Assembly: GCA_013265495.1 (NCBI GenBank)
Contig: MU057584.1
Span: forward strand, 185,782-224,788
From: Vicugna vicugna
Lineage: Eukaryota
Length of the DNA: 39,007 nt
Direction: 5' to 3'
Part shown: one piece after another, positions 1 to 39,007 of the stretch
How the letters are laid out: every line of letters begins with the position of its first letter
How positions within the stretch are numbered: the stretch's first letter is position 1
Translations under genes and position numbers: made by a program
Notes under the pieces: model-generated
Databases searched by the model: none
The model's input: only the letters and a program-made list of their open reading frames with translations
What the model was told of the DNA's origin: nothing

Positions 1-572
1 CAAGACATGGATATGGAGACAATCTAAACGTCCACCGACAGATGACTGCATAAAGAAACCGTGGTGTGTGTGTGTGTGTATATATATATGGGATACTACT
101 CAGCCATAAAAAATGAAATAATGCCATTTGCAGCAACATGGTTGGACCTAGAGATTATCATACTAAGTCAGACAGAGAAAGACAACTATCATATGCTATC
201 ACTTATGTGTGGAATCTTAAAAAATGACAAAAATGAACTTATTTACAGAACAGAAACAGACTCACAGACATAGAAAACAAACATATGGTTACCAGGCGGA
301 AAGGGAGTAGGAAGGGATAAATTGAGAGTTTGAGATTTGCAGATACTATTACATATAAAATAGATAAACAAGTTTCTACTGTATAGCAAGAACAGGGAGC
401 TATATTCAATATCTTGTGGTAACCTATAATAAAAAACAAATGTATGTATGTATATATATATATGATTAAAACACTTTGCTGTACACATTGTAATTTGACA
501 CATTGTAAACTGACTATATTTCAATTATAAAAAAAAGAAAGAAAGAAAAGGAAAAAAAGAAAAGAAAAGAAG
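1..572 (+). mobile_element. LINE-1 3' end (ORF2 C-terminus, 3'UTR, A-rich tail), artiodactyl/camelid type
   Basis: ORF2 C-terminal motif YYSAIKNEIMPFAATWLDLEIIILS; typical 3'UTR (tatattcaatatcttgt, cattgtaaactgactata); (GAAA)n/A tail at ~527-572. Confidence 0.9.
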
Positions 573-584
573 AATGGACAAACA

Positions 585-892
585 GTGGCAAGAGAGGGAG
601 CAGGAAGAGCAGTTCAGAGATTATCACAGAACTCCAGCCAGGGATGCTGGTGCCCTGGAGCAGGGCACTAGAAACAGGAGTAGTGAGTTGTTGGGTTCTG
701 CATTTATACTGGTGATACGGCTAACAGGATCTGCTGACTGCTTACATGTGGGCTGGGAAAGACAGCCATAAAAGGCTTCAGTGACTGGAAGGATGGAGTT
801 GCCATTTACAGAGGTGGGGGAAGACCAGAGGAGGGGCAGGTTTTGTAGGGGAGGTTCAGGAGCTCAGTTTTAGAAATATCAGGTTTGAGATG
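585..892 (-). mobile_element. LINE-2 fragment
   Basis: ctggaaggatggagttgccatttac...ggggaagac...gcaggtttt...caggagctcagtttt...gtttgagatg matches the reverse complement of the L2 consensus as recalled. Confidence 0.7.
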
Positions 893-1194
893 TTGAAAAA
901 TACACCTATATTTATAGAGAAAGAAGAAAAAAATTATCCCAGTCACAAGACACAAAAGACATAAATTACCTACAAAACAATTTCATTAAGGAAGAAAATT
1001 ACAGAATTTTATTAAAAGTCCTGAAGCCCTGACTGCACTTCGGAGCTCATAGTGTCTCCCCCAGCATAGAGGTCTAGTCTGAGGGAGAATTCCCAAGGTC
1101 TGGCCCCGCATACTATGCGCAACTAAGAGTAACACCCAATCTTTCTATGCTTCAGGCACTTCCTAGCTAGTTAACTGGAAAACTGTTTCACAAA

Positions 1195-1530
1195 GATTTT
1201 ATTATGGAAATTTCTAACGCACAGAGGTAGACAGAATAGTATAATGAACCCCCATGCACCAATCACAGGGCTTAAACAATTAACACGTGGTCACTCTTGT
1301 TTCAGCTACCCCTCTACCTGTTCCCCACGTACTCACATACTATTTTTTATTGGTCACATACTATTTTGAAGCAAATCCCTGACATCATATTATTTCGTTC
1401 ATAAATATTTCATTAAGTAGCTCCAAGAGAAGGAAACAGTTTAGAAAATGCTAATATCACACCTCAAATAATTAACATTAATTCTTTAATTTTATCCAAG
1501 GCAGAGTCAATGTTCAAATTTGTTAACTGC
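1195..1530 (-). mobile_element. Old L1 (L1MC/MD-like) 3' fragment
   Basis: tttattatggaaattt...agaatagtataatgaaccccc...tattttgaagcaaatcc...gacatcatattatttc. Confidence 0.55.
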
Positions 1531-1779
1531 AATTTAACAATTTACAATTTGCTATGTGTCTTATAATCCTCAAAGATTACACTTCCTGGTTCACAGCACG
1601 CGAGGTGAATACGGGTTAATAATTTAGGGCAGTTCTTTTCAAACTGTATTCAGAGACATACTCCAGATTTATTACTAGGGAGAGGAACGAGCAGTCCGAG
1701 CCGTCCCCCAGGTCGGAGATGAACTAATTCCTCTCCCCACTCAGGGAAGCATGGTTCAAACCAGTATCTCCAAAATCTG

Positions 1780-2290
1780 AGTCAACGCCCCCCTGCCCCA
1801 GCCTGGGTCCCGAGATGCGCGTGCCAAGACCGACACCAGTCCCGACCCGCGGCTGCACATATTGTCCATGCCATTACCCCGAAACCTGCAGAGGTACCAC
1901 CTGAATCAGTCCTTGCAAACCGAGTGCAAGCTCTCCACACCCCATCCCACGGAGGCCGGGCCGGACCCCTCCCCGCCCCACCCCGCCAAGGAGCCCTTTC
2001 ATCAGTCACCAGTCCCCGCTTCCAACTCCTCCTACTCCAGTCCACAGGGCCGGGATATAGCTGCACACCCTCCACCTCCATCCCCCGCGACACCTCGGAA
2101 GGGGCGCGGTCCACGCTAAACTCACCTGAACGCCAGAAACAATGCCGCCCACTGCACGCGTCCGGGACCATTACGCATGCGCAAGGAAACGTGTGACTAC
2201 AATCCCCAGAAGCCCCTGCGCGGCAGCGGCGGCCACGCCAGGTTGCCCGGGGGTCCACGGTGCCGCTGGGGCCACCCGGACTCTGCCTTT
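1780..2290 (-). promoter_or_regulatory. CpG-island promoter and non-coding first exon of the next minus-strand gene (by human synteny ZNF285- or ZNF112-like; gene body outside window)
   Basis: CpG-dense; NRF1-type tacgcatgcgca 2172-2183; ZNF143/SBS-type gactacaatccccagaagccc 2195-2215; consensus donor CAG|GTGAGT on minus strand with exon ending at 2126. Gene identity inferred from synteny only. Confidence 0.7.
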
Positions 2291-3289
2291 CTAAAATAAT
2301 AACAACAATGACAATAGCGATAAAACAACAGTGAAATGTTACTAATAAATTTAAAAAAAAATCACTCTCTACCCGTAATAAAAAAGGAGAGAGCACAGTC
2401 AGTATCTTACTACTTGGAAATGAACTCATTACCATATCGGTGGAAATCTTTGCAGGTTCTTCTTCTGTAGACACGTCCTTTAGTTATATAAGCAAGCAAA
2501 TTGTCAGTGAAAATTTACTTCCTTTGTTTTTCTTTTTCACGGTTTGTTTCCATTGCAGGGGACTTGAGAACTGACATAACCCTGTAAACAGGATTTTCCC
2601 CTTTGGAGAAGCAGAAAGAAGTTAACAACTAGCAAGTAGCTGCTTTATTATAAGGGAATACTACGAGCCTGGCGTTCTCTTTAAAGAGGCATGCTTCAAC
2701 AAATTTCGAAAAATTGGGAAGTTTTCAGATTCTCTTTGAGAAGTCTCTCTTGGGACTTATGCTTTTTTCGCAGTTTAAGATTCCTATTACAGAAAACATC
2801 TTTTTGATGCCCTAGATTTAAATGGGGATTCAAATTGAATTGGGCCCTAAAACCGAATAAAGATTACACTAGAGCCCTATAATTCTAGCCTGTAAGGAAA
2901 GCACCAAAAACAAACAAACAAACAAAATGGATGAGAACAATATCTGGCAGCTCTAGACCTAGGCTAGGCAGATAATTAAAGACCCTCATCTGCAAACGGT
3001 TGGCAGGAGCTGGAGTAATAATATCCAACTATAGTTTGACATTGCAACTTGGGGCATATAGAGGGAACAGTAAAATGCTTTTGGCCTGTCTCTTGTCTTG
3101 ATGCCTCGACATTTCAATTTTACCATGATTTAAAAAAAAAAATCTAGTAAACTCTGCCACAGAGAGTCATCCTTGATTTTGGCAGATCCTAACAGTCTAT
3201 TTTATGGGATAGGGAGGAGGATGTTTTAATGTGCCTCGGTAACATCTGTACTAAATAAATACCTAGATCCTCTACCTTGGAGTCAATTT

Positions 3290-3580
3290 ATTTTCTCTGA
3301 GCCCCTCCTCTCTGATCTCATCTTCTATTACTTTCTCCCTTGTCCACTCTGGTCCAACCACACTGGGCTTTGTGCTGTCAAACCTGATCACTGTTTCCCC
3401 TGCTGGTATGTTCTTTTCCCCAAAGGCCCCAAAGGTAACTTAACTGTCTTTATTCTTTGCTCAAATGTCACTCTCAGTGAGGTCTATAGCACTCCCATTT
3501 AAAAGTGCAAAGGCCCCTAGTAATTCTCCACCTGCCTTACTCCACTTTCCCTTTCCCTTCTTGGTACATATCACCTTCTA
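3290..3580 (+). mobile_element. LINE-2 fragment
   Basis: ctctgatctcatcttcta...ccactctggtccaaccacactgg...tgctcaaatgtcactctcagtgagg, typical of the L2 3' region. Confidence 0.6.
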
Positions 3581-3585
3581 AAATA

Positions 3586-4103
3586 AAGGCATACCTCGTT
3601 TTATTGAGTTTTTTTTTATTGCCCTTCACAGATGTTGCGGGGTTTTTTGTTTGTGTTGTTTTTTACAAATTGGAGGTTTGTGGCAACCCTGCATTGAGCA
3701 AGTCTATTGATGCCATTTTTCCAACGGCATTTGCTCACTTTGTGTCTCTCTGTCACCATGTTGGTAATTCTAGCAATATTTCAAACTTTTTCATTATTAC
3801 TATACTTGTCATGGTGATCTGTGACCAGTGATCCTTGATGTAACTATTGCAAAAAGATTACAACTCACTGAAGGCTCAGATGATGGTTAGCATTTTTTTT
3901 GTAGCAATGAAGTATTGTGAAATTAAGGTGTGTACATTGTCTTTTAGACATACTACTAGTACTACATACTTAATAGACTGCAATATAAACATAACTTTCA
4001 TACACACTGGGAAACCAAAAAAAATTGAGTGACTTGCTTTATTATATTTGCTTTATTGCAGTGGTTTGGAATTTAAACCTGCAGTATTTCCAAGGTCTGC
4101 TTA
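3586..4103 (+). mobile_element. Non-autonomous, internally deleted Tigger1 derivative (Tc1/mariner, pogo-like)
   Basis: TA + aaggcatacctcg ... caaggtctgctta + TA (degenerate TIRs with TA target duplication); 5' half clearly aligns to the long Tigger1 at 36883. Confidence 0.85.
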
Positions 4104-4689
4104 TAACTTAGACTCTTTTTCTGGCAGCCCTAGGCAGCAGAAGGGAACTCAGCCCAGGCAGTGCCTTGGGTCTCGAGTCACCCACGTGCAGCAGTCAGAC
4201 TGCAATCATGGTCCACTGTCCTCCACAAAGCTAGGCTTGTGGGCTCACTGGTCCCAGGGGCCAGAATGTAGCACAGGAGTGCCAAATTGGTCCTCCTAAT
4301 TATCCAGACCACCTCATCTCCTACCAGCCAGCAAAAATGATGCAGCCTTTGAAAGTATCTAAATCACAAATTTCATAGTTCGTGTATACCTTATATTTTG
4401 GTACTAGGGGCTAAGTGAATGGTGGAAAAGGAAAAAATACATATAGAGAGAGAGGTTATAACATAGATCTTTGACCAAAAAAAGATTGTCCCAGTAGACT
4501 AATTTTTAAAAAATAGATAGCTTTACTGTTGTTATAAAATTGATATATGCTCTTTATAATAAAAATATGTAAAAGTACATGAATGCATTGCAAACAAAGT
4601 ATTCCATCTGCTAGAAATAAGCAGTTATAATACTGACCTTTCACACATCTTTTCCTTTCTCTCTCTTTATAAACACACACACACATTAA

Positions 4690-5140
4690 CAAAAAGGGGT
4701 TGTAGTATAATCATTGTTTTACAAATTCCTGGTTCACTGGTTTGTGAGCAACCGTCAATGTCATTACAGGTATACCTAAATATTTTTAGTGATTTCTCCT
4801 TGTTTACATGTGCTTTAACTGATTAAAACTGGAGCATTAAGATTTGTGGGTTTTTGCTGGACTAAGAAGATGCTATTAAACCTGGCCATCTACATACATC
4901 TTTTCCCACATGTACAACTATCTCCCAAGTATAAATTACTACACACTTACTGCTACTTCGAAGTAGAGGTTATATAAATTGAACTTGACACACTGACAAA
5001 TTTTCAAAAAAGACGACCTATTTTCACTCCTACCAATAAGTGCATAAGAGTTCATGTTTCCACAGATCCCCACTGATGTGGCTTTGGTGAATCTGTTTAC
5101 CACTGCTATTCTGATGAGTTAGAAATGGTATTTCTGATTT
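4690..5140 (-). mobile_element. Old L1 (L1ME-like) fragment
   Basis: cactcctaccaataagtgcataagagttcatgtttccac...ctattctgatgagttagaaatggtatttc. Confidence 0.55.
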
Positions 5141-5224
5141 TTAAAAATGTTATAATATTTGTCTTATAGATAAAAAAACCAAAACAATCCAGTATGAAAT
5201 GAAATGGCAAAAATACTGTATTCA

Positions 5225-5480
5225 TGATAGCAATAAAACAAAATCCTAGAAATATACTTAAGAATATTCAGAAGCTAATTTTCAAATCTCTAAAATAATA
5301 TTTCTGAAGGCTCATTTAAAATACTTTAGTAAGTAGAAACAAACAGCATCTTCAAATGGAAAAAAAAATTCAGAATTTCAATGATGCAAGTTCTTCCCAA
5401 ATTAACCTATACATTCAATGCAATGCCAATTAAGAGCCCAGATTTTGTTTAAAATGATAAAATACTCCTGCAGTTTACAT
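5225..5480 (+). mobile_element. Old L1 ORF2 remnant
   Basis: gttcttcccaaattaacctatacattcaatgcaatgccaattaag (LPKLTYTFNAMPIK, resembling L1 ORF2 LPKxIYRFNAIPIK). Confidence 0.6.
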
Positions 5481-6101
5481 AACCTCTCTCTGACAGCAGT
5501 TTCTCTCTAGGAGATAAAATACAATCACAGAAACATGACAATAGTGTGTTGGAGACACATTACCCAGACCTGCCAAGAGAGCATCTTTCCCTGAAACCAT
5601 CCATGGCCTAAAAGTGACTTGCCTCAGTGAATGTTAGTATAATCTTTTAATTTTTATAAAAATGCTTTTTAAAAGGTATGTACAATATTGCTTTGAGTAA
5701 GGGGACAGTTTTTTCCTACACTTATCCCGTTCATAGGTATTTTTCCCAACACGGAATCTGTGTCCATAATCTGCCCCTTTGATATATTCTTACTAGTTCT
5801 AGCATTTGTAAAAACTCCCTCCTGGGCCACCTGTGATGAACATGATGTTTCTTTTTTTCCCTGAAACCACTGCCACATCATTTCCTTAGGGACTATTCCA
5901 CTGTGCAAGAGACTCTGGAAGACTGGAATTTGTGAAGTTTGTGACTGAGCGCTTTCCCTGTTTACCAAACTTCCAGATCTCCCTTCCCGTGCGGACCAGC
6001 CTCTACTGCAGCCCTTCCGACACATCACGTCTGTATCGATTTTCTCCTGTGTTGGCTCTGAGATGAACAGAAAGTTCTGAGTTCTACCCGGAGATCTCCA
6101 C

Positions 6102-8671
<2,570 letters not shown>

Positions 8672-8994
8672 CTAAAGGGGTAAAGGTGACTTGTGAGAAG
8701 AAGTACAAGACTGGCTCAGGGACATCAGGCTCTCAGACCGGGACCAATAATGCCCTAGAGAAAACTTCAGGTTTATGTATCACAACTGTCATGGTGCTTC
8801 TTTTTATGTTTGAAAAAAGGAAGAGGCTTCTATTGATAAACTTGGAAGCTCAATGTTAATATAATCCTGTTAGTAACAAACTAGTCTCATCATAGAGCTG
8901 CCAAGCAAAAAATAAATTCTGAACAGGATTTTACCCCCCAAATTTTATTTCTTCACTTAATAATGCTGTTGTTGCTAATAATAACAATATTAAT

Positions 8995-9230
8995 AGTATC
9001 TAACACTATTAAAACAGTTCCTATGTGCCAAAGATATACATATATTAATTTATTTAATGCTCAGAATACATGGAGGTAGAGACTATTATTTTCATCTTAC
9101 AGATGAGGAAAACCAAGGCACAGAGAGGGTGAGGAACCTAGTCAGTACAGCACCGCGCTGTGAGGGAGGGCTGAGCTGGGATTCCCACATACAAGTCTGG
9201 CTTCAGAGCCCACACTGAGTGGACACTCTC
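8995..9230 (-). mobile_element. MIR SINE
   Basis: Core: attattttcatcttacagatgaggaaaaccaaggcacagagagggtgag. Confidence 0.75.
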
Positions 9231-9885
9231 ACCACGCTGTCTCCCAGAGGACTCTGACTCTGGGTGTGTGTGAGCCAGACGTGGGCAGGGAACAAAGCAC
9301 CCAACCTGCCAAAGTGCACCAGCCGTGTCTGCATCTTCTGTGGCATATCACAGGGAGCCAGGTGATATGGACAAGGTGTGGAGACGTAAAACCTCTCCAC
9401 GTATCCCCACTACTGACAGCGGGCCACCACACTGTCATGTTTGCCGCAGAGCTCCACATGCTTTTAAAAATGTGCCCACACTTTCTGATGTTCTTTATTG
9501 GCCATTTTTATCTTTTAAGGCTGAGGTAACAGGAACCTGTTTATAACCAGGGACTTGTAGGATACAGAAGTGAGAAATCCATCAGAGGATTCTCAACCTT
9601 CTGGAACAGTCTTTCTGCCACTGGCTTGCTGGTCTTACACTGCCTGTTCTGTCAGAGGGATGAAAGTCCAGCGATCCCACACTCCTTCTGGGTCTGTCAT
9701 TCTCTGGGAAGCATGAAGGAACCATAAGAAGGCAGGGACTGAGGAACAGAAATGAGGCTGCACAACAATCACCTACTTTGGGGCCTGCCGTGTCCACGGG
9801 CAAGGCCGAGGGTGGGGAAGGGGCCTCTGTGAGGCCAGCTCACCGCACACTGCCTGGCCTGGACTCTAGACTCCGTGGTCCTCAC

Positions 9886-9981
9886 CTGGATGTGCATCTC
9901 TTGGAGTTTCTCTCTCTTCCCCCCAGGTCTCTCTGTCTCGTTCCAAATGGCGTATTTTATCAGGTTTGAAAGGTTGTTGCC
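9886..9981 (-). CDS. ZNF229: ZNF229 KRAB-B exon (96 bp, phase 1-1): GQQPFKPDKIRHLERDRETWGEERETPRDAHP
   Basis: tttcag|GG...CCAG|gtgagg; KPD..LE..W motif; no stops. Confidence 0.8.
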
Positions 9982-10214
9982 CTGAAATTCCAAGAAAATG
10001 CAAAGCTAAGGCTTGCTTCTGAGGTATAAAAAAAGAATGTGAAAATGCAGCCCTAATCCCATGACTTTCAGGCATTTGAAAGACAGATAAGGAAAAGATT
10101 CAGGACTGGTTAAGTGAAACTATTTTTCAACAGTTCTAGACAAAAAGGATTTAACCTGCATACCAAGACCAAAAATATCCTCTCTTCGGGGAACAAGAAC
10201 ACTCCGATGAGTTA

Positions 10215-10370
<156 letters not shown>

Positions 10371-11249
10371 CTAAAATGTGATGCGCCATTAACACCAACA
10401 CCCACTAGATGAAAAGTCAACTTGGCATCACTAACAAAAGCAGACAGGAAAGCAGAAAGTTGTTTGGTATGGCAAGTTACATCAAGTTTTATTAACGTCT
10501 GGTGCCAGTAATTTCAATTCTAACCAATTCATCTTCCACGGTTATCCAAAGAGCAGAGCAAAGAGCATCCTTTGCTCAGAGTGAGCACTTCTGAGGGCCT
10601 TTCCTGGGGCTGGAGTGGCTGAAGCACAGGGTCTGCACATTTTACAATTTGACTCTGACTTGTAGACGACCAACTCTTCCTCCAAAAATACCATAAAAAC
10701 TGACAGTTCCAATGGCGCCTAATTTCAGAGTAGCCATGTCTGCACACACCCCCAAAATGACCTTCTCTGCCAGAATGGCTGTTTTCTGCCTGCCAGCCCC
10801 TCACCCCTCTGTCAGCAGTGGGGCAAACAGCCCCTGCCCCCTCCACACACACAGCTTCTAGGAGCTTCCTTGTCGGCACTTGACGGGCAGCCGACGTGTG
10901 TGACAGCAACAATCTCCCAGCCGGGTGAGACCTCCAGAGCAGCGGTTCAAACCAGGGAATTTAAATCATACCATGTCATCCACAGCTATGAACTATGGCC
11001 TGTTTTTTAAGTGAATTGCTTCAGTCCAGTGAGGGAAAAAAAACCGGCAGTGATAAGTTCTGAAACACAGTGACGGCCCTGGCCCGGGCCACACAGCAGC
11101 GACAGGGCCAGGGCCTGCGCGCAGCCCTGTTCCAGACCACTAGGCTGCTTCTTCCCTTTCTTCTCCTTTCCTTTTTTTTCAGAGCCACTGTATTTTAACA
11201 ACTTTCCTATAAAAGCCAAGATGTGTGTTCCCAGGGGATAAGAAAATGA

Positions 11250-11476
11250 GAAGAAACTTCCAGCTATGAGGTGAACATGTCCCAGGGGTGCAGGGGTGAC
11301 GGTGAGCACGCAGGGGATCCAGTCAACGGTACCGGAACAACTCTGGTGACAGGGGGTAATGGTCTCACTCAGGTGACCACTTCATGATGTATAAAAAACA
11401 CTCAGTTACTAGACTCACACCTGAAACTCATATAACATTATACATTAACTATGACTCAATAAAAGCTGAAAAAAAT
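11250..11476 (+). mobile_element. L1 3' end fragment
   Basis: aaacttccagctatgag...acacctgaaactcatataacattatacattaactatgactcaataaaa + short A tail. Confidence 0.7.
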
Positions 11477-11552
11477 GAGAACAGAAAGCAGATAACACCA
11501 ACACCTTATATTTACAGCACACCCACTGTAAGGTAGGTACGAACCTACGTAC

Positions 11553-11710
11553 TTTTTTTTTAACGAACTTTATTTCTTTATTTATTTGGTGAGGGGAGAT
11601 AATTAGGTTAGTTTATTTATTTACTTATTTTAATGGCAGGACTGGGGATTGAACCCAGGACCCTGTGCATGCTAAGCACGCGCTCTACCCCTGAGCTATT
11701 ATACCCTCCC
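11553..11710 (-). mobile_element. tRNA-derived camelid-type SINE (vic-1-like)
   Basis: Reverse complement of gggagggtat..agctcag..gtagagcgcgtgcttagcatgcacagggtcctgggttcaatccccagt plus A-rich tail. Confidence 0.85.
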
Positions 11711-11829
11711 TGCCCCTCCAAGGCTAAGTACTTTTATACACCTTGTTTCATTCTATGCTCACAGAACTCACAGCAGATGAGAACTTTCTGGAATGCTGGC
11801 AATGCTCTATTGTCTTGGTTGGGTCAGTA

Positions 11830-11990
11830 ACTACTCACAAGGCAGTCGCTATTGCTTCCTTTTCACAGATGAGCAAAGTGGGGTCTCAGAAAGGTGAGCA
11901 CTGTTTGTCCATGAACACACACCTATTAAGCACAGAGTCAGGACTGAACCTGGGCAGCCTGACTAACCACGCGGTAACCACCCTGCTGCC
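11830..11990 (-). mobile_element. MIR SINE fragment
   Basis: ttttcacagatgagcaaagtggggtctcagaaaggtgag...ggactgaacctgggcagcctgact. Confidence 0.65.
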
Positions 11991-12199
11991 CCACTGCCCC
12001 AGGGAGATCAGAGGAGCACAGAGCAGAGGAGCCCACGTTCTTGGTTTGGAGAAGGAGTGTCACCAGCAGAGCACACTTCCCGGCAGAATCTGAGATCAAT
12101 TTCAAGACTAGAGCCAGCGTGAGGGGGAGGAAACTTGGGGCGGAGGCAGTCAGGTTAGCAATTCATTCAGCAGATGTGGACCGGCCACTAACTTCCAAA

Positions 12200-12808
12200 T
12201 CTTTATAGCAGCCCGGCCTTCCAGAGCAGATTCCTGCCAAATCCAGCCACCACTTGAGTGTCTAAAAGGTATATCGAGACAAAAAAAGCCTCATTAGAAT
12301 TAAGTCTTTGAGAGGGGAGGGTATAGCTCAGTGGTAGAGTGCATGCTCAGCATGCCCGAAACCCCAGGTTCAATCCCCAGTACCTCCATTAAAAAAAAAA
12401 AAAAAAAAAAGAATTGATTCTTTCCTCCCAAACTGATCTCTCCTTACCCCATGGGAGTAAACAGTACCATCTACCTTAAAGTTATCCTGGATTCTTCCCT
12501 TTTCCTTTCTCACACTATTCATAAAAAAAAAAGCCTGCCTATTATGATCCCCAAATACCGTTCAAACCTACCCACTTCGCCCCGTCTCTGCTTCCATCTC
12601 TCTAGTCTGACTCATCGTTATCCTTTGCTTAATGATGCAGATACTTTTCCTCAGCTCAGCCCGTCCCTTAAAGTACTTGAAAGCCATTGTCTTGTCAGCC
12701 CCGTGAGGGCCGGGATGTTGTCTGGTTTGTTCTTTGATATCCCATCAGTGCTCAGAAGGTTTGGTCTACAGTACGTGTTCAATAAACATTTGCTGAACGA
12801 ATAATGAA
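12200..12808 (+). mobile_element. LINE-2 3' region, interrupted by a SINE
   Basis: Ends with the L2 terminus ccgtgagggccgggat...tcaataaacatttgctgaacgaataatgaa. Confidence 0.7.
12310..12409 (+). mobile_element. tRNA-derived camelid-type SINE (short form)
   Basis: ggggagggtatagctcagtggtagagtgcatgctcagcatg...ggttcaatccccagtacctcca + poly(A); TSD agaattaagtcttt (12296-12309) / agaattgattcttt (12410-12423). Confidence 0.9.
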
Positions 12809-13419
12809 AGGAAACATGAACAGACCAATAACCACACAAATAACTGGAAAAAGTCGTTTGAGATCTACCATGAAAAAGAGCACCTGGTTTGGAGAACATT
12901 ACAATTAAGTTTTAGCCAAACTTTAATTTTAACATTATTCATTTTTTCTTCATAAATATTTTTTCACCCAACAAAGATGCTGATGGGTACACATCCTTTT
13001 GTTAATGTTGGGCATTTCAGGGAGGGCAGAACTGGAAGGGGGAGCTTAATTTTTTTTCTTACAGATCTTGGTATTATCTGACTTGTATGAAATTTTATTT
13101 TGAAGATTATAATAAAATATATGTAAACTGGAATTATTCACATGGCCAAGCTGCACAGGCTTAATACTATGAGTTAGTAAGATGGACAATCCAAAAATAT
13201 CTCCATGGTAGTCCCACAGTATCCCTTTTATGTGGATAAAAGCTGGGGTCACCAGGAGGAAAGTCTCGTAACTGTAAGTCACAATGGCTTTGGAAGTAGT
13301 TTAAAAAACAGTCTTAACACCTGAACTCAAAAAGTATATTCACTAGATTTTTTTTTTTTTTTTTTTTTTTTTTTGGTGAAAGGGAAAACCTTGGTAGGGG
13401 AAAAAAAACCCAAAACAGG

Positions 13420-14300
13420 ATTTTGAATTGTAAAGAAAAAAAAATCACTGCTATGATTGGAAAATAAAACAAAACAAAAAAACCCCAAAACCTCAAGAGA
13501 TGAGCTAAACAGCAGAATGGACACCAGTGAAGAATAAGCCAGTGAACTGGAAAACCGATCAGGCTCCTGCAACGTGGTAGAAAACGGCGAAGAAGAGAAT
13601 AAAAGTTAAAGAATAGGGAAGATGGACCCAGAAGTTAAACCACTTATCACAGGAGTTCCAGGAGGGCCAAATGAATAAAACACTAGTAACAACAGACATC
13701 CAGGCAGAAAATGCACTAATCAGCGCTAGAAGACCACAGAACAAGCACAATGAAGAACAAGGGTCACTGATTTTCAAAGATCCTTGAAAGTGACACCCAG
13801 CCAAGCCTTTGTCAAGTATAGGCTTGACAGACCTTTCTGGGAAAAATGACCAGAATACACGTGGCTCACTGGAAGATGAATGGAGAAGGCAGGATACAAA
13901 GACCAGCACCGCATTTCACGCCTAGAGAAAATGAAGCAACTTACGCAAAGTTCCGCAAGTGAATGTAAGAATTTTAAGCCCAATTTGCCATTGGAGCATA
14001 AAGGCAACAAAGACTTCTTTTTTTTTTAATATGCACTGCACCTTCTGTTCTTTTATTTGGGGGGGGGCAGCGGGGTAATTACTTTTAATGGCGGTACTTG
14101 GGATTGAACCCAGGACCTTGGGCAAACTAAGCACGCGCTCTCCCACTGAGCAATACCCTCCCCACACAACCGACACTTCTTAAGCAAGGAAGAACTCAGA
14201 GGATACAGCATCCATGCCATGAATCTTCTTTGGAAAAAAATCAAGCAGTGGATGAAATTAAGCCAATCCAAAGATAAACCACCACAGAGCCAGGCCTGAA
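13420..14300 (+). mobile_element. Highly decayed L1 ORF1/HAL1-like remnant
   Basis: gatgagctaaacagcagaatggacaccagtgaagaa..agtgaactggaaaac (ELNSRMDTSEE..SELEN) and acaggagttccagga (GVP motif). Confidence 0.5.
14018..14163 (-). mobile_element. tRNA-derived camelid-type SINE
   Basis: gggattgaacccaggacc...ctaagcacgcgctctcccactgagcaataccctcccc preceded by T-rich tail. Confidence 0.85.
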
Positions 14301-15662
14301 GAAACAGTAGTAAAGGACAAGTGGTGAGCAACGACTTACACACCTAGAACTGAGACGCGCCAACGGCGGGCATCAGGGGAGACACATCAGAAGGGAACAA
14401 CGACAGTAATGATAATACAACATCAGGAGGTGGTGGGAAGTAAAAAATGTATCTTCAGCTCTCATTACAGGGAGCTCACCAATAAGATTAAAAATTAAAG
14501 CAAGTGAATCAAACTTTCAAAGTTTTTTCCCACAACCTCTTTTCATAAGAGAAAGCTTTATAAAATATCATGTCTTGAAAAAAGTCCGTAAAATTCTGCA
14601 ACTGCTTTTCCCCAATTTAAAGACACATTAACATATATACATGTATGTACCGAGAGAGAGAGAATATATTTTCATGCCCTAATACTTTCACCCACTTTAT
14701 CTTACTTGATAGCAGCATGGGATCTAGATATGAGGACAAATGAAACCATAATAATCCAGCAGTGCAACATCAATTCAATGGATGGTCACGGAGTCCATGC
14801 CACCATTTTTTTTCTTTCTGTTACGAACAACACTGCAATGATCATTCTTTGAACACCTGCTCTGATTCAGAATAAATTCTTGGAATGGGACATACTGGCG
14901 CAGAGGTTTGCAGAACTTCCAGAAAGGCTGAAAGGCCCCTGCAATTGTGTGGATTTCTCCATGTGTTCACTAACAGTGATCTTTCAAATCTTTGGTCATC
15001 GAGAAAAAGAACCGTAACTTCTTTCAATCTGCATCACTCTGACTAGAGGCTGATCATCTTTTCATATGATTATTGGTCATTTGTTTCTCTTCTTTTCTCC
15101 CTCCCTGAACACGAATGCTTAGGTTTTTATTCCCAATCCCTCTTTTTAACATAAGGTTATTAAAAGTTTGTGGTCCATGAACCTTTTTTCACCCAATACG
15201 CTGACTCTGAACACTGTTCACGGTATAGTTTTTTGGTCAGGTGTATTAATCGGGAAATACAACATCAAGAAACGAATAAGAGAAATGCCCCACTGAGGAG
15301 GCAAACCTGGGCAGTGGAGGAGGATTCCTTATTTGGAGGGGCACCTCTCCACATAATACGGGTCAGTCCCTTAGATGAAACTCTTACTGACACGTGACAC
15401 GTAGAGCAAAAAGGCAAATTACACTGGTCCTACTATCCTGGGTTCAAATCCGGGATTCACCACTTGTTTCTTTGCCTCTGAAATAGGATCATACCACCTT
15501 TCTTACCCAGCTAGTTTGGGGATAAATGCACTGAGTAATGTAATGTATTCACCTAACATGCTGGGTTTTTTTCCTCCTCTTTTTCCTTTACCAAGGGAGG
15601 GAGGTATGTTTACCCTCTGATGCCTGAAGTGGTGTTTCTGCAGAGAAAAGAAAGCAACCCAC

Positions 15663-15721
15663 CTGAAACTTGGTCTCACCCTCCCCGTCCTGGGAAAGGG
15701 CTGAGGCTGGAGGACGCGACC
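15663..15721 (-). CDS. ZNF229: ZNF229 pre-KRAB coding exon (59 bp): GSRPPASALSQDGEGETKFQ
   Basis: ctcccgcag|GG...TTTCAG|gtgggt; phase 1-0 fits both neighbours; resembles ZNF229 ASAISQDREE as recalled. Confidence 0.8.
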
Positions 15722-15913
15722 CTGCGGGAGGAGAAAGACCCCTGGAGAAGGGTAGGGCCTGCCTGGCCTCGCCCACTCCTTCCTGAGCCCCAGGAAGAGC
15801 TGCTGCCTTCCAGACTGGCTTCTCTTCACCAGACGCAAGTCCTCGTCCGCCTCCCTTCCTCTCTCTCCAGGCCCGCTCGGCTTCTCCCGTCCCCACCCTT
15901 CGCTAACTCTCAC

Positions 15914-15947
15914 CTCCTTCCTCATGCCTCGAGGCCCGACTCTCCAT
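15914..15947 (-). CDS. ZNF229: ZNF229 start-codon exon, coding part MESRASRHEEG (exon probably 16008-15914)
   Basis: Strong Kozak gagaccATGG; donor GGAG|gtgaga; acceptor ttttctgcttctccag| at 16009/16008; resembles METLTSRHEKR as recalled. Confidence 0.8.
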
Positions 15948-16087
15948 GGTCTCCTCTCCTAGGTTTTGGGAGCAGCAGCAATTGTATTTATGCTCTGATC
16001 TTCCCAAACTGGAGAAGCAGAAAAGCCAGCGGTTCTTCATTCTTGAGTCTCTCTAATCTCTGACCAGGAGCTTCGGATGGATACAAG

Positions 16088-16260
16088 GCCCTACTGATGA
16101 GCCTGGGGAACTATATTCAATATCTTGTAATAACCTATAATGAAAAAGAACATATATATATCTGAACCACTACGCTGTACACCAAAAACGAACACAACAT
16201 TGTAAATCAACTAAACTTCAATTTAAGAAAAAAAAAAAAGAAAGAATAGGAAAGAAAAAA
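16088..16260 (+). mobile_element. L1 3' end fragment
   Basis: gggaactatattcaatatcttgtaataacctataatgaaaaagaa...cattgtaaatcaact..acttcaat + A tail; same family as 1-572. Confidence 0.85.
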
Positions 16261-17090
16261 AGGGGTAACAGGAATAGAAACTGCAAAGGTAGAAATACCA
16301 GGACTAGATGAGTAAGTATGTGTGGGGATGAAAAGGAGGAGAAGTCAAACATGAGTCAGGGACTGAAGTTTGAGGAAAGTGAGTGAATGATGACATTTTC
16401 ATCCAGACAAAAGGGGGAGTAAAGTTTTGGAAGCTGCAGTGCTGGTCTCTGAGTATCAGAGCTGTGAACTGGTTTGGGTCCAAAGTCTGGCTCAGTCGCT
16501 TTGTAGCTCTACTGACTCTAGATGAACGACTAACCTGGAAAGAATTCTTTCTCTCTTACACACATTCACATGCATACATACTTGAATAAAGCTCCCAGTT
16601 CAATACGTGGCACAGAGAAAATCCTCAATAAACTATTATCATTGCTGTTATCCATTCATCCCCAGCACTGACCCAAAAGTACAGGCACCCACCCATTTAA
16701 CAAACGTACCTTCATGTCTAACTACATCTTGGATGCTATAACGAACACTGGGGATGCAGCAGGAAATAAGACGGGCAAAGTACTTGTTCTTACGGTGCTT
16801 CCATTCTCATGGGTAAACAAGTCTACAAAGAAGGTGACCTCTGATTACAAAAACGGCAAAGAAGAAGAGAAAACAAGCATGATACATTCTTGCTCACCAA
16901 CTAGCCTGGAACTTCCTTCAGATAGAACATGATGGCAAGTGTGGGAGGGCAACATTCAATCAGGTTGTCACGGACAGTGGCTGAGACCGGCATGAACATA
17001 AATCAGCTGTGCAAAGATCCAGGCTGAGGCGAGCACAGAGGCAAGTGCCTGTGCAAAGGCCCTGACTTCTGGTTAAAACATCTCCTGGCC

Positions 17091-17244
17091 GGTGGGGAGG
17101 GGATACCTCAGTGATAGGATGCATCCTTAGCAAGAGCAAGGTCCTGGGTTCAATTTCCAGTGCCTCCATTAAAAAAAAAAAAAAAAAGAAAAAAAACCTA
17201 ACTACCCCACCCCCCCCTCCCCGCCTCAAAAAAGAAAAAAAAAA
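17091..17244 (+). mobile_element. tRNA-derived camelid-type SINE
   Basis: ggtcctgggttcaatttccagtgcctcca B-box region; TSD atctcctggcc at 17080-17090 and 17245-17255. Confidence 0.88.
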
Positions 17245-17781
17245 ATCTCCTGGCCAAGTGACATTCCTTAAGCTTCTTAACCTTTCTGAACCTTGGTTAT
17301 TCTTGCCTGTAACAGGGGACTCATATTATCTGACGTGCAAAGTTGCTGAGCAAATTAAATATATTTACTCATTCTAATATTTATTGATAGGTTACAGATG
17401 CTAAGCACTATTTCAGGCATCAGGGATACAGCAGTGAAAGCTCTCAATATAGAAACTGGCATATAATAAGCAGTTAATTAATGCATATCATTATAGCTAC
17501 CATCAGGATCTCTTTCCTGTATTTTGCACAGGACTGAAACAATATAAGCCAGAGTGATTTACTGACCACTACTAGAAGCCAGGGAGAGAAGACACTAAAT
17601 AGACACCAGGGATTTCCTCAGTCTTAGAAGAAACCCATTTCTAGGCAGAGGCAGCTGTAGCTGAGAAGCCTGAATAGACATTTGTCAAAACCACGGGATG
17701 AAGAATGAGGTCAGGGAAGCAAACCTCTGGGAAGAGAGCTGGCACTGCCATAAAACCACAAGAAGCCAAAGTTCTACTCAC

Positions 17782-17857
17782 CTGCAGCTCTAACGTCAAG
17801 AGACCTTCCCTTTCTATGCAGTTCCTTTCAGCAAGGAGCAGTCCCAAGAAGCCAATG
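17782..17857 (-). other. ZNF229: Probable ZNF229 non-coding 5'UTR exon (76 bp)
   Basis: Strong sites: gtttttctttcacag|C ... CTGCAG|gtgagt, between promoter and start exon. Confidence 0.6.
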
Positions 17858-18429
17858 CTGTGAAAGAAAAACGAGCCGTGAGATAACATGATTTTATCGC
17901 AATTCCCGACACCACAGGGAGATACCTGTCAGCGCCAGCTGGAAGTATTGTACCCCTTCCTTTAATTTACCCTTCCTGCCCTACTATTTCCTTCAGGAGT
18001 CCTGGAAGGAGACCTCTCTCCCTACAGGACTCAGAAAGAAGGACCCGCACCAGTCGCTTTGGGCGCTGACTACAGTGAGCTACGCTCACTGCAGCTCCCA
18101 GGAGACGAGGAGAATCAGGACAGTCCCAAGACGGGAATTCAGAGCCGTGATGTGCACCTTCTAGGTGACATTGAGAGTGGCATTCAACCAGTGTGTGCCT
18201 CAGACGCTACCAAAAGCACAGCCAGCAACACCACCTCAGCAAAACCTCGCTGACAGCTCGTACGGTGCTTAAAAATTCTCAGAGGAAAACATACAGAACA
18301 GGAAGCTCCCAACTTCTACAGCTTTTTACAGAGATGCCTTCACAGACAGGAAACTGAAGTTAGTACAGAAGTGGGAGGGGAGTTACTGTGATAGAATCCA
18401 AAAAATCAAGTCACGACTGCCTGGATTGG

Positions 18430-18930
18430 GTCTCTCAAACACGAGATGCCCGTCGTAAAGCCGGAGCTGCGGGCCTTCGAGTGCTCCTTCCGATCCCGGG
18501 GGTGCCAAGGATTGCCCGCCCGGGCCCACCCCAGATCCCAACCCAGGATGCTCGGGGATCTGCCTCCTCAAACCTGTCCTCCGCCAAACCGAGCTCGTTG
18601 AAATCTCCCGGTTCCGACCCTCCGTCATACGCTGCTCTTTCATCCTCAGGTCCCAGACATCTGGCCCCCATGCCTGCGGCCGGAACGAAGCCCTCCAAAA
18701 ATACTCGGGGCTTTTTGGACCGTCGCAAAAGAGGCGACGGCAATTGTGCCCTGGCCGGAAGCGGAAGTGGGTGACTCTAACGTGTCCGGACTACAGTTCC
18801 CAGAACCCTCTGCGAAGCGCGGTCTTATTTTGGATCCCCCGTAGTGATGGAAGTAAGCGCCAAGCTGGAGCCTTGGCAGAAACCTGGCGGAGGGCGGGGG
18901 AGCACGGGTATCCCGAAAGGGCACGGCATG
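18430..18930 (-). promoter_or_regulatory. ZNF229: CpG-island promoter / exon 1 of ZNF229
   Basis: CpG-dense; tandem ETS/GABP ccggaagcggaagtg 18755-18769; ZNF143/SBS-type gactacagttcccagaaccct 18789-18809; candidate donor CAG|gtttga at 18574/18573. Confidence 0.75.
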
Positions 18931-19057
18931 TTCTGGCACTCAGCTTTCAGGCACCGCTATACTCTCCTTTCCTTAAAAAAAAAAAAATTTCTTAGTACTA
19001 ACATGGTCATGTTGTAGAAAGTCTGACAATGTTCTCAAATCCATAATCCCTCACAGA

Positions 19058-19188
19058 GGGGAGGGGAGAGCTCAGTGGTAGAACGTGTACTTAGCATACA
19101 ATAAGGCCCTGGGTTCAATCCCCAGTACCTCCATTAAATACATAAGTAAGCCTAATTACTTCCTCCAAAACAAACGATAAAAACAAAC
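19058..19188 (+). mobile_element. tRNA-derived camelid-type SINE
   Basis: agctcagtggtagaacgtgtacttagcat...ctgggttcaatccccagtacctcca; TSD ataatccctcacaga (19043-19057) / acaatgcctcacaga (19189-19203). Confidence 0.88.
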
Positions 19189-19231
19189 ACAATGCCTCAC
19201 AGAAGATATAAGGCATTATTGATGTGTTGGT

Positions 19232-19495
19232 GTAAATTTTATATATGTAAATTTACATTTTATATACATTATAAATTTATAAAATTTACAATTTATATAT
19301 AAATATATATAAGCTATACATAGTATATAAACTACATATATATAGTGGATTTGTATATATAGTGTATTTGCGTATATATTGTATACATTGTATATAGTGG
19401 ATTTGTATATATATATATACACAAATATATATAAAATACAAATACAAATATATGTAATAAATGTATATACACAAATATATTATATATATTATTTA
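19232..19495. repeat. AT-rich / (TA)n low-complexity tract
   Basis: Degenerate TA repeats with tatatagtggatttgtatatata occurring twice. Confidence 0.85.
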
Positions 19496-21142
19496 TTCCA
19501 AAAGTAATGCATGGCCAATATTAAGCAAAGTAAGCAAAAGAAGAAAAAGAATGTTAAGCAAGAAAAAAGGGGAGAACATGTAAGAAAAAAAGGACGAAAT
19601 TGAAGTCCTCTGTAATCCTAGCACTTAAAAACAATGATCAATATCTTGGCCTGTTTACTTCCTGATCTTCTGTGTGAGAAGAATTTTAAATAATATTTAA
19701 AATTTTTTCTCCCCAGAAAACTGCTATCATAATATTTTGGAACTATTTTTTTTTCTCCCACTTTATGTCTCATGGCTAGCTTTTTCCATGTTACTAAATA
19801 ATGAAATCATTTATGTGGTTGCTTAGGATTTTTTAGTTATAGATGCCACAACCTTGTCCGCCAATATAGTTAACGGTTCCAATCTTAGTGTATCAAAACT
19901 AGATAATAACTTTCTTGAATTTTTCCCAATTTGATAAGCAAAACATACTGTCTCTTTACGGAGATGTTCAATAGGTAATGATATATAAGTGGTGAGTGAA
20001 TTGCCTATTTACATCCTTTGCCCAGTTTTCAGAACTGATTTGAAATGTTACCATGTCAAATGCTAATTATATAGCTCATGCTCAAATGTGCGTTCTGCAG
20101 GCTCTGTTTTCTTCTAGGGGTTATTCCAGCTGTTTGGAAGTTTTAAGTTGTTTCTTTTTTTCTGTTTTGTTTTCCCCATAGGTTTATCCCACTTTCATCT
20201 TAACTACATTTCTACTGATTTCTTAATACTCAATTATTTTTCATTCCATTTCCCAGTTTGAGTTCTATCATTCATGTGTCGGTTATATTTTGCTATTGTG
20301 ATAACAAGAGTTTAAGGTTATGCAAACTCCCAAAGATTTCTGCAAACTATAAAATTTAATATTTCATGTTTAGATCACTGCTTTCCTCTACCCTAACTGA
20401 ACAGCTTTTAATTGTGGGTTTAAATTCCCTTATAAACCATGATTAAAGAGTAAGAGATTTTATTCTCACAAGTGATAGTTGTAATTAGTTTCTGTTTTAG
20501 CTTCTTGACATGTAAAAATTTTATCTGAATGATTTCTGTGTTGTTGTATGTATATATACATATATATGTATGTGTATGTTGCAATTTGAGATTTTGTTTT
20601 CTCATTTCTTTTTTTGGTCACAGATAGTAGGTCACAATCCAATCTGCTTATTTGAATTTCCAGAGAAATCAAACGTGTATTTCCAGCCCAACATTCTACT
20701 CTTAACCTACTAAATCATGAATCTAGGCTAGGGCTCAGGAAATAGCATCATTTTAGACAGTCCAGGAAAATTTGAAATTAGCTGTTTTGGGAAGCTCTGG
20801 TCTGTACATAAGCCCAAACTGTAAATGAGCCATATGTATTTCAATATAAGGTATCACCTGCTGAAGCTCTACCATTTTATCCATTATGTTATTGTATGAA
20901 GACGACTCAATATGTGGGTCAGTTCCTATGTGTATTTAATTTTTCTACTGAATGCAAGAGGTGTGGTTCCCCCATTTCCTCTGTATCACTAGCCATCCAT
21001 GACTTTTTTTTATCATATTTATATAAGCATGATGGTTGGTACTTTTTTAAAGTAAACATTGATTTCCTTTTCCTATTTAGTGCTCTTGACTTGAAATTTT
21101 TTTGGTTGGGGCTGCCTATTGATTGACTGATTGATTGATTTA

Positions 21143-21541
21143 ACCAGCTTTATTGAGATATAATTGACAACATTGTGTAAATTTAAGGTATAAAACATGA
21201 TAATTTGGTATATGTCTATACTGTGATATACAAGGTTAGCGAACACATCTATCATCTCATATAGTTACCCTGCTTTTTGTGATGAGAATATTTAAGACTT
21301 CCTGTCTTAGCATATTTCAAGTATACACTACAATATTGTTAACTTTAGTCACCCTGCTATATACATTAAAGCCCCAGAACTTATTTATCTTGTAACTGAA
21401 AGTTTGTCCTCTTTGGACAATATCTTTCCGTTTCCCTCATCCCCTAACCCCTGACAACCGCCAATCTATTCTGTTTCTATGAGTTCCATTTTTTAGACTT
21501 CACATGCAAGTGAGGTCATGCAACATTTGTCTTTCCCTGTC
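21143..21541 (-). mobile_element. L1MA-type 3' end
   Basis: cagctttattgagatataattgaca...ccccagaacttatttatcttgtaactgaaagtttgt...agtgaggtcatgcaacatttgtcttt. Confidence 0.85.
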
Positions 21542-21575
21542 TTTGTATTTGCTCTAAGTAAACATGGTCACCTTT

Positions 21576-21874
21576 CATTTACTTATTGATGTGTAGTTGA
21601 TTTCTAATGTTGTGTTAGTTTCTGATGTACAGCATAATGACTCAGTTATATACACACACATTTTTAATATTCTTTTTCATTATAGGTTATTACAAGATAC
21701 TGAATACAATTTCCTCTTCTATACAGTAGGACTTTGTTGTTTATCTGTTTTATATATAGTCATTTATATCTGCTAATCCCAAACTCCTAATTTATCCCTC
21801 CCCTGTCCCCTGTGGTAACCATAAGTTTGCTTTCTAAGTCTGTGAATCTGTTTCTGTTTTGTAAATAACTTCAT
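21576..21874 (-). mobile_element. 5'-truncated artiodactyl-type L1 3' end
   Basis: Reverse complement of the family at 1-572; exact 12-bp TSD atggtcaccttt at 21564-21575 and 21875-21886. Confidence 0.88.
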
Positions 21875-22000
21875 ATGGTCACCTTTTAAAAATCCTGAAT
21901 GACTAAAAATAAATGTCTGAACTCCTTGCTGAAATCCCTCACAGAGGACTTCTCACCCTCCTGTATATACTTGATTGCCTGGAAAAAGAACCTGAGACAT

Positions 22001-22535
22001 CATTAGCGATTTCTGTGGAAGGTAGCCTAACAAAAGACCACCAACTTAGTGGCTTAAAACAACTACTTCTTTATGCTCAGGGGTTCTCTGGGTCAGGAAT
22101 TTAGAAAGGACACAACAGGGATGGCTTTTCTCTGTTCTGTGATGTCCGGAGCCTCAGCTGGGAAGACCCACAGGCTGGTGGCAACTTGACAGCTGGGGAG
22201 TGGAATCACAAGACTGGAAGTTGATGGCAATGGTCGGCTGGGACCTCAGCTGGGGCTGTCAACTCCAATACCTACACACGGCCTTTCCATGTGGTTTCCT
22301 GGGCTGCTTCACAGCAGCGTAGCTGTGCTCCAAGTGTGAGCACCGCAGGAGAACAAGGGAAAGCTGCATCACTTTCTATGACTTAGCATCAAAAGTCACA
22401 TATAGTGTCGCTGTCATCGTCACAAGCCTGCTCATGCTCAAGGACAAAGAAGATCAATCCCCTTCCCCCAACCTCTCAATGGAAGGAAAGTTAAAGTCAC
22501 ATTTTAAGAAAAGCATGTAATTTGAGAGGTGCTAT
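22001..22535 (-). mobile_element. MaLR LTR (MLT1-type, probably MLT1F-like)
   Basis: acttagtggcttaaaacaac...tgggtcaggaattt...gcctcagctgggaagac...ggctgggacctcagctggggctgtc...aagtcaca. Confidence 0.75.
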
Positions 22536-22619
22536 GTTAGTTCCTGGGGCACAGGGACCTGGTCTGGTATTGCCATCTAAGACCTGACAGGGCACCTGGT
22601 TTGGGCCAGGAGCCACTCT

Positions 22620-22890
22620 GAGAACAGGACAATTTCTTCTACACCATTATCCCATAGGGGACCTAAGTGCAAACAGCCAGTAGTATGGGTTTGACAAAAT
22701 TAAAGAAATCCAACAAAAAATAAATAAAGACCCCTCTGAATTTTTGGAAAGGATTTATCAGGTTTATAGCAGATCCCAAGGTCCCTGAAAATGCTAGAAT
22801 GCTAAATATGAGAAAACTGCAAAAATTAGATGATGTATTTGGAATAAACCCTTCACAATTGGTAGGTGTTGCTTTTAACATAACAGGGAA
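22620..22890 (+). pseudogene. gag: ERV gag capsid remnant
   Basis: KIKEIQQKINKDPSEFLERIYQVY (major-homology-region-like), then ADPKVPENARMLNM/RKLQKLDDVFGINPSQLVGVAF..NRE. Confidence 0.8.
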
Positions 22891-23805
22891 ACACTCATTC
22901 TAGAAACTCATCACTTTACCCAAGATTGTCCTTATATCCATCACCACCTCACTCAGCTCATGTTTTGGCTTCCTTGATCCTACACTGTCCCTCTTTGTTT
23001 TAGAGAAGTTTACCAGCTGGATATGTGGGACTGACTCATGTTTGGCAGTATCCTATGCCAGTTCTTCACCACCACTGGGCCTACTCAGTGGTAAAATGCC
23101 ACATCTCAAGAAATGGTTTCTGAGTTTTGGAAACTCCCTCACATCAGAGTGCTGCATGTTCTTAGAGCCTGTCCCAGTCTTGCACATTAAGAGGTGATGG
23201 CCCTCCAGAAGGTGAGACACCCAGGCGGCTTTCAAGAGAACAGATTTTTGTATTGATATCAGCAGCTTCCATTAAGTTAGGTTCCACGATGTGCTATTCT
23301 AGTCTTGGACCCTTTTTTCCCAAGGAGCCTGAAAAGAAAGGAACCAGCAGTACAGTTATTGGTATGATCGCTGGATGTTGTGCTTTGTCGGACTTGGGGG
23401 CACCTTTGGTTTTTGGAAAAAATCATGTACATATTGGAGCACAATTTGTTCGTAATAAGAAAGTTTGTCTCAGGAGGAATTACAGTTCTCTTTGGTGTAT
23501 GGGAACAAGGCTTAAAAGAACCAGTGTTTATTGCTATGCGTTCTCTAATGAGAATAGCTGGAGCAGTTAAGTTTTGCTGCAGCAATGACTGCATCTTCTA
23601 TCCTTACAAAGACATGTCCAAATGATGTGGCGACAGTATTGGGAAGTCTTGACACTTTTTCTGGACTGGGACTAATGCTAGGGCTTCCTTTTGGTGACTT
23701 CTTGTACCAATCCTTTGCCTATGTAGTGCCTTTTATTTTTCTGGGATACATAGTTCTACCATCAACATGTGCATTTTACATAATTATGAGTCTGATCCAG
23801 GAAAA
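22884..23805 (+). pseudogene. SLC18B1: Intronless, circularly permuted SLC18B1 (MFS transporter) retrocopy; candidate circRNA-derived pseudogene
   Basis: 22884-23193: KHSF*KLITLPK..SLSSCFGFLDPTLSLFVLEKF..GLLSGKMPHLKKWFLSFGN..PVPVLHIK (~aa 224-330); 23194-23805: GDGP..GETPRRLSREQIFVLISAAS..LGPFFPKE..VATVLGSLDTFSGLGL..NYESDPG (~aa 15-225); stops and frameshifts present. Confidence 0.9.
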
Positions 23806-23861
23806 TAATTAAAAAGGTGGGAGCCTCTCATATGGTAAAAAGAGAGGAATACTCTGATAAA

Positions 23862-23954
23862 TGAAGAGGCTCAGGGGCTCCCTTGGACTTGAGGCCCCCA
23901 ATTCCAGTTTCCCCACAGGAGCCCCGGGTAACTTTGACAGTGGGGGGGGGCCAA
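23862..23954 (+). pseudogene. pro: ERV gag stop and protease N-terminus
   Basis: TGA (23862-23864) followed in frame by RGSGAPLDLRPPIPVSPQEPRVTLTVGGGQ; breaks off just before the expected FLVDTGA active site. Confidence 0.8.
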
Positions 23955-25215
23955 TGGTATGAGAATCCAAAAAAGGCTGCCTCTTTGGTATTTCAACTGG
24001 TATTGAGTAGTACTATTAACTCTTTGGGAAAAAATAGCCAAAATAAAGCTTTGTCAAATTTATTAGTACTGTCTCTGGTCCTTGAAACACTTGAATAATT
24101 GTGATGCTATTTAAGGAAAATAAAGTTAAATTTCAGGTCTTGCCATTAAGAACAAAGTAGATAGGAGACTTGGCTTTACCTGGGTGTGTACTTGAATATT
24201 CTGCACCCGAGGCGTCTGACCTCTGTCACTGTGGCAAACTCAGGAGCAGCTGCAGCGAGTGGTTACTCCGCATGCACCGCTTAGTTTAGTTTCATGTTTG
24301 CATATGGATGGTTTTTAAAAGTCCTTTTACATATTTAGTAACTATAATGCGTCACAAGTTAATTTAACTGTAAGTTTAGTTTAAATCAAATATGCAAAGT
24401 TTACTTGAGTTTTGAAAGCAAATTTTGACTGTTTACAGAATTGTTTAAATTACAGTTTCTCAGACACGTGAGCTTTCCTTTTGGGCCTTTTGCAGATGCA
24501 TGTTAAGGGCTTAGCGTTAGGATCTGCATATGTGGGGCACTGAAAAGACAAAGGACTTACAAATAAACTTTCGCTTATATTTTATTCCAAGACTGGCACT
24601 GCTGTCAATGGAAAGTATTTTTAACTAATCTGTTATTGAGAAATTAATCATATTTTTGCATTTCAGCCAAAATAAGGACCATAGCTAATATTCTGTAAGA
24701 TACAGTTAATCCGTAAACCTGAAATTCATGTTCCATATGATCTGAACAGTATTCTCCAACTTAAAATAAAAATGCAGTATTGATTCAGAAAAGTCTGTAT
24801 TTTTCTAACAACTTCACTTTATATTATTTTGTTGGGTTGCATAAAACAGGAATTATATTTGTTTTAAAAGCTTAAGAAAATTATTAGTTGAGTTTATTTT
24901 ATTTGTACATCATTGCACATGAGTCCATGCCACTTTTTTAAAAAGGTGGACACTATTTTAAAGTGATCTTTAATATGTTTTTTATATAAACAAACTTGAA
25001 ATAGTTTACTTGGTGGTCTTTGCTTATCAAGTCCCATAAGTCTTGTATTTGTTTCTCGTAAGTGGAACCCTGGACCATAACTTCATGTTAACTCTTTGCT
25101 TTGTCTTTTGGGTGGCCTAACATACATTAACATGAAGGATGAACATTTTAAAACTTTTTTTCAAGAAATTATAATAATGATTTACTTTATTAATAAAAAA
25201 GGAATCTTTTGTTGT
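23955..25215 (+). other. AT-rich non-viral insert resembling a cellular mRNA 3'UTR
   Basis: No pol-like translation; T/A-rich; AATAAA at 25192-25197 near its right end; replaces the rest of PR, RT and RNaseH. Source not recognised. Confidence 0.5.
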
Positions 25216-25269
25216 GCTTTCATGAGCACTTACACAGGTTACATGTGCTATAGAAACACTGGACACAGT

Positions 25270-26028
25270 CCAAAGTGGTTAAAGCCCTCCTTAATGAAAT
25301 TGTCCCCCGAATTGGACTGCCTAGTACTCTTCAAAGTGATAACAGGCCTGCTTTTGTCTCTAGCATAACCCGACATGTGTCTAAAATATTGCAAATTAAC
25401 TGGAAACGACATTCATCCCAGAGACCACAATCAACAGGAAAAACCAAGAAAATAAATCATACGTTAAAAAAGAGTATTGCTAAAATATGTTGAGACTAAT
25501 TTAACTTGGGATAAAGGCCTTGCCAGTTGCCCTGCTACAGATCAGAGTGGCTCCTAGAAGCAGGCTTAAATTAAGCCCCTTTAAAATATCATATGGTAGG
25601 CCATTTCAGGCGTCCCCCAGGCAGGAGAATCTACAAATGCTCTTAAAGTCCTAGCAATTGCCAATTATGTTAAAACTTTGGGCACTCTACTAACCTCTGT
25701 TCATGAGTTTGCCTCCAACAGGTCTGCTTATCCAACTGAAGTAGCCTTACATCCCTTCCGACTTAGAGACTGAATCTTGTTTAAAATCTGGAGGGAACAA
25801 GGGCCTGAGCTTCAGCTGACTGTAAAGTGGACAGGACCACATGTGGTATTACTTACCTCGCACTCGTCTGTCAAGTTAGCTGGGGTAAAGCCATGGATTA
25901 ATCACATGTAGATTAAAGCAGCACCACCATCATTGGAATCAGAAAACAACCCGACTCCTGAGAGGCCTGGGGAACAGTGGTTTTGTGAACCCTTAGAAGA
26001 CTAAAGGTTATGCTTTAAAAAAAGATAA
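25270..26028 (+). pseudogene. pol: ERV integrase remnant
   Basis: VVKALLNEIVPRIGLPSTLQSDNRPAFVS..WKRHSSQRPQSTGK..NHTLK..LSPF..YGRPF..KWTGPHVVLL..VKPWINH..CEPLED. Confidence 0.9.
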
Positions 26029-26412
26029 CTATTGAGATTATAATTTCACTGTAGCTGAAAAAAGGTCAACCTATTTTGTTTAATCTTGTCTAAATGAATA
26101 GCACAGGAATCTAGTGTAATTATGTACAGTAAGAAAGTTAACATTAAAAGATATGTACTGGAAACTGGAACCAAAACTCCAAGTTCAACAAAGTACTATG
26201 GAGTCTTATTAGGTTGAAGTGGTTGTAAATAAAGAAAAAAAGAGAGAGAATAATACTATCGACTAAAGATTCTAAGAAATGTTCCCTGTACGAGGCTGAT
26301 CAATGCTATTCCATAATCACCCCTTCATTGCCCCTGCTCAGCAGGAAGTAGCCAGAGCGGCCATCACCCCTCTTCCCATAAGACTGTGGAATGGACATTG
26401 ACAGAGGTGAAT

Positions 26413-26902
26413 TGTAATAGGAAAGAGCAAACCTGACTCCATATTAGATCTGCTCTTTTGGCTTTAGCCCTATACCCCGTTTTCTAGACTTAGTCTTGCT
26501 AGCTCTGTACCTTTTGTAAAAGAATGTTGCCTACAGCCTGAAATATACAGGAGAGCCTATTCTCAAGGGGTATTAACACTTACGCATTCATATAAAGATA
26601 ACAAGTGCAGAATAGAAAATAACATTTGTTTTGTTGGAGGCTTATAGGGACCCATGTGGACACCTGCAAGAACAAAGAACTGCACCAAGAAGTTTGCAAA
26701 AACCAACCACACCCTCTCCCACTTTTAGTATAAAAGGAGCCTGAATTCTGACTTGGGGAAGATAGATCTCCAGGAGATGAGTCTGTCATCTCCCCTGTCT
26801 GCCGGCTTTCTGAATAAAGTCACTATTCCTTGTCCCAACACCTCATCTCCCAATTTATTGGCCTGTTGTGCAGCGAGCAGAATGAGTCTGGACTCAGTAA
26901 CA
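26413..26902 (+). mobile_element. ERV1 3' LTR (490 bp)
   Basis: TGTAA...TAACA termini; degenerate polypurine tract acagaggtgaat upstream; TATAAAA 26729-26735; AATAAA 26813-26818; ERV1 pre-LTR motif cagcaggaagtagccagagcgg at ~26339. Confidence 0.85.
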
Positions 26903-28001
26903 CCCTCTCCAGCCCAATAGCATGAAAAAAAGCCTTTAAACTATTATACATTTACAGAAATACCATTACAAATACCAGATGGTCACCAATGACTATTAAT
27001 AGAGTACTGCTTGATTAAAACACACTTCTAGATATATAGGTTTAAAAAAAAGTCCATTTGCCTCCATACTGCCCATGCATTTTTCAGTCCCTCTGGCCTA
27101 AATTTCCAGTTCCACATTCCTAGGGAATTATTTTATTTCAATGAGAACTATTCCTGGGAATCTAAGTCCTAAGGAGTGACCTGCTCATGCTAATCCAAAT
27201 GGGACTCTCAGAACCCTGAGGGACCTCTGCTACCGGGCTGTCCCGTCTTTCCTAAATGGTCGAAGGAGATGGACATTTTTGGTATTTTTTGATGGGTAAT
27301 TATTATCCATTATGTTATTTATTAGTATGACAAAAAAGCATATGTTCCAAAGAAAGAAAATCAGACATCAACCCAAAGTTAAAACAGATACACCTAGAAT
27401 CCCTTTCCATTCTGATCATACACAAATATCTTACCATGATGGTTCTACACGAGTGTTCTATACTCTTGTCCTGCAGTTTTCAGTTCATATCAGAGCCATT
27501 TTCCTATTTTTACAAAATCTTCACATAAAAGGAAAAGTGCTATATGGAAGAGATTATTACCAAGTAGCTGCTGGGGAAATGATGTTGTAAAAGGATCCAC
27601 TGAAATGCCACTTTCCAGTCTAACAACCACAGCAAGTTTTCAACCTTCTCGGCAACAAGCCCACCAGTGCTAGCATTCTCACTTATTCTTTATTGGAAAA
27701 GAGGTCTACTTCACTGGCAGTCACTTCTCAGAATAGTGCCCATTTAATGGTAATTCTCTTGGATTCAGGTTGAAGTGCTTTCTCTACAAGGAAAAGTGCC
27801 AGTATTTATTACTTTCATGGGAATGTTTCATAAGAGCCAAGTTTGATTTTCTTATGTAGAATTAAGTAAAATATGTGATTCATAGTCTTTCTCTCTTTCC
27901 TCTCTAGAACAAATTTCCAAATACACAATAACAGGGGGCTAACTGAAAGCTTTCCCACACACATCGTTTCCATGCTAGTTCTTTCCAATACATGTAATCC
28001 T

Positions 28002-28105
28002 GGAGGAATGGAAGGAGGGGGAAAGGGTGGAAGTGAAGGAGGGAGGGAAGAAGTGAGGAAGGGAGGGAGGGAGGGAGGGAGGGAAGAAGGAAGGGAGAAA
28101 GGAAG
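28002..28105. repeat. Purine-rich (GGAA/GGGA)n simple repeat in ZNF180 3'UTR
   Basis: ggaaggaggggg...gggagggagggaagaaggaagggagaaaggaag. Confidence 0.9.
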
Positions 28106-28132
28106 ATACATATAACCTAAAAGATTTCCAAA

Positions 28133-29899
<1,767 letters not shown>

Positions 29900-30636
29900 C
29901 TAGCGCCAAAATGTTAAAGCTGGAGTAGTGCGGGGAAAAGCTGACAAGAAAAGTATGCAAAATTTATGTGGATTTGTTTTAAGCTATGCAGACAGTGGAT
30001 CTATAACCTGAATTGAGAAAGCAAAAGAATGGGATGAAACAGTAAGCAGAGAACTATCACAGTCCAATAGCATAACAAGGCATTAAAATGAAATGACTCC
30101 CATCTCAGTGTTGTTGAATAAAAAGACTTTAGATGTCAAATATCTCCACATTCCAAAATAAGATCACCTATGCAGAACGTACAGAATTACAAAACAATTT
30201 TGCAATCTTTATACATAGGCACACACACAAAAAAGAGGGTCCTTTCTACCCTTAGAGCTAGAAAACTGTTCACTGAAACAGAGATTCATGTTTATATTTC
30301 TAACAATTTCTGGAGGCATGAAACTTGCTAGCAGTCTGTGTTAGTAAGACAAGGGCAAACTATTTTGTGAACCAGGTACAAAGAATGGGGGCACTGTTAT
30401 CTGAGGGTCCCTAAATGCCTTAGGAGTTAAGATGGCCCCATGGATTCCTATGGTTTCAAGTGAGAGAGGACGGAGATTAGCTCAGAAGCAGATGCCTGGG
30501 TGTCTACTAGGCCAAGTAAGAGAAAAAGTACCCTTGAAAAAGGAGTGAGAGATGGAGAAATATGTGGCATGCCTTATGGGGATTTTCCAAACAAATCCTC
30601 CATACCTGTAATGACTCCTAAGTGTCTGTTTCTCAC

Positions 30637-30716
30637 CTGGATATGTGTATTGAGAAATCCTTTTTATACTTATCCCCTTGTTCCAACAGGAGATTGTGTC
30701 TGGTTTGAAAGGCTGA
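30637..30716 (-). pseudogene. Vestigial KRAB-B exon in ZNF180 intron
   Basis: PFKPDTIS then, after a 1-nt shift, LEQG; ends YP G|gtgaga at the position where KRAB-B normally lies. Confidence 0.6.
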
Positions 30717-31014
30717 TAGGGAAAGACATAGAACTTTGGGCATTTGGCCTGGAGACAAAAGAAAATCCATGCAGAAATTTGGTCCCAGTCTTTGGCCTTT
30801 AGGAACCAAGAAGACAGAAAAAGCTCAAACACAAGAAACTGTACCTTTGCTACTCTACAAATTAAAATTAACTCTTCAATGGAGTATAAAAAGCACAAAC
30901 ATAATTTATGTGTGGCCAAAATCATTCTGGCCTCTGAACTCCCTAGGTCTTGATCAATGGAAATGAGAAATCATTTCAACATGTGGACTTCATTAAAGGG
31001 GACTGTATTCTTAC

Positions 31015-31141
31015 CCCAAGAGACCAGGTCCCTGTGGTCCTCCAGGATCACATCTCTGTCCAGGGTCCTCTGAACAGCGTCCAATGTGCCTTCTTCCTCC
31101 TGAGTGAAGTCCACAGTCACTATTTTGAAGTTTACTCCTTC
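31015..31141 (-). CDS. ZNF180: ZNF180 divergent KRAB-A exon (127 bp): EGVNFKIVTVDFTQEEEGTLDAVQRTLDRDVILEDHRDLVSW
   Basis: ctgttttag|GAA...TGGG|gtaaga; 127 bp, phase 0-1. Confidence 0.9.
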
Positions 31142-31492
31142 CTAAAACAGGACACACATTCCTGCTCAGCTGAGCATCATTTCCTTCCAGTGTTCACAGA
31201 GGAAGAAAAGTTTGACAGATGGAAGGAGGAAAGCCTGATGGCCTGGATACTGTCCTGAGATGGTCAGTGTCCAAAGGATTCTAGTCAAGAGGTACAAGTA
31301 CCTTCTAGGTGAGCCCCTTTGGGTTTTGAATGCTGGACCAGTTTATATAACCCCAAAGAGGAACACCAGATAGAAACTGACATATAAATTGTTTTTGCTC
31401 TTGTTCACCTTAAATAAAATGCTTATTCTGATTTTAGCATTGGTGAATATAGAATTCCTACTTAGGAATTCCCTCCAAATTTCCAAACAGCA

Positions 31493-31710
31493 CAGGGTCA
31501 GCAAACTTTTTCCGTCAAAGGTCAGATAGTAAATATTTTAAGCTTTGCAAGATATACAGTTTCTATTACAACTACTTAGCTCTGCTACTATAGCAAAGAA
31601 AGCAGCCACAGAAAATATATAAACAAATGGGTGTGGCTGTATTACAATAAAGCTTTATTTATAAAAACAGGTGATGGGCCAGATTTGGCACACAGGTTTG
31701 ACTGATGCTT
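31493..31710 (+). mobile_element. MER58A-like hAT-Charlie MITE
   Basis: cagggtcagcaaactttttccgt.aaagg.cagatagtaaatatttta...aatgggtgtggctgt.tt.caataaa.ctttattta.aaaaacagg...gggccagatttggc. Confidence 0.85.
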
Positions 31711-32305
31711 CAGATAGAAAACGGTCTGAGGGCCTCAATGAAAGGCAGTATGTATAGGTTAAGAGCACTGGATTTGGAAAAGAGACTTGAGTTTTCTCAT
31801 CTATTAAGAGCATGTGTCTGAAATTTTTTAAAAATACGTCTGATCTGACCATCTGTCTTTTGATGGTGAGTTGATTCCATTTCTATTTATTAGGCGTCAC
31901 ACACCCAACTCACTCTGCTGTTGAGTGAATTGATTGTAATGATATATGAAAGCAATCAGCAGAGTTTACTGAACAACAACAACAACAAAAGGCTGGCAAT
32001 TATAAGGATTATTAGGTTTGAGAACCCTGAAAAATTAAGGGACAGCCAATGTGACCTTTATCCTGGACTCTTAGTCTTCAGGAAACAGTTCTATTTTGCC
32101 CACGTGCCAAGCTGCACCATAGGGCCTGTCGTTACTGCTATGTAAAGGGGGTTTCTTGGTCTGCTCCTCTAAGCAGGAAAGACTACTGGGCAGGAATTTT
32201 GACCCAAAAAAGTGCTGGGAATGATCTGTCCTTACCCAAAGGCAGCAAAATCCACAGAAGTTGAACGTCACTTGCCAAGGCTTTAAAAACAGACGGGGTA
32301 TTCTT

Positions 32306-32562
32306 TTTTTTTTTTTTTTCAATTGAAGCATAGTCAGTTTACATGTGTCACTTTCTGGTGTACAGCATCGTGTTTCAGTCATACATATATGTACATATAT
32401 TCCTTTTCATATTCTTCTTCATTATAGGTTACTACAAGATATTGAATATAGTTTCCTGTGCTATTCAGTAGAAACTGGTTGTTTATCTATTTTATATACA
32501 GTAGTTAGTATCTGCAAATCTCGAACTCCCAGTTTATCCCTTCCCACCCCCTTCCCCTGCTG
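32306..32562 (-). mobile_element. 5'-truncated camelid-type L1 3' end
   Basis: Poly(T) head; close reverse complement of 300-525; degenerate TSD cagacggggtattctt / cagaacgggtgttctt. Confidence 0.88.
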
Positions 32563-33719
32563 CAGAACGGGTGTTCTTAAGCTGTGGTTCATGAACAGGA
32601 CACAAGGTCCCTGAATTTCATGCTGGTACCTGCATTTTCCTAAGTTGTGGCCCATAAATCTTACTAAAATCTCAAAGGTTTTCTTGATTAGCCCAAAATG
32701 GGATTCAGAAATATCATTTGCAAACTGTTACTTGTGTGGAACATGGGATTTATAGGTACTGTTTTTCAACTTCCAATCTACGCTTCTTAATAAACACCCC
32801 CCTTCACTGTTTAATGTAAGTTCCTTTAATATCAAGCTTGTTCAAATGTCAAATAAATAATAGCAGAATAGATTAGCCCTCCAACTCCACCCTAGAATAT
32901 ATGTCCTCAAAGTTCCAGGGGTTTCTATTGTAAGACTCACCATGCTTTTTCATCATTTGCAGAATGGTCATCTTTGTCACCAGGCTGAAATCCATGAGGG
33001 CACGGACAGGTATTTATTTAACTTCAGTGCTTAGTACAGTGTTGGTGTACAGTACATACAAAATATGTATTTGGTAAATAATTTCCATAAGTGAATCAAT
33101 AGTACCAATGGACTTGGTAATAAACCAAAATAATCCTAGTTCAATTTCTGATTTAAGTCCTCCCTCACCTGAACCTCACAAGGCCTATCACAAACCCATT
33201 TGAAAAAGCCCTCCAGCCGGTGGAAACTGGTTTTTCTGGACTTTTAGTCTCTCTTATTCTCCCCCTCCTCTCACCTGTCCCCAGCTCCCCACTCCTCCAA
33301 ATTCCTTCCCAAACACTTCAACTGTGCCCTTGGGAACTCTTCTTCAACAATAACGAAAACTTACAGCTTCACATCATCACTAAATATCCTCTCTATATCC
33401 CTGTGTACATGGAAACCTACACTTCCCCGAGGACTCCCTCCTCCACAGCCCTCAGAGGCTCAGGGTGGTCATGCTCTCCCATCCCGGGGGTCTCAGCATC
33501 AAAGGAGGAGGGTATGTGTCCTTCCAATTACCCTGAAACTCATGCCACTTGCCTCACGTCTTGGAGCTTGGTTCTACCAACCTCTTGAACACCACCCCCC
33601 TCATCCACTGAAGATATATAATACTAGGATTTATTCTCTAATTCAAGAACCTGTATTGCCTGGTCTTACACTGCCTATGGCATCCACCTGTAGAGTTCTC
33701 TGACAATAATATAAAAATA

Positions 33720-33950
33720 ACTGACTTTAATAAACACTTACTGTGTGATGTCAGGCAGTGTGCTAAGCATTGGCATAAATTATCATTCATCTAATTTTCA
33801 CAAGGTCCCTGTGAGAAAATGCTATGAGCAACACCATTTTTCAGATGAAGAGCTAGAAGGTTAGAGAAATTAACACATATACCTAAGGTTAGTGACTAGG
33901 ATGCCACCTCGAGTTTGCCTCACATCACAGACCGTGTTCTCAGTCATCAG
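33720..33950 (-). mobile_element. MIR SINE
   Basis: cacttactgtgtg..tcaggcagtgtgctaagca...ccattttttcagatgaagagctagaaggttagaga. Confidence 0.7.
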
Positions 33951-34519
33951 TTCATAAGGCCAGCCCGACGCCCAACCCCTCACTCTTAGGGTGAGACCCC
34001 AGGTCTTGAAGTCACCATAAAGGATGCTACCACTCAAGTCACACATACAGAATGACTCACTATGATTATGACATCAGATTGCTCCCCTTTACTTAACCAC
34101 TCCCTCTACTCATCTCATTCTTTGATAGTTTGGGGCTTTTACTTTATTGAAATACCTATGATTCCTATCTACCGGCCTATATTCTTTTTGTTTGTTTGTT
34201 TAGCATCCTCTTAATCTTTTCATCTTTTCCACAGTTGAGAGTCTGTGGATCCTTCACTTTAATCTTTCTATTTGATATATTCAAAAATCCTCTTGCAAAT
34301 ATTACCTTGACCTGTGGGGCTTCCACTAAGTGTACCTGGCTACAAAGACCAAACAAAACTGAATGTCAATCTGCTATCTATGGAAAGGAGGTTACAGGGT
34401 GCCACTGCGAAGGAAAACCCACAAGAGCAGCTGGATAGAGTATTATGAATGGTCAGTATCTCAGAATGAGCCTTTTGGGCTGACCAGCAACCCTACTCTA
34501 CCTCCTGGAGCAGCGTGGC

Positions 34520-35025
34520 TCTCATCATTCAAAATTACTATTGTAAGCCTTCTTCACTGTTGGCAAACATCTCTGCATTCCAACTCCCTCACTCTTGCTC
34601 CACAGATAACTTCCTCTGATTGTTCAGAGAAAAACGCAAGCCTTCAAAAAATTCCCTCAATCTCATTCTTTTTATATGAGTCCTTCTTCCTCTACAGAGC
34701 CAATGGGCTCGCATGCGCTCTGAATTAATTCCCCTGACACGAATCAGAGACTCTGCTTTATAGTTATATCTCCTCTCTTTCCTGAACAGTAACTTCTCCA
34801 CTTACTCTTTCCTGTAACCACTTAAACACAGCCAAATCTTTTCAATCATTTAAGGGGAAGGAAAGAAAGAAAGAAAAGTCCCTCAACCTCAAATTTCCCT
34901 GCAGTTATCACTCTGTTCAATCTTTTAAAAACACGACAACCAAATTTTTGTAAAAAGCTGTGCACTCTGATCTTCATTTTCTCACTCTCTATTCACTTCC
35001 CAGCTCACTTCGATCTGGCTTCTGT
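34520..35025 (+). mobile_element. LINE-2 fragment
   Basis: Pyrimidine-rich decayed L2 ORF2-like sequence ending cacttcgatctggcttctg. Confidence 0.45.
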
Positions 35026-35081
35026 TGCCCAGCAGCCATGCACATTTCTCAATGTAAAGAAAGAGATCAAGTCCAACTCAC

Positions 35082-35156
35082 CTGGGATGGGATGGCCAGT
35101 GACCCGGCATCTTCCCTCTCGACCTTGACGATAATCTCCTGGGGAAGGAGAGAGTC
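35082..35156 (-). CDS. ZNF180: ZNF180 pre-KRAB coding exon (75 bp): DSLLPQEIIVKVEREDAGSLAIPSQ
   Basis: ctttgccttctcag|GAC...CCCAG|gtgagt; phase 0-0; matches ZNF180 DSFLPQEIIIKVEGED as recalled. Confidence 0.88.
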
Positions 35157-35294
35157 CTGAGAAGGCAAAGCAGATGAGAAAACAGAGGGAAATCACTGCT
35201 CAACACTCCTCCTTGAGTAGGCTAGGATTTGACATACCACCTGCTTTAACATCTCCCACCTACCAACTCCCTCCCACTGGTCAGCTAAAGCTAA

Positions 35295-35492
35295 CCATGT
35301 GGAGAGACAGGGGACATCTGGAGGAGCAATGAAGCACCAGACATGGCATGAGGTCTCTGTGCATCTTCCAGGCCAGCCCAGCTACCAGCTGAATGGAGCT
35401 GAGCAACCCTAGACACTATATGGGAGAAAAGAACTGTCAAGCTGGGCCCTGCCTGAATTCCCCAATCACAGAATTGGAAGCAAATAAGATGG
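35295..35492 (+). mobile_element. MaLR (MLT1) LTR fragment
   Basis: ccatgtggagag...ccagctgaatg...aagaactgtc.agctg.gccctgcctgaattcc..a.tcacagaatt. Confidence 0.6.
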
Positions 35493-36054
35493 AAGACAGC
35501 ATGACCAAAGGATGATCAAGAAAAAGAACAACAAATTAACTTCATAAAATTTTTGGCAAAAAGCGCCATCAATAAGGGCACCATCAATAAGAATCTATAT
35601 TGTTATGATTTCTTCTTAAATCAGTAAGGAAAAGGTAGTGTCAACAGAAAAAGGAATAAAGGAAAGTGCACACACAACTCAACTATGAAGGAAAATGGTG
35701 AGTGAATATACAAAAAGATGCTCACCTCTTTCAGTCAGAATCACATCTCTCTTTCTGTACTATCCCTGTACATTAGAGACCATAAATTTACACTGATACT
35801 TCCAATCACAACGCAACAACACGTTTATTCTAGCCTCCTGGCTTCCTGTATTTGTACCCTTCTTCTCCGGCTTTCTTCATCCTCTTTATATTTACTTACT
35901 ACTCAAATCCCTGTATGTAGCCAATATCCCAACCATGTGGAGTGTTTCTTTGGACTGTTGCTAGTGACTCCTGCCCTGGTGGCCTGTCAGTCAAGAGCTT
36001 CATGTACTCTTTGTGGAAATTTAAGTAGATACAACCTTCCTGGATTGGCAATAT

Positions 36055-36290
36055 TTTTTAAAATAACATTTTATTTTGAAATAGCTTCATGCTATTTCAA
36101 GAAGCTCACAAGAAATTGCAAAAATACATGAGAGTTTCTGTGTACCCTTCACTCACCTTCCCCCAATGCTAGTATCACATGCAACCACAGTGCATTGTCA
36201 AAACCAGGAAATTGGTGTCAGTGCAACATCTTTAACTCAGGTACAGACTTGATCCAGATATCATCAATTTCTATATATACCATTTGCTTT
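36055..36290 (-). mobile_element. L1MC/MD-type 3' end fragment
   Basis: tttattttgaaata...ctcacaagaaattgcaaaaata...tgtacccttcactcac.ttcccccaatg...tcaaaaccaggaaattg. Confidence 0.7.
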
Positions 36291-36882
36291 TTTTTTTAAT
36301 GGCAACATTAAAAAAATGTAATATTCAATAAGTTTACTTGAAAGCATGTCCTTAGGAAATAAAAGAAAGTACCCTTAGATGCGGGTACAAGAAATCTCAT
36401 TAAAGGGTTACATTAACATAGCAAAAAAGGGAGGGGGGTAGTAAGTATCCATCAGTAAGTGCCTGGTTAAATAAATTATGCTTTATCCAGATAACTGAAT
36501 ACTATTTAGCAGCCAAGAGAAGAAAAGATAAATTTGCATGGATTGATGCATATAAATGACAGAAAGATGTCTATAATATCTTTGTTGAATGAAATTAAGA
36601 ACAGTATATGTGGACTGTGAATAAACTTTTCAGAATATAAATATGCACAGAAAAAAAAGCATTGAAAGTAGTTATTTTTGGAAAGGTAGAACTGAGGGGC
36701 AGGTACACAGTCTATGTTTCAACACTGTATTCACTTTTTAATGGCATTTACTTTCCTTAATTAAATATTTAGGAAACAAATGACAAAAACTCTTTGAAAT
36801 AAGATAATTCCTTTGTGGCTTCCAGAAGTTTCTCCTACAGAGTACAGTGACTCAATCTGTCAAATGACAGTCCATTCGAGGA

Positions 36883-38561
36883 CAGACATATTTCATCTTA
36901 TTACACTTGACAAAATGAATCTTTGTGGCAACCCTGCATCAAACAAGTATACTGGTGCCATTTTCCCAACAGCATTTGCTCACTTCATGTCTATGTGTCA
37001 CATTTTGGTAATTTTCACAATTATTTCAAACTTTTTCATCACTACTGTATTTGTCGTGGTGATCTGTGATGAGTGACCTTTGATGTTACTATTGTAACTG
37101 TTTTGGGGCATTGTGAATTGTGTCCACATAAGATGGCAAATTTAATCTAAAAATGTTGTGAATGTTCTAACTGCTCCACTGACCAGCCCTTCCTCCATTT
37201 CTCCCTCTCTCCTCAGGCCTTCCTGTTTCCTGAGACACAACAAGATTGAATTAGGCCAACTGATAACCCTACAGTGGCCTCTGAGTATTCAAGTGAAAGA
37301 AAGAGTTGCACGTCTTTCACTTTAAATCAAAAGCTAGAAAGGATTAAGTTTAGTGAGGAGGGCATGTCGAAAGCTGAGATGGGCCAGAAGCTTGGTCTCT
37401 TGTGCCAAACAGTTGGCCAAGTTATGAATTCAAAACATAAGTTCTTGAAGGAAATGAAAAGTGCTACTCCACTGAACAGATGGATGATAAGAAAGCAAAA
37501 TAGCTTTACTGCTGAGAGGGAGAAAGTCTGAGTGGTCTTGACAGAAGATCTAACCAGCCACAACATTCTCTTCAGCCAAAGCCTAACCCAGAGCAAGGGC
37601 CTAACTCTTCAATGCTGTGAAGGCTGAAAGAGGTGAGGAAGCTGTAGAAGAAAAGTCTGAAGCCAGCAGAGGTTGGTTCACAAGGTTTAAGAAAAGAAGC
37701 CATCTCCACGACATAGAAGTGTAAGGTGAAGCAGCCAGTGCTGATGTAGGAGCTGCAGCACGTTATCCAGGAGATGGAGCTAAGTAATTAACGAAGGTGG
37801 CGACACTAATCAAGAGATTTTTCAATGTAGACAAAACAGCCTTATGTTGGAAGAAGATGCCATCTAGGATTTTCATAGCTAGAGAGGAGAAGACAATGCC
37901 TGGCTTCAGAGCTTCAAACGACTCTCTTGTTAGGGCTAATGCAGCTAGTGACTAAGTTGAAGCCAACGCTTATCTACAATCTTTCTGAAAATCCTGGGCA
38001 CCTTAAGAATTATGCTAAATCTACTCTTCTTGTGCTCTATAATCAGAACAACACAGCCTGGATGACAGCATATCTGTTTATGACATGGTTTACCGGGTAT
38101 TTTAAGCTCACTGTTGACACCTATTGCTCAGAAGAAAAGATTCTTTTTAAAATACTACTGCTCACCTGGGAACTCTGATGGAGATGGACAATGAGGTTCA
38201 TGTTGTTTTCATGCCTGCTAACACAACATCCACTCTGCAGCCCATGGAGCGAGGAGTCATTTTACCTTTCAAGTCTTATTATTTGAGAAACAGATTTTGC
38301 CAGGCCATAGCTGCCATACATAGCTGCTGATGGATCTGGGCAAAGTCAATGGAAGACCTTCCAGAAAGGACTCACCATTCTAGATGCCATTAAGAACATC
38401 TGTAACACGTGACAAGAGGGCAAAATACCAACATTAACAGGAATTTGGATGAAGCTGATTCTAACCCTTATGAATGACTTCGAGAAGTTCAAGACTTTTT
38501 GAACTGGAGGAAGGAACTGCAGATGGAGTGAAAATAGCAAGAGAACTAGAAGAAGAAGTGG
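36883..38561 (+). mobile_element. Tigger1 DNA transposon, 5' ~1.7 kb with decayed transposase
   Basis: Transposase N-terminus [44 protein letters not shown] at 37274; FN.D.T and [12 protein letters not shown]-domain motifs; many stops and frameshifts; interrupted at 38561. Confidence 0.92.
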
Positions 38562-38847
38562 GCATTACAAAATCGCTCCAAAAGCCAAGGAACAAAAACA
38601 AATCTAGCTCACAATGCCAAAGTAACACCAACAAAACGACAGATGGTTCAGGAGAGCCACAAGGTTTGACCCCAAACTGCTAATGAACTCAACCACATCG
38701 TGGCAACTGGGCTGCAAAGAGAAATCACAACCATAATGTGTGACAACACCAAATGTGTCTTTCCTTGCTACAAGACCGGTTGATGTTAAATTTTAACAAC
38801 TTAAGGGCCAGAAGTTCATTCATCCTATAATTTAAAAGTACCTGGGG

Positions 38848-39007
38848 CACAACAACACAAAATTTATGGGACACAGCAAAGGCAATGCTAAGAGGGAAGT
38901 TTATAGTGATACAGGCCTTCCTCAAAAAAGAAGAACAATCTCAAATAAACAAGTTAACCCACCACCTGAATCAATTAGAAAAAGAAGAACAAAAATCCCC
39001 AAAAAGC
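38848..39007 (+). mobile_element. 5'-truncated L1, ORF2 (continues beyond window)
   Basis: Open frame TTTQNLWDTAKAMLRGKFIVIQAFLKKEEQSQINKLTHHLNQLEKEEQK. Confidence 0.9.

Follow-up and report, generated by a model that had tools for sequence, protein, structure and literature searches.

Retroviruses that have transduced oncogenes (v-onc viruses) carry an intronless host sequence in place of viral coding sequence; they are replication-defective and helper-dependent, and are associated with template switching of reverse transcriptase (RT) at short homologies. Non-autonomous LTR elements, i.e. mouse ETn (mobilized by MusD), VL30 and maize Bs1, have retained their LTRs, primer-binding site and polypurine tract (PPT), but have lost their coding capacity and are amplified by helpers; Bs1 carries host gene fragments as well. 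To our knowledge, no back-spliced exon circle is known in ETn, VL30 or Bs1.

Sequences of circular RNAs (circRNAs) may also be found in genomes. In the mouse, the circRFWD2 set of circRNA-derived pseudogenes has flanks enriched in LTRs, and the mechanism behind it was called mysterious (Dong et al. 2016, Cell Res, PMC4897178). Encapsidation of host circRNAs by a retrovirus was described for HIV-1 in cell culture in a 2026 preprint (bioRxiv 10.64898/2026.01.21.700838), the accessible part of which presents retroviral packaging of circRNAs as previously unknown.

The window, i.e. the whole 39,007-nt stretch of Vicugna vicugna DNA that was analyzed, contains at 22532-26902 a 5'-truncated class I (gamma-like) provirus, which is a decayed copy of an old defective endogenous retrovirus (ERV) family and harbors two blocks of host origin, cargo 1 and cargo 2 (Table 1). 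The known phenomena to which this locus belongs are retroviral transduction and circRNA-derived pseudogenes. We consider it likely that the founder of the family exchanged a part of gag for one full turn of a circRNA of the host gene SLC18B1, and then spread by means of a helper. As in v-onc viruses, an intronless host cargo replaces viral coding sequence, the element would depend on a helper, and capture probably involved template switching of RT at short homologies. However, the cargo is here a permuted transporter fragment that lacks the start, its template was apparently a circle, and the carrier is a germline-fixed, amplified ERV family. Compared with ETn, VL30 and Bs1, the difference is that, within one cargo-bearing lineage, a succession of deletion forms each moved.

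Table 1. Features of the provirus and its two cargo blocks, in window coordinates
Feature	Position	Strand	Remarks
gag remnant, capsid C-terminal tail	22532..22883	+	22532 is the 5' break point of the window copy
Cargo 1, first arc: exon F (from its 10th base), G and H, spliced	22884..23193	+	blastn to host exons
Putative back-splice junction, 3' end of exon H joined to 5' end of exon A	23193..23194	+	matches splice sites of the gene
Cargo 1, second arc: exons A-E, followed by a second piece of exon F (bases 1-16)	23194..23804	+	blastn to host exons
gag end and pro start, viral sequence resumes	23805..23957	+	reads ..PQEPRVTLTVGG; aligns to L040, L041 and 9 further pro-only loci
Cargo 2, non-coding host block	~23958..25203	+ (viral sense)	ends 6 nt past AATAAA at 25192
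Integrase core and C-terminal domain, interrupted by stops and frameshifts	~25208..25990	+	Pfam rve, MLVIN_C
Residual 3' internal region, PPT-like stretch just 5' of the LTR	25991..26412	+	aligns to other copies
3' LTR, 490 bp, TG...CA	26413..26902	+	starts TGTAAT, ends GTAACA; TATAAA at 26729, AATAAA at 26813

The initial annotation had placed an ERV at 22540..26902. The element and its 3' end at 26902 were confirmed, but homology already starts at 22532. Its description of heavily deleted viral genes accompanied by two non-viral blocks, a PPT region (here a PPT-like stretch) and a 3' LTR was accurate, and the four regions in which it suspected joints do contain them (22883/22884, 23193/23194, 23804/23805 and ~23957/23958). 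No env domain was found among the window ORFs, and merely ~420 nt separate integrase from the LTR. All 19 other copies that reach the gag part align from position 22532 on, with a 5' LTR and/or leader-gag further upstream. Because other copies extend upstream with a 5' LTR and ~1.3 kb that are absent from the window copy, the latter is 5'-truncated; no 5' LTR is present anywhere in the window.

The family belongs to class I ERVs (gamma/epsilon-like, ERV1), as indicated by TG...CA LTRs, 4-bp target duplications and gamma-type domains, the last of which are weak in the window, where rve (25254-25493, E 2.6e-4) and MLVIN_C (25774-25911, E 4.4e-4) both lie under the Pfam curated cut-off. Class I domains were also recognized in the cargo-bearing copy L027 (RVP, E 5e-6; RVT_1, E 9e-10; Integrase_H2C2, E 5e-7), and the nearest RT relative is 63% identical. 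Gag_p30 gave only two hits, both weak, in the window (E 0.043) and in the cargo-less relative L041 (E 7e-4); Pfam did not detect it in any of the 40 ORF pieces of L017, L019 and L022, which were taken from the upstream 1.3-1.7 kb, and sequence searches of the PDB with two upstream gag pieces of L017 gave no match. The LTR bounds were determined with a 626-nt query starting at 26280, of which the matches (40 scored of 4155 first-look candidates) cover the part from base 131-134 to base 623-626. Other copies of the family have paired LTRs, and in family copies the 5' LTR is followed by a TGG-initiated 18-mer, a candidate primer-binding site, which may resemble the 3' end of a tRNA-Arg.

Cargo 2 is 84% identical over 23975-25200 to a unique locus without ERV flanks (L011, G000:C9623). 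At either end, the homology with L011 stops only a few bases from the viral joint. The AATAAA signal is common to L011 and the block. In copies bearing this block viral homology restarts at ~25208, while in copies without it the sequence after 23805..23957 runs into the D-T-G motif of protease. The initial annotation assumed two captures in one provirus. Both blocks are indeed present in the window, but the second is carried by merely 6 of the 21 family copies, which indicates a later event in one sublineage. The block-2 copies group with the pol-bearing L027. Their derivation from the short pro-to-integrase deletion form was rejected, since they keep integrase from ~25208, whereas the joint of that deletion lies at 25269. 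A 5'-truncating mechanism as the origin of the block-2 copies was set aside: two of them, L014 and L016, retain remnants of the 5' LTR, and no target duplication was seen at the truncated ends of block-2 copies.

DNA recombination with the C9623 locus, or gene conversion, may have brought cargo 2 into the family; alternatively, that locus might itself be a stray ERV fragment. The block contains no introns that would reveal splicing, and its tree is star-like and unresolved, with L011 on a branch of the same length as those of the ERV copies, so that the putative source is indistinguishable from the copies by branch length. On the other hand, the homology stops near both viral joints, L011 has no ERV flanks, and the block lies in viral sense and terminates like the 3' end of a transcript. 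We regard a non-RNA origin of cargo 2 as rather unlikely, although it deserves more weight than any of the alternatives considered below for cargo 1 and for the spread of the family.

Cargo 1 (22884-23804) is an intronless SLC18B1 cDNA with the exon order F-G-H/A-B-C-D-E-F'. Its first arc is 80-90% identical to the exons of the host gene (L037, L038, L039; blastn), and all seven internal exon-exon joints coincide with AG/GT sites of the gene. An intact SLC18B1 gene is located at G000:C9280:22.86-22.88 Mb, with one match per exon and the exons in order. The label was checked, and every named protein among 64 homologue hits is SLC18B1; a protein-cluster search returned generic MFS clusters only. 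In a tblastn comparison, residues 15-329 of the 457 residues of pig SLC18B1 (P0010) were covered and nothing before 15 or after 329, i.e. the cargo lacks the first coding exon, the exons after H and the last 128 residues. Stops and frameshifts disrupt the reading frame of the cargo in the window, and the pseudo-protein rows have long end branches (0.08-0.66). There is no sign of function or selection, and thus cargo 1 is not an expressed, selected protein of the v-onc type.

The non-colinear joint lies at exact splice sites. The gene reads ...TTAAGAG/gtaac at the exon H donor and ...caag/GTGATGG at the upstream exon A acceptor, and the window reads TTAAGAG/GTGATGG. The two ends of the cargo overlap by ~7 nt within exon F, as it starts at base 10 and ends at base 16 of this exon. 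The exact donor-acceptor joint and the overlap of the ends argue that cargo 1 represents one turn of a circle of eight exons (A-H), which total 948 nt in the host gene. Other features expected of a circRNA retrocopy were also observed: only exons of the circle are present and there is no poly(A) tail, exon F passing straight into viral sequence. The cargo has the same sense as the virus, an orientation which RNA-level copy-choice demands. In the accessible text covered by a full-text literature search, no report of an SLC18B1-derived circRNA was found.

The template could instead have been a linear SLC18B1 transcript with repeated exons (resulting from exon repetition, trans-splicing or a tandem-duplicated gene), with RT entering through the exon F of the second repeat and exiting through that of the first. 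Such a template would yield the same exon order, the same exact H-to-A joint and the same overlap, in DNA indistinguishable from those of a circle, and Dong et al. (PMC4897178) warned that non-colinear joints may have other origins. However, every exon occurs once and in order in the present SLC18B1 gene, and the cargo contains neither exon 1 nor any exon past H, but the exons of the circle only. Back-spliced circles are also far commoner than exon-repetition mRNAs, and we therefore consider a linear template improbable. Still less credible is the capture of a colinear SLC18B1 cDNA followed, before the expansion, by permutation at the DNA level (a tandem duplication and deletions). Descent of all copies from one founder would make any such early rearrangement common to all of them, but random breaks would not be expected to yield a joint at two exact exon edges together with outer ends in the same 7 nt, and no colinear copy was found among the 20 other loci.

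The circular template is the preferred reading of cargo 1. At the cargo position, the cargo-less relatives L040 and L041 contain ~175-200 nt coding for a C-x2-C...H/W...C zinc knuckle, and this nucleocapsid knuckle is replaced in every copy covering the site. The viral edges were deduced from these two relatives, which are distant (67-80% identical); their left edge is AACAGGGGAC and their right edge AACAGGAAGC, while exon F reads TCCAGGGAAAC. In 15 of 19 rows the left joint of the family has three Gs, as in the gene; in 16 of 19 the right joint has two Gs, as in the right site of the virus. The CAGGR microhomology at both edges of the cargo points to two template switches of RT.

Searches of the genome gave 23 matches. 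These fall in 20 further dispersed loci (73-85% identical), each with the cargo embedded in an ERV. The 5' joint is kept in 18/20 of these copies, the permutation joint in 17/20 and the 3' joint in 17-18/20; recurrence of the same joints in 20 other loci shows that they are not due to chance. The expectation of the initial annotation that many dispersed permuted copies with identical breakpoints would exist was therefore borne out for this genome, and its chimeric junctions are multi-copy rather than single-copy. That annotation made no mention of the permutation as a signature of a circular RNA.

Target duplications of 4 bp were found in the seven copies with both LTR ends, a count that excludes the window copy, whose 5' end is lost: three are perfect (AGAG, CAAC, GGCC), three match at 3/4 positions and one at 2/4. 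With 20 further cargo loci and such duplications of their own, the mobilization in trans of a replication-defective element, as proposed at the outset, is supported. The cargo rows form a single clade of 19 (support 100/95), the DNA tree is star-like (median end branch 0.091), and the LTR-LTR dating that had been suggested gave K2P distances of 0.164-0.256 in six copies. A single capture was thus followed by spread of a replication-defective ERV to at least 20 places in the genome. The deletion variant represented by L017 and L019 has different target duplications in its two copies (AGAG in L017; CTAT/CTAA in L019), which indicates that the defective form itself moved. Four cargo copies (L027, L028, L030, L020) retain pieces of RVP, RVT_1 and the integrase zinc finger, i.e. 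of protease, RT and integrase, and the pol deletions are consequently later than the first capture. Segmental duplication of one chimeric locus, for which one could cite two same-contig pairs (C2710 twice, C6707 twice) and the mutual closeness of L017 and L019, has a negligible probability, as 7/7 copies with both ends have their own flanks and 4-bp duplication, the copies end exactly at the TG and CA of the LTRs, and the upstream flanks share common interspersed repeats only.

Based on these observations, we propose the following course of events. A circle of 948 nt, produced by back-splicing of eight SLC18B1 exons (residues ~15-329), would have been packaged together with viral RNA. During minus-strand synthesis, RT may have quit the viral template at CAGGAA, continued on exon F at the matching CAGGGAA, copied the circle once and, on meeting the same site again, jumped to a second viral CAGGG site upstream. 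The cDNA of one circle turn would thereby have replaced the ~175-200 nt zinc-knuckle part of gag in the founder, and the resulting genome would have kept the LTRs, primer-binding site and PPT. Since the nucleocapsid was lost, packaging and copying would have needed proteins of a helper virus, which presumably drove at least 20 rounds of copying while varied pol and env deletions built up. In one sublineage, to which the window copy belongs, the region from pro through RT to the integrase N-terminus would later have been replaced by ~1.25 kb of non-coding sequence of the host that terminates at a poly(A) signal. Within this course of events, the structure, the joints, the presence of many copies, the missing zinc knuckle and the microhomologies are observed, whereas the circular template, its co-packaging, the sequence of the jumps and the helper are inferred.

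The family resembles the mouse circRFWD2 set (PMC4897178) in its non-colinear joint at exact splice sites, its restriction to circle exons, its multiple copies without poly(A) tails and its association with LTRs. In the mouse, however, the link with LTRs is a statistic of flank enrichment, whereas the copy of the putative circle is here part of a defined provirus, in which it replaces the nucleocapsid; both viral joints and the microhomology were identified, and 21 copies served to rebuild the carrier family. Further differences concern the host gene, the order of the host species and the age, with K2P 0.16-0.26 in the present family. Packaging of circRNAs by HIV-1 (bioRxiv 10.64898/2026.01.21.700838) corresponds to the first step needed by the proposed mechanism; neither reverse transcription nor inheritance is addressed in the accessible part of that preprint.

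On balance, and with less assurance than for the origin of the founder, we favor the view that the family is a fossil of a retrovirus which packaged a host circRNA and whose RT copied one lap of it between two microhomology-guided jumps, and that this represents a general germline route for circRNAs. If this is true, defective proviruses would be a so far unrecognized way by which circRNA sequences enter mammalian germlines and multiply there, and the missing mechanism for circRNA-derived pseudogenes would be supplied. As the DNA reveals the carrier, the joints of entry and exit, the displaced viral segment and the microhomologies, the question becomes testable, and the mouse circRFWD2 copies as well as further genomes could be examined in the same way, by looking for back-splice joints within the internal regions of ERVs. 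The family also provides a dated case of a nucleocapsid-less ERV lineage that continued to spread through further deletions and a second capture.

The initial annotation further suspected that such copies are mis-annotated as SLC18B1-like genes. This was not borne out, as 0/64 database proteins are non-colinear and no homologue is of similar length; nevertheless, annotators should be aware that SLC18B1-like matches in cetartiodactyl genomes may be ERV cargo. The capture appears to be older than the Camelus-Vicugna split. Of the words sampled from the locus, 0.74-0.83 were present in DNA sequencing runs of three organism labels and 0.11-0.15 in RNA runs.

The initial annotation had described the element as an endogenous retrovirus (ERV) with heavily deleted coding regions, two separate non-viral blocks in its internal part and a retained 3' LTR. 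This description was correct: the parts were found between positions 22532 and 26902 of the window (G000:C452:185782-224788 of the 2.03-Gb source assembly), and each of the four junction windows that it had named contains a real joint. No 5' LTR was found anywhere in the window. As the point homologous to 22532 is preceded in other copies by a 5' LTR and ~1.3 kb of leader-gag, the window copy is 5'-truncated. An old interspersed repeat (~22025-22440; 135 first-look candidates, 66-77% identity) adjoins the truncated end.

Organization of the ERV copy (window positions)
Feature	Position	Strand	Evidence or remark
gag tail	22532-22883	+	Gag_p30, weak (E 0.043; E 7e-4 in a relative)
non-viral block 1	22884-23804	+	SLC18B1 cDNA match
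end of gag and start of pro, about 150 nt	23805-23957	+	viral sequence between both blocks
non-viral block 2	~23958-25203	+	match to L011
integrase core and C-terminus, decayed	3' of block 2	+	Pfam rve, MLVIN_C
3' internal stretch, about 420 nt	integrase to LTR	+	env not recognisable
LTR, 490 bp	26413-26902	+	TG...CA ends; TATAAA and AATAAA present

A 134-aa frame at 23166-23570 gave 64 matches in a protein search, and every named one was SLC18B1. The intact SLC18B1 gene lies at C9280:22861869-22879667, where the matching exons occur once each and in order. Eight matching exons (A to H in gene order) were aligned with their splice sites to the window, in which they are spliced and intronless but follow the order F, G, H, A, B, C, D, E and then the first 16 bases of F. 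The junction of H and A (23193/23194) is exactly a back-splice joint: it reads TTAAGAG/GTGATGG in the window, and in the gene TTAAGAG/gt stands at the donor of exon H and ag/GTGATGG at the acceptor of exon A. The first base of the cargo is base 10 of exon F (CAGGGAAAC) and its last is base 16 of the same exon (..AGTCTGATCCAGGAAA), therefore its ends overlap by ~7 nt. Together the eight exons comprise 948 nt and correspond to residues ~15-329 of pig SLC18B1 (457 residues); neither the first coding exon nor the final 128 residues are represented in the cargo. Exon by exon, it is 75-90% identical to the gene. We suggest that block 1 represents one lap of an exon circle. A linear exon-repetition transcript might also have served as the template, and it would have left the same DNA behind.

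More distant relatives were found by searching the assembly with the gag tail, and two of them without cargo (L040 and L041) were examined. In the interval that corresponds to 22878-23807 of the window, they have about 175-200 nt in place of the 921-nt cargo. This stretch encodes a nucleocapsid zinc knuckle (..EQCAYY.EEQLWKNDCP.. in L041), which indicates that the cargo replaced the nucleocapsid. In a cargo-less relative the left edge reads AACAGGGGAC and the right edge AACAGGAAGC, and the sequence in exon F is TCCAGGGAAAC. The left joint of the family, AACAA/CAGGG/AAAC, has three Gs in 15 of 19 rows, and the right joint, GATC/CAGGAA/AACAA, has two Gs in 16 of 19, like the viral right site, and three in one row.

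With an exon circle as template, the pattern at both joints is the one to be expected from two copy-choice jumps of the reverse transcriptase (RT) at CAGGR microhomology. The first jump would have led from the virus to a co-packaged circle, one lap of which would have returned the enzyme to the same site, and the second from the circle to an upstream viral site. The cargo lies in viral sense, which fits, since such a mechanism requires the same orientation. The putative primer-binding site at the 5' LTR ends of five copies (L018, L021, L028, L030 and L014) reads about TGGCGAAGCCAGCC.GGA and may resemble the complement of the 3' end of a tRNA-Arg.

Searching the assembly with 1121 nt across block 1 yielded 41 matches: the window itself, eight gene exons, nine loci with the pro stub only, and 23 matches in 20 dispersed loci that are 73-85% identical to the query. 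Each of these 20 loci was examined as a 10-kb stretch. Of the 20, 18 keep the 5' cargo joint, the exceptions being L015, which is truncated there, and L018, which has a local disruption. The back-splice joint is present in 17; a deletion spans it in L025, and L031 and L032 stop short of it. The 3' joint is kept in 17-18. Both LTR ends are present in seven copies with differing flanks, and the 4-bp target duplications are perfect in three (AGAG, CAAC, GGCC), match at 3/4 bases in three and at 2/4 in one. The ERV family therefore moved after capturing its cargo, and the earlier interpretation, a defective ERV carrying host cargo, is supported within this genome by the dispersed loci with their shared joints and different flanks. 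A DNA tree built on the 1.4 kb common to the copies has a star-like shape (median end branch 0.091). The LTR on its own is highly abundant: a first look gave 4155 candidates, and 40 of these were scored. One of the loci, L032 (G000:C11532), is a rearranged fragment, in which the first ~230 nt of the cargo region lie beside an inverted 5' LTR-leader segment.

The cargo rows, read through with X at each break, were placed in a protein tree together with the gene of the host and 22 orthologues. In this tree the host gene groups as sister to that of Vicugna (100/97), inside the camelids (100/99). All 19 cargo rows fall into a single clade (100/95) inside the cetartiodactyls (99/97), at a point that the tree leaves unsettled between camelids on the one hand and pig, hippo, ruminants and whales on the other. 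A constrained tree that joins the cargo to Vicugna and the host gene was rejected (p-AU 0.0003). The capture is therefore older than the Camelus-Vicugna split and lies close to where the cetartiodactyl radiation began. LTR-LTR distances (K2P) within copies are 0.164, 0.174, 0.203 and 0.256, with 0.210 and 0.197 on partial LTRs; at an assumed rate of 2.2e-9 substitutions per site per year they would correspond to 37-58 million years, or more if rates were slower. DNA sequencing runs under three organism labels contain 0.74-0.83 of the words of the locus.

Loss of pol came later than the capture, and several times. Copies without block 2 run from ..TLTVGG into the protease D-T-G motif, and L027 retains matches to RVP (E 5e-6), RVT_1 (E 9e-10) and the integrase zinc finger (E 5e-7). 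The zinc finger is also found in L030, and RT pieces occur in L028, in L030 and 3' of L020. A pro-to-integrase deletion with its joint at 25269 is common to four copies (L018, L021, L022 and L023). A larger one is shared by L017 and L019, which group together at 100/100 and have different target duplications; defective forms were therefore themselves copied, which argues for mobilisation in trans. No helper virus was found, the nearest RT relative being 63% identical. The same comparison brought up an apparently much younger ERV family in the assembly, several loci of which score identically and have an RT, 50% identical to that of L027, within an unbroken 1211-aa frame (e.g. C74:493863, C3569:840545, C5769:246014, C6265:5665338, C8717:1057917 and C12404:4377820), and other loci with open frames of 1274 and 1884 aa.

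Block 2 occurs in six of the 21 copies (the window, L013, L014, L015, L016 and L025), within a clade (100/99) that also holds L027, L020 and L031. It is 84% identical over 23975-25200 to L011 (C9623, 1.401 Mb), a locus without ERV flanks in which no ORF family was found; a second locus, L042 (C3193), matches part of it at 79%. The tree of block 2 is a star whose branching order is not resolved, so the case for L011 as its putative source rests on the boundaries: homology to L011 ends close to each viral joint, a few bases away at most. An AATAAA at 25192 is common to block 2 and L011, and viral integrase sequence resumes six bases later; block 2 may thus have originated from RNA.

A 5' LTR is missing from four of the six block-2 copies, whose truncation points differ; L014 retains only its last ~65 nt and L016 only part of it. 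Among the other copies it is retained in 13 of 14. No target duplication was found at the truncated ends. L014 (G000:C10560) also carries, at 5127-5167 of the locus, a 41-nt inverted duplicate of the block 2 start (window 23974-24014; 90% identity, opposite strand).

The closest report to this family is that of 33 mouse pseudogenes derived from circRFWD2, with LTR-enriched flanks and a mechanism left open (Dong et al. 2016, PMC4897178). No provirus with back-spliced cargo is described, and no SLC18B1 circle named, in the texts that our literature search covered; Dfam and Repbase lay outside the search and may hold a family consensus with the cargo unrecognised. The accessible portion of a ruminant ERV survey (PMC11831830) contained no mention of SLC18. 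According to the abstract of a 2026 preprint (bioRxiv 10.64898/2026.01.21.700838), packaging of circRNA into virions had been unknown. What our analysis adds to the initial annotation, i.e. a probable single lap of a back-spliced exon circle in place of the nucleocapsid, with microhomology at both joints, bears on both retroviral transduction and circRNA-derived retrocopies.

Elsewhere in the window, the region 28002-29264 consists of a purine-rich GGA/GGGA run (28002-28113) followed directly by tandem repeats of an 84-bp unit, with at least 12 overlapping 300-nt registers of 63-80% identity. The stretch 6001-8000 is GC-rich (0.555-0.581 versus 0.29-0.50 elsewhere) and could be a CpG island or an exon region.

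Follow-up and report, generated by a model that had tools for sequence, protein, structure and literature searches.

The window, by which we mean the whole 39,007-nt stretch of DNA analysed, carries at 22884-23805 of its forward strand an intronless copy of the gene SLC18B1. Exon-by-exon alignment to the parent gene of the same genome places its exons in the order 7-8-9 / 2-3-4-5-6-7', where 7' stands for a repeated start of exon 7. This insert lies within gag of an endogenous retrovirus of gamma type that has undergone deletions (22532-26902), in place of the nucleocapsid zinc-knuckle region. The features of the element and of its insert are the following, exon identities being given relative to the parent exons:

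22532-22883, + strand: what remains of gag (C-terminal part of capsid), the window copy of the element being truncated at its 5' end
22884-23008, + strand: exon 7, starting at its nt 10 (parent 22876123-22876250, 89.8%)
23009-23101, + strand: exon 8 (83% to parent 22878201-22878294), with limits equal to the parent exon limits
23102-23193, + strand: exon 9, ending at the back-splice donor (80.4%)
23194-23327, + strand: exon 2, beginning at the back-splice acceptor (83.8%)
23328-23423, + strand: exon 3 (83.7%)
23424-23495, + strand: exon 4 (81.9%)
23496-23641, + strand: exon 5 (74.8%)
23642-23788, + strand: exon 6 (79.7%)
23789-23805, + strand: start of exon 7 repeated over its first ~17 nt, which closes the circle of exons (AGTCTGATCCAGGAAAA vs parent exon 7 AGTCTGATCCAGGGAAAC)
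23806-23945, + strand: end of gag and start of protease, after the nucleocapsid; 81-84% identical to relatives without the insert and reading ...PQEPRVTLTVGGGQ
23946-25268, + strand: 1.3-kb segment of one subfamily only, of which 24100-25080 is present at only 8 loci, including the window
25254-25908, + strand: integrase remnant, core and C-terminal domain (Pfam rve and MLVIN_C, both below cut-off)
26413-26902, + strand: 3' LTR ending ...GTAACA; an alignment of 521 columns gives 73.5% identity with the 5' LTR carried by the copy on contig C2710

The eight exons of the insert are joined without introns at 75-90% identity to their parent counterparts, and every joint inside the insert is a clean exon-exon joint. 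In a protein search, the translated block 23193-23450 matched 74 proteins at E <= 0.001 (best E 2.9e-31), nearly all of them named SLC18B1 or, by its older name, C6orf192; the few remaining names were generic MFS or hypothetical protein. The open stretch 23558-23809 gave a Pfam MFS_1 match (E 2.6e-5) that lies below the cut-off. Neither exon 1, nor exons 10-14, nor a poly(A) was found in the window insert, the A-rich run that follows 23805 being viral and present as well in relatives without the insert. A Gag-SLC18B1 fusion protein was rejected, since the gag reading frame is closed by a stop once 30 codons of the insert have been read in the window copy (31 codons for the sequence of parent exon 7).

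A search of the window's own 2.03-Gb genome placed the parent on contig C9280 (G000:C9280:22860663-22884280), where tblastn with two full-length orthologues delimited 14 coding exons and an ATG at 22860663. AG/GT sites bound its exons 2-9 in 8 cases out of 8. These exons sum to 946 nt, i.e. c.44-c.989 counted from the ATG, and their translation is 100% identical over 314 residues to SLC18B1 of Vicugna pacos and 97.5% identical to Camelus proteins, which marks the genome as one of camelid type. Exons 2-9 are single in the present gene, where exons 2 and 9 stand 17.8 kb apart. The back-splice joint of the insert falls on two borders of this exon set, position 23193 being the last base of exon 9 (parent ...ATTAAGAG/gtaact) and position 23194 the first base of exon 2 (parent ...ttcaag/GTGATGGC). 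For breakpoints placed arbitrarily in the 1.4-kb coding sequence, a rough calculation puts the chance that both would fall on one of the 13 exon borders at ~(13/1371)^2, or ~1e-4. The joint is out of phase (AAG AGG TGA), since 946 equals 3 x 315 + 1.

A preliminary description of this DNA, made from its letters only, had recognized a permuted intronless SLC18B1-like sequence with a clean, out-of-phase joint at 23193/23194, had placed that joint at the exon borders c.989 and c.43/44, and had noted that a start-codon exon, any sequence past aa 330 and a poly(A) were missing. The alignment bears out all of these points, and neither end of the joint lies in mid-exon; ends in mid-exon were what that description had named as evidence against its own reading. 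Its core proposal, a template in which exon 9 was spliced back to exon 2 and which held exons 2-9 only, is upheld and further strengthened by the exon map and by the genome-wide matches given below. The sequence features of a circRNA-derived pseudogene (an intronless copy, a back-splice-type joint, exons of the circle only and no poly(A)) are all found in the insert. Inverted repeats that would pair intron 9 with intron 1 are missing from today's parent gene, in which one weak 36-nt match lies 6.5 kb upstream. This counts weakly against a circle, as the gene is seen tens of millions of years after the event.

A 922-bp query detected 20 further loci in the window's own genome at 73-85% identity, and a protein search returned the identical 21 loci, window included, spread over 19 contigs. 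The 5' joint is present in 19 of the 21 (the two others being a copy with a deletion and a copy truncated at its 5' end), the back-splice in 18 (one deletion, two truncated copies) and the 3' joint in 19 (two truncated copies), while the 17 near-full copies form one clade with a support of 98/97. Because the 5' joint, the back-splice and the 3' joint are common to these loci and the copies group in a single clade, they point to one capture event, after which the insert would have spread as a passenger to 21 loci. What the preliminary description took for a lone circularly permuted retrocopy is actually such a passenger in the gag gene of an endogenous retrovirus, at one of 21 loci that apparently descend from one capture. 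The retroviral flanks, the ~20 sister copies and the exon 7 start repeated at the 3' end lay outside that first account.

The full-length SLC18B1 protein (P0037) used as query gave 81 matches across the genome, and those outside the parent locus all fall within aa 32-355, which corresponds to exons 2-9, with an MFS paralogue of 26% identity as the one exception. For exons 10-14 the parent gene gave the only matches, and this genome-wide protein search returned no copy with exon 1 or with exons 10-14. Normal-order copies, the other finding that the preliminary description would have counted against itself, were likewise not seen among the 81 matches. These results bear on the idea that an SLC18B1 retrocopy first sat inside the retrovirus in normal order and was only later brought into permuted order by a rearrangement of the DNA. 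Nothing was found in favour of such a rearrangement, whose breakpoints would have had to hit two exon borders (the ~1e-4 chance calculated above) and whose joint is common to all 18 loci retaining the region. We consider it extremely improbable.

The host element was assigned to the gamma-type (class I) endogenous retroviruses on the basis of Gag_p30, RVP and RVT_1 matches in relatives without the insert, rve and MLVIN_C matches in the window and an LTR of ~520 bp. Among these relatives, L029 matched Pfam Gag_p30 at 36.3 bits and L027 matched RVP at 22.0 bits, both above the cut-off; RVT_1 reached 37 bits, also above the cut-off, and zf-CCHC 18.6 bits, below it. The window element itself gave rve at E 2.6e-4 (25254-25490) and MLVIN_C at E 4.4e-4 (25774-25908), both below the Pfam cut-off, and L033 gave MLVIN_C at E 1.6e-5. 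The family bearing the insert lacks ~330 nt of capsid found in the relatives as well as most of pol. In six of seven sister copies, homology to the window stops precisely at base 22532, while these copies remain alike for at least 1150 bp further upstream. The window copy is without the first ~1.3 kb of the element, and no 5' LTR was found in the whole window. The 23946-25268 segment yielded no Pfam match and no other source in the genome; the 8 loci that carry it are all copies of one subfamily, to which the window belongs.

The retrocopy is flanked on both sides by internal sequence of this one LTR element, with gag on its 5' side and the end of gag, the start of protease, the integrase and the LTR on its 3' side. 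Past the 3' LTR, the flanks of the five copies examined are unrelated, which argues that these are separate insertions of an LTR element. In the one copy with both LTR ends, on C2710, the 4-nt flanks differ (TTCA and AGAG), a mismatch that weighs little either way at a decay of ~14-20%. Integration of each copy is accordingly read from LTR ends and unrelated flanks, not from target-site duplications. The window locus was made by the integration of an LTR element and not by direct retro-insertion of a circRNA at this place. Direct entry would mean that circSLC18B1 was reverse-transcribed, for example by the LINE-1 machinery, and inserted here as a stand-alone circRNA-derived pseudogene. The back-splice joint, the missing poly(A) and the restriction to exons of the circle would all agree with it. 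Both flanks, however, consist of retroviral gag common to the 20 other loci and to relatives without the insert, the ends of the insert are identical across loci, the locus is bounded by an LTR, and neither a target-site duplication nor an A-tail was found around the insert ends in the window or in the aligned copies. The flanks common to other copies refute stand-alone insertion, to which we give next to no credence.

The Jukes-Cantor distances of the 17 near-full copies to the parent exons range from 0.139 to 0.294, with a median of 0.183 that is also the value of the window copy. The two LTR ends could be compared in one copy, with 78% identity across 116 nt. Applying a generic mammalian neutral rate and allowing for silent changes of the parent itself leads to a rough age in the order of 50-70 million years. 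A protein tree was built from 22 orthologues, the parent and the 17 copies, which were translated in the frame of the parent with each break written as X; the partial copies L007, L021, L024 and L025 were left out. In this tree the copies fall inside Cetartiodactyla (96/98) and outside the camelid clade (100/99), and their fork with pig and with hippo, cow and whales is poorly separated. A tree grouping the copies with camelids was not rejected (AU p 0.488). A placement next to this genome's own gene was disfavoured (AU p 0.029, delta lnL 33.7), this group having been named after the tree was seen. Together, the tree placement and the AU tests suggest a capture near the base of the artiodactyls or on the early camelid stem. 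The copies are decayed, and their sequences give no sign of present function.

Relatives without the insert indicate what stood at this place before the capture. All six of them, whose flanks are 67-84% identical, have 176-250 nt of native gag between the two joints, including a CCHC knuckle, and this stretch is absent from the copies that carry the insert. As the relatives have native gag there, the insert is a replacement of viral sequence and not an interruption of it. On the 5' side, the passage from viral to SLC18B1 sequence takes place in a switch zone at 22884-22893 (CAGGGAAACA), where the relatives read AACAACAGGGAACA; on the 3' side, it takes place at 23798-23808, where the relatives read ...AGG[A/C]AAACAATAAAAG... 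Both joints fall within one stretch of ~10 nt in exon 7, which reads ...GATCCAGGGAAACAC... and resembles the native viral sequence at both sites, the motif common to the two being CCAGGGAAACAC of exon 7. The microsimilarity comprises CAGGGAA (7 nt, exact, in L029) and CAGGG (5 nt, in L027 and L031) at the 5' site, and AGGCAAACA (8/9 in L030) and AGGAAAAAA (in L032) at the 3' site, all lengths being approximate because they are read from decayed relatives and not from the true ancestor. By a rough estimate, microsimilarity of at least 5 nt would occur by chance at one joint in ~0.3% of cases. The insert runs from nt 10 of exon 7 around to about nt 17-19 of exon 7, which amounts to 940-956 nt, counting the ambiguous motif, against 946 nt for the circle. 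The insert is one turn of the 946-nt circle. Internal flanks on both sides, replacement of part of an ORF, microsimilarity at both fusion points and several insertion sites, all seen in this family, are the features of LTR-mediated retroposition.

Altogether, it seems likely that a 946-nt circRNA made of SLC18B1 exons 2-9 was copied into a gamma-type retrovirus or endogenous retrovirus by template switching of reverse transcriptase, a process that fits the finding of both insert ends in one exon 7 stretch resembling both viral sites. We propose the following course of events. Back-splicing of exons 2-9 would have produced the 946-nt circular RNA, which would have been packaged together with viral RNA. 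During minus-strand synthesis, the enzyme would have reached the AGG[A/C]AAACA motif that directly follows the nucleocapsid zinc knuckle, and there moved from the viral RNA to the similar CAGGGAAACA in exon 7 of the circle. It would then have copied exactly one turn, through the start of exon 7, exons 6, 5, 4, 3 and 2, the back-splice and exons 9, 8 and 7. Back at its own starting point, the enzyme would have met a template already removed by RNase H, and this end of template would have forced it off after one turn. It would then have returned to the viral RNA at an upstream CAGGGAACA motif, where capsid ends. The circle, sense-oriented and out of frame, would thereby have taken the place of ~180-250 nt of gag.

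The resulting element would have been defective, being also without part of capsid and most of pol while keeping its LTRs. Since the family lacks most of pol, its spread presumably depended on helper retroviruses, which would have carried it in trans to at least 21 loci. All copies would have decayed afterwards, the window copy at 22532-26902 being a 5'-truncated descendant that probably has no present function.

Capture at the DNA level would account for much of the same evidence. The circle would have been reverse-transcribed, perhaps as a rolling-circle multimer, and the cDNA end-joined by microhomology into a broken retroviral copy with a deletion of ~200 bp; the product would then have been transcribed and spread. 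Microhomology at both joints and a deletion in the host element fit end joining equally well, and multimeric cDNA would also yield an insert of one unit between two like motifs. End joining, however, would produce the sense orientation of the insert with a chance of only 1 in 2, whereas copy-choice requires it. It would also call for reverse transcription supplied from elsewhere and for a break in an element still transcribed and packaged, and the route documented for such chimeras is template switching (PMC5131818). Capture at the DNA level is unlikely in our view, though worth keeping in mind.

The shape of the template is a second point at which the copy-choice reading could be varied. The two template switches might have captured a linear, non-colinear SLC18B1 RNA, either produced when trans-splicing repeated exons or transcribed from a gene in which exons 2-9 were duplicated in tandem as a polymorphism. 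Such an RNA would hold the identical joint of exon 9 to exon 2, and both switches could have been drawn to the exon 7 motif in successive repeats. Yet exons 2-9 are single in the gene as it stands, no copy has any exon from outside the circle, nothing on a linear template would force the enzyme to exit after exactly one unit, and exon-repetition transcripts are far rarer than circRNAs. We judge a linear template quite doubtful and favour a circular one; the switches would have taken place inside a particle.

If the copy-choice reading is true and general, circRNAs would be packaged into retroviral particles. The case could further be the first in which the entry of an exonic circRNA into the germ line is recorded at sequence level, with a retroviral reverse transcriptase switching to a co-packaged circle, making one turn and being forced back, and with one turn between the same motif as its signature; the considerations for and against this wider claim seem to us evenly balanced. 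It predicts inserts that are one turn long, that have the same motif at both ends and that lie in sense orientation. Here, one capture kept in 21 copies next to uninvaded relatives allows the donor site, the acceptor site, the copied length and the spread to be read directly. It also carries a warning: what looks like a "retrocopy" in one isolated stretch of DNA may be the passenger of a repeat family.

Several known systems resemble this family in part. LINE-1 processed pseudogenes are intronless copies of host transcripts with colinear exons, a 3' poly(A) and a target-site duplication. The SLC18B1 insert is likewise an intronless copy of a host transcript, but its exons are non-colinear, it has neither a poly(A) nor a target-site duplication, and its flanks are retroviral and not random. 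Retroviral oncogene capture joins host RNA to a retroviral genome through recombination, as reverse transcriptase switches templates, and yields a product that is defective and helper-dependent. The SLC18B1 family shares with it the host RNA in a retroviral genome and a defective product that would depend on helpers. Its capture, however, would need no read-through chimeric transcript, and the insert is out of frame, with no fusion protein and no selectable function, and is ancient and fixed in the germ line. The mouse ETn elements are non-autonomous endogenous retroviruses that spread in trans with MusD. Like them, the present family combines deleted coding capacity with intact LTRs and many copies; unlike them, it carries a passenger derived from a host circRNA.

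The closest parallels are two types of retrocopy described in 2016. Dong et al. (Cell Res; PMC4897178) reported circRNA-derived pseudogenes, among them 33 copies of mouse circRFWD2 with few A residues at their ends and LTR-enriched flanks, and in this paper, which defined the class, the mechanism leading from circle to DNA was called "mysterious". Both families are intronless and multi-copy, have a reversed-order exon joint, exons of the circle only, no poly(A) and LTR flanks. In the present case, the parent is SLC18B1 and the genome of camelid type, and the host element, the switch sites, the one-turn length and the single origin are resolved, whereas the mouse paper gives LTR enrichment only. 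Our survey of the open-access literature found no SLC18B1 circRNA, no SLC18B1 pseudogene and no retroviral capture of a circRNA, in agreement with the preliminary description, which knew of no SLC18B1 case.

LTR-mediated retroposition, for its part, was described by Tan et al. (Genome Res; PMC5131818), who reported fusion points with microsimilarity on either side, internal ORF sequence that had been replaced, and retroposition that went on in further cycles. The likeness extends to a retrocopy within an LTR element, a replaced part of the ORF, microsimilarity at both ends, no poly(A) and a non-autonomous chimera that spreads. The templates in their paper are linear mRNAs, usually represented by partial copies, and the word "circular" is not used there, whereas the template of the SLC18B1 family would be a closed circle, with both switches in the same ~10 nt and one complete turn between them. 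By its sequence, the SLC18B1 family would be both a circRNA-derived pseudogene, a member of a small and rare known class, and a chimera of LTR-mediated retroposition, and the case links these two phenomena. If the mechanism proved general, multi-copy families of circRNA pseudogenes, including mouse circRFWD2 with its LTR-rich flanks, would be retroviral passengers and not independent retro-insertions.

The family of deleted gamma-type endogenous retroviruses to which the window copy belongs is larger than the 21 loci bearing the SLC18B1 insert, since further fragments (L026 at C6043:6526200-6529600, together with matches on contigs C9623 and C3193) lack the insert region through truncation. 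Among the insert-bearing copies, L004 and L008 lie about 487 kb apart on the same contig, C2710, are each other's closest relatives in the protein tree (100/100 support) and show the lowest divergence from the parent gene (Jukes-Cantor distances K of 0.139 and 0.141 from its exons). This pattern could reflect duplication within the contig or a region in which mutations accumulate slowly.

Besides the insert, the element contains a segment that is confined to the window's subfamily (8 loci, the window counted) and that replaces the native protease sequence kept by the other copies. This segment, for which no Pfam match was found, may be either another captured sequence or viral sequence that has been rearranged. 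The window holds this segment, two arrays and two sets of repeats:

23946-25268: AT-rich 1.3-kb segment within the element
28133-29899, minus strand: C2H2 zinc-finger array, 588-residue open frame with 12 fingers
6100-8732, minus strand: second array of the same 84-bp period
12314-12413 and 17094-17193: a pair of A-tailed tRNA-like short interspersed elements that are 79% alike
21611-21803, 32344-32545, 211-485 (minus strand) and 16083-16248 (minus strand): four copies of an interspersed repeat, 72-78% identity

Two of the four interspersed repeat copies were considered as the LTRs of the element, an identity that was rejected.

The 84-bp tandem periodicity at 28041-29264 is the trace of the C2H2 array (zf-H2C2_2, E 7.9e-116). 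The second array is related to it at 60-67% identity but is broken across several reading frames, and so probably represents a zinc-finger gene that has decayed. Given the open 12-finger array, the retroviral fragment therefore sits within a zinc-finger gene cluster.

Follow-up and report, generated by a model that had tools for sequence, protein, structure and literature searches.

A single turn of a circularly permuted SLC18B1 exon set inside a gammaretrovirus-like endogenous retrovirus, a likely product of reverse transcriptase template switching onto a circular RNA

The window analysed here, a 39,007-nucleotide stretch of Vicugna vicugna DNA, contains at positions 22884-23801 an intron-less, circularly permuted copy of eight exons of SLC18B1. 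The insert is one revolution of a circle, within the uncertainty left by microhomology at its ends. Judged from homology, its host is a degraded gammaretrovirus-like (class I) endogenous retrovirus (ERV) on the + strand. Template switching by a retroviral reverse transcriptase (RT) onto a circular RNA (circRNA) is the best reading of this chimera and, in our judgement, a likely one.

One turn of a circularised exon set

A blastn comparison with the parent locus, which lies elsewhere in the same genome (G000:C9280), matched eight exon-sized blocks in permuted order. Named a-b-c-d-e-f-g-h as in the parent gene, the exons follow one another in the window as f, g, h / a, b, c, d, e, f', where the slash marks the back-splice joint. 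On the parent side, the borders of all eight blocks are AG/GT. The parent exons a-h measure 140, 96, 74, 148, 157, 137, 102, and 92 nt, respectively, adding up to 946 nt, and exon a of the circle is probably exon 2 of SLC18B1. The identity of the gene was taken from PDB chain 9d7u_A ('MFS-type transporter SLC18B1'): window 22904-23194 corresponds to residues 436-535 (E 1.1e-27), 23166-23567 to residues 231-308 (E 5.7e-29), and 23558-23809 to residues 345-414 (E 7e-23). The order of these residue ranges along the window means that the protein order is permuted too. Pfam returned MFS_1 alone for the insert, below cut-off. The features of the insert are as follows.

22884..23008, + strand: SLC18B1 exon f, nt 10 to end (blastn vs parent)
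23009..23101, + strand: SLC18B1 exon g (blastn vs parent, joints)
23102..23193, + strand: SLC18B1 exon h, last of the circle (blastn vs parent, joints)
23193..23194, + strand: back-splice joint between exons h and a (exact at parent donor and acceptor)
23194..23327, + strand: SLC18B1 exon a, first of the circle (blastn vs parent)
23328-23423, + strand: SLC18B1 exon b (blastn vs parent, joints)
23424-23495, + strand: SLC18B1 exon c (blastn vs parent, joints)
23496-23641, + strand: SLC18B1 exon d (blastn vs parent, joints)
23642-23788, + strand: SLC18B1 exon e (blastn vs parent, joints)
23789..23801, + strand: SLC18B1 exon f, nt 1-13 (AGTCTGATCCAGG), completing the revolution (parent and joint alignments)

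The back-splice joint is exact: ...ATTAAGAG ends at 23193 and GTGATGG... begins at 23194 (AAGAG/GTGATGG), precisely at the GT donor and AG acceptor of the parent, and the same joint is present in all 18 copies that cover it. The seven forward joints, too, are exact wherever a genomic copy covers them. Two of the marks by which circRNA-derived pseudogenes are recognised (Dong et al. 2016) are seen here, as the non-colinear joint is a back-splice of splice sites and the copy is built from circle exons only, with no introns and no sequence beyond a-h.

On the left, the insert begins at nt 10 of exon f; on the right, exon e is followed by nt 1-13 (or up to nt 17) of exon f. With both ends inside one and the same 7-nt stretch of the circle (exon f nt 10-16), the insert amounts to one revolution. 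In our reading, the length templated by the circle comes to 946 nt, with a margin set by the microhomology (about -7 to +3), and the homologous stretch in the better-kept copies measures 939-956 nt, against 947 nt expected. By our own arithmetic, two points placed independently on a circle of 946 nt would be no more than 7 nt apart in ~1.5% of cases (p ~0.015). A preliminary description of this DNA had proposed a permuted, monomer-length insert opened mid-exon, which is borne out by ends that lie in exon f and by eight exons of 946 nt. The two 8-mers it singled out, cagggaaa (22884-22891) and caggaaaa (23798-23805), are present and do represent the same point of SLC18B1, exon f nt 10-16. The comparison it had called for, of insert length with summed exon length, gives agreement (939-956 nt in the better-kept copies, 946 nt for the circle). 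Entry and exit points far apart in SLC18B1, which it had named as contrary evidence, were looked for and are absent, both points lying within 7 nt.

The host element and the viral joints

The retroviral part of the window consists of remnants on both sides of the insert.

22532..22883, + strand: gag capsid (p30) C-terminal remnant with an abrupt start (homology to L044:8860-9413, Gag_p30 hits)
23802..23864, + strand: gag tail 3' of the lost nucleocapsid knuckle, with stop TGA at 23862-23864 (insert-free relatives)
23865..23946, + strand: protease N-terminal remnant, 82 bp (translation; P0001 homology)
23975..25200, + strand: second foreign segment, in place of the remaining protease, RT, RNase H, and early integrase (match to L049)
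25254..25908, + strand: integrase core and C-terminal remnants (Pfam rve E 2.6e-4, MLVIN_C E 4.4e-4)
about 26413..26900, + strand: 3' LTR (homology to the LTR pairs of the C6707 copy and the insert-free C10123 element)

A Pfam search of 42 open reading frames from the window flanks gave no gag or protease hit and returned rve and MLVIN_C only, both below the gathering score. Since the flanks are too decayed for Pfam, the identity of gag rests on a homologous insert-free relative. The flanks match such a relative at C10123, which scores 34.8 bits for Gag_p30 against a cut-off of 27.4 and also carries zf-CCHC, RVT_1, RNase_H, Integrase_H2C2, rve, and MLVIN_C between LTRs that are 92% alike. This insert-free relative displays the arrangement of a gammaretrovirus-like ERV, LTR-gag(p30, CCHC)-pro-pol with an MLV-type integrase C-terminus. 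In the protein record P0001, the part homologous to the window protease matches the XMRV protease 3nr6 (E 1.5e-4). Retroviral sequence had been described as resuming ~55 bp to the right of the insert, and the gag stop TGA indeed lies 56 bp on, followed by protease-like sequence; the insert-free relatives L019, L020, and L022 match from window position 23799 on.

All nine other copies compared match the window only from 22532 or later, yet extend leftward among themselves and continue into gag and the 5' LTR. By this comparison, the window copy is a 5'-truncated descendant, and its truncation accounts for the failure to find an LTR pair within the window. Outside the element, the minus strand of the window has at 28133-29899 a long open frame coding for C2H2 zinc fingers in tandem (84-bp repeats with TGEKPY linkers), as is typical of KRAB-type zinc-finger gene clusters, and a further array, in a more advanced state of decay, occupies 6132-7814. 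SINE copies derived from tRNA, with A-tails and in both orientations, are present at 11628-11699, 12314-12413, 14083-14154, and 17094-17193.

The second foreign segment (23975-25200) is ~1.2 kb long and confined to one ERV subgroup, that of the window. It matches locus L049 (G000:C9623:1401196-1402430) at 84% identity over 1255 nt; the locus has no ERV flanks, and the match stops just after AATAAA. This would be consistent with a further capture, that of the 3' end of a polyadenylated host transcript. When window 23900-25300 was compared by tblastx with the pol of the insert-free relative, similarity was confined to the first 48 nt.

Of ten loci taken as insert-free candidates, eight retain both flanks and seven allowed the distance between the viral breakpoints to be measured. 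Computed from match coordinates, the breakpoints are 179-193 bp apart in six of these seven relatives; in the remaining one, L018, which has a deletion, they are 114 bp apart. A stretch coding for the CCHC knuckle lies between the two viral sites in all eight relatives with both flanks. This spacing and this stretch indicate that ~185 bp of viral sequence, including the nucleocapsid zinc knuckle, were replaced, a loss that leaves a defective genome. The preliminary description placed the insert within gag, and its picture of a point insertion gives way to one of replacement. The locus C6043 was considered as a close insert-free copy and rejected, being merely truncated at window position 22845.

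Our own reading of the frames shows the SLC18B1 frame continuous with the gag tail across the right joint. On the left, the upstream gag frame fits neither SLC18B1 phase, and 946 is no multiple of 3; the SLC18B1 frame is broken at the back-splice and out of frame with upstream gag. With the knuckle lost and the gag frames in disagreement across the insert, the chimera was defective from birth and, as its reading frames indicate, could not have made Gag-Pro-Pol.

The microhomologies at the two joints are short and unequal.

22884..22890, + strand: left-joint microhomology CAGGGAA, of virus or circle (exon f nt 10-16) (parent and insert-free relatives)
23799-23801, + strand: right-joint microhomology AGG (exon f nt 11-13) (parent and joint alignments)

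At the left joint (viral site 1), L009, taken as representative of the insert-bearing copies, reads ..AACAACAGGGAAACACTC.., the parent reads ..GATCCAGGGAAACACTC.. (GATCCAGGGAAACAC around CAGGGAA), and insert-free relatives read ..CAACAGGGAAC.. (L018), ..CAACAACAGGGGAC.. (L016), and ..CAACAACAAGGAAC.. (L020). CAGGGAA is preceded by a viral base and followed by an A from the circle, so it is common to virus and circle. Site 1 is an exact CAGGGAA in only one of the eight insert-free relatives (L018), and five others differ by one mismatch (CAGGGGA in L016, CAAGGAA in L019 and L020, CTGGGAA in L021, CAGCGAA in L022). At the right joint (viral site 2), the insert-bearing copy L006 reads ..GATCCAGGAAAACAAT.., the insert-free relative L022 ..AAGAAGGAAAATAAT.., and the parent ..GATCCAGGGAAACACT..; here AGG is a perfect match of 3 nt, and 9/11 positions agree if the comparison is extended. 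In exon f coordinates, the left crossover thus falls in nt 10-16 and the right one in nt 11-13. Short virus-host identity is found at both crossovers, with the viral side read from diverged relatives, 65-85% identical to the flanks, and not from the true progenitor. By our own arithmetic, a random joint would show microhomology of at least 7 nt with p ~4e-4 and of at least 3 nt with p ~0.05. The 8-nt microhomology proposed earlier stands at the left joint, at 7 nt, and fails at the right, where 3 nt are perfect, so the two joints are asymmetric.

Dispersed copies and other data sets

Searching the genome with the insert returned the window, 23 pieces at 20 other loci, and the eight parental exons; these counts are lower bounds. 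The 23 pieces are 73-85% identical to the window, and most span the whole query. The joints are common to at least 21 dispersed copies: the left gag flank directly adjoins the insert at 18 of the 20 other loci, and among 19 aligned copies the left joint is kept in 18 (L005 has a deletion across it) and the right joint in 17 (altered in L005, broken by unrelated sequence in L031). The insert is embedded in an ERV in every copy with examined flanks. Homology between elements ends at the LTR ends, which makes them separate integrations and not segmental duplicates. In the two LTR-flanked elements that were aligned, C6707 and C10123, the LTR ends are truncated or interrupted. The capture happened once and was followed by dispersal. 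The window had been taken for the site of the event; it is instead one descendant among at least 21 copies with the same joints.

A maximum-likelihood tree of 19 copies, with the spliced parent as outgroup and without L027 and L046, which are short fragments, has the shape of a star. Its terminal branches have a median of 0.094, its inner branches measure 0.003-0.044, and the window falls in a well-supported subgroup of eight copies (98/98). We count the star-like shape with its short inner branches in favour of rapid spread. Copies differ from the parent by 12.5-24.4% and from one another by 19.2% on average (171 pairs), and the two LTRs that flank one insert-bearing copy, the sole such pair found, are 80% alike. 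The divergence of the copies and this LTR pair mark the capture as old, and an assumed mammalian neutral rate suggests tens of millions of years.

Homology that ends with the LTRs rules out spread by segmental duplication, with one possible exception. L003 and L008 lie on the same contig (G000:C2710), ~487 kb apart, and are separated by a tree path of 0.068, far closer than any other pair, which suggests a later local duplication or a late retrotransposition. An assembly artefact is excluded by the 21 loci together with other public data sets.

P0001, which comes from an unrelated public assembly and was the one match in a large protein database, carries the same chimera: SLC18B1 exon e/f is followed by the same right joint, and then come the gag tail and the protease. 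It is a 206-aa open frame that reads through the gag-stop position.

Among the contigs of four runs, some from RNA libraries span the left joint and the back-splice (e.g., X18 records 10 and 11, X20 record 22); they are mostly less than 90% like the window, and in such contigs a circRNA and an ERV copy are indistinguishable. They may represent DNA carry-over or other copies and are a sign of neither transcription nor a circRNA. Run X16 contains a 60-nt contig with a depth of ~1840 that starts exactly at the first base of exon a (window 23194-23247) and has small insertions relative to the window. At least half of the sampled words of window 23100-23300 were recovered in 17 runs with six coded organism labels (A to F), and an orthologous copy seems common to several related species. 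In the titles and abstract openings covered by our literature search, circSLC18B1 was named nowhere.

Template switching, its rivals, and related systems

In the sequence of events that we propose, a gammaretrovirus-like virus or ERV would have packaged a 946-nt circular RNA made of eight back-spliced SLC18B1 exons. During minus-strand synthesis, once the protease and the gag tail had been copied, RT would have left the viral RNA at the purine-rich site 2 (..AAGGAAAACAAT..) and re-annealed on the circle at AGGGAAACACT, with the 3 terminal nt perfectly paired and 9/11 matching overall. RT would then have copied the circle once round and, back at its entry point, switched to the viral RNA through the 7-nt match CAGGGAA at site 1, ~185 nt further upstream. 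Helper elements would have carried the resulting defective chimera to 21 or more genomic sites. The progenitor expected under copy-choice would carry CAGGGAA at site 1 and ..AAGGAAAAC.. at site 2, ~185 nt apart.

The geometry of the joints can be stated closely. The first circle-templated base is exon f nt 10 (or lies in nt 11-13) and the last circle-only base is nt 17; the 7 nt between entry and this last base would be the landing sequence on the virus. Exit would coincide with entry if RT could not pass its own start, either because RNase H had removed the copied RNA or because the enzyme collided with its own DNA tail. We infer that the template was circular and inside the particle when copied, that the switches took place on the minus strand, and that exit was forced by one of these two obstacles. 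RNase H destruction of the copied template fits the geometry, and DNA-tail collision predicts the same pattern.

A spliced host insert in viral sense within viral coding sequence is what copy-choice would leave, and copying of a co-packaged RNA requires the sense orientation. The sense orientation without poly(A) noted in the preliminary description holds, insert and ERV both being on the + strand. Its larger proposal, an RT template switch onto a circRNA, keeps the support of a one-turn sense insert with microhomology at both joints and loses its point-insertion geometry and symmetric 8 nt. The sense orientation, the absence of introns, poly(A), and duplication, the microhomology, and the viral deletion all fit an account with two switches.

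The insert might instead stem from a linear RNA or DNA with repeated exons, picked up by ordinary transduction of a stretch that happened to equal one period; the source could be an mRNA with exon repetition or trans-splicing, a gene duplicated in tandem, or an older circRNA retrocopy of multimeric length that was read through. A repeat with a 946-nt period would offer the same microhomology site in each period, and the joints could then coincide with no circle involved. However, each exon is single at the parent locus, the other matches of the insert lie in ERV context or are fragments, no match is longer than one turn, and the two viral sites differ, so that nothing would force both joints onto one site of the circle; exon-repetition transcripts are, moreover, generally far rarer than back-spliced circles. 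We regard a linear source as very unlikely. End-joining of a free circle cDNA into a broken provirus or unintegrated viral DNA, with ~185 bp resected, draws on the fact that short microhomologies with local deletion are also typical of microhomology-mediated end joining. It calls for a separate full-length linear cDNA, opened at exactly one point and with 3-7 nt of terminal redundancy, leaves the sense orientation to a 50:50 chance, and takes more steps than copy-choice, a known ability of retroviral RT; among the explanations weighed, it is the least probable.

A LINE-1 enzyme, too, could have reverse-transcribed the circRNA and placed the cDNA in an integrated provirus, whose later multiplication carried the passenger along. 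In general, insertions by LINE-1 may remove target DNA and have microhomology at their 5' joint. LINE-1 as the usual route to processed pseudogenes is taken up by Dong et al. 2016 (PMC4897178). Against this stand the joints themselves, at which none of the three marks of LINE-1 processed pseudogenes (3' poly(A), a 7-20 bp target-site duplication, and a TT/AAAA nick) is seen. No poly(A), target-site duplication, or TT/AAAA site was found at the insert joints in the window or in the alignments of copies and relatives, and the combination of the three, which the preliminary description had asked to be looked for, is absent. Viral sequence is not duplicated, and the closest TTAAAA is found away from the joint, 8-10 nt inside sequence that matches insert-free relatives. 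LINE-1 also leaves the length of one exact turn unexplained, and we consider its involvement highly improbable.

A related system is oncogene capture, in which a host mRNA is transduced by non-homologous RT template switching. Classical transduction and the SLC18B1 insert share spliced host sequence in sense orientation, replaced viral genes, microhomology at joints, and a defective product spread by helpers. The SLC18B1 insert differs in that a back-spliced circle was captured, giving a permuted copy of one period with coincident ends, and in that nothing points to a read-through 5' joint or, with the frame broken at the back-splice, to passenger selection. LINE-1 processed pseudogenes likewise are intron-less copies of host exons, but the SLC18B1 insert departs from them in lacking poly(A) and target-site duplication, in its non-colinear exons, and in being embedded in an ERV.

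The closest parallel is in mouse. Dong et al. (2016, Cell Res 26:747, PMC4897178) defined circRNA-derived pseudogenes and showed that circRNAs can return to the genome; the accessible text reports 33 high-confidence and 9 low-confidence circRFWD2 copies, with few 3' adenosines and an enrichment of LTR sequence in their flanks, for which the legend of Fig. 1D names MMERVK10C-int. It states that the mechanism by which these pseudogenes arose 'remains mysterious'. The link between circRNA pseudogenes and ERVs is accordingly already known from circRFWD2/MMERVK10C-int in that paper. The mouse copies and the SLC18B1 insert are alike in being multi-copy, intron-less, and non-colinear with a back-splice joint. 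They differ in gene, host, and ERV, which is a class II ERVK in mouse and gamma-like class I here. The accessible text of the circRFWD2 paper (PMC4897178) describes circle sequence of varying length and includes no analysis of breakpoints or microhomology, whereas the joints of the SLC18B1 insert are mapped to the nucleotide, its length is one turn, and the viral deletion is defined. Among the titles and abstract openings surveyed, none described retroviral circRNA capture with breakpoint analysis, and none tied SLC18B1 to an ERV. The SLC18B1 chimera adds another host, another ERV class, and a breakpoint-level signature.

Copy-choice onto packaged circRNAs might be a general route to circRNA-pseudogene families, including circRFWD2/MMERVK10C, a proposition that we put forward tentatively and with more doubt than confidence. 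If true, its signature would be one revolution with coincident breakpoints, as RT must leave the circle where it entered. The combination of one turn, coincident crossovers, microhomology to two separate viral sites, and loss of the knuckle is predicted by retroviral copy-choice and not by LINE-1. The question of circRNA retrotransposition is thereby turned into a testable rule, namely one-turn, coincident-end inserts inside LTR elements. The SLC18B1 chimera suggests that retroviruses can package circRNAs, and copy-choice would be a route by which circular RNAs could re-enter genomes.
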